In this document: piece after piece, positions 1 through 64,000 of the stretch
How positions within the stretch are numbered: the first letter of the stretch is position 1
Layout of the letters: each line of letters opens with the position of its first letter
Virus record (IMG/VR): IMGVR_UViG_2935423994_000003
Source: a virus
DNA length: 64,000 bases
Direction: 5' to 3' (one strand)
Translations under genes and position numbers: made by a program
Notes under the pieces: generated by a model
The model's database searches: none
Seen by the model: only the letters and a program-made list of their open reading frames with translations
Told to the model about the DNA's origin: nothing

Positions 1-164
1 TTCACCCGGCGCGAGAAGGCGGCCAACCGGGCGTTCGCCGCCTCCATCTCCCGGCTCAGGCGTCCGAAGCCGCGCGACCCGGCTTCGCCCACGCCTTCCA
101 GTTCGGCGCGCACCTGCCGTCCGCCGACCGCAGCGAGGCGGACCGAGACACGTTTTTCGGCCAT
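1..164 (-). CDS. Tape measure protein, N-terminus only (runs off window)
   Basis: Manual translation MAEKRVSVRLAAVGGRQVRAELEGVGEAGSRGFGRLSREM closely matches the N-terminus of the ORF at 38501-40948; absent from the ORF track. Confidence 0.9.
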   Translation of the reverse strand, partial: MAEKRVSVRLAAVGGRQVRAELEGVGEAGSRGFGRLSREMEAANARLAAFSRRV

Positions 165-228
165 CGCTCAGGATCCTTGCATTTGTCGCGTGGGCGTCTT
201 ACGTTTTTGGCATCGATCAACAGTGAGT

Positions 229-447
229 ATGACCATGCCGGAGACCGCGACCCTCTCCTCGAAGTTTCAGATCTCGATCCCGAAGGCGATCCGCGCCGCG
301 CTACATTGGGAGGCGGGGCTGACCTTCGCCTTCATCCCCAAGGGCACCGGCGTGCTTCTGGTGCCGGTCCCGAAGCGGGAGAGCCTGAAGGGCCTCGCGC
401 GCGGTGCGTCCGCCACCGATTATCGCGACCGCTCGGACCGCTTCTGA
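229..447 (+). CDS. vapB: AbrB/MazE/SpoVT-family antitoxin
   Basis: ATLSSKFQISIPKAIR AbrB-type signature; its TGA overlaps the ATG of the PIN gene. Confidence 0.85.
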   Translation: MTMPETATLSSKFQISIPKAIRAALHWEAGLTFAFIPKGTGVLLVPVPKRESLKGLARGASATDYRDRSDRF

Positions 448-827
448 TGGTGCTGGTCGACACCTCGGCCTGGATCGAATGGCTGATCGGCTCGCCGACC
501 GGCGACACGCTGGCCGGGCATCTGCCCGATCAGGCCGAATGGCTGGTTCCGACCATGGTCCAGCTGGAACTGGCGAAATGGCTCACCCGCGAGGTGGGCG
601 AAGACAAGGCCGATCAGGTGATCGCCTTCACGCAGGTCTGCCATGTGGTCCCACTCGACACCGAGATCGCGCTGGTGGCGGCGGAAGCCTGCCGCGAGCA
701 CAAGCTCGCCACCGCCGACGCGATCATCTTCGCAACCGCCCGCGCACAGGGCGCGACGCTTCTGACCTGCGACAGGCATTTCGAGGGGCTGCCCGGCGTC
801 ACCCTGATCGAGAAGATCAAGGACTGA
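447..827 (+). CDS. vapC: PIN-domain toxin
   Basis: MVLVDTSAWIE start, ATADAII and LLTCDRHF acidic PIN motifs; TGATG coupling to the antitoxin. Confidence 0.9.
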   Translation: MVLVDTSAWIEWLIGSPTGDTLAGHLPDQAEWLVPTMVQLELAKWLTREVGEDKADQVIAFTQVCHVVPLDTEIALVAAEACREHKLATADAIIFATARAQGATLLTCDRHFEGLPGVTLIEKIKD

Positions 828-1152
828 GACCCGGGCCGCCATTCGCCACCATCTCCTCGTTCAATCTTCGCACCATCACCGCCTCGATGACCGGCAGCAG
901 TTCGGCCATGGCGAGCGGCGGGACGCCGAGGGCGTCACCGAGGGCCAGCGCGGCCGACATGTCCCAGCCGATCACCGCGCCGGGGAGTACACGAAGCTGA
1001 CCGCCGAGACGGCCGACGAGATCCCAGACCTGCCAACCCTCCGGAGTTTCCGGACGGTTCAGCCGCGCCGGGCAGTCCGGGCAGGCTTGCGCGCAGGCTT
1101 CGCAATATCGCTCGCCCCCGCCGAAGAACCATTCGGCGAGAGCGCGGAGGCG
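817..1152 (-). CDS. Tail assembly chaperone GT extension (-1 frame, no own start codon)
   Basis: -1 frame after A AAA AAC is open for 111 codons (RLRALAEWFFGGGERYCEACAQACPDCP...) and is homologous to 40941-41264. Confidence 0.8.
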   Translation of the reverse strand, partial: RLRALAEWFFGGGERYCEACAQACPDCPARLNRPETPEGWQVWDLVGRLGGQLRVLPGAVIGWDMSAALALGDALGVPPLAMAELLPVIEAVMVRRLNEEMVANGGPGLSP

Positions 1153-1496
1153 TTTTTTTCCTGTTCCAGCAGCAGGCCCTTCGAGACGTAGGTCAGCTGG
1201 AAAGCCTCGAAGATCGGCCAGACGTCGAGCAGCGCGTCGATGGCCTCGGGGCCCGGATCGATCGGCTTGCCGTCGGCGTCGCCGATGCCCTCCCAGGCGA
1301 GCACGGCGCGTCGCGCCAGTGCTTTCGCGAAGGCGACCGCGCGTTCCTCGTCGGAAGCCTCCTCGGAAACCGCCTCGACAGCTGGATCGCTCCGGGTCGC
1401 CACCATCAGCGCGGTGGTCAGCGGGCGCAGCTGCACCCGAACGCCGGGCGAGAGGTCATGCCAGCGCGGGGCGTTGGTCAGGTCGAGCGTCAGCAT
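1059..1496 (-). CDS. Tail assembly chaperone G-like
   Basis: Lies between tail tube and tape measure genes; contains the slippery site; homolog at 41171-41608. Confidence 0.8.
   Translation of the reverse strand: MLTLDLTNAPRWHDLSPGVRVQLRPLTTALMVATRSDPAVEAVSEEASDEERAVAFAKALARRAVLAWEGIGDADGKPIDPGPEAIDALLDVWPIFEAFQLTYVSKGLLLEQEKNASALSPNGSSAGASDIAKPARKPARTARRG
1152..1158 (-). other. Slippery heptamer A AAA AAC (programmed -1 frameshift)
   Basis: GAA AAA AAC (EKN) in the G frame; identical heptamer at 41264-41270. Confidence 0.8.
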
Positions 1497-1497
1497 C

Positions 1498-2436
1498 TCA
1501 GTAGGTCTCCACGTCGTTCACGAGGGTGGCTGTGCACATCCGGCCGACGACGCTGTCGCGGGCAGCCTGCCAGTCGAATGTCGCCTGCACCCCCTGCGGC
1601 CCGGAAATCTCGATCCGCGGGCGCGGCAGGTAGACGGCGTGCACGGTTAGGCGCAAGCTCTCGCCCGAGGGCAGGACGTAGGCGAAGGTGATCTCGCAGG
1701 GATCGCCATTGATCGCCTGCGTCACCAGCGTTTGGTCGGCGAAGCGCACCTCGATGGAACCGGTCAGCGCGGCGATGGAGGGGTCTGCGCCGTCGATGCG
1801 GCCGTCCGAGCGAATGGTTTCGATCCGGTCGAGGTTGTTGGCGTAGGTGATGTCGGCTGAAACCACATTGCCGAGGGCGGAGCCATTCCGCGTGATCGCC
1901 CCGTTGAAATGGCCGAAGCGCTTCAACTCGAGCGCAGCCGGTGTCCCGGCGCTGGTCGTCGTGCCTACTGTCTCGCCCTGCGCCACCAGCCGGGCCGTTG
2001 CGGTCAGCAGCCCCGAGCGCTGCATTTGCCAGTTAATCTGGTCGAGCACGCAGCCGGAATACATCGCGTAGCGCGGCACCTCGGGCATGCCGGTCTCGAT
2101 GGACATGCTGGGCAGCGTCCAGGACCCCGACTGGAACTCATGCGTCCAAGGGCCGGTGCCGGTCGTGGTTGGGTCACCAAAGGCTGCCTTCAGCCAGAAC
2201 CCGAAAGCTTCCGCATCGAGCGGCACGACCACATCGCCATCGGCCGTCACTGCGTCCTTGATCGGCGCTAGCGGATCCCGGCCGTAACCCAGCAATTCCG
2301 AATTGAGCAGTGGTTGCTCCGCCCCCAGCGAGGTGCTGGCGAAGGGCATCTTGGTGAAACCGCCCACGGGCGGCGTTCCATAGGTCGTCTCGAACGCAAG
2401 CGCCATCTGCGCCCGCGCCCCCTGGGCTCGTCCCAT
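1498..2436 (-). CDS. Tail tube (major tail) protein
   Basis: 312 aa, MGRAQGARAQMALAFE start; position in the tail operon; same-length homolog at 41608-42546. Confidence 0.8.
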   Translation of the reverse strand: MGRAQGARAQMALAFETTYGTPPVGGFTKMPFASTSLGAEQPLLNSELLGYGRDPLAPIKDAVTADGDVVVPLDAEAFGFWLKAAFGDPTTTGTGPWTHEFQSGSWTLPSMSIETGMPEVPRYAMYSGCVLDQINWQMQRSGLLTATARLVAQGETVGTTTSAGTPAALELKRFGHFNGAITRNGSALGNVVSADITYANNLDRIETIRSDGRIDGADPSIAALTGSIEVRFADQTLVTQAINGDPCEITFAYVLPSGESLRLTVHAVYLPRPRIEISGPQGVQATFDWQAARDSVVGRMCTATLVNDVETY

Positions 2437-2460
2437 CGTGTTCTCCTTGGATTGTCGGGG

Positions 2461-2880
2461 TCAGGCCAGCGGGTCGGCCGTCGAATAGTGCAGTACCACC
2501 GGCACGACGGCCGCCTTCAGGCTCGCCGCGCCCTCGACCGGCAGATCGACTGGCCGGGGCGCTTCGGCCTCGATCCAATCGCAGAGGCCGCCCAACGTGC
2601 GGTCGCCAGCAATTGCCGCACCGATGCTGGTGGTCAGGGTATCGAACGCAGCGTCACGCGCCGCGCCTTGGACCACCGCCTCGATTTCGGCGCGGTGCTG
2701 GTAGTGGTAGCGCAAGGGCGACAAAGTCACCTCGGGCTCCCCCGGCTCGCCGTCGCGCAGGATCAGCAGGCCTTCGGCCGGGACACGCTCGGGCAGCACC
2801 TCTCCGCGCAGGGCGGTGGCGGGCAGCGCCGAAAGCCGCGCGTGCAGCGCGGTGAGGATGGTTTCGCGGGGGCTGGGCAT
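2461..2880 (-). CDS. Putative tail terminator/completion protein
   Basis: 139 aa gene immediately upstream of the tail tube; homolog at 42572-42994. Confidence 0.6.
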   Translation of the reverse strand: MPSPRETILTALHARLSALPATALRGEVLPERVPAEGLLILRDGEPGEPEVTLSPLRYHYQHRAEIEAVVQGAARDAAFDTLTTSIGAAIAGDRTLGGLCDWIEAEAPRPVDLPVEGAASLKAAVVPVVLHYSTADPLA

Positions 2881-2932
2881 TATGGATGCTCTTGCTGAAT
2901 TGTGACTTCTACGAGAGGTGTTGATGTGCTAG

Positions 2933-2943
2933 AGGTAATACCT
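2933..2943. promoter_or_regulatory. Palindrome AGGTAATACCT, putative TA operator
   Basis: Inverted repeat in the AT-rich leader of an RHH antitoxin. Confidence 0.45.
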
Positions 2944-2969
2944 GTGAATACCCGCGTGGAGTCATCCCC

Positions 2970-3254
2970 ATGAACGCCGTCCGCCCAATTGCCGTAAAAC
3001 TTGATCAGGACACCCGCGACCGCCTCAAGCGGCTGGCGGAGGCCAGAGACCGCTCCACTCACTGGATGCTCCGCGAGGCCGTGGCGCAATTCGTCGATCG
3101 CGAAGAAAAGCGCGAATCGTTTCGCCAAGCCGGGCTTCAGGCATGGGAAGAATTTCAGGCCACCGGCAAGCACGTCACGCATGACGAAGCCGATGCCTGG
3201 CTTGTCAGGCTGGAAGCGGGCGAAGATGCGGACGCTCCTGAATGCCACGACTGA
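2970..3254 (+). CDS. CopG/RHH-family antitoxin
   Basis: RPIAVKLDQDTRDRLKRLA..RDRSTHWMLREAV ribbon-helix-helix; overlaps the toxin start. Confidence 0.85.
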   Translation: MNAVRPIAVKLDQDTRDRLKRLAEARDRSTHWMLREAVAQFVDREEKRESFRQAGLQAWEEFQATGKHVTHDEADAWLVRLEAGEDADAPECHD

Positions 3255-3532
3255 TCTGGTCTCCCGCAGCTCTGCGGGACGTTGAGCGGCTCTACAGATT
3301 CCTTGCCGATAAAAACCCCGATGCAGCGCGCCGCGCGGCCAAATCCATTCGCGAGGGTATGAACATCCTGCGCGACCAGCCGGGGGTCGGTCGCCCCGTC
3401 GAGGCGATGGCCCCGGAATTCCGTGAGTGGTTCATCGCGTTCGGTGACAGCGGGTATGTGTCGCTCTATCGGTTTGACGGCGAAACAGCGGTGGTCCTGG
3501 CCGTTCGTCATCAGCGTGAAGCTGGGTATTGA
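3242..3532 (+). CDS. RelE/ParE-family toxin
   Basis: MPRLIWSPAALRDVERL...GRPV...YRFDGETAVVLAVRHQRE, ParE-like pattern. Confidence 0.85.
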   Translation: MPRLIWSPAALRDVERLYRFLADKNPDAARRAAKSIREGMNILRDQPGVGRPVEAMAPEFREWFIAFGDSGYVSLYRFDGETAVVLAVRHQREAGY

Positions 3533-3546
3533 GGGTGGGCGACCGG

Positions 3547-4176
3547 CTACAGCCTTCCGCCCACCCAGTTCGCTAAGATCAAACCCGGCACCGCGTCATG
3601 CGCCCGCTCCGCATCCCGCGCGAGGTCGAGCCGCTTCGGCAGCTTGACCTGCGGCACCAGCAGGAAGATCGGCGCAGTGACCCTTCCGCGCCCGGTCTTC
3701 GAGCGCGACACGACCGCCTGACCCTTCGTGTTCAGCCGTCCCTCCGCCACCAGCAGGCTCGGGCCCGTGCGGCGATAGACGAAGCGCAGGCGAAGACCGC
3801 GTCGCCGTTCCCATTCGCCGGGCGTGATCCGACCACCCCGCGCGGATTTCCCGGCGGCCTCGGTCGGGATCGCCAGCCAGAACCCGTTGCGCGACCGGAT
3901 CAGCGGGCCGGTATCATGCGCATTGATGATCTTGGGCGCTTTTGACCAGACCAGGGCTGCGGCGTTCAGGCTGGCTTTGCCTTTGGGATATTGCTCGGAC
4001 CGGATCGTGCGCGCGAGCCGGGTGCCCAGCCCCGCGCCGGTGATCTGCCCGCGCCAGGCGGTCTTGAGACTGGTCCCGGCCTCGCGCGTGGCGGCGGTGA
4101 CAGCCTTCTCGCCAGCCCTGATTTCGGCCGCCATCATTGCAGCGAGGTCGGGCGTTACGTCGAGTTTGAGCTTCAT
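3547..4176 (-). CDS. Conserved neck/tail protein (DUF6441-like)
   Basis: Lies between head-tail joining and terminator genes; homolog at 44456-45085. Confidence 0.65.
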   Translation of the reverse strand: MKLKLDVTPDLAAMMAAEIRAGEKAVTAATREAGTSLKTAWRGQITGAGLGTRLARTIRSEQYPKGKASLNAAALVWSKAPKIINAHDTGPLIRSRNGFWLAIPTEAAGKSARGGRITPGEWERRRGLRLRFVYRRTGPSLLVAEGRLNTKGQAVVSRSKTGRGRVTAPIFLLVPQVKLPKRLDLARDAERAHDAVPGLILANWVGGRL

Positions 4177-4484
4177 CCTGGCCTCAGATCGACGGTCCAG
4201 ACCAGCCGCTCGCGGTCCCGCAGAGGCTCGCCTTGAATGAGGAATGCGTCGCCATCGATCTCGATCCGGTCACCGGGGCGCGGGTTCGCCACTTCGGCGA
4301 CACGCAGATCAACGCGTGTGGTCTCGGACCACATGCGCGCCTTGCCAAAGCCCGTGACCTCGTCCGCGCGGCGGGTGACCACGCGGACGAGAACCGGGTT
4401 GCCGCCGTCTGCGATCCAGGTGGCATCGCGCGCGATATCGGGATCGGCGAAGAGCGTCTCGATGGCGGCGGCAAAGATGGACAC
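4173..4484 (-). CDS. Head-tail joining protein
   Basis: 103 aa gene directly after the capsid gene; RPGDRIEIDG and IQGEP-RDRERLVW conserved with 45082-45396. Confidence 0.7.
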   Translation of the reverse strand: MSIFAAAIETLFADPDIARDATWIADGGNPVLVRVVTRRADEVTGFGKARMWSETTRVDLRVAEVANPRPGDRIEIDGDAFLIQGEPLRDRERLVWTVDLRPG

Positions 4485-4494
4485 GTGTCAGCCG

Positions 4495-5517
4495 TCAGTT
4501 CGAGCTGTGCAGCCGGATCGCGAGGCGCGGGCGCTTGTTGACCGGCAGGATCGAGGCCTCGGTCATCAGATCGATCCAGCGGCCCTTGGCATCCATCATC
4601 TGCCGGGCATAGAGCGGCAGGCCGATGGTATTGGCGGTCTCCAGCAGGTTGGCGGGGCCGCCATAGGTGGTGAAGGTGTCGAAGGTGCCCAGCGGGAAGG
4701 CGATGCCCTCGCCGGTGGGGATCAGCCGCTCCGAGGTGCCGTTCGAGAGGGTGACCGAGCCGTTGTATTCCTCGAAGAGGATGCCCGCGAAGGGAAAGGC
4801 GCGGCGCATGTCCTCGCGCAGCGGCTGGCCGCCCGTGGCCGAGAAGAACTTGTAGGCATCCTCGGTCTTCGGGTGGCTGATCAGCTTGTCGAAGAACTCG
4901 GAGCTGACCAGCGCATGGGCGGTGGTCATGGTCTCGCCCTTGAGGTTGTCCTCGATCGCGCGGAGCGTGGTGCGCACCTTGCCCTGAATGTTGGTGCCTG
5001 CCGTGCCGAAAACGAAGTCGACCGAGATCTGCGCGAGCCCGAATTCGGTGAAGTAGTTGTAGAGCGTGGTGCCCGCGCCGTCCTTCACGATGCCGCGCAG
5101 GGCGTTCATCTCCATGTATTCGCGGGTCTGGGCATGCTTGCGGCGCATCAGCGTCAGCTTGCGGTTCATCACCTCGACCAGCGGATCGGCGGCGTCCGAG
5201 ACGCCCAAGCTCGGCATGCCCTGAATATCGGCGGGCAGGATCACGTCGTCATGCGGGATCCATGGCAGCGCGAAGCTGCGCATCGACCGCTGCTCGCGGT
5301 TGCCGACGGTGGCGGCGGCACCGAGCGGCACCGAGGGCAGCAGGCTGAGTACACCTTCGCGCTGCTCGATGACGATGGAGCGTTGCGTCACGCCCTCGAA
5401 TCGAAAGAGCCCGATCTGGCCGAGCCGGGTGTAGAGGTTGGGCAGGATGTTGATGGCCTGCGTCATCTCGGCGAGCGAATAGCCGCCCGCGTCGAACGGG
5501 TTGCGGGTGAGGGTCAT
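4495..5517 (-). CDS. Major capsid protein, lambda gpE-like
   Basis: 340 aa, follows decoration gene and S49 peptidase in lambda order; highly similar copy at 45415-46437. Confidence 0.88.
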   Translation of the reverse strand: MTLTRNPFDAGGYSLAEMTQAINILPNLYTRLGQIGLFRFEGVTQRSIVIEQREGVLSLLPSVPLGAAATVGNREQRSMRSFALPWIPHDDVILPADIQGMPSLGVSDAADPLVEVMNRKLTLMRRKHAQTREYMEMNALRGIVKDGAGTTLYNYFTEFGLAQISVDFVFGTAGTNIQGKVRTTLRAIEDNLKGETMTTAHALVSSEFFDKLISHPKTEDAYKFFSATGGQPLREDMRRAFPFAGILFEEYNGSVTLSNGTSERLIPTGEGIAFPLGTFDTFTTYGGPANLLETANTIGLPLYARQMMDAKGRWIDLMTEASILPVNKRPRLAIRLHSSN

Positions 5518-5577
5518 GGGGATCTCCGGGGAAAGGGGGGGGGCGGGAAAAAGGACTTTGGTGCGCGCGCGGCCGGA

Positions 5578-5958
5578 TCAGGCGGTGTCGCGCGGGATGA
5601 TCCCGAGGGCGGCGATCTGGCCGATCTTGGTGGTGATCTTGCCTGTGTCATCCACGGTGCCGTCGTAGGCCAGCGCCGCGCGCGAGACGATGGCAGGGCC
5701 GCGCACGAGCACCACGCCCACGGCATCGGCGAGGGTTGCGTCGACGGCGTAGAGCAGCACGGCGGCGGCCGTCTCTGATCCATCAGTGCCGGTGTCGGGG
5801 GAGAGCGTGTACTTGCCGCTGGCGGTGACGCGCCCCAGCACGGAGCCGACCGGATAGGGCATGCCCGTCAGCAGGGTCACGGTCTCGCGGGTGTAATTCG
5901 GGTTGACCTCGTATTTGAGGACGTCGCCCATGCCGGGCGGTTGGGTCAGGACAGTCAT
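5578..5958 (-). CDS. Head decoration protein (gpD-like)
   Basis: YPVGSVLG motif, DGSETAAAVLL; located between S49 and capsid genes. Confidence 0.8.
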   Translation of the reverse strand: MTVLTQPPGMGDVLKYEVNPNYTRETVTLLTGMPYPVGSVLGRVTASGKYTLSPDTGTDGSETAAAVLLYAVDATLADAVGVVLVRGPAIVSRAALAYDGTVDDTGKITTKIGQIAALGIIPRDTA

Positions 5959-6069
5959 GATGGCGCTCCATGCGAAGGGGGCAAAAGACATCTCCCGCCG
6001 AAGCGGTGCGACGGAGGATCAGGTGAGCAGGCGAGTGTCGCGAGGGTGTCAGTGGCTTTGACCGGGTGA

Positions 6070-7506
6070 TCAGGCTTTCGTGCCGACCGCAGCCGCGCGT
6101 TTCGCCGCTGCCACGATCGGGCTTTCCGCCGCCTGCGGCAGGACCGGCGAGGGCGGGGCGGCGACGATGTCGCGCGCGTCCGACGCGGCGCTGGCGCGTT
6201 CCAGCACGAGACGGCGCAGGGCCTCGGGCGTGGTGCCCTCGCGCAGCGCTTTCGCCGCGTCGATGGCGATACCGAGGCGGCCCGCCTGCGCCGCGATCTC
6301 GGCGATCTCCGCTGCCTCGCGGCGCAGTTGCGCCGAAAGCTCGGCCAGATTGTCCGCCTGCGGGGTGGTCGGCGCGGCGGCAGTTGCTGCGGCAGCGGGC
6401 GGTTGAGTTTCAGAGGGGGATGGCTCGGCAACGGCAGGTGGGTCATCGGGGGCATCCGTGTCGCCGTCCTCGATGTCCGTTACGTTCACTCCCACGTCCT
6501 GTGGGCTGTCCTCGGTGTCGTTCTTGGTGGCCATCATTGCCTCCTGTCTGGGGTGGGAAAGGGATGCGCGCCGGGTGCGCGCGGGGGATAGGATCGGGGT
6601 GCGGATCAGCATCTGCCGGAATGCCGAGAACCCACGCGCCAGATCGGAGACCTCGTCAGCAAGGCCTGCGGCGACGGCATCCGCCCCGCGGAAGGTGGCC
6701 GCCTCGGTCGCGAGCGCTGCCTCCTGGCTCAGCCGCCCGGCGCGGCCGGCCGCGACGGTTTCCGCGAAGAGAAACCGCAGCACGTCGATTTCGAGCTGGA
6801 TGTCGTCGCGCACGGGATCGGGCAGGGGCTGATAGGGATTGCCATCGACCTTGTGGCGGCCGGAATGGATGAGGGTCACGCGCACGCCGTCCTGATCGAG
6901 TTGGCCGCTCATGTCGGCATGCAGCACCACGACCCCGATGCTGCCCAGCGCGCCGGTGCGCGGCAGGATGATGCGGTCCGCCTGAGATGCCAGCGCATAC
7001 CCGGCCGAGAAGGCATGTTCGGCCACGAAGGCCCAGACCGGCTTGTTTTGGCGCAGCGCGCGGATGCGGTCGGCCAGATCGAACACGCCCGCGACTTCAC
7101 CGCCGAAACTGTCGATCTCCAGCGCCACGCCACGCACCAAGGGGTCGCTTGCTGCGGCCTCGATCTGCGCGGCGATCCCCTCATAGCTGGTCTGGCCCGA
7201 GGACTCCCCGATCCAGCCGCCGCGATGGATGAGCACGCCGGAGATTTCGATCACGGCGATACCGTCCACCAGCGTGTAGGGCGCGTCGCCCTGCTGACGC
7301 AGGCTCTCGGCAAGACCGCCTGCGAGGATACCGGCGCGGGCAGGCAGGGCGGCAGTGCCGGGTGCGTCATGCACATCATGGTCCGCCAGTTCGATCTGCC
7401 GTCCGAGGATGCGGGGGCCGAGACCGGACAGAAACGCCATCGCCTTGGACGGCTCGACCAGCAGCGGCGTGTTGAAGGCGCGCGCGGCAATGCGGGCGTG
7501 GAGCAT
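6070..7506 (-). CDS. S49 capsid maturation protease with C-terminal scaffold (gpC/Nu3-like)
   Basis: IDSFGGEV, SAGYALAS, GSIGV S49 motifs; Ala/Pro-rich C-terminus. Confidence 0.9.
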   Translation of the reverse strand: MLHARIAARAFNTPLLVEPSKAMAFLSGLGPRILGRQIELADHDVHDAPGTAALPARAGILAGGLAESLRQQGDAPYTLVDGIAVIEISGVLIHRGGWIGESSGQTSYEGIAAQIEAAASDPLVRGVALEIDSFGGEVAGVFDLADRIRALRQNKPVWAFVAEHAFSAGYALASQADRIILPRTGALGSIGVVVLHADMSGQLDQDGVRVTLIHSGRHKVDGNPYQPLPDPVRDDIQLEIDVLRFLFAETVAAGRAGRLSQEAALATEAATFRGADAVAAGLADEVSDLARGFSAFRQMLIRTPILSPARTRRASLSHPRQEAMMATKNDTEDSPQDVGVNVTDIEDGDTDAPDDPPAVAEPSPSETQPPAAAATAAAPTTPQADNLAELSAQLRREAAEIAEIAAQAGRLGIAIDAAKALREGTTPEALRRLVLERASAASDARDIVAAPPSPVLPQAAESPIVAAAKRAAAVGTKA

Positions 7507-7586
7507 CAGGGCTGGTCCTTCGCTTGATTTTGCATTTCCGATCTCCACATGGTAAGGAGAAGGCGGAATATGTAAGGAATGTGCCG

Positions 7587-7838
7587 ATGCAGGAATCGAC
7601 AGTTACGGTCAAAGGCCAGACGACCTTGCCCCGCGATGTCCGGGCGGCCCTTGGCCTCGCGAGCGGCGACCGGGTGCGCTACGTCATCCTCGACGGCGAG
7701 GTGCGCCTCCTGAAGGCGCGCTCGGTCAAGGAATTGCGCGGCGCTCTCGCCCGTCCGGGCCAGAGGCCGGTGTCGCTCGACGCGATGGAAGAGGCGATTG
7801 GCGCAGGTGCCGCAGAGAGCGGAACCTCCGGCGCATGA
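7587..7838 (+). CDS. vapB: AbrB-family antitoxin
   Basis: STVTVKGQTTLPRDVR signature; ATGA overlap with the PIN gene. Confidence 0.88.
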   Translation: MQESTVTVKGQTTLPRDVRAALGLASGDRVRYVILDGEVRLLKARSVKELRGALARPGQRPVSLDAMEEAIGAGAAESGTSGA

Positions 7839-8233
7839 TCGCGCTCGACACCAATGTGCTGGTGCGGTTTCTCGTGCAGGACGACCCCGGGCAAGCGCAG
7901 GTTGCGGGTGATATCATGGATCGGCTGACCGATGCCGATCCCGGATTTGTCGGCCGCGAGGTTCTGGTCGAACTCGTCTGGGTGCTCGAGCGCGCCTATG
8001 GTTACGGGCGCTCCGAGATTGCCGGGGCGCTGGACGGGCTGCTGTCTTCGACCGAGTTGGTGATCGAGGCGGCTGATGATGTCGGCCTAGCTGTCGATCG
8101 CTATCGAAACGACGGCTTTGGCTTCGCCGATCTGATGATCGCCGCTGCCGCCCGGCGTGCCGGGGCCTCCGAATTGGTCACATTCGACCGCAAGGCGGCG
8201 CGCCTGCCCGGGGTGCGTCTGCTCGGAGGCTGA
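7835..8233 (+). CDS. vapC: PIN-domain toxin
   Basis: MIALDTNVLVR, FADLMI, LVTFD motifs. Confidence 0.9.
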   Translation: MIALDTNVLVRFLVQDDPGQAQVAGDIMDRLTDADPGFVGREVLVELVWVLERAYGYGRSEIAGALDGLLSSTELVIEAADDVGLAVDRYRNDGFGFADLMIAAAARRAGASELVTFDRKAARLPGVRLLGG

Positions 8234-8239
8234 GGGCGG

Positions 8240-9730
8240 CTAGCCTTCCTCCTGTGTTGAGGGTCTGTTTTCCGCGTCCGTGTCCTCGGGTTCAGCATCA
8301 TCCTGTCCGGACGGCACCGCCTGCACACCCTGCGCGGGCGAGCCTGGTCGGCGGAAGTCGAGGCCCAGCGCGCGCTCGCGGGCACGCTCAAGCGCGATCT
8401 CGCGGTCGACCTGCTCGGCGTCGTAGCCGCGCTCGGCGATGGCTTGCGTGCGGGATTTCAGGCCGGCCTCGATCTGGGCGATCTCGGCATTGGCGTCCTT
8501 TAATGGGTCGACCCAGTCCCACTTCGTGGGCAGCCAGTCGGCGGTCAGCAGCCGCGCGCGGTTGGCCTCGTAGCCTGGCAGGGTCAGCGCGCCGGACAAT
8601 ACCGCCGTATCCATCCAGCGCGCCCAGACCGGTCGGCAGAGCTGCCAGACCATCACCGAATGCTGCCAGGCCGAGACACGGCGGCGGAACTCGATCAGGG
8701 CGAGGCGCGAGTTCGAGAAGTTGCCCTTCACCATGTCATTGGCGAGGTAAGGATAGGGGATGCCGAGGGCTGCCGAGATTTGCAGCAAGGTGCGGTACTG
8801 GAACGGCTCGTAGGTCGCCCCGCTGTCGGCGGGCTGGCCGACGGTCACGTCCTCGCCCGGATCCAGCCGCACGATCTGACCGGGGCTGATTTCCACGCCA
8901 GCTGGCACATCCTCATCCTCTGGGGCGGTGAGCGGGTTCTCCGGTGCCGGTGAGGTCACGAACATCGCATACATCGCCGCGACCTTCTTCCGGTCCAGTT
9001 CGGCGTCGTCATACTGATCGAGCAGGAAGAGCTTCACGATGGCGGGGGCCAGTTTCGAGACGCCGCGCAACTGCCCGCCCTCGACCGGGTCGATCACATG
9101 GATGACCTCGCTGGCGGGCACGCGCACCACCTCGCCCGTCAGCCCCGGATCGGTGCTGTCGCCCGGGTGGCGGCGCAGGAAGTGATAGGCGACGCGCCGC
9201 CCGATCCGGTCGAATTCGATGCCCTGCCGGATGGCATTGCCGTTGGCGGCGGTGCCGCTTCTCTCCAGGGGCAGCATTTCGGCGGGCAGCATCTGCAACT
9301 GCAGCGGCACCGTCAGCCCATCGCCTGCGCGCCGCATCCGGATCCGGAAGAACACCTCTCCGGCCATGAACACTTCGCGCGCGGCGCGGCGCTGCAACCC
9401 GTAGAAATCTGTCAGCCCCTCGGCATCGGCCTCGTCGGTCCAGGCGAGCCAGAGCCGCTGCAGCTCTTCCTTGCGCGCGGCATCGCCGATTTTTGATATT
9501 GGCTTGATGCCGTCGCCGACGGTATTCGCCGCCCAGCTTTCGACCGCATTCACGGCATAGCCGTTGTTGCGCACCAGCCAGCGGGCGCGGGCGGTGATGT
9601 CGGGTCCGGCGGCGGCGATCAGCGCGTTGACATGGGCTCGTGTCGCGCGGAAGCCGCGCAGACGACGATGGTGCTGACCGGCATCGAACCCGCCGATGAA
9701 GGCCCCGAGCCGCTGTCGCCAGTTCATCAC
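8240..9730 (-). CDS. Portal protein, lambda family
   Basis: ARARWLVRNNGYA, GQLRGVS, NFSNSR motifs; follows gpW. Confidence 0.92.
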   Translation of the reverse strand: MMNWRQRLGAFIGGFDAGQHHRRLRGFRATRAHVNALIAAAGPDITARARWLVRNNGYAVNAVESWAANTVGDGIKPISKIGDAARKEELQRLWLAWTDEADAEGLTDFYGLQRRAAREVFMAGEVFFRIRMRRAGDGLTVPLQLQMLPAEMLPLERSGTAANGNAIRQGIEFDRIGRRVAYHFLRRHPGDSTDPGLTGEVVRVPASEVIHVIDPVEGGQLRGVSKLAPAIVKLFLLDQYDDAELDRKKVAAMYAMFVTSPAPENPLTAPEDEDVPAGVEISPGQIVRLDPGEDVTVGQPADSGATYEPFQYRTLLQISAALGIPYPYLANDMVKGNFSNSRLALIEFRRRVSAWQHSVMVWQLCRPVWARWMDTAVLSGALTLPGYEANRARLLTADWLPTKWDWVDPLKDANAEIAQIEAGLKSRTQAIAERGYDAEQVDREIALERARERALGLDFRRPGSPAQGVQAVPSGQDDAEPEDTDAENRPSTQEEG

Positions 9731-9936
9731 AGATCCTTCACGGCATGGGGGCGCAGCACTCTGCGACTGGTACGTTCCAGCGCCGCGATCCGGCGCTCGA
9801 TATCGGCGATGGCGGCGGCCAGTTCCGCGTCCGAGCCATAGTTGATGCTCTTGCCGTCATAGCTGACCGACCGCGTGCCGCTGTAGCGCGCGGCCAGCAG
9901 GGCGCTGTGGCGGGATTTCAGGTCATCGAGGGTCAT
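9727..9936 (-). CDS. gpW-like head-tail adaptor
   Basis: RSVSYDGKSINYGSDAEL; 69 aa between terL and portal. Confidence 0.85.
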   Translation of the reverse strand: MTLDDLKSRHSALLAARYSGTRSVSYDGKSINYGSDAELAAAIADIERRIAALERTSRRVLRPHAVKDL

Positions 9937-9952
9937 AGGTGTCTCTTGATGC

Positions 9953-9969
9953 ACACACGAAGCGTGTGT
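9953..9969. promoter_or_regulatory. Palindrome ACACACG-AAG-CGTGTGT upstream of ccdA
   Basis: Perfect 7-bp inverted repeat in the TA leader. Confidence 0.45.
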
Positions 9970-9996
9970 ATTCCAATTGTGTTGATGGAGGGTCCG

Positions 9997-10242
9997 ATGC
10001 CGCAGAACAGCACCGAGAAACAGCGCACGAATGTCTCGCTGACCGCCTCCACCCTCGCCGCCGCGCGCGAGTTGGGCCTGAATGTCTCCGCGATCAGCGA
10101 TGCCGCGCTCGCAGAGGCCGTGCGTACGGCGAAGGCCGAGGTCTGGGCGCGCGAGAATGCCGAGGCGATCGCCGAGCGCCGCGCCTGGATCGAGGCCAAC
10201 GGCACCCCACTGGCCGATCTCCAGGTCCTGAAGCTCGACTGA
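9997..10242 (+). CDS. ccdA: CcdA-family antitoxin
   Basis: KQRTNVSL..STLAAARELGLNVSAI..W.RENAEAI CcdA pattern; TGATG coupling. Confidence 0.88.
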   Translation: MPQNSTEKQRTNVSLTASTLAAARELGLNVSAISDAALAEAVRTAKAEVWARENAEAIAERRAWIEANGTPLADLQVLKLD

Positions 10243-10538
10243 TGGCGCAGTTCCATGTCTATCGTGTGCCTGGCGGCCGGCTGGTGCTCGACCTCCAGAC
10301 CGATCTGATCGAGACCGGCACCCGCGTGGTCGCGCCGCTGGTGCCCGCCGCCTCGGGACTGAGGGCCATCGGGCGGCTCGAGCCGGTCTTCGAGATCGAG
10401 GGTGCCACGCATGTGCTGCACACGGCCGAGATGGCCGCGATCCCCTCGGCCCTGCTCAACGCACTGCCCGTCGCGGACCTCTCGCGGTTCGACTACGAGA
10501 TACGGGGCGCCCTCGACATGGTCTTCTCGGGGTTCTGA
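10242..10538 (+). CDS. ccdB: CcdB-family toxin
   Basis: MAQFHVYR..LDLQTDLI..TRVVAPL..ALDMVFSGF CcdB pattern. Confidence 0.88.
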   Translation: MAQFHVYRVPGGRLVLDLQTDLIETGTRVVAPLVPAASGLRAIGRLEPVFEIEGATHVLHTAEMAAIPSALLNALPVADLSRFDYEIRGALDMVFSGF

Positions 10539-12578
10539 TCACTCCATGTATCGGGGCGTGCTGATCTTCCAGCCACGCCGCCGGGGGGCGGTAATGCGCC
10601 CGGCTTGAGGCTCGGAGGGTTTGTCGTTTTCAGGCTTTGCAGCTGCTGTGGCGGTTTCTACGCCGGCCTGCTTCTCCAGCTGCCGCCACATGCGTTCATC
10701 AAAGCGATCCGCGCCGAGGATCCATGCTGCGGCGCGGGCATAGATGCGGACGTCCAGCGCCTCGTTGCGCTCGCGCAGCTTCTGCCATTCCTGACGGGCA
10801 TAGCCGCGTTTGTCACGGATCGTGACCAGCTGCTCGGCCACCAGCTGTTTCAGCCATTCGCTGTCCGCCCAGTCGGGCAGGTGGATCGTGCCTGCTGGAT
10901 TAGATGCGCCCAGCGCGCGATCTTCATCAGAGGGTCGCTCAATGCGCAGGAACCGATAGGTCTCAGCCTTGAATGTGGCCGTGGCCACGGTCCAGAGCCG
11001 GGCCCCGCGCTTGAGTTTGCGGCCATTCACCGTCGCATCGACGAAGGTCGGCCCGGACACCGGCGTGGCCCGGTTGAAGCCTTCGAGCCCCTTCACCGGT
11101 GCCACCTGTGCAATCCCCTGCTTGCGGGACCAGGCATAGACGGCGGCGGACTCGTAGCCGGTGTCGATGGCCAGCTTCGCCAGCGTCATGACGGCGCCAT
11201 GCTCGTGGACCCAAGTCTGGCCGAGAAGGGCGGTCAGCCTCTCCCAGCAGGCCGGATCATCCGGCCCGCCCGGAATGACGATGTGATCGACGAGCCAGCT
11301 CTCCAGCCCGCGCCCCCAGGCCCAGATATCGACCTCGATCCGGTCCTTCTGCACGTCCGCCCCGGCGGTGAGGAACAGTCCGCCTGCCGGGATCTGCGCG
11401 GCGAACACCGCGCGCCGGTCGGCCAGGCGCTGCCATTCCGGGGCCTCGCCCGACTCGATCCAGGTCTCGCCCAGCAGCGTGTTGCGCGCGGCGCGCAGCA
11501 TCTCGTCGGAGCCTTGGGCCGCCAGCCAGTCCCGCGCGATCTGCTCCCAGCTCTTCCAGCCAATGGGCGAGTAGAGCGCCGAGAGGTGGAACCCGATGGC
11601 GGTCGGGTCGGTGGCTGTAGCGGTCGCCCGCCACTCGCCCAGCGCCAGCATCTCCGTCTTGTGGTGCTCGGCGATGGGGCGCTCGCAGCCTTCGCAGTGA
11701 TACGCCGCTGTTTCCGGCTTCCCCTTTGCCCAGCGCAGCCGCTCGAACTGGAGCCACTGCATATGGCCGCACTGCGGGCAGGGCACGAAATAGCGCCGCT
11801 GGTCGCTGGCCTCGAACTCGCGCTCGATCCGGCTGAGCCCCCGGATCGTCGGCGTCGAGACCATGAACACCTTGCGCCGGTGCGCGAAGGTGGTTGTGCG
11901 GGCCTCGGCCAGCGTGACCGGATCGCCCTCCTCGTCGGCCGAGGCGGGATAGGCGTCGATCTCGTCGAGGAACACATAGCGCGCGGGCATCGAGCGCAGG
12001 CCGGTGGCGCTGTTCGCCCCGGTCAGCACCAGGATGCCGCCCGGAAACTCCTTCGACAGCATCGAATTGCCGGCATCGCGCGAGCGGGCGGGGCTCACCC
12101 GCTCCTTCAGCGCCGGGCTGTCCTCGATCAGCGGGTCGATCCGCCCGCGCGAGGTCCGCTTGGCCATCTCGACCGTCGGCAGCACCGCCAGCATCGGGCC
12201 CGGCGCATGATGGATCACGAAGCCGATCCAGTTGTTGCCCGCTTCCGTGGCCCCGACCTGCGCCGCCTTCATGAAGCTGATCCGCTGCGCCGGGTGGTTC
12301 GGGGACAGCGCATCCATAATGCTGCGCAGATAGGGCGTGCGTGTAGTGCGGTACCGTCCTGGCTCCGCCGAGGCGCGCGAGCTGAGCCAGCGGTGCGCAT
12401 CGGCCCATTCCGACACGGTCAGGTCGGCGTCCGGTCGCATTCCCCGCCGCCAGGCGCGCAGGACGTCTTCGGCCCCGTCAAAGCCGAGGTCGAGCCCCTC
12501 GGTCAGGTCGTGATCGTCTTCTCCTTCATGCAATGCTGACCCGAAGGTCGGCGAGGGCGTCGAGCTGCTCTCGGACAT
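10539..12578 (-). CDS. Terminase large subunit, gpA family
   Basis: KAAQVGATE Walker A, VFLDEIDAYP Walker B, VSTPT, GADVQKDR nuclease motif; exact start uncertain. Confidence 0.93.
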   Translation of the reverse strand: MSESSSTPSPTFGSALHEGEDDHDLTEGLDLGFDGAEDVLRAWRRGMRPDADLTVSEWADAHRWLSSRASAEPGRYRTTRTPYLRSIMDALSPNHPAQRISFMKAAQVGATEAGNNWIGFVIHHAPGPMLAVLPTVEMAKRTSRGRIDPLIEDSPALKERVSPARSRDAGNSMLSKEFPGGILVLTGANSATGLRSMPARYVFLDEIDAYPASADEEGDPVTLAEARTTTFAHRRKVFMVSTPTIRGLSRIEREFEASDQRRYFVPCPQCGHMQWLQFERLRWAKGKPETAAYHCEGCERPIAEHHKTEMLALGEWRATATATDPTAIGFHLSALYSPIGWKSWEQIARDWLAAQGSDEMLRAARNTLLGETWIESGEAPEWQRLADRRAVFAAQIPAGGLFLTAGADVQKDRIEVDIWAWGRGLESWLVDHIVIPGGPDDPACWERLTALLGQTWVHEHGAVMTLAKLAIDTGYESAAVYAWSRKQGIAQVAPVKGLEGFNRATPVSGPTFVDATVNGRKLKRGARLWTVATATFKAETYRFLRIERPSDEDRALGASNPAGTIHLPDWADSEWLKQLVAEQLVTIRDKRGYARQEWQKLRERNEALDVRIYARAAAWILGADRFDERMWRQLEKQAGVETATAAAKPENDKPSEPQAGRITAPRRRGWKISTPRYME

Positions 12579-13062
12579 GGGTTTCCAGCACCCTCTGCAG
12601 GATCGCAGTCTCGATCGTCACGGGTGTGCCCGAGGCCTTCTCCATCTCTGCGGACAATTGCGCGGCCATCAGCGCGGCCACGCGGGTGGGCCAGGTCACC
12701 CATGTATCGCGTTCCTGGCGCGCGAGGCGAAACACCAGCGTTTCGGCGCGCGCGCGGTCGACCAGCACGCCCTTCTTCTTCTGGACCGCGATCTGCTTGT
12801 CCTGAGCGGCATAGACTGTCAGCAGCGTGCGCGCCTTGACGTAGGACGCGGTCTCGCCCGGCCCGCTGATCATCCCGTCGCCACCCCGCGATCGCATCTG
12901 CTGATCCGGGTCGGTCATCGCGCTGCGGCGCGCATCGGACGCCACCGCGTTGATCGAACCGTCCGGGTAGAGCACCAGCCGACCGTTCTTGCGCGCCTTT
13001 TGCACCGCCCCGCGCGAGAGGTTGGCGTGCTCGGCATAGGCGCGCTCGGACATGCCTTCCAT
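12526..13062 (-). CDS. Terminase small subunit (Nu1-like)
   Basis: N-terminal HTH (MSERAYAEHANLSRGAVQKARKNGRL); overlaps the terL start. Confidence 0.78.
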   Translation of the reverse strand: MEGMSERAYAEHANLSRGAVQKARKNGRLVLYPDGSINAVASDARRSAMTDPDQQMRSRGGDGMISGPGETASYVKARTLLTVYAAQDKQIAVQKKKGVLVDRARAETLVFRLARQERDTWVTWPTRVAALMAAQLSAEMEKASGTPVTIETAILQRVLETHVREQLDALADLRVSIA

Positions 13063-13201
13063 GGCGCTGTGGTGACCTTCAAGATATTGGAATTAAACGT
13101 AAAGATGGCATTTATTCAGTTGATTACACTTCCCGACAGAGCGAATCTCGGATCATGAAGCGGGTGCATCGCGCACCGCCAGAGACAGCACGGAGACAGC
13201 C

Positions 13202-13396
13202 ATGCGCAAAAACCCTGATCCAACCGATGCTCGAGATGCCCTGCTGCGCGACATCGCCGAGCGCCATCTCTTTCTTGAGACCCTCGAGACCCGGAACGCC
13301 GACGGTCTCGATTTCCACGACCACGCCGTCTGGGCGATCCGCTCCGCGCTGGAGGCGGCCTTTGAAGCCGGGCGCTGCGCCGCCACCAATTCCTGA
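13202..13396 (+). CDS. Small conserved protein (DUF6900-like)
   Basis: LETLETRNADGLDFHD.AVWAIR.ALEAAFEAG; homolog at 52638-52856; GGAG RBS. Confidence 0.7.
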   Translation: MRKNPDPTDARDALLRDIAERHLFLETLETRNADGLDFHDHAVWAIRSALEAAFEAGRCAATNS

Positions 13397-13408
13397 AAGG
13401 ACACCCAC

Positions 13409-13627
13409 ATGACCGCCATCACCACCATTCGCATCGACCATGCCGCAGTGCCCGATCCCCTGAACAGCAAGAATCCGGACGCGGTCGCCGGCATGATCGA
13501 GGCTGCGCTGCGCGACGAAGGCATCACCGCCGAGGCTTCCGACGTGATCTCGCATATCAAGATCGAGCTGCCGACCACCCAGCTTGCCGCTGCCAGCGCG
13601 TTTCTGGTCAGCTTGCACCTGCTCTGA
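13409..13627 (+). CDS. Hypothetical protein
   Basis: AAAGGA RBS; close homolog at 52863-53087. Confidence 0.75.
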   Translation: MTAITTIRIDHAAVPDPLNSKNPDAVAGMIEAALRDEGITAEASDVISHIKIELPTTQLAAASAFLVSLHLL

Positions 13628-13638
13628 CGGAGGTGGTC

Positions 13639-13923
13639 ATGAGCACCCGCGCGCAGATCGCCATCCAGACCGGGCCAGATGAGTGGACCCACATTTACTG
13701 CCATTATGACGGATATCCGTCGCATATGCTGCTCGCGCTTGCACCGTGGACGCCCCAAGACATCCTTGCCGCCAAGGAAATCCGGCAGGTCCGGGCAGAC
13801 GTGCTCGACTGTTTCGATCCGCCCCGCGAGCCACCCATCCTGCAACAGCCAACCCGCGAGTTCTGCCACCTCTACGTCTGGCAGGACGGGGCATGGGTCG
13901 AGGTCAATCCCGATACCGACTGA
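13639..13923 (+). CDS. Hypothetical protein with MSTRAQI..HYDGYP motif
   Basis: GGAGG RBS; absent from prophage 2. Confidence 0.65.
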   Translation: MSTRAQIAIQTGPDEWTHIYCHYDGYPSHMLLALAPWTPQDILAAKEIRQVRADVLDCFDPPREPPILQQPTREFCHLYVWQDGAWVEVNPDTD

Positions 13924-13949
13924 TGACCTCCTGCTGAAAGGGTCCCTCC

Positions 13950-14315
13950 ATGACCGATCTGTCCCCCAATTGTCTGCCCGAGGGCGAGACCCTCGACGAC
14001 ATCGTGCGGCGCAACTGCGCGATCGGTTTCGACCTGCGGTTCTGCCGCAGCGTGGCCGTGTCCGAGCACGACCGCGATACCATCACCTGTGACCCACCCG
14101 AGGCGGAGTTCGCCACGCTCTTTGCCCTCACCGATCTGGGCGAGGCCATCGCCATTCACGATGTGCAGCTCACCAGCGCCGGGGCCGGCGAGGTGGCGGC
14201 CGTCAGCCGCGCGCTGTTCATGGCCATGGTCAACGCGCATCGCGATCCGCCCGACGCGGCCCAGCGACACGAGGCCGAACAGGCCGCGCTCACCGATCAT
14301 GATCGGATCGGATGA
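13950..14315 (+). CDS. Hypothetical protein
   Basis: Close homolog at 53100-53462. Confidence 0.75.
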   Translation: MTDLSPNCLPEGETLDDIVRRNCAIGFDLRFCRSVAVSEHDRDTITCDPPEAEFATLFALTDLGEAIAIHDVQLTSAGAGEVAAVSRALFMAMVNAHRDPPDAAQRHEAEQAALTDHDRIG

Positions 14316-14432
14316 TGCTCGACGGCTCGATTATAAAGACCTGATATTGCTCAGAATTGCCTACGATAATCGGCCCGGCAGAGCGATTGTGATGACACGG
14401 AAACGATGCAACTCACCTCAAGGAGCCACGTC

Positions 14433-14702
14433 ATGATCAGCCCGAACCAGATCACAACACCCCGCCATCAGCTGCGTGCCGAGAAGGCCCGCAGGAATAA
14501 AGAAGCAGCGCTCGCCGCCTTCATCGCGAAGAAAGCCGAGATCGACGAGAGGCTCACCCGCTTGGCACAGCTCAGCGACGATCATTTCAACTGCGCCCCC
14601 GACGAGGTCGGCTGGGCGATGGTCGGCACGCTCGACCACTACGCCGGGCTCCTCAAGCGCATCACCGACAGCGCCTTCGGCGAGGGCGAACACGCTGAGT
14701 GA
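14433..14702 (+). CDS. Hypothetical protein
   Basis: AAGGAG RBS; homolog at 53565-53834 (TPRHQLRAEKARRNKEAAL). Confidence 0.75.
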   Translation: MISPNQITTPRHQLRAEKARRNKEAALAAFIAKKAEIDERLTRLAQLSDDHFNCAPDEVGWAMVGTLDHYAGLLKRITDSAFGEGEHAE

Positions 14703-14801
14703 CCCTTCCGGCCCGGCTTTGGGGCAGCCCGTCATCATGGCGGGCTTCACCCGGTAGAAGGCGGCGCATTGCGCGCTGTCCGAGCCGACCCGGAGGTTCC
14801 C

Positions 14802-15371
14802 ATGCCAAAACTCACCGATACCCAGACCATCATCCTCAGCCGCGCGGCCACCCGCCCCGGCAATCTGGCCATGCCGCTGCCCGACGGGCTGCACGGGGCC
14901 GCCGCCAGGAAGGCCGTGGCCGCGATGATCTCACGCGGCTGGCTCGAGGAGGTCGACGCCGACCTGCGCAAGGGCGAGCCGCTCTGGCGTGAGACCGGCG
15001 ATGGCCATGGGACAACGCTGATTGCAACCGAGGTCGGGTTGGATGCCATCGGGATCGAGCCGGTCGCGGTCAGTGCCGTCGCCAGCGCGCGAAAGGCAAA
15101 GCCGCAACCGGACGCGGAACCCGCCGTGACAAAGGGGACTGAAGTCTCGAAGCGCATCACCATCCGCGCCGGCACGAAGCAGGCGCAGATCATCGCGCTG
15201 CTGCAGCGGCCCGAGGGGGCGTCCATTGCTGAGATCGCCGAGGCGACCGGCTGGTTGGCGCACAGTGTGCGCGGCCTGGTCTCTGGCGGGCTCAAGAAGA
15301 AACTGGGCCTGCCCGTAAGTGCGGAGAAGGTCGATCAGCGCGGCACCGTTTACAAGCTTGACGCCGCCTGA
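14802..15371 (+). CDS. DUF3489-like protein with C-terminal HTH
   Basis: MPKLTDTQTIILS start, GTKQAQIIALLQRPEGASIAEI...W.AHSVRG HTH; homolog at 53933-54490. Confidence 0.75.
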   Translation: MPKLTDTQTIILSRAATRPGNLAMPLPDGLHGAAARKAVAAMISRGWLEEVDADLRKGEPLWRETGDGHGTTLIATEVGLDAIGIEPVAVSAVASARKAKPQPDAEPAVTKGTEVSKRITIRAGTKQAQIIALLQRPEGASIAEIAEATGWLAHSVRGLVSGGLKKKLGLPVSAEKVDQRGTVYKLDAA

Positions 15372-15380
15372 TCCTCGCAG

Positions 15381-15590
15381 TTATCGCAAACGCTCAAACA
15401 GCCTGCGCAGCGTGTAGCTGCGCAGGAGCGAAACGCCGGTGAAGACCCCGCCCAGCGCCAGGTTGTCGCCAAGGCTCGCCTGCAGGCCGAACCACGGAAA
15501 CACAATGATCTGGATGGCCACTGCCAGTGCATAGCCCACGGCGACATTGGTGAGCGCCTCGATCAGCGACATGCGGCGTGATTGGCTCAT
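15381..15590 (-). CDS. Small membrane protein
   Basis: Two hydrophobic segments; homolog at 54781-54996. Confidence 0.7.
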   Translation of the reverse strand: MSQSRRMSLIEALTNVAVGYALAVAIQIIVFPWFGLQASLGDNLALGGVFTGVSLLRSYTLRRLFERLR

Positions 15591-16966
15591 GCGCGCTTTC
15601 TCGACCGGCGCGCGGGCTTCTGGTCTCCCTCGTCCATGACAAGGCGACTGGCTGTCCGCCCCGTGGCCAATTCCCAGCGGCGCACAGCGACGTCGCAATA
15701 GACAGGATCCAGCTCCACCGCGTAGCACCGCCGACCGGTGCGCTCTGCCGCGATCAGCTGGGTGCCCGAGCCGCAGAACGGCTCGAAGACCAGGTCGCCC
15801 GGATCGGTGAAAGCCTCCAGAACCGCTTCGACCAGCGCCACCGGAAACACCGCCGGGTGCGATCCGGCCGCGCCCAGCCCGCCCTTGTGGCGCATGATGC
15901 GGAACACAGAGTCGGGGATGCGATGGCTCTGGATCGTGTTGCCGGTGCCGGTCTTGGGCCTGACCTGTCCGTCGGTGGTGCGCAGGCCGCCGCCGCCCAG
16001 GGTCTCGCCCGCGTGCTTGCTTTCCACCGTCTTGTTGGGTTTGCGCGGCTGGCGGTTGAAGTGGAAGATGAACTCGTGCGAGGGCGCGAGCCGCCCGTTC
16101 CAGTCGCCGGGCAGGCCGGGGCCCTGGTCCCAGACATACCACCCAAACCGCCGCCAGCCCTGCGCGTGCATCCAGTCCACCCAGCCCTCCCAATACGGGA
16201 TCCACTCGCCGTCGCGATGCACGAGGCCGAGATTGACCAGTAGCTGCGCAGCCTCGGCGACCGGTGCCACGGCGAAGACGCCTTGGATCAGCGCATCCCA
16301 ATCGCCGACCTTCTCCTTGGCCGCGCCATAGTCGCGCTGCTGGGCATAGGGTGGGGAGGTGAAAATCAATGTGGCCTGCGCCCCGTCCATCAGACGCGCC
16401 GCCACGGCGGGGTCGGTCGCATCGCCGCAGATCAGCCGATGATCGCCCAGCGCCCAGATGTCGCCCGGACGTGTGATCGGCTCGGCCGGGGCCTCGGGGA
16501 TCGCGTCGGCGGTGTCATCGTCAACGGGCGTGCCGTCGTCGTCACCGGCATCGTGCAGCAGAGTGTCCAGCTCATCTTCGGGGATGCCGATCAGCCCGAG
16601 GTCGAAATCCTCGGCCAGCAGCCCGCGTAGCTCTTCCAGCAGCAGAGCGTCGTCCCAGTCACCCAGCTCGGTCAGCTTGTTGTCGGCGATCCGATACGCC
16701 CGCCGCTGTGCCTCGGTCAGGTGCCCCAGCACGATCACCGGGGCCTCGGTCAGCCCGAGGTGGGCGGCGGCCAAGATGCGGCCGTGGCCCGCGATCAGCT
16801 CGCCATCGGACGCGACGAGACAGGGCACGGTCCAGCCGAACTCGGCCATGCTGGCCGCGATCCGTGCCGCCTGATCGGCGTCGTGCGTCTTGGCATTGCG
16901 GGCATAGGGTTTGAGCCGATCCAGCGGCCAGAATTCGATCTGGCTCGGGCGTAAATGCGTCGTCAT
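15587..16966 (-). CDS. ParB-like N-domain fused to amino-DNA methyltransferase (SPPY)
   Basis: IAGHGR ParB-like motif, FTSPPY catalytic motif, FEPFCGSG SAM-binding motif. Confidence 0.88.
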   Translation of the reverse strand: MTTHLRPSQIEFWPLDRLKPYARNAKTHDADQAARIAASMAEFGWTVPCLVASDGELIAGHGRILAAAHLGLTEAPVIVLGHLTEAQRRAYRIADNKLTELGDWDDALLLEELRGLLAEDFDLGLIGIPEDELDTLLHDAGDDDGTPVDDDTADAIPEAPAEPITRPGDIWALGDHRLICGDATDPAVAARLMDGAQATLIFTSPPYAQQRDYGAAKEKVGDWDALIQGVFAVAPVAEAAQLLVNLGLVHRDGEWIPYWEGWVDWMHAQGWRRFGWYVWDQGPGLPGDWNGRLAPSHEFIFHFNRQPRKPNKTVESKHAGETLGGGGLRTTDGQVRPKTGTGNTIQSHRIPDSVFRIMRHKGGLGAAGSHPAVFPVALVEAVLEAFTDPGDLVFEPFCGSGTQLIAAERTGRRCYAVELDPVYCDVAVRRWELATGRTASRLVMDEGDQKPARRSRKRA

Positions 16967-18225
16967 GCGGTGAGCCGTTTGGCCTTGAGGGCGGCAAAAC
17001 TCTCGCCGGTTTCCACCAGCACTGCCTCCTCGCCGGTGAAGGACTGCCAGCGCTCGATGGCGACATCGACATAGGCCGGGTTCAGTTCCACCCCGTAGCA
17101 AACGCGCCCCGTGGTTTCCGCCGCGATCAGCGTGGTGCCGGAACCCATGAAGGGCTCATAGACCGCCTGACCGGGGACCGAGTTGTTCAGGATTGGCCGG
17201 CGCATGCATTCGACGGGTTTCTGGGTGCCGTGCACCGTGTCTGTGTCCTGATCCTTGTTCGCGATCTGCCACAGCGTCGTCTGCTTGCGATCGCCCGCCC
17301 AGTGGCCCTTGCCCTTGGCGCGCACCGCATACCAGCAGGGTTCATGCTGCCAGTGATAGTCGCCACGGCTCAGCACCAGCCGGTCCTTGGCCCAGATGAT
17401 CTGCGACCGGATGGCGAAACCCGCCGCCAACAGGCTGTCGGCCACGGTGGCGGCATGGAGCGCGCCATGCCAGACATAGACCACATCGCCCGGAAACAGC
17501 GCCCAAGCCTCGCGCCAGTCGGCGCGGTCGTCGTTCAGCACCTTGCCAGTGCGCTTGGTCCTGGCCGCGCCCGCCTGGTTGCGCCAGGATGGGTCATAGT
17601 CCACGCCATAGGGCGGGTCGGTCACCATGAGGAGTGGTCGCACATCACCCAGCAGCCGCCCGACCACATCGGCGGAGGTGCTGTCGCCGCAAATCAGACG
17701 GTGCGATCCCAACTGCCACAGATCGCCCGGTACCGAGACCGGCGTGACCGGTGGTTCGGGAACATCGTCCTCGCCCTCGACCGGGCCATCCCCGCCCAGC
17801 GCCTCGGAGTCCTGCAGCAGCGCGTCCAGATCATCCTCGCTGATGCCCAAGAGCGACAGGTCGAAATCCTCGGCCAAGAGCCCCGCGATCTCGTCGCGCA
17901 AGATCGCCTCGTCCCAGTCGCCCAGTTCCGTGAGTTTGTTATCGGCGATCCGGTAGGCCCGGCGTTCGGCCTCGTCGAGATGGCTGAGCCGGATCACCGG
18001 CACGTCCGTCAGCCCCAGCATGGTGGCCGCCAGCACCCGGCCATGCCCCGCGATCAGCTCGCCATCGTCGGCCACCATGCAGGGCACGGTCCAGCCGAAC
18101 TTGGCCATGCTGGCGGCGATCTTCGCGACCTGGTCGTCGCCGTGCATCCTGGCATTGCGGGTATAGGGGCGCAGCCGGTCGATTGGCCACGTCTCGATCT
18201 CGCTTGGCGCGAAGACAAGGTCCAT
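16963..18225 (-). CDS. ParB-like N-domain fused to amino-DNA methyltransferase (DPPY)
   Basis: IAGHGR, VTDPPY, YEPFMGSG, HGTQKP motifs. Confidence 0.9.
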   Translation of the reverse strand: MDLVFAPSEIETWPIDRLRPYTRNARMHGDDQVAKIAASMAKFGWTVPCMVADDGELIAGHGRVLAATMLGLTDVPVIRLSHLDEAERRAYRIADNKLTELGDWDEAILRDEIAGLLAEDFDLSLLGISEDDLDALLQDSEALGGDGPVEGEDDVPEPPVTPVSVPGDLWQLGSHRLICGDSTSADVVGRLLGDVRPLLMVTDPPYGVDYDPSWRNQAGAARTKRTGKVLNDDRADWREAWALFPGDVVYVWHGALHAATVADSLLAAGFAIRSQIIWAKDRLVLSRGDYHWQHEPCWYAVRAKGKGHWAGDRKQTTLWQIANKDQDTDTVHGTQKPVECMRRPILNNSVPGQAVYEPFMGSGTTLIAAETTGRVCYGVELNPAYVDVAIERWQSFTGEEAVLVETGESFAALKAKRLTA

Positions 18226-18314
18226 GAGGCGGGTCTCAAATGTGGAGCAGGGCGAAAACGTGCACGCGCGCCGCGAGCATGTTCAGCAGCGGGAGCGGGG
18301 TCCGCGATGTGGGG

Positions 18315-18349
18315 AAAAAGAAAACGCCCGGAAGGGTTTCTTCCGGGCG
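18315..18349 (-). terminator. Intrinsic terminator in the late-operon leader
   Basis: 10-bp stem CGCCCGGAAG/CTTCCGGGCG followed by TTTTCTTTTT on the minus strand; structural homolog at 58210-58246. Confidence 0.65.
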
Positions 18350-18444
18350 CTATTCTTCGATGATCAATGGGTACGTCAAGGGGGCTAGAAATGTCAAACC
18401 ATTTTTGCGCCTGGAATCAACACGTTCCGGTTCGCCCGAGCGCA

Positions 18445-18679
18445 GGTGACTTCCTGACGCGGCGGCGGTGGCCGGTGGATTCCGTAAGGTGGATTCCCTG
18501 GCTTCCCGGTGGACTCCACCTGAGCCAGTTGGGTGCTTGCGTAAGGCTTTGATATTGAGTCAGAATTTCCAGCAAGGCCGCTGCGGTGGCTTCCGGGTGG
18601 ATTCCCCGGTGAGGAATCCAGTCGCTGGCGAAATGGCGCGCTCAGCCCCCCCGTATACAGATCCGGCCTGGGAGGAACC
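18445..18679 (-). other. Lambda-like cos region (cosQ-like, cosN-like, iterons, IHF site)
   Basis: Minus strand GGTTCCT..TATACGGGGGGGCTGAGCGCGCCATTTCGC; seven TGG(A/C)TTCC-type repeats; IHF consensus at 18542-18554. Confidence 0.72.
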
Positions 18680-18702
18680 ATGCCGGGGGGGATCAAGGAT
18701 GA

Positions 18703-19092
18703 TCAGGCGTTTCCCTCTTTTGTTTCCAGGTGATACGGCTTGATCAATGCTGCGGCCGGGATTTTCCAGCTGGTGTGGATCTTCTGGATCATAGCCAAGG
18801 TCAGCGGGCGTTTGCGGTTCATGATCTCGGATGCACGGGACTTTCCGCCGACCAGTTCTGCCAGATCACTCTGACGTCTTTGCTTTATGTCCATGAATAC
18901 CTTTAGCGTCTCGATCGGGTCGAGTTCTTCAATTGGGTATTCTCGGTTCTCATAGGCTTCGATCAGATCGGTCAGGATGTCGAAACGATCTGCTTCCGTT
19001 GTTCCGGGCTCAGGTGGAGCGTCGAAATACTGCTCGATTTCCGCAAGTGCCCAGTCCAGGTCTGCATCCGTCCGGATAGCGCGCAATTCCAT
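18703..19092 (-). CDS. higA: HigA-family HTH antitoxin
   Basis: ELRAIRTDAD..AL.EIE...LIEAYE..YPI; QSDLAELVGGKSRASEIMN.KR.LT HTH. Confidence 0.88.
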   Translation of the reverse strand: MELRAIRTDADLDWALAEIEQYFDAPPEPGTTEADRFDILTDLIEAYENREYPIEELDPIETLKVFMDIKQRRQSDLAELVGGKSRASEIMNRKRPLTLAMIQKIHTSWKIPAAALIKPYHLETKEGNA

Positions 19093-19391
19093 CAGATTTT
19101 CTCCACATCGATCTTATCGTATTCGGCATGCGTGCCGATGAACTTGATCATCACACGGTAGTACGGTCCATAGGCAACGCGCGCGACGAGGCGGAATTTG
19201 TTACCACCGATATCAAATACAACACGGCTATCCCCAACGAAGTCTACTGATGTCCCGAACATTTCTTTTACGTCCTGTGGTCGTTCCCATTTGGCCTTCT
19301 CGACCTCGAGATACCAAAACTGAAGCGGTGCTTTCGCAGATGCATGCCTGGTCCAATACTGGACAAGTGCACGCTTCGAAAGAACTCGCAT
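19092..19391 (-). CDS. higB: HigB-family toxin
   Basis: MRVLSKRAL..W...VFDIGGNKFRLV..FIGTHAEYDKID; toxin-first gene order. Confidence 0.9.
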   Translation of the reverse strand: MRVLSKRALVQYWTRHASAKAPLQFWYLEVEKAKWERPQDVKEMFGTSVDFVGDSRVVFDIGGNKFRLVARVAYGPYYRVMIKFIGTHAEYDKIDVEKI

Positions 19392-19455
19392 AGGGCCCTT
19401 TCCCGATTTCCGTAGTGACATGGTTACATGAAAGTGTTCCCAAGCAGGGAACTTG

Positions 19456-20130
19456 TCAAGGCCTGCGAACCTGTGATCTTTCCCACGGCTGCACCTTTGG
19501 CATCACCGCCGTCACCTCCACCTCCCTCAGCATCCGGCCCGCCATCAGCCCGTCCCGCACCCAACCCAGCGCCCGCCACCATTCGTCATAGGCGCGCCGT
19601 GCAGAGTCGATCTGCTGCGGGTGTGGTGAGAAGGTCACCGGGCAGGCACGGACTTCGAGTGTGCGCCATTTCCCACGGATGAGAACCCGTTCCGTCCCGA
19701 CCACGATACTGGCCGCGCGATCACCATGGCGATTGCGCTTGATCTCGACGGGCACGCAGCGCGGCACGGCCCCCGGCATCCAGTCCGGCGTCAGACCTGC
19801 CCGTGCCAGTTCCGCCACGCGGATCGCCATGCGCTTTCCGCCGAGTCTGTCGGGCATCCCGGCGACGGTGGCGGCGATCACCTCGGCATCCTCGTGGGTG
19901 TAGCTGCCCATCTTGTGTCGGCCACCGTCGACCTTACAGCCCAGCGCGGCACGCTGCATCAGGACATATTCGAGGCCAAACCCGAAGCCTTCCTCGACCA
20001 CATCCTCTGGCGGCGGCAGGTCCAGCTGTGCCTTTTCCACCCGGAACGCCCATTCCAGCGCCGCCTGCACGCCCAGCGCGCGTTTGACTTTTGCACCACT
20101 CGTGCGGGTAATTCGTCCCTGCATGCTCAC
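19456..20130 (-). CDS. Conserved protein at the antiterminator-Q position
   Basis: Last early gene before cos; homolog at 62795-63472; function inferred from position only. Confidence 0.55.
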   Translation of the reverse strand: MSMQGRITRTSGAKVKRALGVQAALEWAFRVEKAQLDLPPPEDVVEEGFGFGLEYVLMQRAALGCKVDGGRHKMGSYTHEDAEVIAATVAGMPDRLGGKRMAIRVAELARAGLTPDWMPGAVPRCVPVEIKRNRHGDRAASIVVGTERVLIRGKWRTLEVRACPVTFSPHPQQIDSARRAYDEWWRALGWVRDGLMAGRMLREVEVTAVMPKVQPWERSQVRRP

Positions 20131-21389
20131 GGCTGCAATCCTTCAAAGAGGTTCATTTGCACCGGGCCTGCCGGCTCCTCGCTCGCTCGCCAGATCCACG
20201 GGCCCGAGGCCATGGGCAGCTGCGAGAGAGCGCCACGCATGCGCTGCTGCCAATGGGTGAACGCCGTTGCCGAGCAGGCGCAGAGCGCGTGCCCGATGGG
20301 CCAGCCCATCAGCCATCCGACGAAGAGCGGGTTCAGCCGCCGCCGTGACCGGCCCTTCAGGATCCGCCGCGAGACGGCGCGCCCATGCGAGGCAATCATC
20401 GAAGCCCAGAGCGGGCGCGAGATCGGGGCGTGCGGCGAGGACCGCGGCCCATCCGGCGAGGTCGCCAGGGCTGGGCGGGTGAAGCCCTGCTCCGCCCGAT
20501 AGTGCAGCAGGTCCATTCGGGATTTGCCGTCGGTGCGCGTCACGCTGGCCGGACTGCTGCCCTTCCAGTTCTGCGCCGCCGGTGTCGGCCATTGGATCGC
20601 TTGCGCCGACAGCTTCGGCTCGCCACGACTGTTGATCTTGCCGCGCAGCCGATCCATCTGGTCGTCGGCCACCGGCGTTTGCCATTGCGCCGCCTGCGTC
20701 GGCAGGGGCGGCATTCCGCCCGAGCCATAGCTCTGACCCGGCCCGCCCTTCGCGCCATCTGTGGCCTTCGGTGTCGACCAGTTGGTGATGCCCAGCGCCA
20801 GCGCTTCCGCCTTGCGGGTAAAGTCGCTGTTGCCCGCCGGGTTGTAGCGGGTCGTGCCGGGATGCAGGCTCATCGGTGTGGGCCAGGATGAAGATCCGGA
20901 GCCGCTGGTGCGGCGCGCCAACCTCTGCCGCGCTGAACAGACCCGCCGCAGGCGTGTAGCCCAGGCCCCAAAGCTCTCGCAGGACGGCTTCAAGGCCGAG
21001 GGTGACGTGACCTGCGACGTTTTCGAGGAACACCCATTCGGGGGCGCATTCCCCGATGACGCGGGCGACGTCGGGCCAGAGATGGCGGGGATCGTCGGCC
21101 CCTCCACGCTTTCCGGCGGCGCTGAAGGGCTGGCAGGGATATCCGGCGAGGACGGTGTCAAACGCCCCGCGGAAGGGGCGGGCATCAAAGCTGCGCAGAT
21201 CATCCCAGATCGGGGCCGGGGCGAAGTACCGCGCGGCTTGGGCGGCGATGAGCACGGCGCGGGGCCAGTCCTCCCATTCGACGAAGCATCGGGTGTGGTA
21301 TCCCGGCTCGGCAAGCATGAGGCCCAGATCAAGGCCTCCGCCGCCAGCGCAGAGGGACAATCCGTGCCGGGGACGTGACACCATGGCAT
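20127..21389 (-). CDS. Overlapping-frame ORF carrying W-x-T-P repeats and C5-MTase motif IX (beta-like polypeptide)
   Basis: WPTP/WSTP/WQTP/WPTP repeats, RRLNPLFVGWLMGWP; synonymous conservation with 63469-64000; true start unknown. Confidence 0.7.
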   Translation of the reverse strand: MPWCHVPGTDCPSALAAEALIWASCLPSRDTTPDASSNGRTGPAPCSSPPKPRGTSPRPRSGMICAALMPAPSAGRLTPSSPDIPASPSAPPESVEGPTIPAISGPTSPASSGNAPPNGCSSKTSQVTSPSALKPSCESFGAWATRLRRVCSARQRLARRTSGSGSSSWPTPMSLHPGTTRYNPAGNSDFTRKAEALALGITNWSTPKATDGAKGGPGQSYGSGGMPPLPTQAAQWQTPVADDQMDRLRGKINSRGEPKLSAQAIQWPTPAAQNWKGSSPASVTRTDGKSRMDLLHYRAEQGFTRPALATSPDGPRSSPHAPISRPLWASMIASHGRAVSRRILKGRSRRRLNPLFVGWLMGWPIGHALCACSATAFTHWQQRMRGALSQLPMASGPWIWRASEEPAGPVQMNLFEGLQP

Positions 21390-21393
21390 TCAC
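20143..21393 (-). CDS. C5 cytosine DNA methyltransferase (alpha-like polypeptide)
   Basis: LCAGGGG (motif I), GYPCQPFS (IV), FLENV (VI), HQRLR (VIII), LLGNGV (X); GTG start overlaps the rep stop codon. Confidence 0.88.
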   Translation of the reverse strand: MNAMVSRPRHGLSLCAGGGGLDLGLMLAEPGYHTRCFVEWEDWPRAVLIAAQAARYFAPAPIWDDLRSFDARPFRGAFDTVLAGYPCQPFSAAGKRGGADDPRHLWPDVARVIGECAPEWVFLENVAGHVTLGLEAVLRELWGLGYTPAAGLFSAAEVGAPHQRLRIFILAHTDEPASRHDPLQPGGQQRLYPQGGSAGAGHHQLVDTEGHRWREGRAGSELWLGRNAAPADAGGAMANAGGRRPDGSAARQDQQSWRAEAVGASDPMADTGGAELEGQQSGQRDAHRRQIPNGPAALSGGAGLHPPSPGDLAGWAAVLAARPDLAPALGFDDCLAWARRLAADPEGPVTAAAEPALRRMADGLAHRARALRLLGNGVHPLAAAHAWRSLAAAHGLGPVDLASERGAGRPGANEPL

Positions 21394-22427
21394 AGCACCC
21401 CCCTCTGCCGCAGCCGCTGGGGCGTCACCAGTCCCCGCGCCAGCATGGCGTGGCACATGGCGTTGCTGATCATGCTGGCGGGCAGGTATTCGTCGGAATT
21501 GACCTTGGCCGCGTAGAAGGCCGCAAGCTCGTCATCGCCGGGCCTGGGGCCATCAATGCGCTTGCGGCGTCGGGTGTCGCCGCTGCCGTTTGCTGAGCCC
21601 CTTGCCGCAACCGGTGCGCCGCACTGCTTCAGGCGCCCTGCCGCTCTCTGCATGGCCCGATCGAGCGCCTTGGGTCCATCTGGCGGCTCCGGATGGTCCC
21701 GCCGCGAGGCCTCTGCCACCGCGAGGATCGCGTCCTCGTCGAGACCGAGATCGTCGCGCCAGCGCCGGACATGTTCGCGCGGTGGCCAGCCCTGCCACCA
21801 GCCGGGCAGGGCGGCGGGATCGAGGCCCAGCGCCCGGACCAGCTCCCCGAAAAACTCCTCGGAGATCGCATCGCGCGCCTGCGCGCCCTCCTCCTCCTTT
21901 ACTGGTTTACTTAAAGGTTCCCTTACAGGGTTAGTGTCCGGATTCCGGACACGGGTCGGGGCATTTTCCGGACACGGCTCGGCCGGAAAATCGGACACGG
22001 GTCGGGCCTCACACCCGTGTCCGGTTTCTGGACACGGGTCGTCGTCAGCCTGCGCTTCTTCATCGAAAGGCGCTGGTTCAGCACGGCTTTCTTGCTGGTC
22101 TGGGTTGCCATGTCCGGTATCCGGACACGGGTCTGGCACATGCGGTGTGAAGCCCGCCTCGAACCCCAGAATGTAGCGGGTGGGCATCTGCCGCTTCGTG
22201 ACCGGATGCAAGCGCGGAACACGGCGCAGAAGCCCGACGGCTTCGAGCTGGCCCAGATGCTCGTTCAGCGTCGATCGGCTGATTTCGCAGTCGTGGGCCA
22301 GGCGCTCTTGCGAGGGGAAGCAGCCATAGTCGGGATTGAACCGGTCGCACAGATGCCAGAGCACGATCCTGGTGGTGGGCTTCAGCCCGCGCTGCCTGAT
22401 CGCCCAGTTGGTGGCCTCGTGGCTCAT
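21390..22427 (-). CDS. Replication initiator with N-terminal HTH
   Basis: GCFPSQERLAHDCEISRSTLNEHL HTH typical of phage O-like initiators; internal iterons. Confidence 0.75.
   Translation of the reverse strand: MSHEATNWAIRQRGLKPTTRIVLWHLCDRFNPDYGCFPSQERLAHDCEISRSTLNEHLGQLEAVGLLRRVPRLHPVTKRQMPTRYILGFEAGFTPHVPDPCPDTGHGNPDQQESRAEPAPFDEEAQADDDPCPETGHGCEARPVSDFPAEPCPENAPTRVRNPDTNPVREPLSKPVKEEEGAQARDAISEEFFGELVRALGLDPAALPGWWQGWPPREHVRRWRDDLGLDEDAILAVAEASRRDHPEPPDGPKALDRAMQRAAGRLKQCGAPVAARGSANGSGDTRRRKRIDGPRPGDDELAAFYAAKVNSDEYLPASMISNAMCHAMLARGLVTPQRLRQRGVL
21901..22133. repeat. Iterons (C/T)(C/T)GGACACGG(G/C)TC and adjacent AT-rich tract, putative ori
   Basis: Direct copies at 21945, 21968, 21991, 22028, 22121; inverted copy at 22015; AT-richer 21901-21934. 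Confidence 0.7.
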
Positions 22428-22819
22428 GGGGCGGCCCTCCGAACCGGGGCCGTCACGCGGGTGGTGAAGCCGTGCTCGGCCAGCGCGCCCAGCGCATCGT
22501 CGAGCGAGCGCACCAGCGCCCAGCCAAAGCCCTGCGCCAGCACGGCATCACGAAACGCCTCCTGCGCGGGGCTGAGCCGGCCCTTGAGGGATTTCAACTC
22601 CAGAAACAGGACGCGCCCCTCAACGAGCACCATCAGATCGGCGAAACCGGCATGGACGCCCATGCCGACCAGGATCGCCTGGCGCTTGGCGCCGCGCGGA
22701 CCGGGTTCGGTCACCTCGTTGGCGCAGTGGTGGATGATGGCCGTGCGGGGCAGGGCAAAGCGCAGCGCCTGCACCACCGCGCGCTGCAGATCGGCCTCGG
22801 GTGTGCCGCGCCGCTTCAT
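22424..22819 (-). CDS. VRR-NUC domain nuclease
   Basis: PEADLQRAV, GVHAGFADL, LFLELKS, LSPAQEAF PD-(D/E)xK pattern. Confidence 0.8.
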   Translation of the reverse strand: MKRRGTPEADLQRAVVQALRFALPRTAIIHHCANEVTEPGPRGAKRQAILVGMGVHAGFADLMVLVEGRVLFLELKSLKGRLSPAQEAFRDAVLAQGFGWALVRSLDDALGALAEHGFTTRVTAPVRRAAP

Positions 22820-23094
22820 CGGCTCGCCTCCGGCGCATCATCGTGATCGGTGCGCTGAGCGTGGCGCAGGCGCGCCGGGCAACGGGCATCGATCACAAAC
22901 AGGAGGGCACGGGCATCGCGCCGCTCCTCTTCGGTCTCGCCATGCCTCGTCAGCACATTGCAGGCGAGCCGGATCAGGTGGTCGGAATGATGCGCGACAT
23001 CGGCGATGACGGCGCGCGCCTCGGCGACGCGGTCGGTGGGCCAGGCTCGTCCTTCACGGCTCGCCCGAAACGGGCCGGGTTCATGCTCGGTCAT
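22816..23094 (-). CDS. Hypothetical protein
   Basis: ATGA overlaps with neighbours on both sides. Confidence 0.6.
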   Translation of the reverse strand: MTEHEPGPFRASREGRAWPTDRVAEARAVIADVAHHSDHLIRLACNVLTRHGETEEERRDARALLFVIDARCPARLRHAQRTDHDDAPEASR

Positions 23095-23354
23095 CGACGG
23101 CCTCCCGCGCGGGCGCGCCGGGGCGACACCTTTTCCTGCGTCTCGAGCCATTCCAGAACTGCCGCGCGTCGGTAGAGGATCTTCCTGCCGGCCTTCACGA
23201 AGGCCGGGCCGCGCCGGGCATCGGCCCAGCGCCGAAGCGTTTCCTCGCACACGCCGAGTTCGCGGGCGAGATCGGTGCGGCTGATCCAGCCCTGCAGGAG
23301 GGCTGCGGTGTTTGCGCCGTAGGGCGCGGTGGTGGTCTGTTCGCCTGGTGTCAT
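23091..23354 (-). CDS. AlpA/excisionase-like HTH protein
   Basis: WISRTDLARELGVCEETLRRW..RGPAFVKAGRKILYRR..VLEWL; divergent from the integrase. Confidence 0.8.
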   Translation of the reverse strand: MTPGEQTTTAPYGANTAALLQGWISRTDLARELGVCEETLRRWADARRGPAFVKAGRKILYRRAAVLEWLETQEKVSPRRARAGGRR

Positions 23355-23427
23355 CTGCTTTCTCCCGATTGTCGCCCGGTGAGGGCGAATGTCGTCTCGC
23401 AGCAGAAGCACAGGCCCGGGGGTGGCA

Positions 23428-23885
23428 GGGTGGCAGTGACCGGCAGTGGCTTGCCGCCCCCCGTGCCACCCCTTGTTTTATTGAAGCTTCATGATTTTGC
23501 GCTGCGGCGCAGCGGGATTTGCAGGTCTTGCAAAGTCGCCTAGGGCCAATTTCGCCGCAGACAGCACCGCCAAATCCGCGCGCAATCGGTCACATTCGGC
23601 GATTTCGGGATGTTTTGGACGACGTTCGGCCAAAGTCAGGGGGTGGCAAGGGTGGCAGTGACCGGCAGTGAGTTGCCGGTTTGCGTGCCGGTCTCTGATT
23701 TCATTGAGCTTTTTCCGGGTCCGCCGACATTGGGCGACCTTTTTCCGGGTCCGCCGACATTGGGCGACATTGGCCCAAGGTGCACGGCCTCGGCGTCGAG
23801 CCGGGCGCGGCAGCCCTTGACGCGAATTGCCAATAAAACAGGGGGTGGCGCGCACTGGCGACGGCACTGCCGGTCACTGCCACCC
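23428..23885. repeat. About 55-bp imperfect inverted repeats plus a third core copy between xis-like gene and int
   Basis: GGGTGGCAGTGACCGGCAGTG at 23428 and 23650, inverted at 23865-23885; CCACCCCTTGTTTTATTG/CAATAAAACAGGGGGTGG arms. Confidence 0.85.
23709..23768. repeat. Perfect 30-bp tandem duplication
   Basis: CTTTTTCCGGGTCCGCCGACATTGGGCGAC x2. Confidence 0.95.
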
Positions 23886-23960
23886 TGCCGGGCTGGCGCC
23901 AGGATTACCTTGCCTGTGCCGCGAATCTACGCGTCATGGACAGGGAAAGGAGGTGCCTCG

Positions 23961-25220
23961 ATGCCGAAACGGGTCCGCTTGAGCGAGAAGGTTCTGCGCG
24001 ATGCCATCCCTGCCGAGGGGCGCGATTACCAGATCTTCGACGATAATGTTCGCGGCTTCGCGGCCTGCATTTACCGCGGCGGCGGGCGCGCCTTCACCCT
24101 CGATTATCGCCATGCGGGACGGCAGCGCCGGATGACCTTCGCGCGCTGGCCCGAATGGTCGGTGTCGGCGGCGCGGGATCGCGCGCGGGAATTGCGCCGC
24201 GATGTCGACCTTGGCCGCGATCCGCTGGCTGAGCGCGACCAGAGCCGCGAAGCCCCTCGCGTGCAGGATCTGATCGACCGCTACCTCAAGGAGCATGTGA
24301 CGCGGCTCTCCGACCTGAACGCGGCCGATCAGAAGTCCATGATGACCAAACTGATCGCCCCGCACTGGGGCAAGAAGCTGGTCACCGACATCACCAGGAC
24401 CGATGTCGAAAAGCTGCTGGCGAAGATCGCCGAGGGCAGGGCGCGGCCGCACAAGGCCAGGCCCAACAACCGCGCCCGCAAGCTGCAGGGGCCCAAGCCC
24501 ACGCCGGTGCGCGCCAACCGCGTGGGCGAGGCCCTGCGCAAGATGTTCAACCTCGCCGTCGAGTGGGGCATGTGCAAGGAGAATCCGGCCAGCGGCTTCT
24601 ATCGGCGCGTCGAGAACCCGCGCGAGCGCTTCCTGACCAGAGAGGAGATCGACCGGCTTTCCGCCGCGCTCGATGCCGATCCCGATCAGCGCGCAGCCGG
24701 GATCATCCGCATCTGCATGCTGACCGGCGCGCGCGTCGGCGAGGTGCGCCAGGCGCGGTTCGAACAGTTCAATCTCGAACTCGGCATCTGGTCCAAGCCT
24801 GCCGCCACCACCAAGCAGCGCAAGGTCCACCGCGTCCCGATTTCCGAGGATGTGGCGGCGATCATCCGCCAGCGCCAGCTGCTGGTGCCCAGGGGCAATC
24901 CATGGCTTTTCCCCGGCGATGTGCCCGGTCAGCCCGTCAAGGAAATCCGCCGCTTCTGGCAGCGGATCCAGAAGGCGGCGGGGATCGAGGATGCGCGGAT
25001 CCACGATCTGCGCCATACCTTCGCGTCGCTGCTGGTCAGTGGCGGGGCGTCGCTCGAGATGATCGGCAAGCTGCTGGGCCATACTCAGATGCAGACGACG
25101 CACCGCTACGCCCACCTGCTCGACGCACCGCTGCGCGCCGGGCTCGATGCCGTGGCCAGTGCGGTCCGGCCACGGCTGAAGGTGGTTCACGATCAGGCAC
25201 CGGATCAGAAATCCGCCTGA
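23961..25220 (+). CDS. int: Tyrosine integrase with N-terminal arm-binding domain
   Basis: LTGARVGE, HDLRHTFAS, LLGH, RYAH catalytic motifs; AGGAGG RBS. Confidence 0.95.
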   Translation: MPKRVRLSEKVLRDAIPAEGRDYQIFDDNVRGFAACIYRGGGRAFTLDYRHAGRQRRMTFARWPEWSVSAARDRARELRRDVDLGRDPLAERDQSREAPRVQDLIDRYLKEHVTRLSDLNAADQKSMMTKLIAPHWGKKLVTDITRTDVEKLLAKIAEGRARPHKARPNNRARKLQGPKPTPVRANRVGEALRKMFNLAVEWGMCKENPASGFYRRVENPRERFLTREEIDRLSAALDADPDQRAAGIIRICMLTGARVGEVRQARFEQFNLELGIWSKPAATTKQRKVHRVPISEDVAAIIRQRQLLVPRGNPWLFPGDVPGQPVKEIRRFWQRIQKAAGIEDARIHDLRHTFASLLVSGGASLEMIGKLLGHTQMQTTHRYAHLLDAPLRAGLDAVASAVRPRLKVVHDQAPDQKSA

Positions 25221-25233
25221 TTGGACCGCCGCG

Positions 25234-25839
25234 TCATGCCCTCTCGCTGGTCCTGGTCAACGCGCGCCAGACCGGCGTGATCCGCCGACGGATGGAACGC
25301 TCGTCCGGAACGTCGTTGCCATCGGAATGCGCCACGAACCAGTCCTGCATCTCGGCCACCAGCTCGCCCTGCGAGGCGGGCACACCGCGTTCGTGAATGC
25401 GCAGGGTGAGGGCTTGCAACATGCCCTCCCAATCATAGGGCGAGATAGACCCGGTGCCGCCGCTCACGCGCGTGAACAACTGGTTCTTCTCTTCAAAGCG
25501 CTGGACCTGCTGCCCGGCGATCAGCAGATCGGCGATCGACACCTCGACGCCTTCTGCGGGGGCGGTGATCAGCAGCCAGTCGCTGTCGCTCCTGGTCCGA
25601 ACCCTGTGCACCCGGGTGGTTTGCGGACCCGTCCCGCAGCGGCGAAACATCGGCAGGATGTCGAAGGCCGCGACGATCACCTCGCCCGCGACGATCCTGT
25701 CTCCGCACGTGGCAGGCGGGATCCCGGTCAGAATGTCGAGATTTCCCGTCGCCGACCACCCGGCGATATCGGCGATGGTGCAGCCCCAGCGCGCGGCAAC
25801 TTCGTGGACGGTGTAGAATTCCCTTTGTGGCAGCTTCAT
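25234..25839 (-). CDS. Hypothetical protein with HTH-like N- and C-terminal segments
   Basis: FYTVHEVAARWGCTIADI; YDWEGML...PDERSIRRRI; convergent with int. Confidence 0.6.
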   Translation of the reverse strand: MKLPQREFYTVHEVAARWGCTIADIAGWSATGNLDILTGIPPATCGDRIVAGEVIVAAFDILPMFRRCGTGPQTTRVHRVRTRSDSDWLLITAPAEGVEVSIADLLIAGQQVQRFEEKNQLFTRVSGGTGSISPYDWEGMLQALTLRIHERGVPASQGELVAEMQDWFVAHSDGNDVPDERSIRRRITPVWRALTRTSERA

Positions 25840-26007
25840 GTGCGCTCCATTATTGTCACCGCGCCTCTGACGAGGCCCCGGAGGGCGTGGCGCAAGGTGA
25901 TTGTTGTCATCAAGAGCACGGGCGTTGCGACCATAAGGAGACGAATCGCAAAACGACTCGCGCTCCGGTTTATTCTGCCCTAACACCCCCGTCAGAACCT
26001 GCCGTGG

Positions 26008-26403
26008 ATGAACATCGGGATGGCATTCGAAAAAAGTCTTGATCTGATACGCCTCGCGGTGATGGCGGCAGCCCGCCACAAGGGCGTTAACCTCGTCGAC
26101 GTGGTCGAGGTGCCGCGCGACAAACAAGGTGAGTTCGGCGTCAGCCAGCGCACCGCCCTGCGCATGATCCGGGGCCTGGAGATGGCCTTTCCCGGCGTGG
26201 TCTGGTCGACCGACCGCGAAAGGCGGCGCTGGTGGAAGCTGTGCGGCACGACCTCCTGCGCATGCAGGGTAGGCGTTCTTTCCTGCCCATCGCGGACTGG
26301 GCGCGCCGAAAACCATGTGCGGAAAGCGATTGCAGTCCGAGGATCATTCGCAGCCTCTACATCAACGCCACCTCAACAGTTGAGTGTTGTCAAACGTTTG
26401 TAA
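26008..26403 (+). pseudogene. Truncated HTH-WYL-type regulator remnant
   Basis: FEKSLDLIRLAVMAAARHKGV..FGVSQRTALRM..LEMAFP..RRRWWKL resembles the N-terminal HTH of WYL regulators; sequence degenerates afterwards. Confidence 0.5.
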
Positions 26404-26650
26404 TTGTAGTCGAAAGCAGGCGAATGTTGATGAGTGTCGCCTCGAAATTTTCGTGAAATCAAAGGCTTATCGGCTAAGCTATTGGTTTTGCTAAGCTATT
26501 GGAATCACTAGGGTTTTGGCTCATAACCTGAAGGTCGTAGGTTCAAATCCTACTCCCGCAACCAAAATTTACAGCATTATCAAATACTTAGAACCCTACC
26601 TAAACGGTCGGGTTTTGGCTTGTCCAAAACACATCAACGCCACATCAACG
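26359..26650. other. attP-like junction: arm repeats and IHF sites around the core
   Basis: AC(A/C)TCAAC pairs at 26359/26370 and 26631/26642, inverted copy near 26424; WATCAAN4TTR at 26457-26469 and 26578-26590. Confidence 0.82.
26518..26564 (+). tRNA. 3' fragment of initiator tRNA-Met (att core), not a complete gene
   Basis: GGCTCATAACCTGAAGGTCGTAGGTTCAAATCCTACTCCCGCAACCA: CAT anticodon loop, T-arm, CCA; acceptor 5' strand and D-arm missing. Confidence 0.9.
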
Positions 26651-26768
26651 TTTGAAGAGTCGCGGTGAAAATGTGTTGGATAATCAATCGCCTAGCCAAA
26701 CTCGCCTTTTTGCGGCCACCGATCCTTTGAGTCTGGTCCGGCCGAAATCCTTGTGGCAGCATCACGAC

Positions 26769-27491
26769 ATGATCAACTTCCGCACCCTTCCCGATGACCA
26801 CCCCGACCTCGCGCATTCGCCCCTGTTGCGCGCGGCGCTGCTGACACTGCGCTACGCGCAGGACCACGGTGCCATCGGCTTGACCAAGACCAAGGCGTTC
26901 AAGCGTGTCTTCGTGCATTGGGCGGTCGAGAACTTTGACTGGCCTGGAAAGAGCGCGGAAGAGATGTTCCGGTACAACAAGGTCATCAATGAATACGAGT
27001 TTCCACCGCTCGAGGTGTTGCATTACCTGCTGATCTCCCTTCGCCTTGGGCGGCACTTCAAGGGCGAATTCCGGGTAACGAAACGTGGAACGGAACTGGC
27101 ACAATCCCCGGGGCGTCTGTTCGCAGAACTCATCCCGTTCTTTGTGCTAGAGATCGACCATGCCTCTTACTCCCGATTTGAAGAACGCCCCTTCGGCAAA
27201 TGGGATGTCTGGATGAACGTGATCAACGTCGAGGCGGACCATGGCACCACCGAGCGGGCGCTGTTCGCGGCATTCTATGGAAAGGAACACGACTGGGACA
27301 ACGCTGGATGGCGCGAAATGGCCGCGTTCTCCTCTTGCGTGCTGCGCCCTCTGGAATGGTCCGGACTGCTGGTTCAGACCCGAGAAGAGCGCGAGGGCAA
27401 GCACATCCACCACGTGTTCAAGACACCGCTTTGGCGCAGCGCACTGAAACTGGACACCGATGCCTTGTTGCGGCCTGTGTCCGTAAATTAA
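26769..27491 (+). CDS. Hypothetical accessory protein next to att
   Basis: Long ORF with protein-like composition; start chosen at MINFRTL. Confidence 0.65.
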   Translation: MINFRTLPDDHPDLAHSPLLRAALLTLRYAQDHGAIGLTKTKAFKRVFVHWAVENFDWPGKSAEEMFRYNKVINEYEFPPLEVLHYLLISLRLGRHFKGEFRVTKRGTELAQSPGRLFAELIPFFVLEIDHASYSRFEERPFGKWDVWMNVINVEADHGTTERALFAAFYGKEHDWDNAGWREMAAFSSCVLRPLEWSGLLVQTREEREGKHIHHVFKTPLWRSALKLDTDALLRPVSVN

Positions 27492-28036
27492 ACCGCTGGC
27501 TCACCCGACTTTTTGCCGTCGGTCTGGCCCACGCTCAGCCTTCTCCGAACCGGCCGTTCGCACCGGAAGCAGCGTAGGCCTCGAGACAGCCCCAGAGCGG
27601 ACCCACATGCGGGATGCAGCATGTATCGGGGCATAAACACGCAGGGCGGACAGTGTGAGTTCGCTGCACCTACAGTGGGATCTTGTCCATTTCATGAAAG
27701 CGGTCATTCACGGCTCAGGTTCACCCCCCATGCAGCACCAGGCACCAAGGTCAGCAATGCGCAGGAAGCCGACCCTGCAAAGTTGCAGACCTTGGTCGCC
27801 CATCGAGGCATGACCGGCCCAGATCAGAGTCTCGTCTGGTCTGCGAACGCCGCGCTGAAATACGCCTCAGAAGGCCAAGGATGACCCCGCTGCTTGGCCT
27901 GAAACACCCACAATTGTACGTCTGGGCGAGGCCAAGCGAGGTCCGGAGCGAAGAAATGCTTGACCGCACGGCCCCGTCCGGCGATCTATCCATCAAGTGG
28001 CAGGCCACGTGGGGAATGTCGGCTTCAATGGGTGCC

Positions 28037-29116
28037 ATGATGATTAAATACAAAATGATTACGACTTTTTTAGCACTCACACTCGCGGCAAGTCCGGTGT
28101 CGGCAGTTGATTTACGGATTTTTCGGTCAAACGCGTCCTCAACTGTTGTAATGTCCGGAACCATCGAAACCGGCGATGCGGAAGTCTTCGAAGACTTCTG
28201 GAAGGAGAAGGCTTACGACGCGTTTAGTTTCGTTATTGCAATGGATAGCCCCGGTGGCTCTCTGAGGGATGCTATCAAGATCGGCAGATTCATTCGTGAG
28301 ACTGGAGCAAAAACGGAGATACGCAGGTTCGCCCCGAGTACAGAAGATGAAATCGTGATAGACTGGCCACAGGAACTGCCCGGGGCTGTCTGTTACTCCG
28401 CTTGCGCCCTTGCTTTCATGGGTGGGTATAATCGTGAAATCCAAGAAACTGCGGAAATCGGTTTTCACCAGTTCTCAGGCGGTCAATATTCCGATAGCGA
28501 GGATGCACTAATCGCTGGGCAAGGCGGTTCAGCAATCCTTGCTAACTACCTTCGTGAAATGGGGGCCAAACCAGAACTTTTTGAGATGATGGCCCTCACC
28601 GAACCAAACGAAATGTATGTTCCGACCCCCTTTGAGTTAGTCTCATTAGGCGTCATTCCGAGCACCACCTTCCACGACTTCGAGCTACAGCCTAGAGGTG
28701 GTTTAATCGTGGCTACCGCAACGAACCCTCGAAATATCAGAAGCCTCCAGAGGGTCTACGAGATTGAAACAATGTGCTGGAAGGGTACTCCAATCATCAA
28801 TTTCTATGCACAGAGCAAAGATGATGGATTGAGTTCGGGATATGCAAATCCTGCTACCACCCATATGAAAAGCTTTCAAATTGTAACAGATTTCGGAAGC
28901 GTCAAATATGGGAACGACCGGTTGAGGCTATATGAAGGTTCGCGCATTCTTGCGAGCCTGCTCCTTGAACCGCATGTAGCGAGAGCTGTGGGAAGCGGGA
29001 ACGCAACAGTTACGATAGATAGCTATACTGCTTCCGGGATATTCATGGGAGGCGAGATTACGGCACAGAACGGCGGCGATCCAGCGATTATAGCAAGTTG
29101 GCGAGATTGCATCTGA
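28037..29116 (+). CDS. Predicted exported ClpP/crotonase-fold protein (COG3904-like)
   Basis: Signal peptide MITTFLALTLAASPVSA; DSPGGS, CYSACALAFMGG, IGFHQF motifs; lower GC. Confidence 0.7.
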   Translation: MMIKYKMITTFLALTLAASPVSAVDLRIFRSNASSTVVMSGTIETGDAEVFEDFWKEKAYDAFSFVIAMDSPGGSLRDAIKIGRFIRETGAKTEIRRFAPSTEDEIVIDWPQELPGAVCYSACALAFMGGYNREIQETAEIGFHQFSGGQYSDSEDALIAGQGGSAILANYLREMGAKPELFEMMALTEPNEMYVPTPFELVSLGVIPSTTFHDFELQPRGGLIVATATNPRNIRSLQRVYEIETMCWKGTPIINFYAQSKDDGLSSGYANPATTHMKSFQIVTDFGSVKYGNDRLRLYEGSRILASLLLEPHVARAVGSGNATVTIDSYTASGIFMGGEITAQNGGDPAIIASWRDCI

Positions 29117-29185
29117 TAAACGCTCCGAAATAAGCCTTGGAGGCGGTTGAGAAAGCGTAGGGTGGCTATTCTTACTGACCATCCC

Positions 29186-29211
29186 CGTCATTCCCGCGAA
29201 ACCGGGATTCC
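29186..29211. repeat. Short REP/dRS3-like palindrome
   Basis: CGTCATTCCCGCGAAACCGGGATTCC; single copy in window. Confidence 0.35.
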
Positions 29212-29606
29212 CCCTCCCTCTCCGTCGCCCCCACCCCACGAGGTCTTTCCTTCTTGGCATTTTTTGCATGAGATTATTCGGACCCCGAAACGTCCCCAGC
29301 GTCAGGGGCGAATTAGGGGTATGCAGTGCATCCGCCGTTGACATGAGGGCGGCGCGACGGGCGCGCAGGCAGGTCCTCGCCCTGTGCGTCGGTCGACCTT
29401 CAGCGTATGGTTATGATGCAGCCTCCGCACGAGGTGCACAATTGTGCCCATTTCAGCGCACGACAGCCTGTCGTGCACCGTGCCATCATCATTGCGCAGG
29501 AAATCTCTGCCGCTTTTTGAAACCGTAAACTCATAAACCGGGCCGGGCGTGACGCTGCGGTCGAGGCGTCTGGCGCTTTCCATGCGGCGCATGCCCAACC
29601 CGCCCG

Positions 29607-29855
29607 TTACTTGCACGCGCGCACCTGATCGCGCAGAACGGCATAATCGGCCAGCATGCCGGTCAGGACCGCCCCCTCCGGCAAACCATCGACTTCATCC
29701 GCCGCGCGTCCCAGATCGGCCTGACTATACTCCACCACCGGCGGGCAGACACTTGTCGGGCGATCAAAACCGCCCGTCGCGCAGGCGGTCAGCCAGAGCA
29801 TCGCGATCAGCGGGACGGCGGCTGGCGGCGTCCAGCATCTGGCGTTGGATTTCAT
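29607..29855 (-). CDS. Outer-membrane spanin (Rz1-like lipoprotein)
   Basis: Lipobox LTAC; overlaps the i-spanin 3' end out of frame. Confidence 0.75.
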   Translation of the reverse strand: MKSNARCWTPPAAVPLIAMLWLTACATGGFDRPTSVCPPVVEYSQADLGRAADEVDGLPEGAVLTGMLADYAVLRDQVRACK

Positions 29856-30015
29856 GGGCTTTCTCCGATGTTGAAAGGCGCTCGGCCAGCCGCCCGGCGC
29901 GTTCCCCGGCGCGGCGGAGGTTGAGCAGGAACAGGACGACTGTGAGGGTTGCCAGCATGAGGCCCAGCGCCTTGCGCGCCGGGCCGCTGACGAGGATGGT
30001 GGTCCAACCGATCAT
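29764..30015 (-). CDS. Inner-membrane spanin (Rz-like)
   Basis: N-terminal TM helix plus coiled coil, directly after the endolysin. Confidence 0.7.
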   Translation of the reverse strand: MIGWTTILVSGPARKALGLMLATLTVVLFLLNLRRAGERAGRLAERLSTSEKAHEIQRQMLDAASRRPADRDALADRLRDGRF

Positions 30016-30686
30016 CTCTGGCCCCGTTTCCAGTCGTCGATCCGGGCATGGATGGCGACCGCGATGCCGAGCAGGGCCAGAGCGATGAAGACCCAACGCA
30101 GGGTGTCAAGATAGGGCACCAGCGGCAGGAGGGCGGATTGGGTTTCCGCGAGCACCTCCTGCATCACCTCCACCCCGGCGGCACCGACCGTGGCCACCCC
30201 GGCCGCGCCACTGCCTTTCAGAGTGCGGCTGTCCGCCAGCACCTCGCGGGCAGGGGCGACCTCCGGCACGAAGGGTGTCGCGCGGGGCGGGAAGGGTTCG
30301 CCCCAGCTGCGGGCGGGTCCAAGGTCGATATGCATGAAGCCCGAGCGCGGATAATAGCCGAACCCGAGGAACCCCACCGCCCGCGCCGCCGTTTCAAAAG
30401 CCACCGGATCATGGTTCGACATGGCGATATCAAACGCTGTGCCCTGCATGTGTTTGGAGGCGGGCGCGCCGCCGACGGCGCGGTTATGCGCCGGGCTGCG
30501 ATAGGCCGAGCGGACAATCAGCGGCTTGCCGAGGCGGTTGCGCAGCGATTGCAGCTTGTCCATGGCCTCCGTGTTGATCCTGATCGCGCCCTCCCCGCGC
30601 GACGCGATCTCTGCGGGTGAAAAGCTGGGCCAGCGCCAGTCAGAGTCTGGCACGTCGCGGTAATGGGCATAGGTGGTGGTCGGCAT
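30012..30686 (-). CDS. Endolysin, peptidase M15 family, with C-terminal hydrophobic segments
   Basis: SAYRSPAHN..VGGA..SKHMQGTAFD..FMHID zinc-peptidase motifs. Confidence 0.85.
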   Translation of the reverse strand: MPTTTYAHYRDVPDSDWRWPSFSPAEIASRGEGAIRINTEAMDKLQSLRNRLGKPLIVRSAYRSPAHNRAVGGAPASKHMQGTAFDIAMSNHDPVAFETAARAVGFLGFGYYPRSGFMHIDLGPARSWGEPFPPRATPFVPEVAPAREVLADSRTLKGSGAAGVATVGAAGVEVMQEVLAETQSALLPLVPYLDTLRWVFIALALLGIAVAIHARIDDWKRGQR

Positions 30687-30704
30687 AATGGGTCTCCAGA
30701 CATG

Positions 30705-30729
30705 CAAAACCCGCCTGCAGACGGCGGGT
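30705..30729 (-). terminator. Putative intrinsic terminator between holin-like gene and endolysin
   Basis: ACCCGCC/GGCGGGT stem with TTTT tail on the minus strand. Confidence 0.4.
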
Positions 30730-30762
30730 CGGGTGGGGTGGCTTGGTGATGGGCGCGACCGG

Positions 30763-31068
30763 TCAGTCGGTGCGGCCGCGCTGGAAGGCTTCAAACATCA
30801 GATCCCGCATGGCGCGGATGTCGGTCTCGATCCGCTCCAGCCGGTCGGCATCGCCCTTGCGGTCCTCGGCGCGCTGGCGGTCCACGCGGTCGCGCTCGGC
30901 GGCTAGTTCGCGGTCGAGCCGTGCCAGCATCGCGTCATTGGTGAAGGCGCGGCGCGTGACAGCGGCGAGAAGTGCGATGAAACCGCCGATCAGCGCAGTG
31001 ATGGCGGCGGTGAGGCCATTGTCGCGCAAGGCCGCACCAACCTCTTGCAGGGGCGTTCGTTCTGTCAT
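30763..31068 (-). CDS. Putative holin-like membrane protein
   Basis: One TM segment, charged C-terminus, upstream of the endolysin. Confidence 0.5.
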   Translation of the reverse strand: MTERTPLQEVGAALRDNGLTAAITALIGGFIALLAAVTRRAFTNDAMLARLDRELAAERDRVDRQRAEDRKGDADRLERIETDIRAMRDLMFEAFQRGRTD

Positions 31069-31128
31069 GATGCTGTCCTTTGGTCGGGGGATTGGTGTTG
31101 GTGTGCAACAGTGGTCTGCCGGGGGGCC

Positions 31129-32247
31129 TCAGCCGACCTTGCAGCCCCAGAATGAGGTGTGATTGGCGGCGAAGAAGCCGTCCGCGACCCGGAAATTCCC
31201 CTGCAACTCGACGGTATCGCCTTGCTCAAGCGGCACCATGGTCTGCAGCCAGATCGCGGTGGCGAGCGAGACATGGGTGGCGGAGATCTCACCTAAGGAG
31301 CCGCGGATTTCGGTCGTGCCGTTCAGCACCAGTCGCCCGCGCATGCGGGCCGTGGTGCTGGCGTTGATCTTGTAGAGCAGCGTCGCGCCAAAGAGATAGG
31401 TGCCGGAAGTGGGGGCCACGAAGTGGTTGTTGGCGGCGTCGAATGCGCCCTGATCGTTATAGTCGGTGTTGTTGATGCCGATCTTCGTCCAGGTCCCGAC
31501 GCCCACGTAATTGTCGAAGTTGGTCCAGGCCTTGAAGCGCGGCAGCCGGGGCTGATCGACGATGCCGGTGGTGTTGTCGACGCTCAGGCCATCGAAGAAG
31601 GTGTTGCCATCGGTTGAGACCGCGAGGCGAAACCTGTCCGAGCCGAAGAGGCCGACCAGTGCCTTGGTCACGAAGCCTGTCTGCAGCGTCAGGCCGAGAT
31701 CATCGGCGCTGCTCTCCTTGTTCAGGGTATAGAACAGATCGCCGGTTCCGCCCTCGGCGACGGTTTTTGCCGTCCAGAGCGCGGCGTTCAGCTTGGCCGA
31801 GAACGGATTGGCGGGGTCGGCGGTGGTGCCGAGCCCCAGCAGTGCGAGGTTCTGCAGCGCGGCTGGCGTGCTCCCGACCCAGCCCGCGCCGTCAAAGACC
31901 AGCAGCAGGCGTTCTCCGGGCAAACTCTCCCCCGGAGAGTTTGCTGATCCGTCGAACTCCTCGACCCATGCCCGCCAGCCGGGCCGCGGGGGAAGCTGCA
32001 TCCACGCCCCGTCGACCCAATAGGCGATGCTGTTGTCCCACCCCGCCCAGTCGCCCGTTGCGCCGGAGGCTACGAGGAATCGGTCGCCATCGTTCGGGTC
32101 AGGCGGCGGCGCGGTACGGGCCGCTCCGCGAACCGACAGCTGCACGAGCCCATCGAGCAGCCGCAGCGCCTCGTTATGAGTGACGTGCTTCTGGGCCTGC
32201 GATGCCAGGATGTAAGGCAGCAGGAGATGGGTTGTATTGTCGGACAT
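31129..32247 (-). CDS. DUF2793 tail fibre/receptor-binding protein with C1q/TNF-like C-terminus
   Basis: ASQAQKHVTHNEALRLLD DUF2793 start; FKAW..YNDQGAFD...FVAPTSGTYLF C1q-like pattern. Confidence 0.75.
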   Translation of the reverse strand: MSDNTTHLLLPYILASQAQKHVTHNEALRLLDGLVQLSVRGAARTAPPPDPNDGDRFLVASGATGDWAGWDNSIAYWVDGAWMQLPPRPGWRAWVEEFDGSANSPGESLPGERLLLVFDGAGWVGSTPAALQNLALLGLGTTADPANPFSAKLNAALWTAKTVAEGGTGDLFYTLNKESSADDLGLTLQTGFVTKALVGLFGSDRFRLAVSTDGNTFFDGLSVDNTTGIVDQPRLPRFKAWTNFDNYVGVGTWTKIGINNTDYNDQGAFDAANNHFVAPTSGTYLFGATLLYKINASTTARMRGRLVLNGTTEIRGSLGEISATHVSLATAIWLQTMVPLEQGDTVELQGNFRVADGFFAANHTSFWGCKVG

Positions 32248-32258
32248 GGGAATGGCCT

Positions 32259-35200
32259 TCAGAAACTGAGGGTGACGGATCGCCCAGCGCCCCGGCCGAT
32301 CAGGGCCGAGAGCTGGAAGATGCGGATAGCGAGGGTGTCGCCGGGTCCGAGCAGCGCGCCCCAATCGGCAGTCTGTTGCGCTGCGGTGTAGAGGGCGCTG
32401 GTCGTGGCAACTTCTATGGTTCTCCTGACTGTTGCCCCGTCGAGGATTTCCACTTCATAGGCCTCGCTCTCTTCGGCGAGAGGCACATCGCCCGCGCCCC
32501 AGCTGTCGGCGGCCAGGGATCGCGACCGCCGCACCCAGCGGATCGTCAGATCGCCGGGGCTGCGGGCAAAGCGCCAGGGCTGCTCGACATGGGCAACCGA
32601 GAAGGGGCGCAGCCCGACGCCTTCGGGGGTGAACTCCACCGCGGTGTAGGTCTCGTCGCTCACGGGCTTAGAGGCCGGGCCGATGCGCCAGTTCCATGGC
32701 AGACCGAGATCAGCTTCGGAAACTGGCAGCGAGGTCAATGCCGTGTCCAGCACCACGACGCGCGCGCCCGTGGACACAACGCTGGCGATGACACCTTCGG
32801 TGCCGCGCTGGCCGCGCAGCAACCGGGTCAGGCGGTAACGCCCCGGCGCGACGAGTTCGGCCGTGCCCGCCTGGACAATCTCCCAGAGCCCCGGACTGGT
32901 CTCCACGGCCAGCGCATTGGCGCCGCCCAAGAGGGCGAGATCGGTGACGCTCTCGAGGGTGCCAGAATAGAGATCGACCAGCAGCGCATTGCCGAGATCG
33001 AAGCGCGCCACCGGCCCGGCATGGAAATCCGCCGACAGCACGCCCATGCGCGCCCGCGCGCCAAATGTGGTCAGCAGGGCAAAGCCATCCGTTGCCGCAC
33101 TTCGGTAGACGGCGATCTCACCCGGCCACGGCCTGGCATGGGCCGCGACCAAGGGCCGGTGCGCAGGCTGGTCGTCGCGCAGCTGCGGCAGATCGAGCAG
33201 GAGGATCTCAGGCGCGCCGAAGACCGTTGGAGTTGCGAGCGTGGTCGGGCGTCGCTCTCCGGGTGGCAGATCATAGACCGCGCGGTCCTGACGCACGGCG
33301 TCAATGCTGCGCAGGTCGGAGTCGGCGATGGACACGAGGCGCATCTCGGTCAATCGGCCATCGTGATCGAGCAGGATCACGTCAGCCGGATCCAGCGCCA
33401 GACGCGACGGCGGCAGACGGAACGCCGCAGTTTCGCGGCCAACCCAGGCTTCCATCAGGGCGCGGCGGCAGCGGCGCTCGGCCTCTTCCGGCGGCACCGC
33501 TATCGGGAACGCCTCGGAGGCGATGCGCGCGGTGTCCACCGTGATGCGCCGGGCCTCGACCTGCGCCGCGTCATAATCCTCGTCGGCGCGGGCGATCTGC
33601 CACTTCAGGGCCTGGGGCAGTTCGGTTTCCTGCGCGCGGGTCAGTTCCATCACGTCGCCCGATCCTGACGATGGCGCGACCATGCTGTCGGGGGTGATGG
33701 TCACGCTGCCAATCCGGCCGCGCATCAGGAACCTGATGCGGCCTTCGCTTTCCACCGCATCGAACCCGAAATGCCGCGCCAGGATGCCGAGCGAGGCGCG
33801 CGGCGCTTCCAGTGCCGAAATCACATAGCCCTCGACCGCGCCCCATAACTCGGAGACGTCGATTTGTTCCTCGGGCAGCCCGGCACGCAGGCAGAGCTGG
33901 CGCACCAATGCCGCCAGCGACACAGCCCCCAGCCGCCCGGTGAGCCAGTGCCCGAGCCGCCAGTTCGGGCCATCGCTCCAGACATCGGTGAGTTCCGGAA
34001 AGAACGGATAGGGCCGGGCATCCCAGGTCCAGGCGGCGCATTCGGGGACATGCACCATGCGCGCGCCATAGGCGGAAGACACCGGATTGTTCCTGGCCTC
34101 ACCCCACCAGAGATACATGGCCTCCAGATAGGCGCGCTGGATCGCATCATCCCGCCAGCCGCGGGAAAAGTGCGGCACCTGGCTTTCAGAGGACTTCGGG
34201 TCGAAGAACACATTCGGCTGGTTGGTGCCGCGATCAATCGCCGGGCAGCCCAGTTCGGTGAACCAGATCGGTTTTGATTGCGGCACCCATGCGGTGGGCG
34301 TGCCGCTCTCGATGCCACCTGGCCGGTCAAAATGCGCATTTTGCCACCAGGCGCGCAGATCCTTGAAGCGGAACACCCACGGCTTGTCCTCGCCGCCATC
34401 GGTAATAGGCGTTCTGATCTGCGCCGCGCGATCAGCCGGGCTGGCGTAGAACCAGTCGAACCCTTCGCCGCCCGTGATGTTGCTCTGCAGATAGGTCCGA
34501 TCATAAATCGCGGGGGCAAGGGCTGCATCGGCATGCTCAAACCCGTCGCGCCAGTCCGAGAGCGGCATGTAGTTATCAATGCCGATGAAGGTGATGCTGG
34601 GATCCGCCCAGAGCGGATCGAGGTGGAAATAGACATCGCCCGATCCATCGCTGGGCTGATGCCCGAAGTATTCCGACCAGTCGGCGGCATAGCTGATTGC
34701 GGTGCCCACCCCGAGGATCGCGCGCACGTCTGCGGCAAGGGATTTGAACGCGGTGACGGCGGGATAGGTCTCGGCCCCGCTCCGGATCGTGGTCAGCCCG
34801 GGCATCTCCGAGCCGATCAGGAAAGCGTCGACCCCGCCCGCCACCGCGCAGAGATGCGCGTAATGCAGCACCATGCGTCGCAGGCCCCAGTCCTCCAAGG
34901 GTCCGGCCCAGCTCACAACATCCCCCGACAGGCTGAAACTGGCGGGCGTGGCCGCGCCAAAGAAGGCCGCGACCTGTGCCGCGGCGGCGCTGGTCTTATC
35001 GACGCTTCCCGCGACCGCCGCCGCAGGCGAAGCGGTGATCCGCCCCCGCCAGGGAAAAGCTGGCTGGCCCGTCATCGCTTCATTGTCGGAATACGGGTCG
35101 GGCAGGCTGTTGCCGGGGGGCACATCCATCAAGAGAAATGGGTAAAAGGTCACCCGCAGCCCGCGCGCCCGGATCTCCCGGATCGCCTGAACCACCGCAA

Positions 35201-36230
35201 AATCCGCCGGTGTGCCGCCAAAGACCGGGCGGTCGTCGCTGTCGCGGCTGACGAGGAGGGCGTTGGCGCGGCTGACGCCATTCACCGACCAGGCGACGGG
35301 CGAGGTGATCTTGACGGGCAGCTCGACGCCGGGCCGGATCCTGCACTGCCCGGCCCGCAGGTCATCGCCGAACCAGGCCACCACGAGGCTGACGCTCTCG
35401 ATGCCCGGAACCGAGGCTTGCAGCCGGTCGAGCGCCACGACGATATCGGAGGTGTCGGAAATCGCGTTCATGTTCTCGGCGCGGGTCGCCCCACCCGGAC
35501 CGGAGAGCCGCCGGACGGGCTGGGTGGCGTAGATGACCTCGCCCGAGGCCGGGATCATCGTCACGGCCTTCACCAGCCCTTCGGCGGTGTCGGGATCGGC
35601 CAGCGGGCGAAACACCTCGAAGGAGAGCTGCGGCAGGCGATTGCCAAAGGCGGAAAGCGCCAGTTCCTCGAAAACCACATAGGCGGTGCCGCGATAGGCA
35701 GGAGTATTGCCCGCTCCCATCCTGGCGGCAATAAACGGATCTGGCTCCTGCGCCTCATCGCCGGGATACCAGCGCCAGGTCACGCCCGAGAGATCCATCG
35801 GCTTGCCATCGGCCCAGATGCGCCCGATCCCGGTCACTTCGCCCTCCGAGAGGGCGACGGCGAAGGAGGCAAAGTAGAGAAACTCGGTCGTGGTGACCTT
35901 TGGCCCGCCGCCCTTGCCACCGCCCTGACGGCTGGTTTTGGTCTCCTCGCGGAAATCCGTGGCCCAGATGATGTTGCCACCGATGCGCATCCGGCCAAAG
36001 AGGCGCGGGATGACCGCCCCTTCGGTCGAGGAGGTGATGCGCAGACTGTCTAGGCGCTGGCCTTCGATGCGTTGCGCGGGAGCCAGCGACGAGACGATCC
36101 AGGTGTCGACCACCGACCCGATGGATGAGCCGACAAAACCGCCGATGGTGGCGGCGCTCACGCCAAGGAGGCTGCCGCCGATGCTGCCGCCAATGGCGGT
36201 GCCGACGGCGCCGAGGACAAGCGTTGCCAC
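32259..36230 (-). CDS. GTA-type host-specificity/baseplate protein (TIM-barrel plus tail domain, RcGTA g15-like)
   Basis: 1323 aa; MATLVLGAVG start, IGSEMPGLT, YAADWSEY, IDNYMPLSDWRDG, WFTELGCP. Confidence 0.9.
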   Translation of the reverse strand: MATLVLGAVGTAIGGSIGGSLLGVSAATIGGFVGSSIGSVVDTWIVSSLAPAQRIEGQRLDSLRITSSTEGAVIPRLFGRMRIGGNIIWATDFREETKTSRQGGGKGGGPKVTTTEFLYFASFAVALSEGEVTGIGRIWADGKPMDLSGVTWRWYPGDEAQEPDPFIAARMGAGNTPAYRGTAYVVFEELALSAFGNRLPQLSFEVFRPLADPDTAEGLVKAVTMIPASGEVIYATQPVRRLSGPGGATRAENMNAISDTSDIVVALDRLQASVPGIESVSLVVAWFGDDLRAGQCRIRPGVELPVKITSPVAWSVNGVSRANALLVSRDSDDRPVFGGTPADFAVVQAIREIRARGLRVTFYPFLLMDVPPGNSLPDPYSDNEAMTGQPAFPWRGRITASPAAAVAGSVDKTSAAAAQVAAFFGAATPASFSLSGDVVSWAGPLEDWGLRRMVLHYAHLCAVAGGVDAFLIGSEMPGLTTIRSGAETYPAVTAFKSLAADVRAILGVGTAISYAADWSEYFGHQPSDGSGDVYFHLDPLWADPSITFIGIDNYMPLSDWRDGFEHADAALAPAIYDRTYLQSNITGGEGFDWFYASPADRAAQIRTPITDGGEDKPWVFRFKDLRAWWQNAHFDRPGGIESGTPTAWVPQSKPIWFTELGCPAIDRGTNQPNVFFDPKSSESQVPHFSRGWRDDAIQRAYLEAMYLWWGEARNNPVSSAYGARMVHVPECAAWTWDARPYPFFPELTDVWSDGPNWRLGHWLTGRLGAVSLAALVRQLCLRAGLPEEQIDVSELWGAVEGYVISALEAPRASLGILARHFGFDAVESEGRIRFLMRGRIGSVTITPDSMVAPSSGSGDVMELTRAQETELPQALKWQIARADEDYDAAQVEARRITVDTARIASEAFPIAVPPEEAERRCRRALMEAWVGRETAAFRLPPSRLALDPADVILLDHDGRLTEMRLVSIADSDLRSIDAVRQDRAVYDLPPGERRPTTLATPTVFGAPEILLLDLPQLRDDQPAHRPLVAAHARPWPGEIAVYRSAATDGFALLTTFGARARMGVLSADFHAGPVARFDLGNALLVDLYSGTLESVTDLALLGGANALAVETSPGLWEIVQAGTAELVAPGRYRLTRLLRGQRGTEGVIASVVSTGARVVVLDTALTSLPVSEADLGLPWNWRIGPASKPVSDETYTAVEFTPEGVGLRPFSVAHVEQPWRFARSPGDLTIRWVRRSRSLAADSWGAGDVPLAEESEAYEVEILDGATVRRTIEVATTSALYTAAQQTADWGALLGPGDTLAIRIFQLSALIGRGAGRSVTLSF

Positions 36231-36233
36231 AAG

Positions 36234-36671
36234 TCAGCCCCCCTCGGGAAAGAGGAAGGCGAAGGCGATGCGCCGCCGCCAGCTTGGGGTGAACGGTTGC
36301 TCGATCACACCAAGGTGCTCACAGGCGTGGATGAAGCTTTGGGGTCCGGTCAGGATCCCGACATGTTTGGCGATGGCGCGCGGGGCCATGCGGAATAGCA
36401 CCAGCGCGCCGGGCGGCGCGTCGGCGGACGTGATCTCCGGCATCATCGCGCGTGCACCGTCGGCCAGCACTTCATGCGGCCCGGTCTCGCCCCAGTCCCG
36501 GCTGTAGGGCGGGATCGGGAAGGGCTCGTCGCCCACCACCTCGCGCCAGACGCCGCGCGCGAGGCCAAGGCAATCACAGCCAACCCCGCAAAGGCTCGCC
36601 TGGTCGTGATAGGGCGTGCCGAGCCAGCGGCGGGCGGTGGCGATGACACGGGCGGGATCGGCGGTCATCAC
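36234..36671 (-). CDS. NlpC/P60 tail-associated peptidase (RcGTA g14-like)
   Basis: WLGTPYHDQAS..GCDCLGL..KHVGI. Confidence 0.88.
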   Translation of the reverse strand: MMTADPARVIATARRWLGTPYHDQASLCGVGCDCLGLARGVWREVVGDEPFPIPPYSRDWGETGPHEVLADGARAMMPEITSADAPPGALVLFRMAPRAIAKHVGILTGPQSFIHACEHLGVIEQPFTPSWRRRIAFAFLFPEGG

Positions 36672-37552
36672 AGGACTTCTCCCTCATGGCTGCCATCTTG
36701 CGATGCATATCTGAGGACCGCGTCCTGCCCCGGGATATGTGGGAAGCCCCGGAAGTTGGGGGTGTTGGCGAACTTGCCCGTGCAGGTGGCGATGCGCTTG
36801 TCGCAGCCCGCGCGCGCGATGAAACTGTCACCCTCAGCAATGGCGCGCACTGGCGCTTCCAAAAGGGTCAGGGTGGCGCTACTGCCCGCCAGCCCGTGCG
36901 CCAGCACCTCGGTGATCCGCCCGGCATTCGCCCCGCTGGTCCATGTGAGGGTCCCGGCGGCAAACCACCCGGCCTCAAACCCTGCGAGCCCCGAGGCCCG
37001 GAAGGCGCGGTCGCGCAGCAGGTCGGTCACCACGCCTGTGCCCTTGTAGATCGCGTTTTCCAGATCGATGCCGCAGCGCGCATCGCCAAGTTCCGCATCG
37101 CACCCCGCCTGAAACGTCCGCCCGACGGTCTGCCCCAGCACATGCGCGAGGCTGCGGACCTCGGCCACGAAGGCGATCCGCCCGCGCCGGATTTGACCCA
37201 CCGCACCGCGGCGCAGGAGCACACGCTGGCTGGTGTCGGCCCAGTTCACCCGCCACAGTTCCACCGCCGCATTGTCCCAGCGCCCGTCGAGAATGTCGCT
37301 CTCGGTGATCCGATCCGAGCTCAGCACGCCACTCGCGTCCTGCGCATCCACCGCCAGATCAGAGCCTGCGCGGATCTCCGAGGCGGCAAACCCGCTTTCG
37401 GGTTCAAATGCGGTGCCATCGAACACCAGCGCGCGATCATGATCGGTGAAGCCCAGCGCCACGCCATCGCTGCGCGAAATCCGCCAGCACCAGGCGAGCG
37501 TGGTGGTGCCATCGTCGAGATGGGCCTGCAGGTCTGGGGAGAGGGTCTTCAT
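36668..37552 (-). CDS. DUF2163 baseplate hub protein (RcGTA g13-like)
   Basis: LAWCWRI.R.DG..GFTDHD, GCDK..TC..KFAN..NFRGFPHIPG. Confidence 0.88.
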   Translation of the reverse strand: MKTLSPDLQAHLDDGTTTLAWCWRISRSDGVALGFTDHDRALVFDGTAFEPESGFAASEIRAGSDLAVDAQDASGVLSSDRITESDILDGRWDNAAVELWRVNWADTSQRVLLRRGAVGQIRRGRIAFVAEVRSLAHVLGQTVGRTFQAGCDAELGDARCGIDLENAIYKGTGVVTDLLRDRAFRASGLAGFEAGWFAAGTLTWTSGANAGRITEVLAHGLAGSSATLTLLEAPVRAIAEGDSFIARAGCDKRIATCTGKFANTPNFRGFPHIPGQDAVLRYASQDGSHEGEVL

Positions 37553-37568
37553 GGATAAACCTTGATAT

Positions 37569-37817
37569 GTGTCGCAACGGCAGCCAACTAACTGGGGACC
37601 CGAGTTGCGTGAGAGGGCGGTGGTGATGACGCAGGATATTCCCGACGACCCAGATGACGACAGCGAGGCCGCGCCTGCGGTCCCACTTGAGGATGCCGAT
37701 CTGACCATTGATGTGGTGAAGGTTGACGCATTTCTGGACGCCTTGAAGCAGGCCACGCCGCCGGAGGAGAACCGGGTTGTGCCGCTGATCCGCAAGCCCG
37801 GCCCCCGAACCCGCTAA
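37569..37817 (+). CDS. Small acidic antisense ORF inside the tail operon
   Basis: 82 aa ORF filling a gap between DUF2163 and DUF2460 genes. Confidence 0.45.
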   Translation: MSQRQPTNWGPELRERAVVMTQDIPDDPDDDSEAAPAVPLEDADLTIDVVKVDAFLDALKQATPPEENRVVPLIRKPGPRTR

Positions 37818-37874
37818 CGACGACCGCATCCGTGAGGGCGCAACTGCCATCTGTGCGTGGCCTGAGCCGTGCCC

Positions 37875-38504
37875 CTACCGCCGGATCTCGATGAGCGGAA
37901 TGGAGGTGATCGACCCGAGCCGTTCAAGATCGAGGGTGACGTCGAGCGTGTCGGTGTCAAACCGCACCGGCACGTCGAACTCGTAGCCCGCCGTGATCGC
38001 TACGCCCGCGCCGGGAGCGGTGATGAAGGTGACGCTGCCGGTGGTGGGATCAGCGCTCCAGCCCGACATCTGCTCGACCCCGTTCAGGGCAAGGCGAACG
38101 CTCCCCACGACCGGTTTGGCAATGGCGCGGGTCCAGTTTTGGGCACCGGAGGCGTAGTGCTTCAGAAGGGCGAAGCTGGTGACGGCCCCATTGCCGGTGC
38201 CGATCAGCTGATCGGTTGGGGCGACCGGCTGCGACGGCAGGGCGGATTTATAATCCGCCCAGTCCTTGAAGCGAAACCCATGCAGGCGCCCGCCTCTCGC
38301 CTCAAAGAAGGCCACCACCGCCGCCAGATCGTCAGCGCGGCGGATGCCGTAGGCCACATCATAGCGGCGGCGCGAATTGGCCCAGCTGGCATTGCGTTCC
38401 TCGTCACCGCTCGCCAATTCCACCACCTGTGTGCGCCGCTCCGGCCCGCCGCGTGCCCCGCGGCTGATGTTGTCGGGAAAGCGCACCTCATGAAACGCCA
38501 TCAT
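37875..38504 (-). CDS. DUF2460 distal tail protein (RcGTA g12-like)
   Basis: FHEVRFP..SRGARGGPERRT, GFRFKDW, EFDVPVRFD. Confidence 0.9.
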   Translation of the reverse strand: MMAFHEVRFPDNISRGARGGPERRTQVVELASGDEERNASWANSRRRYDVAYGIRRADDLAAVVAFFEARGGRLHGFRFKDWADYKSALPSQPVAPTDQLIGTGNGAVTSFALLKHYASGAQNWTRAIAKPVVGSVRLALNGVEQMSGWSADPTTGSVTFITAPGAGVAITAGYEFDVPVRFDTDTLDVTLDLERLGSITSIPLIEIRR

Positions 38505-40948
38505 ATGCCCCTCTGGCCCAGCGACACCGCGCGGGCAATGTCGGCGGCGACCTGTGTTCTGGACTGCCGGAAGCTGTCGGCGTCACGCGCGTTGATGGTG
38601 ACATTGACGGCAGGTGCTGCGGACTGTCCCTGGCCAAAGCCAGCCGCCTCTCGACGCGACAGCACCCGTTCGCCGCGTTGCAGGATCGCCGGAACCTCGT
38701 CCGGGCGCAGTCCGGCAAAGCCACCCGCGTGCATGCGCGGCGCATTGGCAAAGGCCAGCGCTGGCACCATGCGACCGGGGCCCGGCGATCCGACCACGCC
38801 GCCCGCGTGCAGGATGCTGGCGAACAACCCGCCCGCACCGCCCAGCGCGCCCGACAGGGCATTGGCGATCGGCCCGAGAATGAAGCGCCGCGCCGCCAGT
38901 TTGGCCAGATCGGCGATCATCGACGTGACCAGATCGCCGAAGTCGAGCTTGCCGGTCTTCACAAACTCGCCCACCGCATTCTCGGCGCTCTGGAAGGCCC
39001 CGACCAGTGTCTGACCTATGTCGCCGCCAATGTCGCGGGCCCTGGCGGCATAGTCGGCCAGCGTGGCGGTGACGGCGGTCCAGCCGGTCAGGGCGGTTTT
39101 TGCGCCTTCAGCGGTCGCGGTCCCCGCAGCGCGACCAGCCGCCCCGGCGCGACCTGCGGCACCGCCAGTGTCGTCAAGTTCCTCGCCCAGCGCGGCTGCT
39201 GCGGCGGCGGCCCCGGCCAGCGCGGCGTCGGCCTCCGCCCCGCTGCCGGTCATCGCGTCGCGCAGTGCCTGCAGACTGGCGAGCGGTCGCCCGGCGGCAT
39301 CGGCCAGCACGCCCGCCGCCTCGCGAAACCCATCGGCGCGGGTGCGGGCATCCTCGGCCATCGCGCCGAGGCCAAGATCGGGGGGTTCCAGGAAGCTGCG
39401 CGACAGGGCGGCCGAAAAGGCATCGGCTGCCGCAGTGCCCGCCGCTTCGGCAGAGCCTTCAAACGGATTGCCGATCCGTGCGAGGCCCACCTGATCCAGC
39501 GTGCCGATCCGCACGCCGCCCTCGCCGGTGGCCCATTCCGGCAGCAGGGCAAGGGCCGCGTTCAAGCTTTCGATGAAGCGGTTGATGCGGGTGACGACGC
39601 CGTTCAGCATCGCCTCGACGCCGGAGATCAGCCCGTTCGCGGCCTGGAAGGCGAAGTCCCCGATGGCACCGGGCAGTCGCTCCCAGATCGCCACGGCGGC
39701 ATCAAAGGCCCCCTGAAAGATCGCCGCCGTCCGGTCGCCGAAGCTCACCACGCCTGCGATGGTGCCCTCAAGTGCCGACAGGCCGGATGCCTTCAGCTCC
39801 TCCCAGCCCGCCGCCATGTTGGCAAGGGCTGCGTCGAGCGCCAGTCCCATGCGCGACCAGACCTCTTTGGCGAGATCCCCCAGCAGCCGGAACGCCCCGC
39901 CCACGCCGCCTGCGCCCGCGACCAGCCTTGTGAACTGGAACACCAGCTCGCCCGCACCCACAATCAGCGCGCCGATCCCGGTGCGGATCAGCGCTCCTCG
40001 CAGGACGACCAACCCGGTCGCCAGCCCGCGCACCGAGAGCGCCGCCGCTGCCAGTCCGGCCACCCAGCGCCCGGCCATGAGGGCGGCAAAGGTCGCGGCG
40101 ATGGACGCCAGCCGTCCGATATTGTCAAAAAGCGCCTTGATCGCAGTCCCCAGTGGCCCGGTGGTGCGCGCGACAGCGGCCAGCGCATTGGCGACAGCCT
40201 CAAGCGCCGGGGCCGCCGCCACCGCCAGTTGGTTCGAGACCCCGCGCCAGATCAGCCCCAGCCGGGAGATCGCGTCATTGGTGCGCTGGATCTGGCTGGC
40301 GTCAGCCTCCGAGACCACCACCCCGAAATCCTGCACATCTGCCGTCGCTTGCCGCAAGGTGGCCGTGTCGATCCGGGTGAACACCAGTGCTGCCCGGTCG
40401 CCAAAGAGCTGCGAGGCGACAGCGGCGCGCTCGGCCTCTGGCACAAACTGGCCCAGCGCCTCCTGAATGGTGGCGATGCGTTGATCCAGCGGCAGGCGTT
40501 GCAGATCCTCGGCCGAGAGCCGCAGGCGGCGCAGGGCGTCCACGGCGGGGCCGGTCCCGGCAGCGGCCTGGCTCAGCCGCCGTGTCAGCTGCACGGTGGC
40601 CTGTTCGACCTGACCCATCGACACACCCGCCAGATCGCCCGCGCGCTCCAGCACCTGAATGCTGGCCACGGTCGTGCCGAGCGAGGCCGCGAGCTTGGCC
40701 TGCGCGTCCACCGTCTGCAGCCCCGAGCGGATCATCGCGGCCCCGGCGGCGGCGAGCGCGGCCGTGACGGCGGCGGCGGCCAGCGTGGCGCGGCGGGCAA
40801 AGGCGGCAACGCGGGCATTGGCCAGATCCATCTCGCGGCTGAGACGGCCAAAGCCGCGCGCGCCAGCCGCGCCCACGCCCTCGAGCTCTGCACGCACCTG
40901 GCGGCCGCCTTCCGCCACGAGGCGGACGGACACGCGTTTCTCAGCCAT
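38501..40948 (-). CDS. Tape measure protein
   Basis: 815 aa Ala/Gly-rich; follows the chaperone genes. Confidence 0.88.
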   Translation of the reverse strand: MAEKRVSVRLVAEGGRQVRAELEGVGAAGARGFGRLSREMDLANARVAAFARRATLAAAAVTAALAAAGAAMIRSGLQTVDAQAKLAASLGTTVASIQVLERAGDLAGVSMGQVEQATVQLTRRLSQAAAGTGPAVDALRRLRLSAEDLQRLPLDQRIATIQEALGQFVPEAERAAVASQLFGDRAALVFTRIDTATLRQATADVQDFGVVVSEADASQIQRTNDAISRLGLIWRGVSNQLAVAAAPALEAVANALAAVARTTGPLGTAIKALFDNIGRLASIAATFAALMAGRWVAGLAAAALSVRGLATGLVVLRGALIRTGIGALIVGAGELVFQFTRLVAGAGGVGGAFRLLGDLAKEVWSRMGLALDAALANMAAGWEELKASGLSALEGTIAGVVSFGDRTAAIFQGAFDAAVAIWERLPGAIGDFAFQAANGLISGVEAMLNGVVTRINRFIESLNAALALLPEWATGEGGVRIGTLDQVGLARIGNPFEGSAEAAGTAAADAFSAALSRSFLEPPDLGLGAMAEDARTRADGFREAAGVLADAAGRPLASLQALRDAMTGSGAEADAALAGAAAAAAALGEELDDTGGAAGRAGAAGRAAGTATAEGAKTALTGWTAVTATLADYAARARDIGGDIGQTLVGAFQSAENAVGEFVKTGKLDFGDLVTSMIADLAKLAARRFILGPIANALSGALGGAGGLFASILHAGGVVGSPGPGRMVPALAFANAPRMHAGGFAGLRPDEVPAILQRGERVLSRREAAGFGQGQSAAPAVNVTINARDADSFRQSRTQVAADIARAVSLGQRGI

Positions 40949-41264
40949 CGCGGCTTCCTTCCATCTCTTCGTTGAGTTTGCGCACCATCACCGCCTCGAT
41001 CTCGGGCAGCAGTTCGGCGGCGATCAGGGGGGCGATGCCCAGCGCCTGCGCCATCGCGAGGGCCGCGCCCATGTCCCAGCCCAAGACCGCGCCGGGGATC
41101 ACGCGCAACTGCCCGCCAAGGCGGCCGACCAGATCCCAGACCTGCCAGCCTTCCTTCGTCTTGGGTCGGCTCAGTCTTGCGGGGCAGTCGGGGCAGGGGC
41201 CGGAACAGGCTGCGCAGTATCGGTCGCCCCCGCCGAAGGACCAGTCGGCGAGGGCGCGGAGGCG
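40941..41264 (-). CDS. Tail assembly chaperone GT extension (-1 frame)
   Basis: Open for 107 codons after A AAA AAC (41264-41270); its stop overlaps the tape-measure start. Confidence 0.8.
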   Translation of the reverse strand, partial: RLRALADWSFGGGDRYCAACSGPCPDCPARLSRPKTKEGWQVWDLVGRLGGQLRVIPGAVLGWDMGAALAMAQALGIAPLIAAELLPEIEAVMVRKLNEEMEGSRDG

Positions 41265-41608
41265 TTTTTTTCCGCGTCCAGAATGAGACCCCGCGCGACA
41301 TAAGAGGTCTGGAACGCCTCAAAGACCGGCCAGATTTCCAGCAGGGCATCAATGCCCTCGGGCGTGACCAGCACTGGATTGCCTTCGTCATCGCCCACGC
41401 CCTCCCAATCCAGCACGGCGCGGCGGGCGATGGCCTTGGCCATGGCGAGCGCCAGGTCTTCCTGACTGGCATCCTGGGGCAGGGCCTCGACGGCAGCATC
41501 GGCGCGGGCCGAGACCATCACGGCGGTGGTCAGAGGGGCGACCTGCAGGCGCAGGCCGGGGGCGAGGTCCAGCCATTCGGGGCCGGCGGTCAGGTTCAGG
41601 CGGATCAT
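41171..41608 (-). CDS. Tail assembly chaperone G-like
   Basis: Homolog of 1059-1496. Confidence 0.8.
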   Translation of the reverse strand: MIRLNLTAGPEWLDLAPGLRLQVAPLTTAVMVSARADAAVEALPQDASQEDLALAMAKAIARRAVLDWEGVGDDEGNPVLVTPEGIDALLEIWPVFEAFQTSYVARGLILDAEKNASAPSPTGPSAGATDTAQPVPAPAPTAPQD

Positions 41609-42546
41609 CAATAGGCCTCCAGATCGTTGATCAGGGTTGCGGTGCACATTCGGCCCACCACGGTGTCGCGCGCCGCTTGCCAGTCGAAGGTGGCCTGCAC
41701 GCCCTGCGGTCCGGAAATCTCGATCCGGGGTCGCGGCAAATAGACGGCGTGCACGGTGAAGGTGAAGCTTTCGCCCGAGGGGAGGACATAGGCGAAGCTG
41801 ATCTCGGCGGGATTGCCGTTGATGGCCTGGCTCACCAGCGTGCTGTCGGCAAAGCGGACCTCGATGCGCCCCGTGAGGGCTGCGATGCTTGGGTCGGCCC
41901 CGTCGATCCTGCCGTCGCTGCGGATGGTCTCGATCCGGTCGAGGTTGTTGGCGTAGGTGATCTCGGCCGAGACCACGTTGCCCAGCGCCGTGCCGTTGCG
42001 GCTGATTGCGCCGTTGAAGTGGCCAAACCGTTTCAGCGCCAGATCGGCAGGCGTGCCTGCGGCGGATGTGGTGGCAATCGCCTCACCCTGCGCCACTAGC
42101 CGCGCGGTGGCCGTCAACAGCCCCGCGCGCTGCACCTGCCAGCTCAGCTGATCCAGCACGCAGCCGGAATACATCGCATAGCGCGGCACCTCCGGCATGC
42201 CGGTCTCGATCGACATCGAGGGCAGCGTCCAACTGCCCGACCGAAATTCGTGGGTGTAGGGCCCAATGCCAGTGCTGGTCGGATCGCCAAACGCCGCCTT
42301 GAGCCAGAACCCGAAGCCCGCGGCATCGATCGGCACCACCACATCGCCATCCGCCGTCACCGCGTCCTTGATCGGGGCCAGAGGATCGCGGCCATAGCCC
42401 AGCAGTTCTGAGTTCAGGAGCGGCTGTTCCGATCCCAGCGAGGTGCTGGCAAAGGGCATCTTCGTGAAACCGCCTACGGGGGGCGTTCCATAGGTCGTCT
42501 CGAACGCGAGCGCCATCTGCGCCCGCGCGCCTTGCGCACGTGCCAT
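41608..42546 (-). CDS. Tail tube protein
   Basis: Homolog of 1498-2436. Confidence 0.8.
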   Translation of the reverse strand: MARAQGARAQMALAFETTYGTPPVGGFTKMPFASTSLGSEQPLLNSELLGYGRDPLAPIKDAVTADGDVVVPIDAAGFGFWLKAAFGDPTSTGIGPYTHEFRSGSWTLPSMSIETGMPEVPRYAMYSGCVLDQLSWQVQRAGLLTATARLVAQGEAIATTSAAGTPADLALKRFGHFNGAISRNGTALGNVVSAEITYANNLDRIETIRSDGRIDGADPSIAALTGRIEVRFADSTLVSQAINGNPAEISFAYVLPSGESFTFTVHAVYLPRPRIEISGPQGVQATFDWQAARDTVVGRMCTATLINDLEAY

Positions 42547-42571
42547 GGGGGTCTCCTCAATGTTGGGGGTG

Positions 42572-42994
42572 TCAGGCCAGAGGGCCGGTGGTGGAATAGT
42601 GCAAGATGACGGTGATCACCGCCGCTTTCAGCGCCGCCGCGCCCTCGATGGGCAGATCGACCGACGCCGGCGCTTCGGGTTCGACCCAATCGCAGAGGCC
42701 GCCGAGGGTGCGGTCGGCCTCCAACGCCGAGCCTATACTGGCGATCAGGGTGTCGAAGGCGCTGGCCCGACCGGTGCCCGCCTGGACGACGACCTCCAAC
42801 TCGGCGTGGTGCTGATAATGGTAGCGCAGGGGCGACAGCGTCACCTCCGGCTCACCCGGCTGGCCGTCCCGCAGGATGATCAGACCGGCTGCTGGGATCC
42901 GTTCGGGCAGCACGTCATCGCGCAGAACAAGGGCTGCAAGCGGCTGCAGCCGCGCATGCAGCGCGGCGAGGACGGTTTCGCGGCTGGTGGGCAT
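42572..42994 (-). CDS. Putative tail terminator/completion protein
   Basis: Homolog of 2461-2880. Confidence 0.6.
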   Translation of the reverse strand: MPTSRETVLAALHARLQPLAALVLRDDVLPERIPAAGLIILRDGQPGEPEVTLSPLRYHYQHHAELEVVVQAGTGRASAFDTLIASIGSALEADRTLGGLCDWVEPEAPASVDLPIEGAAALKAAVITVILHYSTTGPLA

Positions 42995-43121
42995 CCTATT
43001 CGTTCCTGTGCTTGCAACTCTGGAAAACCTCAATAGCGATGCCCACAAAGTCTCCTTCGGGATTCGTTCGCGTTTTGCGAAGTCTGTGCTATTTTTGGCA
43101 AAAAGGTGATTTGGAGCAGTT

Positions 43122-43619
43122 ATGGCAAAGGGCGCAGCGTGGGTCCGGTCCGCAGGTAAAGATCAGGTTAGCACCGGAAATTGGACAACTGGCAAGAAGA
43201 TGCCAAAGACCGCGTTTCCCCTTCGCAGCAACCACTCCTATCGTTTGGCGGGAACTTGGACTTGGCGTCTGATTTCGTTTGCGGTGAGCGGTGAGCAATA
43301 CCGCGTTTTGCTTGCCCACAAGGCGGAGAAGCAGGAGTTCATGGCAATGCTTGGTCACTTGGTGGACCGTGACATGACCGTACTATGTCGGATCGAGCAC
43401 CATGGATCGCATCCAGGTTGGCATGTTCACTACCAGCCGTATGAGACGAAACAAAGCGGCGTCGTCATCGGTGCTGATGCCCGGAAGCGGCCTTGCGGAG
43501 GAGATAGCCGGTTCGGCACCGATGTGATATCGGGCTTCGATGACTGGGCGATTTCTGTCGCTCACAGCCTTTTCAACCTGCCGCATGCACGCGGCGATAG
43601 CGACGAGCCCTTACTGTGA
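43122..43619 (+). CDS. Uncharacterised protein with His cluster (CRIEHHGSHPGWHVH)
   Basis: 165 aa; GGAG RBS; GTGA overlap with the next gene. Confidence 0.7.
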   Translation: MAKGAAWVRSAGKDQVSTGNWTTGKKMPKTAFPLRSNHSYRLAGTWTWRLISFAVSGEQYRVLLAHKAEKQEFMAMLGHLVDRDMTVLCRIEHHGSHPGWHVHYQPYETKQSGVVIGADARKRPCGGDSRFGTDVISGFDDWAISVAHSLFNLPHARGDSDEPLL

Positions 43620-44401
43620 AGCAGGAACTCTGCAAAGCCTTTTGTGACAGTGTCAGCGTGACGGAGCTTCCTTGTGGCTTCGGCATCAGCACGACACTGT
43701 TTGAAATCGAAGGCGATCCAGCGGGTCTGTATGCGATCGGCCCCGACAGCACCGGCCACTGGAAACTGGAAGATGCCGGGCGGTTGCTGCCGTCACTGAT
43801 CGCATCCGGCTACGATCTTGCGTCAGATCAAAGGAGGAAGGCGCTCGCGTCGATCCTCGAAACTGCTGATGCTGCATTCGATGAAGATGGACTGGAAATT
43901 TCGACAGGTCCAATCTCGAAATCCGACATTCCTGCGCACGCGATCCGTCTCATTGTGGCCCTCGTGAGGGTTTCTGATCTGGTACAGATGACGGCAGATC
44001 GCGTTCGCAGCACGTTCAAGGAAGACGTGCGGACAGCGCTTTCATCGTCATTGCCTTCAGACGTCGAAATACTGGAGAACGCTCCAGCAGATGAGCAAAG
44101 CGCAGATTTGCGCGCTGATCTGGTCCTGCGGCAAGCTGGCCGCGCCCCGGTGGCTCTGTATCTTGCGCAGAATGACCTATCGCTAGTTGAGGCTATGCTT
44201 CTTCGGTCCGAAACTCAGGGCGCCGGTGAAACCCGGCCGTTGGTTGCGGCGCTGCTGGAGCGTGAAAATGCTGTTTCCAAGCATACACGGACCCGAGCCA
44301 TGAATAGGCTGGACTCAGTCGGCGTTTATGAAGGTGACGAAAGGCAGGCCGTCGCCAAAGTCGTCCAGTTTGTTTCGAGCGCCCCTAGGGTTGCAGCCTA
44401 A
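43616..44401 (+). CDS. DUF1828/DUF1829-like protein
   Basis: ISTTLF..GD..LY..WKLED.G N-terminal pattern; STFKEDV..ADL.ADLVL C-terminal nuclease-like pattern; family recalled, not searched. Confidence 0.55.
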   Translation: MKQELCKAFCDSVSVTELPCGFGISTTLFEIEGDPAGLYAIGPDSTGHWKLEDAGRLLPSLIASGYDLASDQRRKALASILETADAAFDEDGLEISTGPISKSDIPAHAIRLIVALVRVSDLVQMTADRVRSTFKEDVRTALSSSLPSDVEILENAPADEQSADLRADLVLRQAGRAPVALYLAQNDLSLVEAMLLRSETQGAGETRPLVAALLERENAVSKHTRTRAMNRLDSVGVYEGDERQAVAKVVQFVSSAPRVAA

Positions 44402-44455
44402 GGTGTTGGAATATTTACCTGATACAGTTCGCCCCTCTTGAGTCCATTGTTCAGG

Positions 44456-45085
44456 CTAGGTCTTGCCCTCAACCCACTTCGCCACGATCAGCCCCGGCAC
44501 CCCGTCCACAGCGCGCTCCGCATCCCGCGCCAGATCCAGTCGCTTGCGCAGCTTGACCTGCGGCACCAGCAGGAAGATCGGCACGGTGGTCAACCCGCGC
44601 CCCGTCTTCGAGCGCGACGCCACCGCGCGACCCTTGGTGTTCAGCCGCCCTTCCGCCACCAGCAAGCTCGGCCCGCGACGACGAAAGACAAAGCGCAGCC
44701 GCAACCCGGTGCGGCGCTCCCATTCACCGGGTGTGATGCGGCCGCCTTTGCTGCTCTTGCCTGCAGCCGGAGTGGGGATCGCCAGCCAGAACCCGTCCTT
44801 GGACCGGATCAGTGGCCCGGTGTCATGCGCGCCGATGATGACCGGGGCCTTGGACCAGACCAGCGCCGCCGCGTTCAGGCTCTCGCCTGCCTTCGGGAAG
44901 GTCTGGCTCCGGATCGAGTTCGCCAGCCGCCTCCCCAGCCCCGCGCCGGTGATCTGGCCGCGCCAAGCGGTTTTCAGCCCGGTTCCGGCCTCGCGCATGG
45001 CGGCGGTGACGGCCTTCTCACCCGCCTTTACCTCTGCGGCCATGGCGGCGACGAGGTCCGGCGTGATGTCGAGTTTCAGTTTCAT
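44456..45085 (-). CDS. Conserved neck/tail protein (DUF6441-like)
   Basis: Homolog of 3547-4176. Confidence 0.65.
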   Translation of the reverse strand: MKLKLDITPDLVAAMAAEVKAGEKAVTAAMREAGTGLKTAWRGQITGAGLGRRLANSIRSQTFPKAGESLNAAALVWSKAPVIIGAHDTGPLIRSKDGFWLAIPTPAAGKSSKGGRITPGEWERRTGLRLRFVFRRRGPSLLVAEGRLNTKGRAVASRSKTGRGLTTVPIFLLVPQVKLRKRLDLARDAERAVDGVPGLIVAKWVEGKT

Positions 45086-45396
45086 GATGGCCGCAGGTCC
45101 AGCGACCAGATCAGGCGTTCGCGGTCGCGGATTGGCTCGCCCTGGATAGTGAAGCTGTCGGTCCCGATCACGATCAGATCGCCGGGGCGGGGATCGGGCA
45201 GGTCGGACACGCGGGCGTCCACCATCATCGTGTCGCTGACAAAGCGCCCAGCGCCGAACTCGGTGATGCGATCGGGGGCGCGGCGGATGACGCGGATCGG
45301 GCGTTCCTCCGAGGTGGTGGCCGAGATCCACAGCGCCGCCACCGCCATGGACGGGTTGGCATAGATCCGGTCCATGGCGGTGGCGAAGACGGTCAT
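45082..45396 (-). CDS. Head-tail joining protein
   Basis: Homolog of 4173-4484. Confidence 0.7.
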   Translation of the reverse strand: MTVFATAMDRIYANPSMAVAALWISATTSEERPIRVIRRAPDRITEFGAGRFVSDTMMVDARVSDLPDPRPGDLIVIGTDSFTIQGEPIRDRERLIWSLDLRPS

Positions 45397-45414
45397 GATG
45401 ATTTCCGCCGCTGA

Positions 45415-46437
45415 TCAGTTCGAGCTGTGAATGCGGATCGCGATGCGCGGCCGCTTGTTCACCGGCAGGATCGAGGCCTCTGTCATCAGGTCGATCCAGC
45501 GGCCTTTCTCGTCGAGGTGCTGACGGGCGTAGAGCGGCAGGCCGAGGGTATTGGCCGCTTCCAGCAGGTTCGCGGGGCCGCCATAGGTGGTGAACGTGTC
45601 CATGGTGCCAAGCGGAAAGGCGATGCCCTCGCTGGCCGGGATCAGGCGTTCGGTGGCCTTGGTCGAGAGAGTGACCGTGCCCGCATACTCCTCGAACACG
45701 ATGCCTGCGAAGGGGAAGTTGCGCCGCACGTCCTGGCGCAAGGGCTGCGCGCCAGTGGCGGCGTAGAACTTGTAGGCCTCCTCGGTCTTGGGATGCGCGA
45801 TCAGCTTGTCGAAGAATTCCCGGCTGACGAGGGCATGCACATCCGTCATGCTTTCGCCCAGCAGGTTGTCCTCCATGGCGCGCAGCACCTCGCGGACCTT
45901 GCCCTGCACGTTGGTGCCAGCGGTGCCCAGCACGAAGTCGACCGAGATCTGTGCGAGGCCAAATTCGGTGAAGTAATTGTAGAGGGTGGTCCCGGCCCCA
46001 TCCTTCACGATGCCGCGCAGGGCGTTCATCTCCATGTATTCTCGGGTCTGGGCGTGCTTGCGGCGCATCAGCTGCAGCTTGCGGTTCATCACTTCGACCA
46101 GCGGGTCGGCACCATCGAAGACGCCCAGCGCGGGCTGGCCCTGAATGTCGCCCGGAAGGATGACGTCATCATGCGGGATCCACGGCAGGGCGAAACTGCG
46201 CATCGAGCGCCCCTCGCGCGTGCCGACGGTCGCCGGGCCCCCGAGCGGGACGGAGGGCAGCAGGTTCAGCACGCCCTCGTATTGCTCGATGATCACCGAT
46301 CGTTGGGTGACGCCCTCAAAACGGAAGAGGCCGATCTGGCCGAGGCGGGTGTAGAGGTTGGGCAGGATGTTGATGGCCTGCGTCATCTCGGCCAGCGAAT
46401 AGCCGCCAGCGTCAAAGGGATTGCGAACGAGGGTCAT
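45415..46437 (-). CDS. Major capsid protein, lambda gpE-like
   Basis: 340 aa homolog of 4495-5517. Confidence 0.88.
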   Translation of the reverse strand: MTLVRNPFDAGGYSLAEMTQAINILPNLYTRLGQIGLFRFEGVTQRSVIIEQYEGVLNLLPSVPLGGPATVGTREGRSMRSFALPWIPHDDVILPGDIQGQPALGVFDGADPLVEVMNRKLQLMRRKHAQTREYMEMNALRGIVKDGAGTTLYNYFTEFGLAQISVDFVLGTAGTNVQGKVREVLRAMEDNLLGESMTDVHALVSREFFDKLIAHPKTEEAYKFYAATGAQPLRQDVRRNFPFAGIVFEEYAGTVTLSTKATERLIPASEGIAFPLGTMDTFTTYGGPANLLEAANTLGLPLYARQHLDEKGRWIDLMTEASILPVNKRPRIAIRIHSSN

Positions 46438-46494
46438 GGGGTACTCCGGGGGAAGGGGGGAAAGGGTGGCGAGCCAAGCGTCAGAGGTCGTGCG

Positions 46495-46875
46495 TCAGAC
46501 GCCGTCGCGGGCGATGATGCCGACGGCGGCCAACTGGCCGAGCTTGGTGGTGATCTTCGCGCCGTCATCGACGGTCGCGTCGTAAGCGAGACCCGCGCGC
46601 GACACGATGGAAGGGCCACGGACCACAACAATGCCAACTGCATCGGCCAGCGTGGCATCGACGGCATAGAGCAGCACGGCGCTGGCGGTCTGGGCCCCAT
46701 CGGTGCCGCCGCTGGTGGCCAGCTTGTATTTACCGCTGGCCGTGATCTTCCCCAGCACCGAGCCGACCGGGTAGGGCATGCCTTGCAGCAGGGTGATCAC
46801 CTCGCGGGTATAGTTCGGGTTGACCTCATATTTGAGGACATCGCCCATGCTGGGCTGTTCCGTCAGGACGGGCAT
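46495..46875 (-). CDS. Head decoration protein
   Basis: Homolog of 5578-5958. Confidence 0.8.
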   Translation of the reverse strand: MPVLTEQPSMGDVLKYEVNPNYTREVITLLQGMPYPVGSVLGKITASGKYKLATSGGTDGAQTASAVLLYAVDATLADAVGIVVVRGPSIVSRAGLAYDATVDDGAKITTKLGQLAAVGIIARDGV

Positions 46876-46922
46876 TGGTCAGTCTCCATGTTGGTAGGGG
46901 TGGGCTGGTCGGTGGCGCTGGT

Positions 46923-48251
46923 TCAGCGCTTCGCGTCGGTCGCGGCCTTTCTGGCGGCAGCGATGATCGGGCTGTCTTTTGCGGCGGCTGCGGCCGGGGC
47001 GGTGGCGATGATGCCTGCCGCATCGCTGCGGGCCGCAAGATCAGCAAGAACCCGGGCGCGCAGGGCTTCAGGTTTGAGGCCCTTGGTGACGGCATCGGCG
47101 GCGTCGATGGTCACACCAAGGCGCGCTGCCTGCGCGCAGACCTGCGCCACCTCGGCCGCTTCGGCGCGGATGGCGTCGGCGGTCATTGTGGTGGGCGCAG
47201 CATCACCCACCGCTGCCGGAATCTCTGGAGCAGCAGCGACGGTTGCTGTCGCGGCGGGAGCGGCGGAAATAGGAGCCGGGTTCGGCGTGTCAGTGGGCGT
47301 GGTGGTCATCTGTGGACCCTTTCTGCTGGAGGAAGTGGTGCCGCGCGGGGCGGCGGCGAAGGCGTGGAAGGCGGTGACGGGATCGGCGAGATCATCGGCC
47401 AGACCCACCGCGATGGCATCTGCCCCGCGGAAGACCGCAGCTTCAGTGGCCAGTGCCGATGCGTGGGTCAGCCGATCCCCGCGACCGGCAGCGACGGTTT
47501 CGGCGAAGAGGAAGCGCACGACCTCCAGCTCGCGCTGCATCTGGTCGTGCACAGCCTCGGGCAGCGGCTGGTAGGGGTTGGCGTCGACCTTGTGCGCGCC
47601 CGCGTGAATCAGCGTGACGGCGATGCCCTTCTGATCGAGCGCCCCGCTCATGTCGGTGTGCAGGGCCACGACGCCGATGCTGCCGACCGCCCCGGTGCGG
47701 GGCAGGATGATCCGGTCGGCCTGGGAGGCCAGAACATAGCCAGCCGACAGTGCGTGTTCCGCGACGAAAGCGTGGACAGGCTTCTGCGCCCGGGCGGCGC
47801 GGATGCGATCCGCCAGATCGAAGGCCCCTGCGACCTCGCCGCCGAAGCTGTCGATGTCGAGCGCGATGCCCCGCACGCCGGGATCCGCGAGCGCGGCGTC
47901 GATCTGCGCGGCGATCCCCTCATAGGATGTCAGGCCAGACGACTGTCCGATCCACGCGCCGCGATGCACAAGTGTGCCCGCGATTTCGATGACCGCGATG
48001 CCGTCAATCATGGCGAAGGGCTGGGTGCCATTGCGCCGATGACGCTGGGCGAGATCGTTCCCGAACAGCGAGGCACGGGCGGGTAGGCTGGCTGCTGTCT
48101 GATCAGCGGCGTCCACCTCCAGCCCCTGGAAGGTGATCTCCTGCCCGGTGATGCGCGGACCCAACCCGGACAGAAACGCCAGCGCCTTGGCGGGATCGAC
48201 CATCAACGGCGTGTTGAAGGCGCGTTGCGCGATCTGAGCGTGATGCATCAT
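46923..48251 (-). CDS. S49 capsid maturation protease/scaffold
   Basis: IDSFGGEV, SAGYVLAS, GSIGV; start overlaps the portal stop. Confidence 0.9.
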   Translation of the reverse strand: MMHHAQIAQRAFNTPLMVDPAKALAFLSGLGPRITGQEITFQGLEVDAADQTAASLPARASLFGNDLAQRHRRNGTQPFAMIDGIAVIEIAGTLVHRGAWIGQSSGLTSYEGIAAQIDAALADPGVRGIALDIDSFGGEVAGAFDLADRIRAARAQKPVHAFVAEHALSAGYVLASQADRIILPRTGAVGSIGVVALHTDMSGALDQKGIAVTLIHAGAHKVDANPYQPLPEAVHDQMQRELEVVRFLFAETVAAGRGDRLTHASALATEAAVFRGADAIAVGLADDLADPVTAFHAFAAAPRGTTSSSRKGPQMTTTPTDTPNPAPISAAPAATATVAAAPEIPAAVGDAAPTTMTADAIRAEAAEVAQVCAQAARLGVTIDAADAVTKGLKPEALRARVLADLAARSDAAGIIATAPAAAAAKDSPIIAAARKAATDAKR

Positions 48252-49759
48252 GCGCCCTCCGATGCGTCGGGTTTTTCATAGTCATCTTCCGGCGCGTCGG
48301 CGTCGGCCTCATCATCCTTGGCGCTGTCCTGCTCCGCGTCTTTCGCCCCACCTTCGCCCGGTCCCTGCGCCGGGGATCCGGGACGGCGGAAGTCGAGGCC
48401 AAGTTCCGCTTCGCGTTTGCGTTCGGCGGCGATCTCGCGGTCGACCTGTTCGGCGTCATAGCCGCGCTCCGCCAGCGCCTGCGTTCGGGATTTCAGGCCC
48501 GCTTCGATCTGCAGGATTTCCGCCGAGGCGTCCTTCATCGGGTCAATCCAGTCCCATTTCGTGGGCAGCCAGGCGCAGGCCTGATATTGCCGCCGCTGGC
48601 TGTCATAGCCCGGCAGGTCCAGCGCGCCCGACAGCACGGCAGTGTCCATCCAGCGGACCCAGACGGCGCGGCAGAGCTGATAGACCAGCACGCCATGCTG
48701 CCAGGCCGAGATGCGGCGGCGGAATTCGATGAGGCTGATCCGCGTGTTCGAGAAGTTGCCCTTGGCGGTGTCGCCGGTCAGATAACCGTAAGGAATGCCC
48801 AGCGCGGCACCGATCTGCAGCAGGGTGCGGTACTGGAACGGCTCATAGGTGCCACCCGAGTCTGGTGTGGCGGGCGTCGAGACATCCTCGCCTGGATCCA
48901 GCCGCACCACCTGTCCCGGTTCGACCTCCAGATCCTCTTCGGTCGGTTCGAGGGGCGTTTCCGGGGCGGGCGAGGTGATGAACATCGCGAACATCGCCGC
49001 GATCTTCTTCCGCTCCAGTTCGGCATCATCATAGAGGTCCAGCGTGAACAGTTTCACGATGGCAGCGGCAAAGCGCGACACGCCGCGCAGCTGGCCCGCC
49101 TCGACCGGGTCCAGCACATGGATCACATCCGTAGCAGGCACGCGGACGGTTTCCCCTGCGAGGCCGGGGTCGGTCAGATCACCGGGATGGCGGCGCAGGA
49201 AGTGATAGGCCACGCGGCGGCCAATGCCGTCGAACTCGATCCCCTGCCGGATCAGCCCGGCACCGGGCAAGGTTCGGTTCATGTCGAGGGGCAGCATTTC
49301 GGCTGGCAGCATCTGCAATTGCAGCGGCACGGTCAGGCCGTCTTCCGCGCGGCGCGGACGGATGCGGAGGAACACCTCGCCCGACAGGAACACCTCGCGC
49401 GCCGCGCGACGCTGCAGCCCGTAGAAATCCGTCAGCCCCTCGGCATCGGCATCGTCGGTCCAGGCCAGCCACAGTGCTTGCAGTTCTTCTTTCCTAGCGG
49501 CATCCGCGATGGAACTGGACGGCTTGATGCCATCGCCCACCACATTGCTGGCGAAGCTCTCCACCGCATTCGCCGCATAGCCATTGTTCCGGACCAGCCA
49601 GCGGGCGCGGGCGGTGATCGTGTCGCCCGAGGCCGCGATCAGCGTGTTCACATGCGCGCGGCTGGCGCGAAACCCGCGCAGCCGTCGGTGGGCTTGGGCC
49701 GCATCGAACCCGCCGATGATCGACCCCAACCGCTGGCGAAAAGCCTCGAACGCCATCAC
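48248..49759 (-). CDS. Portal protein, lambda family
   Basis: Homolog of 8240-9730. Confidence 0.92.
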   Translation of the reverse strand: MMAFEAFRQRLGSIIGGFDAAQAHRRLRGFRASRAHVNTLIAASGDTITARARWLVRNNGYAANAVESFASNVVGDGIKPSSSIADAARKEELQALWLAWTDDADAEGLTDFYGLQRRAAREVFLSGEVFLRIRPRRAEDGLTVPLQLQMLPAEMLPLDMNRTLPGAGLIRQGIEFDGIGRRVAYHFLRRHPGDLTDPGLAGETVRVPATDVIHVLDPVEAGQLRGVSRFAAAIVKLFTLDLYDDAELERKKIAAMFAMFITSPAPETPLEPTEEDLEVEPGQVVRLDPGEDVSTPATPDSGGTYEPFQYRTLLQIGAALGIPYGYLTGDTAKGNFSNTRISLIEFRRRISAWQHGVLVYQLCRAVWVRWMDTAVLSGALDLPGYDSQRRQYQACAWLPTKWDWIDPMKDASAEILQIEAGLKSRTQALAERGYDAEQVDREIAAERKREAELGLDFRRPGSPAQGPGEGGAKDAEQDSAKDDEADADAPEDDYEKPDASEGA

Positions 49760-49971
49760 AGACCCTTCGTGGCGACGGTGCCCCAGCGCCGACGCCGCGG
49801 GGTGCCGGTCGTGGCGGTGGCGATCCGGGTTTCCAGATCGCTGATGGCATTCGCGAGTTCCGCGTCCGACCCATAGTTGATCGATTTGCCGTCATAACTG
49901 ACCGAGCGGACGCCCGCGTAACGCGCCTCCTGCAGGGCGGCCAGAAGCGCGCGCATCCGTTCCAGATCCAT
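49756..49971 (-). CDS. gpW-like head-tail adaptor
   Basis: RSVSYDGKSINYGSDAEL. Confidence 0.85.
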   Translation of the reverse strand: MDLERMRALLAALQEARYAGVRSVSYDGKSINYGSDAELANAISDLETRIATATTGTPRRRRWGTVATKGL

Positions 49972-49972
49972 C

Positions 49973-52024
49973 TCAGTCCCTCATGAAGTTGGGTGTGTAA
50001 GCCCGGCGTTTGCGACGCGGGGTCGTTGGTGTTCCCGCCTTGGGCGGGGTGGGTGTGGTCGGCTCTGCGGCCCCACCTTCGACAGCAACCACGGCGACCG
50101 GCGGTCGGGTTTCCACCCCGGCCTGAGCTTCCAGCCGTCGCCATGTCGCCTCGTCCCAGCGATCCGCGCCCATGATCCAGGCCGCAGCCCGCGCATAGAC
50201 GCGGGTGTCGAGCGCTTCGTTGCGCTCGCGCATCTTCTGCCATTCGGGGTGGGCATAGCCGCGCTTGTTGCGCACGGTGACCAGCTGTTCGGCCACCAGC
50301 TGCTTCAGCCATTCCGTGTCGATCCAGTCGGGCAGGTGCACCGTGCCGGGGGCATCGAGCACGCCCAGCGCCCGGTCTTCATCCGAGGGCCGCTCCAGCC
50401 GCAGAAAACGGTAGGTTTCGGTCTTGAATGTGGCCGTGGCCACCGACCAGAGCCTTGCGCCCCGGCGCAGACGTTTGCCGCCGATGGTCGCATCGACAAA
50501 GGTCGGCCCCGACACCGGCGTGGCGCGGTTGAAGCCCTCGAGGCCCTTGATCGGGGCCACCTGGTCAAAACCCTGCTTGCGCGCCCAAGCGTAAACCGCT
50601 GGCGCCTCATAACCAGTGTCGATGGCGAGCTTGCCGATCAGCATCACCGCGCCATTGGCGCAGGCCCATGTGCGGCCCAAGAGGGCGGTCAGCTTGTCCC
50701 AGCACGTCGGATCATCCGGACCACCGGCAATGACGATGTGATCGACCAGCCAGGACTCCAGGCCCCGACCCCAGGCCCAGACATCGACCTCGATCCGGTC
50801 TTTCTGCACATCGACGCCAGCGGTCAGGAACAGCCCGCCTGCTGGGATCTGCACGCCCGCGTAGCTTTCGCGCCGTTCCGCCAGCCGTTGCCATTCCGGC
50901 GCATCGCCCGACTCGACCCAAGTCTCGCCCAGAAGCGTGTTGCGCGCCGCGCGCAGCATTTCCTCCGAGCCTTGGGCCGCCAGCCACTCACGCGCGATCT
51001 GCGCCCAGCTTTTCCAGCCCAAGGGCGAATAGAGCGCGGAGATGTGGAAGCCGATCGACTGCGGATCCGTCGACACTGCCGTCGCCCGCCACTCGCCCCG
51101 CTCCAGCATCTGTGTCTTGTGATGCTCGGCGATGGGTTTTTCGCACCCTTCGCAATGATAGGCGGCCGTGTCGGGGCGGCCTTTGTCCCAGCGCAGGCGG
51201 TCAAACTGCAGCCATTGCATTGCCCCGCAATGCGGGCAGGGCACGAAGTACCGGCGCTGGTCGCTGGCTTCAAACTCCCGTTCAATGCGTGACAATCCCC
51301 GGATCGTCGGGGTCGAGACCATGAATACCTTGCGCCGGTGCGAGAAGGTGGTGGTGCGCGCCTCTGCCAGCGTGACCGGATCGCCTTCCTCGTCAGCCGA
51401 GGCCGGATAGGCGTCGACCTCGTCGAGGAAGATATAGCGGGCAGGCATCGAGCGCAGGCCGGTCGCCGAGTTGGCACCCGTCAGCACCACGATGCCGCCG
51501 GGGAATTCCTTGGACAGCATCGAATTGCCCGCATCGCGCGACCGGGCCGGGTTGACCCGTTCGCGCAGCGTCGGGCTTTCCGCAATCAGCGGATCAATCC
51601 GTCCACGCGACGTGCGCTTTGCCATCTCCACCGTCGGCAGCACCGCCAGCATCGGCCCCGGCGCGTGATGGATGACAAAGCCGATCCAGTTGTTGCCCGC
51701 CTCGGTCGCGCCAACCTGCGCGGCTTTCATGAACGAGACGCGCTGCGCCGGGTGGCGGGGCGACAGCGCATCCATGATCTCGCGCAGGTAGGGCGCACGC
51801 GCGGTGCGATACCGCCCCGGTTCAGCCGCGGCGCGCGACGACAGCCAGCGATGCGCATCCGCCCATTCCGACACCGTCAGGTCCGGATCGGGGCGGATGC
51901 CGTTGCGCCAGCTGCGCAGGATGTCCTCGGCCCCGTCAAACCCGAGGTCGAGATCGGCGGTCAGGTCTTCGCTATCCGAGGGATACTCGGAGGTCGGCGA
52001 GGGCGTCGAGTTGCGCTCTGACAT
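49973..52024 (-). CDS. Terminase large subunit, gpA family
   Basis: KAAQVGATE, IFLDEVDAYP, GVDVQKDR. Confidence 0.93.
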   Translation of the reverse strand: MSERNSTPSPTSEYPSDSEDLTADLDLGFDGAEDILRSWRNGIRPDPDLTVSEWADAHRWLSSRAAAEPGRYRTARAPYLREIMDALSPRHPAQRVSFMKAAQVGATEAGNNWIGFVIHHAPGPMLAVLPTVEMAKRTSRGRIDPLIAESPTLRERVNPARSRDAGNSMLSKEFPGGIVVLTGANSATGLRSMPARYIFLDEVDAYPASADEEGDPVTLAEARTTTFSHRRKVFMVSTPTIRGLSRIEREFEASDQRRYFVPCPHCGAMQWLQFDRLRWDKGRPDTAAYHCEGCEKPIAEHHKTQMLERGEWRATAVSTDPQSIGFHISALYSPLGWKSWAQIAREWLAAQGSEEMLRAARNTLLGETWVESGDAPEWQRLAERRESYAGVQIPAGGLFLTAGVDVQKDRIEVDVWAWGRGLESWLVDHIVIAGGPDDPTCWDKLTALLGRTWACANGAVMLIGKLAIDTGYEAPAVYAWARKQGFDQVAPIKGLEGFNRATPVSGPTFVDATIGGKRLRRGARLWSVATATFKTETYRFLRLERPSDEDRALGVLDAPGTVHLPDWIDTEWLKQLVAEQLVTVRNKRGYAHPEWQKMRERNEALDTRVYARAAAWIMGADRWDEATWRRLEAQAGVETRPPVAVVAVEGGAAEPTTPTPPKAGTPTTPRRKRRAYTPNFMRD

Positions 52025-52508
52025 GGGTTTCCAGCACCCTCTGCAGGATCGCGGCCTCGATCATCACCGGCGTGCCGGATTGCTTCTCCACCTCCGCTGC
52101 CACTTCGGCCGCCATCAGCGCCGCCACCCTGCTGGGCCAGGTCACCCAGACATCGCGTTCCTGGCGGGCGAGACGAAACACCAGCGTTTCCGCCCGCGCC
52201 CGGTCGACCAGCGTGCCCTTGCGCTTCTGGATTGCCAGCTGACGTTCCTGTGCCTGGTAGACGGTCAGCGCGGTACGGGCCTTCAGATAGGACGAGCTGT
52301 CCGCTGGCCCGGAAAACCCAGCATCGCCGCCGACCGACCGCCGCTGCTGGTCCGGATCGGTCATCTCTGCCCGGCGCACATCGGACGCGGCGGCGTTGAT
52401 CGAGCCGTCGCTGTAAACCACCAGCCGCCCGGCCTTGCGCGCTTTCTGGATCGCCCCGCGCGACAGGCCGGAATGGGCGGAATACTCGCGCTCGGACATA
52501 CCTTCCAT
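51972..52508 (-). CDS. Terminase small subunit
   Basis: 178 aa homolog of 12526-13062. Confidence 0.78.
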   Translation of the reverse strand: MEGMSEREYSAHSGLSRGAIQKARKAGRLVVYSDGSINAAASDVRRAEMTDPDQQRRSVGGDAGFSGPADSSSYLKARTALTVYQAQERQLAIQKRKGTLVDRARAETLVFRLARQERDVWVTWPSRVAALMAAEVAAEVEKQSGTPVMIEAAILQRVLETHVRAQLDALADLRVSLG

Positions 52509-52637
52509 GGCGATTGACGGAGCCTCAAGATATTGGAATTAAAAGGAAAGAATCGTATTATTCAGTTGATTACACTTACCGCTAGAGCGAGTCTGGGTCC
52601 AAGGTAAACGATGCAACTCAGCCCTGGAGACGACGCC

Positions 52638-52856
52638 ATGACCACCAAGACCGCGCCCGCCAAAGCCCCCAGCGACGCCCTGCTGCTGGAGATCGCGACG
52701 AAGCATTTCCACAGCATCGAGACGCTGGAGACCCGGAACAGCGACCGGCTGGACTTCCACGATGTCGCGGTCTGGGCGATCCGCGCCGCGCTGGAAGAGG
52801 CATTCGAGGCCGGACGCCGCACGGGTGAAGCCACCACATCGACAAGCCAATCCTGA
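52638..52856 (+). CDS. Small conserved protein (DUF6900-like)
   Basis: Homolog of 13202-13396. Confidence 0.7.
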   Translation: MTTKTAPAKAPSDALLLEIATKHFHSIETLETRNSDRLDFHDVAVWAIRAALEEAFEAGRRTGEATTSTSQS

Positions 52857-52862
52857 AAGGAC

Positions 52863-53087
52863 ATGACCATGACTGCCACGACCACGATCCGCATTGACCA
52901 TGCCGCCCTGCCGGATCCGCTGAACCTCAAGGGACCTGACGCTGCCGCCCGGATGATTGAGGCCGCGCTGCGCGACGAGGGCATCAAGGCCGAGGCCTCG
53001 GATGTGATCTCGCATCTGAAGATCGAGCTGCCCACCACCCAGCTTGCCGCCGCCAGCGTCCTGCTGGCGAGCCTTCAGCTGATCTGA
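52863..53087 (+). CDS. Hypothetical protein
   Basis: Homolog of 13409-13627. Confidence 0.75.
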   Translation: MTMTATTTIRIDHAALPDPLNLKGPDAAARMIEAALRDEGIKAEASDVISHLKIELPTTQLAAASVLLASLQLI

Positions 53088-53099
53088 GGGGGCACGACG

Positions 53100-53462
53100 A
53101 TGCCCCCGTCCTTCAACTGCCTGCCCGAGGGCGAGACCCTCGCCGATCTTGCCCGCCGCGAATGTGCCATCGGGTTCGACCTGCGGTTCTGCCGCAGCGT
53201 GGCCGTGTCAGAGCACGACCGCGACACCGAGACCTGCGACCCGACCGAGGCCGAGTTCGCGAGCGTTTACGCCATCACCGATCTGGGCGAGGCCATCGCG
53301 ATCCATGACGCCGACCTGACCAGCGCCGGGGCCGACGAGGTCGCCACCATCACCCGCGCGCTGTTTGTCGCCATTGTCAATGCGCGGCGCGACTCGCCCG
53401 ATGCCGCCCAGAGACATGAGGCCCAACAGGCGACGCTCACCGATCACCATTGGATCGAATGA
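53100..53462 (+). CDS. Hypothetical protein
   Basis: Homolog of 13950-14315. Confidence 0.75.
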   Translation: MPPSFNCLPEGETLADLARRECAIGFDLRFCRSVAVSEHDRDTETCDPTEAEFASVYAITDLGEAIAIHDADLTSAGADEVATITRALFVAIVNARRDSPDAAQRHEAQQATLTDHHWIE

Positions 53463-53564
53463 TCAGAAAACACTGAAATTGCTCGGAATTGCCTACGATA
53501 ATCGGCGCAGCAGAGCGATGGTGATTGTACCAAAACGATGCAACTCAGCCAAAGGAACCACGCC

Positions 53565-53834
53565 ATGACGCGCCTCAACCCGATCACCACACCCCGCCAC
53601 CAGCTGCGCGCCGAGAAAGCCCGCCGGAACAAGGAAGCCGCGCTGAACGCCTTCATTGGCAAGAAAGCAGAAATCGACACCATGCTCGGCCGCCTGCAGG
53701 CCCTCAGCGATGATCATTTCGAGACCCAACCCGACGAGATCAGCTGGGGGCATGTCGGCACCCTCGAGCATTACGCCAGTCTCCTGAAGCGCATCACCGA
53801 CAGCGCCTTCGGCGAAGGTGAGTTCGCCGAGTGA
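53565..53834 (+). CDS. Hypothetical protein
   Basis: Homolog of 14433-14702. Confidence 0.75.
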   Translation: MTRLNPITTPRHQLRAEKARRNKEAALNAFIGKKAEIDTMLGRLQALSDDHFETQPDEISWGHVGTLEHYASLLKRITDSAFGEGEFAE

Positions 53835-53932
53835 TCCCCGGCTTTGTGCCTCGCCCGGCCCGCCACCATGGCGGGCTACACCCGGTAGGAGAATGCGCAT
53901 TCCGCGCTGCTCGACCAAACCGGAGACATCCC

Positions 53933-54490
53933 ATGCCAAAACTCACCGACACGCAGACCATCATCCTCAGCCGCGCGGCGACCCGCCCCGGCAATCTGGC
54001 CATGCCGCTGCCCGTGGGGCTGCATGGCGCGGCCGCCAAGATGGCCGTCACCCGCATGATCACCAATGGCTGGATCGAGGAGGTCGATGCCGACAGCCGC
54101 AAGGGCGAACCGCTCTGGCGCGAGACCGGCGATGGCCATGGCACCACGCTGACCGCCACCGAGGCCGGGCTCGAGGCCATCGGGATCGAACCGGTCGTCG
54201 CCAAGGCGACCAGCGCGTCGCGGAGGGTGACGCTGCAACCAGATGCGGAACCCGCCGTGACCGAGGCCCCCAAGCCTGTGGCCATCCGCACGGGCACGAA
54301 GCAGGCCCAGATCATTGCGCTCCTTCAGCGACCCGAGGGTGCGTCCATCGCAGAGATCACCGAGGCGACGGATTGGTTGGCTCACAGCGTGCGTGGCCTG
54401 ATCTCGGGCGGACTCAAGAAGAAACTGGGCTTGCCCGTAACTTCCGATAAAGTTGAGGGCAGAGGGACGATCTACAAGCTGCCCGCCTGA
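53933..54490 (+). CDS. DUF3489-like protein with C-terminal HTH
   Basis: Homolog of 14802-15371. Confidence 0.75.
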   Translation: MPKLTDTQTIILSRAATRPGNLAMPLPVGLHGAAAKMAVTRMITNGWIEEVDADSRKGEPLWRETGDGHGTTLTATEAGLEAIGIEPVVAKATSASRRVTLQPDAEPAVTEAPKPVAIRTGTKQAQIIALLQRPEGASIAEITEATDWLAHSVRGLISGGLKKKLGLPVTSDKVEGRGTIYKLPA

Positions 54491-54538
54491 TCGATTATGG
54501 ACTGCTGACCGCCGCCGCGCCGACCGCGCGGCGGTCGT

Positions 54539-54736
54539 TCATTGCCAAGACAGAAGATCGCGCGCCGCAGCCTGCAGAATGTCCTGCGCCATACGAGGTT
54601 CGCAGGTGTAAATCCCGCCCGCTTCAGGCTCGCCAACATTCTCCGCGAACCATTCCCGCCCCTCGTCCGAAATCGGACGCAGGACGACGATGGTCCCATG
54701 ATCGTTGATTTCGATATGTTTCCAGCCTTCGGACAT
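54539..54736 (-). CDS. Small hypothetical protein (MSEGWKHIEINDHGTIVVLRP...)
   Basis: 65 aa, protein-like composition; only in prophage 2. Confidence 0.55.
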   Translation of the reverse strand: MSEGWKHIEINDHGTIVVLRPISDEGREWFAENVGEPEAGGIYTCEPRMAQDILQAAARDLLSWQ

Positions 54737-54780
54737 GCACAGAGAGTACAAGTCGCTGGCCCGACGCGCCAGTGATCCTT

Positions 54781-54996
54781 TCATACCCGGCGCCAGCGCT
54801 CGAACAGCCTGCGCAGCGCGTAGCTGCGCAGGAGCGATATGCCGACAAAGACCCCGCCCAGCGCCAAGCTCTCGCCAATGCTGGGGTGCAGCCCGAACCA
54901 TGGAAACACGACGATCTGCGTCGCGACAGCGAGCACATAGCCCACCGCCACATTGGTGACGGCTTCGATCAGCGACATGCCGCGCGATTGGGTCAC
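54781..54996 (-). CDS. Small membrane protein
   Basis: Homolog of 15381-15590. Confidence 0.7.
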   Translation of the reverse strand: MTQSRGMSLIEAVTNVAVGYVLAVATQIVVFPWFGLHPSIGESLALGGVFVGISLLRSYALRRLFERWRRV

Positions 54997-55502
54997 ATCA
55001 CCGGTCCTGTGATCTGAAATTCCTTACGGATGACCTTGGCAGTCTCGGTCGCCTGCAGGTCATCGCGAACGCGTGCTGCAATGCGACCGATATTCACGAT
55101 GATGCAGGCGCTCTCGTCTGGCGTGACAAGGAGTTCCTCGTATTCGGTGTGGCGCAGGAACTCACACGGGGTCTCAATGTTGAGATGGTCGTCACCCGGA
55201 CGGATAAGCCAAAGCACTCCTGCGCAATCGTCCGGGGCGTCTATGCTACCCCGCAGAAACGGTGACAGGTGGTTTTGCACCAGCCTAAATGCGATGGACG
55301 GACCAAAGCCAAGTTTGCGCAAGTCCTGTGCGGCAGCAACCGACACCACGTCTCTCCAGCCGTACCAGCGCGCCTTTCCGGGCTTGGGAGTGTTTTCAGG
55401 CTGAAAGTCGTTGCGGGATATGGCCTGGTTCAGGTCCGCGCGTGTGATCGGGATGATCCGAATGAGGTCAGCGTTTCGCCAGATTGGGGTGTTGATGATC
55501 AT
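54993..55502 (-). CDS. Hypothetical protein with MerR-like HTH N-terminus
   Basis: ITRADLNQAISR..PGKARWYGWRDVV..LRKLGF; 4-bp overlaps at both ends; only in prophage 2. Confidence 0.6.
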   Translation of the reverse strand: MIINTPIWRNADLIRIIPITRADLNQAISRNDFQPENTPKPGKARWYGWRDVVSVAAAQDLRKLGFGPSIAFRLVQNHLSPFLRGSIDAPDDCAGVLWLIRPGDDHLNIETPCEFLRHTEYEELLVTPDESACIIVNIGRIAARVRDDLQATETAKVIRKEFQITGPVM

Positions 55503-56866
55503 TGCTGTTTTGTCTCCTTGCCAATGGTGGTCTTGTTGTGATTTTCCAACTGCGCCTTTCGCCCCGTCGCCAGTTCCCACCGCCGCATGGCGACGTCGCA
55601 ATAGACCGGGTCCAGTTCCATTGCGAAGCACCGCCGCCCGGCGCGATCGGCTGCGACGATCTGGGTGCCGGAGCCGCAGAACGGTTCGTAGATCAGGTCG
55701 CCGGGATCTGAGAATGCGGTCAGCACGGCCTCGACCAGCGTCACCGGGAATACAGCCGGATGTGATCCCGCCGCGCCCAGACCGCCCTTGTGCCGCATGA
55801 TGCGGAAAACGCTGTCCGGGATGCGATGGCTCTGGATCGCGTTGCCGGTTCCGGTCTTGGCGTGGACGGTGCCGTCGGCCCCGCGCAGCCCACCGCCGCC
55901 GAGGACCTCGCCCGCGTGCTTGGACGGGATGGTCTTGTGCGGTTTGCGGGGCGCGCGGTTGAAGTGGAAAATGAACTCGTGCGAGGGTGCCAGGCGGCCG
56001 TTCCAGTCGCCCGGTAATCCTGGCCCCTGATCCCACACATACCACCCAAACCGCCGCCAGCCAGATTTGCGCATCCATTCCACCCATCCCTCCCAATAGG
56101 GTTGCCATTCGCTGTCGCGATGCACGAGGCCGAGGTTGACCAGCATCTGTGCGTCGGTCGTGACCGGCGCTGCGGTGAACACGCCCTGCATCAGGGCATC
56201 CCAATCGCCGAGTTTTTCCTTGGCGGCACCGTAGTCGCGCTGCTGCGCATAAGGCGGCGAGGTAAACATCAGCGTGGCCTGTTCGCCCAGCATCAGCCTG
56301 GCGACAGCGGCGGGATCGGTGGCGTCGCCGCAGCATAGCCGGTGCTTGCCGAGCGCCCAGATGTCGCCCGGCTTGGTGATCGGATCAGCGGGCGGGGCCG
56401 GGATCGCATCGGCTTCATCATCGTCGATCACCGTCTTGTCGTCGTCGCCCGCGTGCAGCAGGGCGTCGAGTTCATCCTCGGGGATCCCGATCAGCCCGAG
56501 GTCGAAATCCTCGGCCAGCAGTGCCTGCAGTTCCTGCAGCAGCAGGGCCTCGTCCCAGCCGCCCAGCTCGGTCAACTTATTGTCGGCGATGCGATAGGCC
56601 CGGCGCTGCGCCTCGGTCAGGTGCCCCAGCACGATCACCGGGGCCTCGGACAGGCCGAGGTGCGCGGCGGCCAGGACGCGGCCATGGCCTGCGATCAACT
56701 CACCGTCAGCCGCCACCAGTACCGGCACCGTCCAACCGAACTCGGCCATGCTGGCGGCGATCTTGGCGACCTGATCGGCGTCGTGGGTCTTGGCGTTGCG
56801 GGCGTAAGGTTTCAGCCGGGCGAGGTGCCAATGTTCAATCCGGCCCGGCAGCAGGCGCGCATTCAT
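55499..56866 (-). CDS. ParB-like plus amino-DNA methyltransferase (SPPY)
   Basis: FTSPPY, YEPFCGSG; homolog of 15587-16966. Confidence 0.88.
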   Translation of the reverse strand: MNARLLPGRIEHWHLARLKPYARNAKTHDADQVAKIAASMAEFGWTVPVLVAADGELIAGHGRVLAAAHLGLSEAPVIVLGHLTEAQRRAYRIADNKLTELGGWDEALLLQELQALLAEDFDLGLIGIPEDELDALLHAGDDDKTVIDDDEADAIPAPPADPITKPGDIWALGKHRLCCGDATDPAAVARLMLGEQATLMFTSPPYAQQRDYGAAKEKLGDWDALMQGVFTAAPVTTDAQMLVNLGLVHRDSEWQPYWEGWVEWMRKSGWRRFGWYVWDQGPGLPGDWNGRLAPSHEFIFHFNRAPRKPHKTIPSKHAGEVLGGGGLRGADGTVHAKTGTGNAIQSHRIPDSVFRIMRHKGGLGAAGSHPAVFPVTLVEAVLTAFSDPGDLIYEPFCGSGTQIVAADRAGRRCFAMELDPVYCDVAMRRWELATGRKAQLENHNKTTIGKETKQQ

Positions 56867-58122
56867 GCCGCCAGCCGCTTGGCTTTCAGGGCGGCGAAGC
56901 TCTCACCGGTTTCCACCAGCACGGCATCCTGGCCGGCAAATGACTGCCAGCGTTCCACGGCCACGTCGACATAGGCCGAGTTCAATTCCACGCCTAAGCA
57001 AACGCGTCCTGTGGTCTCGGCTGCGATCAGCGTGGTGCCGGATCCCATGAAGGGTTCAAATACCGGCTGACCGGGGCTGGAATTGTTCAGGATCGGGCGG
57101 CGCATGCATTCGACAGGCTTCTGCGTGCCGTGCACTGTGTCGGCATCTTGATCGCGGTTGGCGATCTGCCACAACGTGGTCTGCTTGCGGTCGCCCGCCC
57201 AGTGCCCCTTGCCCTTGGTGCGCACCGCATACCAGCAGGGTTCGTGCTGCCAGTGATAGTCGCCACGGCTGAGGACCAGCCGGTCCTTCGCCCAGATGAT
57301 TTGCGACCGGATGGCAAAGCCCGCGGTCAACAGACTCTCGGCCACGGTCGCAGCATGCAGCGCACCATGCCAGACATAGGCGACATCGCCGGGGAACAGC
57401 GCCCACGCCTCACGCCAGTCGGCGCGGTCGTCGTTCAGAACCTTGCCAGTGCGTTTGGTCTTGGCCGCACCCGCCTGGTTGCGCCAGGATGGGTCGTATT
57501 CCACGCCGTAGGGCGGGTCGGTCACCATCAGGAGCGGGCGCACATCGCCCAGCAGCCGTCCGACCACTTCGGCGGAGGTGCTGTCGCCGCAGATCAGCCG
57601 GTGCGCGCCCATCTGCCAGAGGTCGCCCTGCACCGAAACCGGCGTGACCGGCGGTTCGGGGATTTCGTCCTCACCCTCGACCGCGCCGCCCTCGGGCTGA
57701 TCCGAATCGCGCAGAAGGGCGTCCAGATCCTCGTCGGTGATCCCCAGCAGCGACAGGTCGAAATCCTCGGCCAGCAGCCCCGCGATCTCGTCGCGCAGCA
57801 TCGCCTCGTCCCATTCGCCCAACTCGGTCAGTTTGTTGTCGGCGATGCGATAGGCCCGGCGTTCCGCTTCGTCGAGGTGGCTGAGCCGGATCACCGGCAC
57901 GTCCTTCAGCCCCAGCATGGCGGCCGCCAGCACCCGGCCATGGCCCGCGATCAGCTCGCCATCGTCGGCCACCATGCAGGGCACGGTCCAGCCGAACTTC
58001 GCCATGCTGGCGGCGATCTTCGCGACCTGGTCCGTGCCGTGGATTTTGGCATTGCGCGCATAGGGGCGCAGCCGGTCGAGAGGCCACGTCTCGATCTGGC
58101 TCGGCGCAAACACCAGGTCCAT
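56863..58122 (-). CDS. ParB-like plus amino-DNA methyltransferase (DPPY)
   Basis: VTDPPY, FEPFMGSG; homolog of 16963-18225. Confidence 0.9.
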   Translation of the reverse strand: MDLVFAPSQIETWPLDRLRPYARNAKIHGTDQVAKIAASMAKFGWTVPCMVADDGELIAGHGRVLAAAMLGLKDVPVIRLSHLDEAERRAYRIADNKLTELGEWDEAMLRDEIAGLLAEDFDLSLLGITDEDLDALLRDSDQPEGGAVEGEDEIPEPPVTPVSVQGDLWQMGAHRLICGDSTSAEVVGRLLGDVRPLLMVTDPPYGVEYDPSWRNQAGAAKTKRTGKVLNDDRADWREAWALFPGDVAYVWHGALHAATVAESLLTAGFAIRSQIIWAKDRLVLSRGDYHWQHEPCWYAVRTKGKGHWAGDRKQTTLWQIANRDQDADTVHGTQKPVECMRRPILNNSSPGQPVFEPFMGSGTTLIAAETTGRVCLGVELNSAYVDVAVERWQSFAGQDAVLVETGESFAALKAKRLAA

Positions 58123-58209
58123 GGGGTGGCTTTCATTAAGGGCAGGGCGGGCAAGCCGATGCGCACGCTGGCTAATGCCAGCGGCAGGATCGGGATCCGC
58201 GATGTCGGG

Positions 58210-58246
58210 AAACGAAAAGCGCCCGCGAGGGGTGTCCTGCGGGCGC
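58210..58246 (-). terminator. Intrinsic terminator in the late-operon leader
   Basis: GCGCCCGC(G)AGG/CCTGCGGGCGC stem with TTTTCGTTT tail on the minus strand. Confidence 0.6.
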
Positions 58247-58306
58247 AAATCTTCGATGATCAAGGTATGAGTCAAGGGGGGCAGCTTTGTCAAACGAAAA
58301 ATGCAC

Positions 58307-58564
58307 CTGGATTCAATGGCTTCGCAGCAGGTGGCTTCCGCTGGCTGGCTTCCGGCGCGGTGGCTTCCGCAAAGTGGATTCCCTGGCTTCCGCAAAAGAA
58401 TCCAGCACGCCACGATCGTGATTTCGCAAGCCTTTGATAATGAGTCGCTTTTTCCAAGATCACCCGGCAGGTGGATTCCGCCTGGATTCCCCGGTGAAAC
58501 TGCCTGTCGCTAGCGAAATGCCGCGCTGCGCCCCCCCGTATACAAACGGGGCCGGGGAGGAACC
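58307..58564 (-). other. Lambda-like cos region
   Basis: Minus strand GGTTCCT..TATACGGGGGGGCGCAGCGCGGCATTTCGC; seven perfect TGG(A/C)TTCC repeats; IHF consensus at 58427-58439. Confidence 0.72.
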
Positions 58565-58576
58565 ATGCCTGGGGGG

Positions 58577-59587
58577 TCAGCTTGCCTTCGATTTAGCCAC
58601 TAGGGATTTGAAGGCACTTTCGCCAATAATACGAATGGGATGGCCCGCACTCTGCATGTCTTCGGCCTTTCGGTGCTTGCTGCTCTTGCTGTGCCCTGCA
58701 AGGACGTTCAAATCCTGATCTCCTACCACCAGATGTGTCGTTGCCTTGGTCACATTTGGCTTCACGGACATGCCGACTCGGGCGGCAAGTTCGGCGGCTT
58801 CGCTGCGGGACATGCCCAGCGCGCCGGTGAACACCACCACTGACCCTGCAAGTGCGCCTTTGGGATCGCCCTCCATGGTGATGGCGGCCGAGTAGCTTTT
58901 TCTGGGGGCCGGTTTGATCAGTTCCTCAAACGGCAGCCGAAGATGAAGTTCGGCATGCAGCACGACCAATGCGGCGGCGCGGGCGTCTTCGCCTGCATCG
59001 TGGTGATGGAACTGAAGGTTCAGCGTGCGCTTGAGGTTCGCCAAGCCGTGTCCGCCGTTACCCTTCAACTCGGGCCACGCCCGCCTCGCGATCTGGACGC
59101 TGTCGCTCCAGCGCAGGTCAGGGGCGTCAATGCCGCAGAATCCGCAGGCGGCGTTCATCGCCTGCTTGTCGAAGTTGCTGTGCTGGATGAGGTGATGGCG
59201 CGTCAACAGAGGGAGCAGAACGTCCAAGGCGTCAGGGAACCGGGGCGCATCCGCTACATGATCTGGGCCGATGCCGTGGAGCTGGATGTTGAACGCGTCA
59301 AACCTGGTGCCGGGATTGACCAGCATGGAGAAGGTCTGGATCTGATTGTCGGGTTGGACGCAAGCCAGGCCGATTTGGCAGATGCTGGCGACATCACCGC
59401 AAGCCGTTTCGACATCCAGCGCAACGAAGCGAAAACTGCCTTCCGGCACCCGGTGGGCATGGGGAAATCTTGGTCGGTTCTCGGTGCGCTCGGTCTTGGG
59501 TTCGCGGTTCTCGGGCGCGGCAAGTGGGGGCTGGCTTTGTTGTAGCGGTTCGGGGGAGCGGCCGAAAAGCCAATCGAAAAGCGCCAT
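58577..59587 (-). CDS. DEDDh (DnaQ-like) 3'-5' exonuclease with C-terminal BRCT domain
   Basis: FVALDVETA, HSNFD, HHDAGEDA; VVFTGAL..SRSEA..V..NVTKATTHLVVG BRCT. Confidence 0.85.
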   Translation of the reverse strand: MALFDWLFGRSPEPLQQSQPPLAAPENREPKTERTENRPRFPHAHRVPEGSFRFVALDVETACGDVASICQIGLACVQPDNQIQTFSMLVNPGTRFDAFNIQLHGIGPDHVADAPRFPDALDVLLPLLTRHHLIQHSNFDKQAMNAACGFCGIDAPDLRWSDSVQIARRAWPELKGNGGHGLANLKRTLNLQFHHHDAGEDARAAALVVLHAELHLRLPFEELIKPAPRKSYSAAITMEGDPKGALAGSVVVFTGALGMSRSEAAELAARVGMSVKPNVTKATTHLVVGDQDLNVLAGHSKSSKHRKAEDMQSAGHPIRIIGESAFKSLVAKSKAS

Positions 59588-59860
59588 TGAAAAGTTCTCC
59601 GAAGATCAAAACCGGTGACCGGCTGATTCCGGTGCTCTCATGCAATCAATAGCACATTTGGAGCCGACGCGACCTTTGGCGCGCTCCCAAGTGCCCGAAG
59701 TCGTGGTGGGACCGACCTCAGTGGCCTTTCACACGTTCAGTTGCACAGAACATTTTGCTATTTGTTTGTGAATTGTTCTTGTTCAAAGGCCCATTTTCAG
59801 ACACTGTGTCAGAAAAGTTCCCCCTGGTGGCGGGGGATGATGCGGGGAGAGCGTGCAGAC

Positions 59861-61090
59861 ATGACGGATTTCGGGACGCTGTTGCAGCAGGCCGGTTGGT
59901 CGGTGCCGGATGCAGCGAAGATACTGGGGTATTCCGAAGGTCACATCTATCGCTGGAAGCGTGGAGAGGAAACACCCCGTGACGGCGTGCTGCACCTTCT
60001 CCGACACGAGATTGGCGCACTGACCCGGTCGCACACCGACAGCGCGTTCACCTTCATTGACCTGTTTGCCGGTATCGGCGGGTTGCGCAAAGCCATGGAG
60101 GGGGCGGGCGGGCGGTGTGTGTTCACCTCTGAATGGGACAGGTTTGCTCAGCAAACCTATCACGCCAATTTCCCCGACAACCGGCCAATTGCAGGAGACA
60201 TTCGCGAGGTTGAGGCCGCCGACATTCCGCACCATGATGTTCTGGTGGCTGGCTTCCCATGCCAACCGTTCTCGATTGCAGGTGTCTCAAAGAAAAATGC
60301 ACTCGGGCGGCTGCACGGGTTTCTTGATGAAACGCAGGGCACGCTGTTTTTCGACGTACTGCGGATCCTGATGCATCACCGGCCACAAGCCTTCCTGCTG
60401 GAGAACGTAAAGAATCTCAAAAGCCATGATCAGGGCCGGACGTTCGAAGTGATCCGGCGAGCGCTGACGGACGAACTGGGCTATACACTGGAAACCCGGA
60501 TCATTGATGCGGCGCATTTTGTGCCGCAGCATCGCGAGCGGATTGTGATGGTGGGTTTTCGCCAAAAGACCGGCTTTTCGTTTGATGACATGCAGATGCC
60601 CAGTCGTGGCGGCCGAAAGATGCGCGATGTGCTGCATGCTGAAGATGGCACCGAAAGACCCGAGAGCCATTTCACGGTTGGCCCGGATGCACGGGTGAGT
60701 GACAAATACACCCTGAGCGACAAGCTGTGGCGGTATCTCCGGGACTACTCGGACAAGCATAAGGCCAAAGGCAACGGCTTTGGCTTTGGTCTGGTTGATG
60801 GCAACAGCGTCGCGCGCACGCTTTCAGCACGGTATTACAAAGATGGGTCGGAAATTCTGGTGAGTCGTGGTGAAGGTCAGAACCCGCGTCGCCTGACGCC
60901 GCGCGAATGCGCAAGGCTGATGGGCTACGATGAAAGCTTCCGGATACCTGTGTCCGACACGCAGGCTTACCGGCAGTTTGGCAACTCGGTCGCGGTTCCC
61001 GTCTTTGCCGAAGTGGCTCGCCTGATGCGCCCGCACATATTGGCCCTGAAGGACGGCGATCAAGAGCAGCCATTGTCCGCCGTTGGCTGA
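59861..61090 (+). CDS. dcm: Dcm/M.EcoRII-like C5 methyltransferase with N-terminal HTH (likely CCWGG)
   Basis: FIDLFAGIGG, GFPCQPFS, LENVKNL, PQHRER, RTLSARYYKDGSEIL (Dcm-type TRD), RRLTPREC, FGNSV. Confidence 0.92.
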   Translation: MTDFGTLLQQAGWSVPDAAKILGYSEGHIYRWKRGEETPRDGVLHLLRHEIGALTRSHTDSAFTFIDLFAGIGGLRKAMEGAGGRCVFTSEWDRFAQQTYHANFPDNRPIAGDIREVEAADIPHHDVLVAGFPCQPFSIAGVSKKNALGRLHGFLDETQGTLFFDVLRILMHHRPQAFLLENVKNLKSHDQGRTFEVIRRALTDELGYTLETRIIDAAHFVPQHRERIVMVGFRQKTGFSFDDMQMPSRGGRKMRDVLHAEDGTERPESHFTVGPDARVSDKYTLSDKLWRYLRDYSDKHKAKGNGFGFGLVDGNSVARTLSARYYKDGSEILVSRGEGQNPRRLTPRECARLMGYDESFRIPVSDTQAYRQFGNSVAVPVFAEVARLMRPHILALKDGDQEQPLSAVG

Positions 61091-61556
61091 CGTCCACGAC
61101 GCCTCCACGCGGAGCCGGAACATGGCGGCGATCCACGGCAAGGACACGAAACCTGAAATGCTTCTGCGCCGTGCGCTGCATGCAATGGGTTTTCGTTACC
61201 GGCTGCATGACCGTCGGTTGCCCGGGCGACCGGATCTGGTCTTTCCACAGTATCGCGCCGTTGTTTTTGTGAACGGATGTTTTTGGCATGGGCACCAATG
61301 TGACCAGTTCCGATGGCCGAACAGCCGCGAAGAATTCTGGCGGGCAAAGATTGGCGGAAACGCCGCGCGAGACGACCTGAATATTGCGTCGCTTCACAAC
61401 GTCGGTTGGCGTGTTGGAGTCGTCTGGGAATGTGCGGTAAAGGGAAAGTGGCGCCTTGGAGCGGATGCAGTGGTTGACGCCGTCGCAGGATGGCTGTCCT
61501 CTGATCGCCGCGATCTTGTCGTGCAAGGCGGGAGTCGCCAAGATGCCAACATATAG
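61083..61556 (+). CDS. vsr: Very-short-patch repair endonuclease
   Basis: DVH..TRSRNMAAI..KDTKPE, LPGRPDL, FVNGCFWHGH.C, GWRV.VVWEC. Confidence 0.93.
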   Translation: MADVHDASTRSRNMAAIHGKDTKPEMLLRRALHAMGFRYRLHDRRLPGRPDLVFPQYRAVVFVNGCFWHGHQCDQFRWPNSREEFWRAKIGGNAARDDLNIASLHNVGWRVGVVWECAVKGKWRLGADAVVDAVAGWLSSDRRDLVVQGGSRQDANI

Positions 61557-61571
61557 GCCCGGGGTGAGCGT

Positions 61572-62810
61572 ATGAAATTCGGTCAGATTTCTGATCTCTT
61601 TGCGGGCGCTGGTGCCAAGTATCTGAGTGAAGTCGAAGTGAACCGCCTCCGCTCAAATCAGCACGAGTTTCAGGGGGTGGGAGGTTTTCGCGCCTTTCTT
61701 GGAACACCCGCGGAAAAGGTGACATTCCCAGCCACGTTTTATTGGCTGGATGATGAGGACGACACGCGACCTGAAGGCCTCAGTTCCTTCTGCACCTGGA
61801 GCGATGTGCGCCGCGGTAAGGCTGGCCGGAGTGCTGAATATCACCTCTATTATTCGGCAGAGTCCGAACCGGTCGTGCATCGTGCGCGGGCCGGGGATCT
61901 CGTTGTCATCGCGCGGACGAAGGACGACCGCCTTCTGGTGATGCTCGCACCTGCTGAATCCACGATCGGCGCGCAGCTTCTCTGGTTGTTTGGCCTTGAT
62001 CTGCTTGCCGGAAGACCGGACGCAATTGAACTCGGCGCAGAAAATAGTGTCAGTCTCGGGCTGGCCGCCCGGAGCATTCTCGACGATCTGGGCATCGAGG
62101 CCGACGAACCACAGCCCGATGCGCTTGGGTTGCTGCTCGATACTTTTGGCCTTCGGTTTCCCGGCACGGTAGCGTTCTCCGATTTCGCTCGCAGCACGTT
62201 GACCGGCATTGATCCGCGCGATGCGCCGGATGAAGCGCTCGTGGCATGGATGGAGCACGAGGAGGCGCTGTTCCGGCACATGGAGCGACAGGTCATGACA
62301 GAACGATTGGGAAATGGTTTCATGAGCGATGGTACGGCAGACGTCGACGGTTTTCTGTCCTTTTCGCTAAGTGTGCAGAATCGCCGTAAATCGCGTGCAG
62401 GGTGGGCATTCGGACATCATGTCGAAGCAATCCTTCAGGCGCAGGGGTTGGACTTCAAACGTGAAGCGACGACCGAAAAGCGCAACGCAGCGGATTTCCT
62501 TTTCCCAGGAGAACTGCAATACGCGGACGCAACATTTCCGGCAGACCGGTTGGCGATGCTGGCGGTGAAAACCACATGCAAGGATCGCTGGCGTCAGGTG
62601 CTGGCAGAAGCGAACAGAATTCCTGCCAAACACCTGCTCACTTTGGAACCCGCGATTTCCGAGACCCAGACCGCCGAGATGCAGGCTCAGAGCCTGCAAC
62701 TGGTTTTGCCTGCACCGCTTCACGCCACATATCGCGAAACACAACGGGCTTGGCTGATGAGCTTGCGAGATTTTATTGGGCTGGTTCAGGGGCATCAAAT
62801 TATCGCCTGA
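61572..62810 (+). CDS. EcoRII-like type II restriction endonuclease
   Basis: RRKSRAG, DFLFPG, MLAVKTTCKDRWRQVL.EA.RI EcoRII C-terminal signature. Confidence 0.88.
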   Translation: MKFGQISDLFAGAGAKYLSEVEVNRLRSNQHEFQGVGGFRAFLGTPAEKVTFPATFYWLDDEDDTRPEGLSSFCTWSDVRRGKAGRSAEYHLYYSAESEPVVHRARAGDLVVIARTKDDRLLVMLAPAESTIGAQLLWLFGLDLLAGRPDAIELGAENSVSLGLAARSILDDLGIEADEPQPDALGLLLDTFGLRFPGTVAFSDFARSTLTGIDPRDAPDEALVAWMEHEEALFRHMERQVMTERLGNGFMSDGTADVDGFLSFSLSVQNRRKSRAGWAFGHHVEAILQAQGLDFKREATTEKRNAADFLFPGELQYADATFPADRLAMLAVKTTCKDRWRQVLAEANRIPAKHLLTLEPAISETQTAEMQAQSLQLVLPAPLHATYRETQRAWLMSLRDFIGLVQGHQIIA

Positions 62811-63472
62811 TGGGGCCGGGGCGACCACGGTCGCACTTTCGGCATCACGGCCGTCACATCCACCTCGCGCAACATCCCGCCTGCGATCAACCCCTCCCGC
62901 ACCCAGTCCAGCGCCAGCCACCAATCGTCATAGCCGCGCCGGGCGGCTGCGATCTGTTCCGGATGCGGCCGCCAGGTGACTGGGCAGGCCAGAACCTCGA
63001 CCGTGCGCCAGCGCCTGCGATGCAGCACGCGTTCGATGCCCACCACGATTGTGGTTGCCCGCTCGCCATGCTGATTTTGCCTAGTTTCCATAGGCACACA
63101 GCGTGGCACGACACCGGGCATCCAGTCGGGCGTCAGGCCAGCCCGCGCCAGTTCGGCCACGCTGATCGCCATGCGGATGCCGCCGAGGCTGTCGGGCATT
63201 CCGGCGACGGTGGCGGCGATCACCTCGGCGTCCGCATGGGTATAGCTGCCCATCTTGTGCTGGCCGCCGTCGACCTTGCAGCCAAGTGCTGCGCGTTGCA
63301 GCAGGACGTATTCGAGGCCAAAACCAAAGCCTTCCTCGGTCACGTCCTTTGGCGGCGCCAATTCCAGCTGGGCCTTTTCCACCCGGAACGCCCATTCCAG
63401 CGCCGCCTGCACGCCCAGCGTGCGTTTGACCTTGCTGCCGCCAATGCGGCCAATCCGCCCCTGGATGCTCAT
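62795..63472 (-). CDS. Conserved protein at the antiterminator-Q position
   Basis: Homolog of 19456-20130. Confidence 0.55.
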   Translation of the reverse strand: MSIQGRIGRIGGSKVKRTLGVQAALEWAFRVEKAQLELAPPKDVTEEGFGFGLEYVLLQRAALGCKVDGGQHKMGSYTHADAEVIAATVAGMPDSLGGIRMAISVAELARAGLTPDWMPGVVPRCVPMETRQNQHGERATTIVVGIERVLHRRRWRTVEVLACPVTWRPHPEQIAAARRGYDDWWLALDWVREGLIAGGMLREVDVTAVMPKVRPWSPRPHQAII

Positions 63473-64000
63473 GGTTGCAGTCCGTCAAACAGGCTCATCT
63501 GCGCCGGGCGCTGGGCATCGTCGGTCGGCCGCCAGATCCACGGGCCCGAGGCCATGGGCAGCTGCGAGAGCGCGCCACGCATGTGCTGCTGCCAGCGGGT
63601 GAACTCCGTTGCCGAGCAGGCGCAGAGCGCGTGCCCGATGGGCCAGCCCATCAGCCATCCGACGAAGAGCGGGTTCAGCCGCCGCCGCGACCGGCCCTTC
63701 AGGATGCGCCGACATGCGACGCGCCCATGCGAGGCAATCATCGAAGCCCAGAGCGGGCGCGAGATCGGGGCGTGCGGCGAGGACCGCCGCCCATCCTGCA
63801 TGATCGCCGGGGCCGGGCGGGTGAAGCCCTGCTCCGCGCGATAATGCCGGATATCCATCCGGGACTTGCCGTCGGCGCGCATCACGCTGGCCGGGCTGCT
63901 GCCCTTCCAGTTCTGCGCCGCCGGTGTGGGCCATTGCAGGGCCTGTGCCGATAGTTTCGGCTCGCCCCTGCTGTTGATCTTGCCACGCAGCCGATCCATC
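63469..64000 (-). CDS. C5-MTase overlapping frame (motif IX, WPTP), partial
   Basis: Homolog of 20127-21389; runs off window. Confidence 0.7.
   Translation of the reverse strand, partial: MDRLRGKINSRGEPKLSAQALQWPTPAAQNWKGSSPASVMRADGKSRMDIRHYRAEQGFTRPAPAIMQDGRRSSPHAPISRPLWASMIASHGRVACRRILKGRSRRRLNPLFVGWLMGWPIGHALCACSATEFTRWQQHMRGALSQLPMASGPWIWRPTDDAQRPAQMSLFDGLQP
63485..64000 (-). CDS. C5-MTase main frame C-terminus (motif X), partial
   Basis: EPALRRMADG..LRLLGNGV; open to the window edge. Confidence 0.8.
   Translation of the reverse strand, partial: DGSAAWQDQQQGRAETIGTGPAMAHTGGAELEGQQPGQRDARRRQVPDGYPALSRGAGLHPPGPGDHAGWAAVLAARPDLAPALGFDDCLAWARRMSAHPEGPVAAAAEPALRRMADGLAHRARALRLLGNGVHPLAAAHAWRALAAAHGLGPVDLAADRRCPAPGADEPV

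Follow-up and report, generated by a model that had tools for sequence, protein, structure and literature searches.

The locus lies on the minus strand of the window, that is, the whole 64,000-nucleotide stretch of viral DNA analysed (IMG/VR record IMGVR_UViG_2935423994_000003), and comprises two coextensive open reading frames. Both were recognized in the initial annotation, and their limits (frame A, 20143-21393; frame B, 20127-21389), their openness and the placement of the 420 codons of frame B in the +1 frame of A were all confirmed. The features that define the locus, with frames A and B designated as encoding an alpha and a beta chain, respectively, are:

21382..21403, minus strand: start cluster, with a G-rich Shine-Dalgarno-like run at 21398-21403, the sequence [G/A]TGAATG and an ATG at +5
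20143..21393, minus strand: frame A (alpha chain), ending with the stop TGA at 20143-20145; motifs I-VIII, a spacer and a C-terminal part
20127..21389, minus strand: frame B (beta chain), 420 codons in the +1 frame of A; in order, a head shadowing the alpha catalytic domain, a helix, four W-x-T-P repeats, a motif-IX-like segment and a conserved C-terminus
20127..20130, minus strand: overlap of the beta stop TGA with the start codon of the gene that follows, GTGA here and ATGA in 61 of 71 relatives
63469..64000, minus strand: 3' part of a second copy, which belongs to a second prophage and leaves the window edge

Frame A is open over 20143..21456 (minus strand) and its likely starts are GTG 21393 or ATG 21384, giving an alpha chain of approximately 413 codons. 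The stretch shared with the 420 codons of beta amounts to about 1.26 kb, beta beginning 4 nt past the GTG of alpha and ending 16 nt past its stop. This GTG overlaps the TGA of an upstream RepO-like gene, and 12 nt accommodate the stop of that gene together with the start of alpha and the ATG of beta. Both the TGA and the beta ATG were unchanged in 72 of 72 sequences, with position 21393 being G in 70 of them and A in two. Distant loci likewise present one Shine-Dalgarno sequence followed by two starts 5 nt apart.

The identity of the alpha chain was established from its motifs. Frame A carries LCAGGGG (motif I), GYPCQPFS (motif IV), ENV (motif VI), QRLRIF (motif VIII) and LLGNGVHP (motif X), and the presence together of motifs I, IV (with its catalytic Cys), VI and VIII identifies a C5 methyltransferase. 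As first noted, these motifs occur in frame A in the absence of motif IX, and four W-x-T-P sequences occur in frame B. Pfam family PF00145 matches frame A at residues 33-197 only (E 5.8e-30), and further matches were found with TIGR00675 (E 9e-21) and, using phmmer, with M.HhaI (E 4.5e-11), while the PHROG profile phrog_363 (length 327) matches the whole frame over residues 9-390 (E 1e-52). Alignment by hhalign with the Dcm-type enzyme encoded elsewhere in the window gave a probability of 97.7% over motifs I-VIII. The predicted structure of alpha superimposes on M.HhaI with a Z score of 18.3, model residues 4..403 aligning with chain residues 10..326 (of 327); as modelled, alpha thus matches the large domain of M.HhaI from its N- to its C-terminus. 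Between motifs VIII and X, frame A encodes a variable spacer of approximately 130 codons (residues 174-309) that is modelled as disordered (pLDDT ~25). A recognition domain and a motif IX are not found there, the IX-like motif being situated in frame B. The conserved C-terminal part of alpha, approximately 100 codons in length, includes motif X in the same chain as the catalytic motifs; its LLGNGVHP is unchanged in 72 of 72 sequences, in which codon position A3 wobbles. By itself, the frame A tail matches three DNA-methyltransferase PHROGs at their C-termini (E 3.5e-5 to 1.8e-4), and isolated alpha tails gave no match in Pfam.

The beta chain is less readily classified. Its W-x-T-P sequences are at residues 169, 204, 236 and 267 and are accompanied by RRLNPLFVGWLMGWP, the bases of which, as initially reported, read EPALRRMADG in frame A. 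The proposal that this region aligns with motif IX is plausible, since the best local match of beta to the Dcm of the window indeed placed motif IX on motif IX, but the match was not significant (hhalign E 0.19, probability 0.3%). The IX-like piece also has a weak match (E 0.009) to phrog_10223 positions 35-58, and motif X of frame A matches positions 55-101 of the same profile, directly after the IX-like positions and hence in the canonical IX-then-X order. Frame B further matches phrog_27243 and phrog_1008 ('DNA methyltransferase', E 1.5e-6). A total of 585 homologues of frame B were found, and beta relatives form 2,955 clusters at 50% identity. Pfam recognized no domain in beta, in 45 of its relatives or in distant full-length frame-B ORFs, NCBIfam holds no family for it, and a sequence search of the PDB returned only a chance match to a beta-galactosidase (E 0.08). 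A tblastn search with beta of 50,697 deposited phage genomes found no match at E 1e-5. The PHROGs, which were built partly from prophages, do contain beta. An AlphaFold2 model of the chain, based on a 45-sequence alignment, was poor (mean pLDDT 54, pTM 0.21). Frame B was initially expected to be missed by annotation, which proved not to be entirely so; public records list its last 248 codons, as 'hypothetical protein' or 'DNA methyltransferase'. An internal start of beta at Met173, the beginning of this 248-residue ORF, is disfavoured, given that the WPTP just upstream is constrained in frame B and that the head is kept open.

These data bear on the possibility that alpha alone is a complete short methyltransferase and that frame B encodes an overprinted, unrelated protein, such as a DNA-binding or anti-restriction factor. 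The end-to-end alignment of alpha with phrog_363, a family of short phage methyltransferases, would be in keeping with this, as would the non-significant motif IX match of beta and its want of a Pfam or NCBIfam family and of a PDB sequence match. Against it, alpha lacks an ordered small domain (residues 174-309 are variable and disordered), pieces of beta match PHROGs annotated as DNA methyltransferase, the weak match to phrog_10223 is in IX-then-X order, and the precedent of M.EcoHK31I (see below) speaks against an unrelated beta. This explanation is hence considered unlikely, and the functional part of beta most likely represents the small domain for DNA recognition that is missing from alpha.

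With a GC content of 67-69% in the window, and long alternative ORFs being common in such DNA, a second open frame might also be the by-product of composition in a broken or mis-sequenced gene. The distribution of the layout argues otherwise. It is present in two copies in this genome; the second copy, taken whole, is 89% identical to the first and both of its frames are open. The two copies differ at codon positions A1/A2/A3 by 12/3/38 changes in the head and by 37/8/4 in the repeat module. The initially reported comparison of 20586-20657 with 63928-63999 was reproduced: among 12 base differences, frame B has nine synonymous codon changes and one I/L replacement, and frame A differs at 9 of 23 residues with no stop. 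In each of 80 loci from other Rhodobacterales genomes, with 82-88% nucleotide identity to the window locus, frame A encodes the head and the +1 frame the tail. When these homologues were checked for stops, both frames were found to be open from end to end in approximately 70 of the 80. Six distant loci (35-57% amino acid identity, GC 58-68%) are free of stops in A and B, their third sense frame containing 13-19, although this evidence is partly biased, as four of the six (L082 and L088-L090) came from full-length frame-B ORF calls. The layout persists in distant loci at 58-61% GC despite 15-19 stops in the third frame. Shuffling of synonymous codons within the gene of the window alone gave P ~0.1 (0.07-0.11) for each half staying open. 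The dual-frame layout is thus more than chance.

Constraint along the gene was read from the variation at each codon position and from allele classes, namely changes synonymous in one frame and non-synonymous in the other. The 'stop' classes of the allele table were counted on consensus codon context, which overstates real stops, and a direct count of columns was used instead. As read in this manner, selection alternates between frames A and B, and at places acts on both, along the following segments:

21031..21384, minus strand: alpha motifs I-VI; only A constrained as protein, B kept stop-free
20862..21030, minus strand: first doubly constrained stretch; alpha motifs VII-VIII over the predicted beta helix WATRLRR..ARR and the first WPTP
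20487..20861, minus strand: beta W-x-T-P repeat module, the presumed target-recognition part, over the alpha spacer
20433..20486, minus strand: alpha pre-X segment LHPPGPGDHAGW; A the more constrained frame, B a variable linker
20190..20432, minus strand: second doubly constrained stretch, approximately 80 codons
20283-20340, minus strand: beta motif-IX-like RRLNPLFVGWLMGWPIGH, inside the second doubly constrained stretch
20241-20282, minus strand: alpha motif X LLGNGVHPLAAAHAW, inside the second doubly constrained stretch
within 20190..20432, minus strand: beta MRGALSQLP..GPWIW over alpha LAAAHGLGPVDL

Over motifs I-VI, variation peaks at A3 (entropy ~0.9), and alleles that are synonymous in A and non-synonymous in B occur for 0.84 of the changes possible in that class, compared to 0.30 for the reverse class. 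In the first doubly constrained stretch, the entropy at A3 falls to 0.4-0.5, the former fraction declines from 0.84 to 0.50, and the four-fold sites of A are invariant under WPTPM. Wobble then moves to B3 in the repeat module, where the spacer sequence in A is free except that stops are excluded. In the pre-X segment it is B2 (equivalent to A3) that varies, with B3 (equivalent to A1) invariant, and the allele fractions are 0.73 for A-synonymous and 0.52 for B-synonymous changes. Within the second doubly constrained stretch, the four-fold sites of A are invariant under the M, R, L, P and W residues of beta, and the Asn of GNGV arises with the rare Ala codon GCA in the other frame, which is GCA in 72 of 72 sequences. 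Altogether, approximately 135 codons are constrained in both frames.

Stops were avoided in each of the two frames. In the repeat module, T occurs at B3 in 63 of 75 safe columns, but in only one of the 25 in which a stop in A would result (p = 3e-13). In the head, G-ending Leu and Val codons were found in none of the four columns in which they would make TGA in B compared to 22 of 27 others (p = 0.004), these four being the only informative columns for stop avoidance in the beta head within the close family. The specific absence of stop-creating synonymous changes and the distinct wobble pattern of each frame add to the presence of the layout in both copies and in approximately 70 of 80 other loci; on these comparative data, the explanation by a broken gene or high GC is refuted, and it is regarded as extremely improbable. 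The alignments indicate that both frames are open and under purifying selection and that the layout is deeply conserved. The initial suggestion of dual coding with selection on both frames is therefore supported by codon-position variation, allele classes and stop avoidance together.

Taken together, the locus probably encodes an orphan prophage C5 methyltransferase whose two coextensive genes on the same strand yield two chains that assemble into one enzyme. Alpha would provide the large catalytic domain, its parts being joined by a translated, disordered spacer constrained only against stops, and the head of beta would be mostly an out-of-frame shadow of that catalytic domain, kept stop-free. 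A single G-rich ribosome-binding site, beside the stop of the upstream replication gene, precedes two starts that are separated by 4-5 nt; ribosomes could choose between them, and this choice would produce both chains from one mRNA. Alpha and beta would then probably assemble into an active enzyme in the manner of those of M.EcoHK31I. We infer the translation of both chains, the choice of start, the formation of a heterodimer and a role of beta in recognition from these arrangements. With slightly less assurance, a whole-gene overlap of approximately 420 codons, in which two starts 4-5 nt apart and stop-free shadow segments serve products that assemble into one methyltransferase, is likely.

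A heterodimer or an enzyme assembled by frameshifting had both been entertained initially, and the latter is now disfavoured, because the A- and B-specific segments exceed any single chain. According to such a model, a programmed +1 frameshift just after motif VIII would generate a single fused chain, with unshifted A and self-started B as by-products. The canonical order of motifs I-VIII, recognition domain and motif IX would thereby be restored, and the metagenomic ORF P0035 does carry HTDEPA|PGT, exactly the product of a +1 shift at GCA-T-CCC; the distant L081/P0118 is likewise fused, with A head and B tail in one frame. The nucleotides of the junction are also highly conserved, but double coding (LAHTD in A, WPTPM in B) already accounts for this. 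The junction, however, has no 0-frame stop (none for the 242 codons after it), rare-codon trap or homopolymer, and the frame-A residues there differ among distant relatives, no shared slippery site being evident in this residue-level comparison. Rfam detected no known recoding element, with only a sub-threshold hit to 'hya' (E 0.15, 24.9 bits compared to a gathering score of 56.8) that was taken as chance. Moreover, the fused chain would be devoid of motif X, yet motif X of A and its pre-X segment are strongly selected, and the exclusion of stops from the A spacer and the B head would be left unexplained. No frame-switching chain holds all conserved segments, because A-specific selection occurs upstream of the motif IX of B (20433-20486) and B-specific selection downstream of the motif X of A (20190-20240). 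A single chain requiring two frameshifts, from A to B to A, was ruled out, as conserved segments specific to A and to B overlap on the DNA (20190-20432). A programmed frameshift is accordingly an improbable source of the enzyme, and assembly from two separate chains is preferred; since the head of A and the tail of B are joined in a few metagenomic ORFs (P0035, P0118), a single-chain form may also be viable.

In bacteria and phages, long genes that overlap on the same strand are, to our knowledge, regarded as very rare and are discarded by annotation pipelines. Strong comparative evidence backs the overlap of about 1.26 kb described here. The locus provides a natural system in which two proteins share one sequence with functional segments alternating with 'shadow' spacers, in which two start codons separated by a few bases might set the stoichiometry of subunits, and in which a C5 methyltransferase is split into catalytic and recognition chains. 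If the proposal is correct and the 2,955 clusters reflect the spread of the layout, few conserved dual-coding genes known in bacteria and their viruses would be longer or more widespread, and loci of this type would be systematically mis-annotated as one gene or a fragment. In existing records, beta-type ORFs appear as 'hypothetical protein', and alpha may pass for a frameshifted or truncated methylase; consequently, methylome-to-gene assignments for such prophages would be wrong or incomplete.

In its large-domain fold, alpha resembles both M.HhaI and the Dcm-type enzyme of the window (59861-61087, plus strand). In these two enzymes, however, a single chain carries the recognition domain and motif IX, placed between motifs VIII and X, which is not the case in alpha. 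Apart from M.EcoHK31I and M.AquI, the only published precedent found for a two-frame or two-chain layout was a remark, left unresolved, on mycobacteriophage Corndog. With Corndog gp7/gp6 and their relatives (Cluster O), segments of a methylase are divided between two overlapping frames, the overlap itself having coding potential, and whether two products assemble or a frameshift, ribosome hop or splicing is involved was left open by the authors, who noted similar arrangements in other phages and did not detect the products by mass spectrometry (PMC4351075). The Corndog genes, compared here by description only, are adjacent and partly overlapping, and were presented without an analysis of selection (PMC4351075). 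M.AquI (CYCGRG) is an alpha/beta C5 methyltransferase (Karreman and de Waard 1990; PMC3404938) and, as far as its description there extends, resembles the enzyme proposed here in being heterodimeric and split after motif VIII in the variable region; its small subunit carries motifs IX and X, whereas motif X is in the alpha frame of the present locus. The closest likeness drawn initially was to M.EcoHK31I, a C5 methyltransferase of E. coli HK31 (target YGGCCR) that consists of two polypeptides (Lee, Kam and Shaw 1995; PMC2836561, PMC3404938), with motifs I-VIII and X in alpha, motif IX in beta and an activity that needs both chains (PMC2836561, PMC3404938). Judged by published description and not by sequence, the likeness holds for the derivation of two chains from two frames of the same DNA and for the presence of motifs I-VIII and X in alpha, and beta may likewise supply motif IX. 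According to these accounts, the beta of M.EcoHK31I is small and nested in the alpha gene, and its alpha keeps the target-recognition domain; at the prophage locus, the frames are coextensive with starts 4-5 nt apart, the W-x-T-P module, presumed to be the recognition part, is in beta and, unlike in M.EcoHK31I as described, each chain would include a long translated stretch constrained only against stops.

The same minus-strand DNA is covered by two open reading frames, frame A encoding the catalytic chain (alpha) and frame B its putative partner (beta):

21456 down to the stop at 20143-20145, minus strand: open stretch of frame A
ATG at 21389 to the stop at 20127-20129, minus strand: frame B, in the +1 frame of A, 420 codons

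Reading of the ORFs and motifs confirmed the proposal of the initial annotation that C5-methyltransferase motifs are distributed over two overlapping open frames. Motifs I, IV, VI and VIII lie within the first 175 residues of frame A and motif X, LLGNGVHPLAAAHAW, near its end; the Pfam match in this frame is limited to residues 33-197 (E 5.8e-30). Frame B, for which no family match was found in Pfam or NCBIfam, comprises a Pro/Ser/Ala-rich head followed by four W-x-T-P units (residues 169, 204, 236 and 267), RRLNPLFVGWLMGWPIGH and a Trp-rich C-terminus. The expectation that annotation misses frame B did not hold for its last 248 codons, which are publicly annotated as 'hypothetical protein' or 'DNA methyltransferase'.

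At the 68-69% GC of the methylase region, long alternative ORFs are no rarity, and with synonymous-codon shuffling within the window gene, each half had a chance of approximately 0.1 of remaining open. At the level of sequence, the question of chance or error as the source of the layout is settled by comparison with other genomes. When one genome per species was scanned, 223 stretches encoding a relative of beta were found; at all 80 loci kept (Rhodobacterales isolates and MAGs; nucleotide identity 82-88%), the repeat module is in the +1 frame relative to that of the methylase head. These homologs were mostly free of frame-B stops, both frames being open end to end in approximately 70 of the 80 with ORF boundaries at matching positions. 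The loci without both frames open look like decay or truncation: a stop occurs in frame A of L067 (Cypionkella sinensis; 15 codons past the junction, the A/B switch point after motif VIII) and L043, and in frame B of L028 at the Trp of the first WPTP, and the N-terminus is cut or replaced at several others. L067, L043 and L028, rare cases in which one frame is interrupted, are candidate natural knock-outs of one chain. The window's own genome carries two methylase copies, 89% identical, with both frames fully open in each. Six more distant loci (35-57% amino-acid identity, GC 58-68%) have no stops in A and B versus 13-19 in the third sense frame, four of them having been found via full-length frame-B ORF calls, so that their frame-B openness, unlike that of frame A, is subject to ascertainment bias. 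With codon shuffling, the chance of frame A being open across the B-coding tail of the distant loci was 0 to 0.019 per locus.

Selection was localized by aligning 72 distinct full-length sequences and measuring variation per codon position, and by determining what fraction of the possible single-base changes was observed in each class of A/B synonymy:

Allele fractions along the overlap (first value, A-synonymous/B-nonsynonymous; second value, A-nonsynonymous/B-synonymous)
21380-21031, minus strand: alpha motifs I-VI; 0.84, 0.30; A constrained
21030-20862, minus strand: alpha motifs VII-VIII over beta helix and first WPTP; 0.50, 0.26; both constrained
20861-20487, minus strand: beta repeats over alpha spacer; 0.22, 0.83; B constrained
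20486-20433, minus strand: alpha pre-X LHPPGPGDHAGW; 0.73, 0.52; A more constrained
20340-20283, minus strand: beta LNPLFVGWLMGWPIGH; 0.11, 0.50; B dominates
20282-20241, minus strand: alpha LLGNGVHPLAAAHAW; 0.44, 0.18; A dominates
20432-20341 and 20240-20190, minus strand: shared codons; 0.33-0.34, 0.39-0.51; both constrained

Both measures bore out the earlier claim that each frame is under selection, and every figure initially given on how the two prophage copies compare was reproduced exactly. Four-fold sites of A are invariant opposite beta WPTPM in 21030-20862 and opposite beta MRGALS..LP..GPWIW in 20240-20190. Residues of A are free to change in 20861-20487, frame B is a variable linker in 20486-20433, and in 20282-20241 the Asn of GN comes from the rare Ala codon GCA, kept in 72/72 sequences.

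From the avoidance of stops we infer that the alpha spacer (opposite the beta repeats) and the beta head (mostly the frame-B shadow of the alpha catalytic domain) are translated. In the alpha-spacer region, T at the third codon position of B is B-synonymous; it was seen in 63/75 columns (13% of cells) where harmless to A and in 1/25 columns (1/1,597 cells) where it creates an A stop (column-level Fisher p = 3e-13), a test that is independent of how the loci were chosen. For example, no sequence has GAT in place of the GAC at 20666, which precedes another GAC; the second GAC, which precedes CAG, reads GAT in 26 of 46 sequences. The beta-head test had only four informative columns (0/4 versus 22/27, p = 0.004), with further support from 72 of the 74 full-length loci, located through the tail alone. 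The head is also supported by representatives down to 38% identity whose frame-B ORFs are full-length; these start with M.WCHVPETD, the motif I shadow, and contain no Pfam domain.

The methylase lies on the minus strand in the early region of the prophage, and a second, related prophage starts at the end of the window:

23610-25220: integrase, first in gene order
After the integrase: VRR-NUC nuclease
Minus strand, after the nuclease: RepO-like initiator, then the dual-coded methylase
19456-20130, minus strand: conserved 224-aa phrog_9306 protein, next after the methylase
18703-19421, minus strand: HigB/HigA, flanked by the methylase module and the ParB-methylases
15587-17101 and 16963-18225, minus strand: two ParB-domain DNA methyltransferases, after HigB/HigA
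After the ParB-methylases: large terminase, then portal, then head protease
59861-61087, plus strand: single-chain C5 methyltransferase of the canonical Dcm type, with one frame encoding both motif IX and motif X
61572-62810, plus strand: 412-aa ORF, after the Dcm-type gene
62795-63472, minus strand: second phrog_9306 protein, beside the second methylase copy

The HigB-type toxin was recognized by its PF09907 match (E 2e-27), and its downstream 129-aa partner is presumably HigA. The ParB-methylase ORFs overlap by approximately 139 nt as listed; in each, a ParB-like domain at the N-terminus is joined to a domain of the DNA methyltransferase type (phrog_498; E 1e-115 and 6e-153). The prophage therefore has three methyltransferase genes. 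The Dcm-type gene and the 412-aa ORF may form a restriction-modification pair adjoining the second prophage.

The stop of the upstream RepO-like gene is TGA in 72/72 close relatives; the base before it is G in 70 and A in 2, and an ATG comes directly after it. The resulting [G/A]TGAATG would supply both an alpha start overlapping the RepO-like stop and a beta start abutting it; 5-10 nt upstream there is a Shine-Dalgarno-like stretch rich in G. A second possible alpha start is located 5 nt past the beta ATG (ATG in 56/72 sequences). The start design is the same at distant loci that have no gene directly abutting upstream: one Shine-Dalgarno sequence, then the beta ATG and, 5 nt further on, ATG or GTG for alpha. 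The beta stop and the start of the next gene overlap as ATGA or GTGA; this gene, which always follows the methylase, encodes the phrog_9306 protein and so may be translationally coupled to beta.

Frame A alone is homologous along its whole length to phage methyltransferases, matching phrog_363 (E 1e-52; residues 9-390 align with positions 57-315 of the 327-position profile) and, with its isolated tail, the C-terminal ends of three methyltransferase PHROGs. AlphaFold2 modeled the alpha head with confidence (pLDDT 70-87), the spacer (residues 174-309) as disordered (about 25) and the C-terminal helices with lower confidence (about 50-66). As the model superposes on residues 10 to 326 of the 327 of M.HhaI (Z 18.3, rmsd 2.7 Å, 185 aligned), alpha is predicted to be a complete large domain without the small domain. 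The beta model was too poor for use. Among PHROGs, beta matches phrog_1008, annotated 'DNA methyltransferase', as well as phrog_27243 (unknown function), and the IX-like piece of beta maps weakly to phrog_10223 positions 35-58 (E 0.009); alpha motif X matches positions 55-101, right after this piece, in what would be the canonical IX-then-X order split over two frames. Aligned with the window Dcm, the beta profile gave RRLNPLFVGWLMGWP to RRLTPRECARLMGY as its best local match, which was not significant (E 0.19).

Real dual coding of the locus is thus strongly supported by the sequence comparisons. The conserved tail belonging to frame A starts at 20486, upstream of beta motif IX, and the conserved C-terminus belonging to beta reaches 20190, downstream of alpha motif X; therefore at least two translation products are needed. 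Of the heterodimeric and frameshift-assembled forms proposed initially, the two-subunit enzyme is the best mechanistic reading and a likely one, and a single A-B-A chain was rejected as it cannot contain every conserved segment. A minor role for a single chain fusing the A head to the B tail is possible, given that a few metagenomic ORFs (P0035 and P0118) are in-frame fusions of this kind. At the junction, neither a slippery sequence nor a stop in the 0 frame is present, and no recoding RNA of a known type was found.

Two variants were seen on other contigs. On a single short-read contig (L081:1864-3252, the P0118 fusion), A head and B tail are fused in one frame via one indel past the first WPTP, with the motif-X frame separately open. 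Possible explanations are a naturally occurring single-chain form, decay of this copy and an error in assembly. A metagenome-assembled contig (L087:3001-4188, GC 56%) carries a beta-like gene with a real-looking N-terminus, the -1 frame of which is open for approximately 470 codons. Of the methylase motifs, this frame carries segments resembling VIII and X alone, and none of I-VI was seen in the vicinity; the catalytic head may be lost or encoded elsewhere.

Our literature search found no paper on this methylase family or on how selection acts on it; in Cluster O mycobacteriophages, methylase segments that overlap had been pointed out and left unresolved by the authors (PMC4351075). M.AquI is split into I-VIII and IX-X, and in M.EcoHK31I, the established C5 case, beta (motif IX) is read from another frame within the gene of alpha, which carries motifs I-VIII, X and the recognition domain (PMC2836561, PMC3404938). 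By analogy, the dual-coded gene of the window would, as a two-subunit enzyme, work most like M.EcoHK31I. It differs in that its overlap is coextensive rather than nested, its presumed recognition module lies in beta rather than alpha, and each of its chains has a long segment constrained against stops alone.

What the first reader, a model, noticed from the sequence alone, without database searches (positions are those of the whole stretch)
43000..44455. Candidate new two-gene defence/TA-like system occupying the slot that holds RHH-ParE in the sister prophage
Seen: between the same two tail genes, prophage 2 carries a translationally coupled antisense pair with its own leader and lower GC. 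The first is a 165-aa protein with a His cluster (LCRIEHHGSHPGWHVHY). The second is a 261-aa DUF1828/DUF1829-like protein whose C-terminal half has a restriction-endonuclease-like acidic pattern (TFKEDV..ADLRADLVL). Inference: positional equivalence to a TA module, and prophage 1's use of every such slot for TA, suggest an uncharacterised anti-phage or addiction system, for example a metal-dependent nuclease with a sensor or antitoxin partner. I cannot assign it to a named system.
Basis: partly seen in the sequence, partly recalled or inferred. Interest (0 to 1): 0.75.

Follow-up and report, generated by a model that had tools for sequence, protein, structure and literature searches.

The report
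Divergent PDC-M24-like prophage gene pair
Two overlapping foreign genes inside a prophage's tail region are a real, conserved pair: a divergent branch of a catalogued but never tested candidate anti-phage system, in which a small histidine-rich protein accompanies a nuclease-like protein.

Summary
Genes A (43122-43619, 165 aa) and B (43616-44401, 261 aa) overlap by 4 bases. They lie antisense in a low-GC insert, in the slot where the sister prophage carries RHH-ParE. Both are under strong purifying selection.

B is a full-length relative of DUF1828/DUF1829 proteins. It has an N-terminal domain with a type-III-secretion-chaperone/YbjN-like fold and a C-terminal domain with a restriction-endonuclease-like fold. 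It matches phrog_5059 and, in part, PADLOC PDC-M24B.

A belongs to an unannotated family of about 280 clusters with an invariant E-x-H-G-x-H-x-G-x-H-x-H hairpin. It is probably a remote relative of DUF6978 (PDC-M24A), but no Pfam or PADLOC model detects it.

Every one of about 18 independent A loci has B directly downstream. In temperate phages the pair repeatedly sits right behind the CI repressor, the position of lambda rexAB.

Best reading: a lysogen-expressed, two-protein anti-phage (abortive infection or exclusion) module, with B as nuclease effector and A as its fast-evolving metal-binding partner. This is untested.

It is a new variant of an untested candidate system, PDC-M24 (Payne et al. 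2024). This scan has met PDC-M24 relatives in at least 56 other genomes. Interest is moderate.

The parts
43049..43121 (+). Leader of the operon. It holds the palindrome TTCGC-GTTTT-GCGAA (43067-43081) and the Shine-Dalgarno GGAG (43113-43116), 5 nt before the ATG.
   Evidence: Sequence read. The leader is conserved in Rhodobacter sp. SW2 and IMG/VR relatives. No sigma-70 consensus promoter was found.
43122..43619 (+). Gene A: a 165-aa protein of an unannotated family. It is beta-rich and probably a remote DUF6978-like partner protein.
   Evidence: No hit in Pfam, PADLOC, PHROGs or NCBIfam. There are 28 close clusters and 278 representatives at E<=1e-3. The model has pLDDT 72.8 and no solved-fold match. 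hhalign against DUF6978-like proteins gives P 7.8e-4. The Atlas nearest clusters carry DUF6978.
43395..43430 (+). Codons for the His-rich hairpin E92-H-H94-G-S-H97-P-G-W-H101-V-H103, a presumed metal site.
   Evidence: H94, H101 and H103 (with K13) are invariant in 69 diverse family members, and E92 and G99 are at least 90% conserved. In the model H94 ends one strand and H101/H103 lie on the next.
43616..44401 (+). Gene B: a 261-aa two-domain protein (DUF1828 plus a divergent DUF1829). The GTG start overlaps the stop of A.
   Evidence: phrog_5059 1.4e-55 over the full length. PADLOC PDC-M24B 9.1e-14 over residues 24-144. hhalign against canonical DUF1828/1829 proteins gives probability 99.15%, E 4e-19, over 247 columns. 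The model has pLDDT 89.
43709..43972 (+). [quoted passage not shown]
   Evidence: Pfam DUF1828 1.4e-8. VIA match to BacA 8q8o, Z 9.1 over model residues 5-129. BacA is described as T3SS-chaperone/YbjN-like (PMC10948618). Conserved residues are G33, D34, D53, R73 and E94.
43988..44398 (+). B C-terminal domain (residues 125-261), with a restriction-endonuclease-like (PD-(D/E)xK-type) fold and conserved D137, D168 and E215.
   Evidence: VIA matches: BsaWI Z 10.3, VC1899 10.2, Can2 10.1, Bax1 9.7, NucC 8.6. The Foldseek list is dominated by REase-fold nucleases, but all hits are above E 0.001.
42572..42991 (-). Left flank: prophage-2 tail-module gene (139 aa), 71% identical to 2461-2880 of prophage 1.
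44456..45085 (-). Right flank: prophage-2 DUF6441 gene (209 aa), 82% identical to 3547-4176 of prophage 1.
2970..3532 (+). The equivalent slot in the sister prophage: RHH antitoxin (2970-3254) plus ParE toxin (3242-3532).
   Evidence: Pfam RHH_1 6.6e-9 and ParE_toxin 5.9e-18.

Best explanation
The insert is a horizontally acquired prophage cargo operon ('moron'). It encodes a two-protein anti-phage module (abortive infection or superinfection exclusion) of the DUF6978-like + DUF1828/DUF1829 (PDC-M24) superfamily.

Shown:
- The two genes are real, translationally coupled, under purifying selection, and always found together.
- B has a chaperone-like N-domain and a restriction-endonuclease-fold C-domain that keeps three acidic residues.
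- A has an invariant E/H/H/H hairpin.
- In temperate phages the pair recurs directly behind the CI repressor.

Inferred:
- A and B form a complex. B's chaperone-like DUF1828 domain may grip the poorly ordered 106-133 segment of A.
- B is the conserved metal-dependent nuclease effector.
- A is the faster-evolving, metal-binding partner that senses infection or gates B.
- The module is expressed in the lysogen and cuts nucleic acid when another phage infects.
For: - Coupling and selection: 4-base overlap, conserved start and Shine-Dalgarno; dN/dS 0.04-0.12.
- Strict A-to-B adjacency in about 18 non-redundant loci, down to 22-35% identity.
- Repressor-A-B order in five independent temperate phages or prophages: CP051249, L006, L030, Rhizobium phage RHph_N28_2 and Pseudomonas phage 5399 with a true DUF6978 partner.
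- Other contexts: an integrase island with a DNA methylase, and low-GC3 two-gene islets.
- The canonical branch lies next to type I HsdS and is listed as defence candidate PDC-M24 by embedding in BREX/DISARM/RM loci.
- B fold: REase-like, Z about 10. D137, D168 and E215 are kept over 13-30% identity.
- B is the constant part (hhalign 4e-19). The small partner diverges beyond HMM recognition and evolves about twice as fast, as sensors or specificity parts often do.
- A is disrupted while the B ORF stays intact in two genomes. This argues against B being constitutively lethal without A.
Against: - There is no experimental evidence for this pair or for PDC-M24; its authors call the PDC systems 'untested'.
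- B lacks the canonical (D/E)xK lysine on strand 3. Its Foldseek matches are all above E 0.001, and receiver domains score Z about 8 in the same list. Nuclease activity is therefore not shown.
- A has no recognisable fold, so its role is a guess.
- The homology of A to DUF6978 rests on a weak hhalign hit (P 7.8e-4; it beat 119 of 120 column shuffles) and on language-model neighbours. HMM-to-sequence scores are no better than for shuffled sequences.
- No promoter was found, and expression in the lysogen is inferred only.
- In this window the pair is in the tail module, not behind a repressor.
Confidence: 0.5

Rival explanations
1. It is mainly a toxin-antitoxin (addiction) module that stabilises the prophage. 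In the more interesting version, A is the toxin: a TumE-like small metal-dependent hydrolase, encoded first as in tumE-tumA. B is then the two-domain antitoxin. Its chaperone-like domain sequesters A, and its nuclease-fold domain binds the palindromic operator in the leader.
For: - The pair occupies the slot of RHH-ParE in the sister prophage, and it occurs as isolated two-gene islets.
- TumE (DUF6516) is a validated toxin described as two helices on a seven-stranded antiparallel sheet with no PDB match (PMC10584680). That resembles the A model.
- By eye, TumE's VRYDNExGKGDHRH resembles the A and DUF6978 hairpin.
- A DUF1829-containing protein is the proposed DNA-binding antitoxin of the validated HipA-like system DS-6 (PMC13092281).
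- The leader holds a conserved palindrome.
- B lacks the catalytic lysine.
Against: - hhalign of TumE against A (P 0.066) and against DUF6978-like proteins (P 0.32) is not significant, and no TumE HMM hit was found.
- B is more conserved than A and keeps D137, D168 and E215 over very long distances, which is unusual for a mere antitoxin.
- B is frameshifted while A is intact in one viral contig (L022). That would be lethal if A were an active toxin.
- Neither protein has an HTH or RHH domain.
Confidence: 0.27
2. The pair serves the phage's own life cycle, for example DNA processing, recombination or counter-defence during lytic growth, and not host protection.
For: B's family is a PHROG of unknown function found in phages. 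The pair lies within a late (tail) gene block here. Nuclease-fold proteins are common in phage replication and recombination.
Against: - It is antisense to the late operon, has foreign GC, and is absent from the sister prophage.
- In other phages it is co-oriented with the lysogeny repressor, not with lytic genes.
- It also occurs outside phages, as chromosomal islets and beside RM genes.
Confidence: 0.1
3. The two ORFs are a decaying or non-functional remnant.
For: Some relatives carry frameshifts or stops in A or B.
Against: Both ORFs are intact here. dN/dS is 0.04-0.12. Invariant motifs are kept over hundreds of clusters.
Confidence: 0.03

Closest known systems
PADLOC phage defence candidate PDC-M24 (PDC-M24A = Pfam DUF6978; PDC-M24B = DUF1828+DUF1829); Payne et al. 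2024, bioRxiv 10.1101/2024.01.29.577857
   Same: The architecture is the same: a 146-175 aa protein with a three-histidine motif, followed by a roughly 255-aa DUF1828/DUF1829 protein that overlaps it by 4 bases. B is a full-length homologue. A is probably a remote homologue. Both occur on mobile DNA.
   Different: No PDC-M24A or DUF6978 model detects A, in any of 69 family members. The PDC-M24B model covers only B's N-terminal half, and Pfam DUF1829 does not score. The His hairpin is compact (HGSHPGWHVH), without the 8-17 residue insert of DUF6978. PADLOC would not call this locus. PDC-M24 itself is untested.
Lambda rexA-rexB (memory: two-gene exclusion module co-transcribed with cI)
   Same: In five temperate phages this pair or its DUF6978 sister sits directly downstream of the CI/S24 repressor, in the same orientation. 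That implies expression in the lysogen.
   Different: There is no sequence or fold similarity, no membrane protein, and in this window the pair is in the tail module instead.
CARF-nuclease effectors Can2/Card1/Cdn1 and NucC (signal-activated PD-(D/E)xK nucleases)
   Same: B's C-domain aligns with their nuclease domains (Z 8.6-10.2). The overall layout, an N-terminal regulatory domain plus a C-terminal REase-fold domain, is alike.
   Different: B's N-domain is chaperone/YbjN-like, not CARF. No cyclase or signal-making enzyme is present, the catalytic lysine is missing, and sequence identity is 9-14%.
TumE-TumA toxin-antitoxin superfamily (TumE = DUF6516/PF20126; Durairaj et al. 2023, PMC10584680)
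   Same: A small protein is encoded first and overlaps its partner's gene. The described fold (helices on an antiparallel sheet, no PDB match) and an R-Y-D-N...H-x-H hairpin resemble A by eye.
   Different: Profile comparison is not significant. TumA partners are HTH proteins, not DUF1828/1829. TumE proteins are shorter, at about 95-125 aa.
DS-6/HipAD (DefensePredictor; PMC13092281)
   Same: It contains a DUF1829 domain in the non-kinase partner of a validated two-gene defence system.
   Different: The partner there is a HipA-like kinase, and the DUF1829 protein also carries DUF3037. There is no DUF1828 and no small His-motif protein.

Membership tests
PADLOC PDC-M24 | Small protein matched by the PDC-M24A model (PDLC04538 = DUF6978) | tested here: not met
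   P0001 has no PADLOC hit at E<=1. The model finds nothing in the window's genome. None of 69 family members hits it.
PADLOC PDC-M24 | Second protein matched by the PDC-M24B model (PDLC04539) | tested here: met
   E 9.1e-14, 49.6 bits, but only residues 24-144 against model positions 31-147 of 255.
PADLOC PDC-M24 | The two genes adjacent, on the same strand, small gene first | tested here: met
   4-base overlap here and in all loci examined. The canonical pair in L008 is arranged the same way.
PADLOC PDC-M24 | Anti-phage activity | not testable with these tools
   The source paper lists the 145 PDC systems as untested.
Pfam DUF1828 (PF08861) | HMM score above the gathering cut-off (22 bits) | tested here: met
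   35.4 bits, E 1.4e-8, residues 32-119.
Pfam DUF1829 (PF08862) | HMM score above the gathering cut-off | tested here: not met
   No hit for the whole protein or for residues 125-261 at E<=0.1.
Pfam DUF1829 (PF08862) | Homology of the C-terminal domain to DUF1829-bearing proteins by profile-profile comparison | tested here: met
   hhalign of A3 against A9 gives probability 99.15%, E 4e-19, over columns 3-255. L008 B in A9 carries DUF1829 at 7.3e-32.
Pfam DUF6978 (PF22398) | HMM match of the small protein | tested here: not met
   No hit for P0001 or for any of 69 relatives at E<=10.
Pfam DUF6978 (PF22398) | Remote homology: the same order of invariant K...R...H...HxH, and the same genomic partner | tested here: inconclusive
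   hhalign probability 24.8%, P 7.8e-4, over 87 columns, above 119 of 120 column shuffles. Atlas neighbours carry DUF6978 at scores 0.90-0.91. HMM-to-sequence scores equal those of shuffled controls.
PD-(D/E)xK nuclease superfamily | [quoted passage not shown] | tested here: met
   Model secondary-structure order. BsaWI Z 10.3 (rmsd 3.1, 131 aligned), VC1899 10.2, Can2 10.1. Caveat: receiver domains score about 8 in the same list.
PD-(D/E)xK nuclease superfamily | Catalytic D on strand 2 and (D/E)-x-K on strand 3 | tested here: inconclusive
   D168 (strand 2) and D137 (helix 1) are conserved. Strand 3 (VALYLAQ) has no acidic residue or lysine. E215 after strand 4 is conserved instead. Variant active sites are known (from memory: BglII has Q in place of K). 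Activity is untested.
PHROG phrog_5059 | Full-length HMM match | tested here: met
   E 1.4e-55, residues 2-254 against model positions 8-258 of 259; function unknown.
TumE toxin (PF20126) | HMM or profile-profile match of A | tested here: inconclusive
   No Pfam hit and no match in the window's genome. hhalign P 0.066 for A and 0.32 for DUF6978-like proteins. There is only a by-eye motif likeness, and no fold comparison was possible.
Type II toxin-antitoxin system | One product toxic, the partner neutralising it by binding, and autoregulation | not testable with these tools
   Only indirect evidence is available: A is broken with B intact in two genomes, and B is broken with A intact in one contig.
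HUH or His-Me-finger nucleases (for A) | Characteristic fold plus a catalytic Tyr (HUH) or a beta-beta-alpha-metal finger | tested here: inconclusive
   There are only sub-threshold local hits: REP_ORF2-G2P in 3 of the 69 family members, best E 0.016, and LHH in one member, E 0.047; one further relative outside that set (L041) hits REP_ORF2-G2P at E 0.093. No such fold appears among the top structural matches. No Tyr is invariant.

The most novel reading that the evidence does not exclude
The small partners (this family, DUF6978 and several unnamed ones) form one large, fast-evolving superfamily of three-histidine metalloproteins. Together with the chaperone-fold/nuclease-fold DUF1828/1829 protein, they make a widespread and mechanistically new prophage immunity system that temperate phages place in the repressor operon, as a functional analogue of rexAB. 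The His-hairpin protein would be a new kind of infection sensor or enzyme.
Probability: 0.3. Interest if true: 0.65.

Novelty: new variant of a known kind. Interest (0 to 1): 0.42.

Why it matters
If the pair protects lysogens, two things follow. First, current defence annotation (PADLOC, Pfam) misses a whole branch of the PDC-M24 superfamily, because the small partner has diverged beyond model recognition. Second, the recurrent repressor-A-B arrangement in cultured temperate phages (Rhizobium phage RHph_N28_2, Pseudomonas phage 5399) offers tractable systems for testing a candidate that has never been assayed. The three-histidine hairpin protein has no solved or recognisable fold, so its chemistry would be new. 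The practical value is a concrete two-gene construct with clear point mutants. The conceptual surprise is limited, because the candidate system is already catalogued and this scan has met it many times.

Tried and rejected
- Pfam, NCBIfam, PHROGs and PADLOC gave nothing for A, and nothing meaningful for 69 relatives.
- PDB sequence-profile searches found nothing for A or DUF6978, and only spurious beta-propeller hits for B.
- Fold searches with the A model found no convincing match. Foldseek PDB had none at E<=0.001. The best VIA-wide Z was 5.8, to DUF3836. The only Atlas row above TM 0.5 is an unannotated family of about the same length (159 aa), perhaps A's own, plus a weak DUF7718 row.
- hhalign of A against a low-diversity DUF6978 alignment failed (probability 1.9%). 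It improved only with a diverse alignment.
- HMM-to-sequence tests between the two families were no better than for shuffled sequences.
A second Atlas look that excluded DUF6978 gave nothing.
- The cupin motif G-x5-H-x-H, HUH and HNH/LHH readings of the His hairpin were considered. Nothing in the fold searches or residue conservation supported any of them.
- The reading of B's C-domain as a receiver domain was rejected on strand order: three consecutive strands, not beta-alpha repeats.
- The promoter and terminator scan found nothing useful.
- The search for related loci with the 69-sequence alignment failed for lack of a conserved stretch.
- Literature searches for DUF1828, DUF6978 and PDC-M24 found no functional study.
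Full report
**Observation**

The window holds two + strand ORFs, 43122-43619 (A, 165 aa) and 43616-44401 (B, 261 aa, GTG start). They share the four bases GTGA.
- A has a GGAG 5 nt before its ATG, and its N-terminus is conserved in homologues, so the long start is right.
- GC drops to 0.53-0.58 over the insert, against 0.65-0.70 around it.
- The pair lies antisense between two minus-strand prophage genes: a 139-aa tail-module protein and a DUF6441 protein. Downstream of these are the tail tube, head-tail attachment and major capsid genes.
- The flanking genes are 71% and 82% identical to those of prophage 1. There the interval 2970-3532 encodes RHH plus ParE.
- The pair occurs once in the genome.
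- Against two close relatives, dN/dS is 0.08-0.12 for A and 0.04-0.07 for B.

The 73-nt leader, with a perfect palindrome at 43067-43081, is conserved in relatives that carry the pair in the same slot.

**Protein B**

Sequence matches:
- Pfam finds DUF1828 (1.4e-8).
- PHROGs finds phrog_5059 over the full length (1.4e-55, unknown function).
- PADLOC finds PDC-M24B (9.1e-14), but only over the N-terminal half.
- Pfam DUF1829 does not score. Even so, a profile of 23 close homologues aligns end to end with canonical DUF1828/DUF1829 proteins (hhalign probability 99.15%, E 4e-19).

The AlphaFold model is confident (pLDDT 89).
[quoted passage not shown] They match BacA (8q8o, Z 9.1) and, by Foldseek, ExsC. 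BacA's authors describe it as T3SS-chaperone/YbjN-like.
[quoted passage not shown] They match BsaWI, VC1899, Can2, Bax1, Cdn1, NucS and NucC at Z 8.6-10.3.

Across 17 very divergent superfamily members only D53 is invariant. G33, D34, R73, E94, D137 and D168 are at least 90% conserved, and E215 is mostly acidic. The nuclease-fold domain therefore keeps a metal-site-like acidic set. It lacks the (D/E)xK lysine on strand 3, so activity is plausible but not shown.

**Protein A**

No library recognises A.
- It has 28 close clusters. A profile search of 1.8 billion representatives finds 278 at E<=1e-3, nearly all stand-alone proteins of about 160 aa.
- In 69 diverse members K13, H94, H101 and H103 are invariant. 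W21, W48, L63, L77, E92, G99 and G113 are at least 90% conserved.
- The model (pLDDT 72.8; residues 1-105 are good, 106-133 poor) is a short helix, an antiparallel sheet and a C-terminal helix. H94 ends one strand and H101/H103 lie on the next. That geometry suits a metal site.
- No solved or predicted named fold matches.

**Linkage and context**

Every locus with an A-family gene has a B-family gene immediately downstream on the same strand, usually overlapping by 4 bases. This holds for about 18 non-redundant loci, down to 22% identity in A.

The contexts are mobile:
- The same tail slot in close relatives, namely Rhodobacter sp. SW2 and IMG/VR contigs.
- Directly behind a CI/S24 repressor in CP051249, L006, L030 and the cultured Rhizobium phage RHph_N28_2.
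- After a short HTH gene in a Paracoccus prophage, and next to a P4-type integrase and a C5 methylase.
- As low-GC3 two-gene islets between chromosomal genes.

The family is rare: 4 of 400 sampled genomes of the class.

**Relation to the known candidate**

- PADLOC's PDC-M24A model is Pfam DUF6978.
- In L008 a 148-aa DUF6978 gene overlaps a DUF1828+DUF1829 gene by 4 bases, right after a type I hsdS.
- DUF1828 genes occur in 13 of 401 sampled genomes of the phylum. Almost all are preceded by an overlapping gene for a 150-175 aa protein with a strand-R-x-(D/E/N)...H...H-x-H motif. That protein is DUF6978, weak DUF6978, unrecognised, or of the A family.
- Pseudomonas phage 5399 carries a true DUF6978 + DUF1828 pair behind cI.

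Evidence on whether A is related to DUF6978:
- A profile of A against a diverse DUF6978-like alignment gives hhalign probability 24.8%, P 7.8e-4, over 87 columns. It aligns the invariant Lys, the strand before the hairpin, and the HxH.
- That score exceeded 119 of 120 column-shuffled controls; the one exception was an obvious artefact.
- The protein-language-model search puts A next to clusters that carry DUF6978 (scores 0.90-0.91, 201-214 of 256 features).
- HMM-to-sequence scores are at noise level.

I read A as a probable remote DUF6978 relative (about 65%), and in any case its functional counterpart.

PDC-M24 comes from Payne et al. 2024. They list 145 PDC systems found by 'guilt-by-embedding' in BREX, DISARM and type I RM loci and call them untested. 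I found no functional paper on DUF1828 or DUF6978. DUF1829 is mentioned once, in the partner of a HipA-like kinase in the validated DS-6/HipAD system.

**Mechanism**

Shown: coupling, selection, strict co-occurrence, mobility, the two folds of B, the conserved acidic and histidine sets, and the repressor-linked position in temperate phages.

Inferred:
- The pair is expressed in lysogens and protects them.
- A and B form a complex.
- B is the effector and A the sensor or gate.

I prefer B as effector for three reasons:
- B is the constant, slower-evolving part of the superfamily, while the small partner diversifies beyond recognition.
- B keeps its acidic residues over very long distances.
- In two genomes A is broken while the B ORF is intact. 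That speaks against A being an antitoxin needed to restrain a constitutively toxic B.

The main rival reverses the roles. A would be a TumE-like toxin encoded first, and B a two-domain antitoxin. By eye, TumE's VRYDNExGKGDHRH hairpin and its described fold resemble A. Profile comparison is not significant, however, and a viral contig has B frameshifted with A intact. The matter is open and needs the toxicity test.

**Novelty and score**

The belief that the pair matches no listed system does not hold. It is a divergent branch of an already catalogued, untested candidate.

This scan has reported PDC-M24-type pairs in at least 56 other genomes, including a repressor-operon case.

New points here:
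- This branch escapes both the Pfam and the PADLOC model for the small protein.
- There are five independent repressor-linked occurrences, two of them in cultured phages.
- B's N-domain is assigned to the chaperone/YbjN fold.
- B is the conserved component and A the fast-evolving one.

I rate it a new variant of a known kind, of moderate interest.

Noticed in passing
window 43067-43081: There is a perfect palindrome, TTCGC-GTTTT-GCGAA, in the leader of gene A. It is kept with one or two changes in Rhodobacter sp. SW2 and IMG/VR relatives. It may be an operator for autoregulation.
   Followed up: partly
L028 1501-1980 and L024 1501-1983: In two genomes the A gene is disrupted while the downstream B ORF is intact. 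G758 has a frameshift. G604 has an in-frame TAA and HxH changed to HxQ. In the viral contigs L022 and L023, B is frameshifted.
   Followed up: partly
L013 2308-6186: A P4-type integrase (Arm-DNA-bind_3 plus Phage_integrase) directly precedes an A-B pair, and a convergent C5 DNA methylase follows. This is a small integrative island that combines the pair with a methylase.
   Followed up: no
L032 14-2193: A DUF1828/1829-type gene stands alone, with no small partner. It lies 234 bases after the C-terminus of a giant DUF6079 protein (1.3e-106).
   Followed up: no
L047-L055 (TumE loci): TumE proteins share by eye a strand-RYDN-loop-DHxH hairpin and a C-terminal LxxDF helix with DUF6978-like proteins and with A. 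hhalign does not support homology (P 0.07-0.3). A structural superposition would decide.
   Followed up: partly
window 44456-45331: The mechanical ORF list gives a 291-aa frame here. Comparison with prophage 1 and the DUF6441 match place the real start at 45085 (209 aa).
   Followed up: yes
search control: Pfam DUF1828 also matches in the E. coli control genome. The gene and its neighbour were not identified. A laboratory-strain copy would be a handy test object.
   Followed up: no
P0074 (representative search hit, 208 aa): One A-family member carries an N-terminal NUMOD4 motif (1.3e-8), a DNA-binding module of homing endonucleases. It is either a fusion or a mis-called start.
   Followed up: no
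script: One of 200 column-shuffled versions of the A alignment gave an hhalign score of 140.8 against the DUF6978-like alignment. All the others scored 22 or less. It is an unexplained artefact of the control.
   Followed up: no
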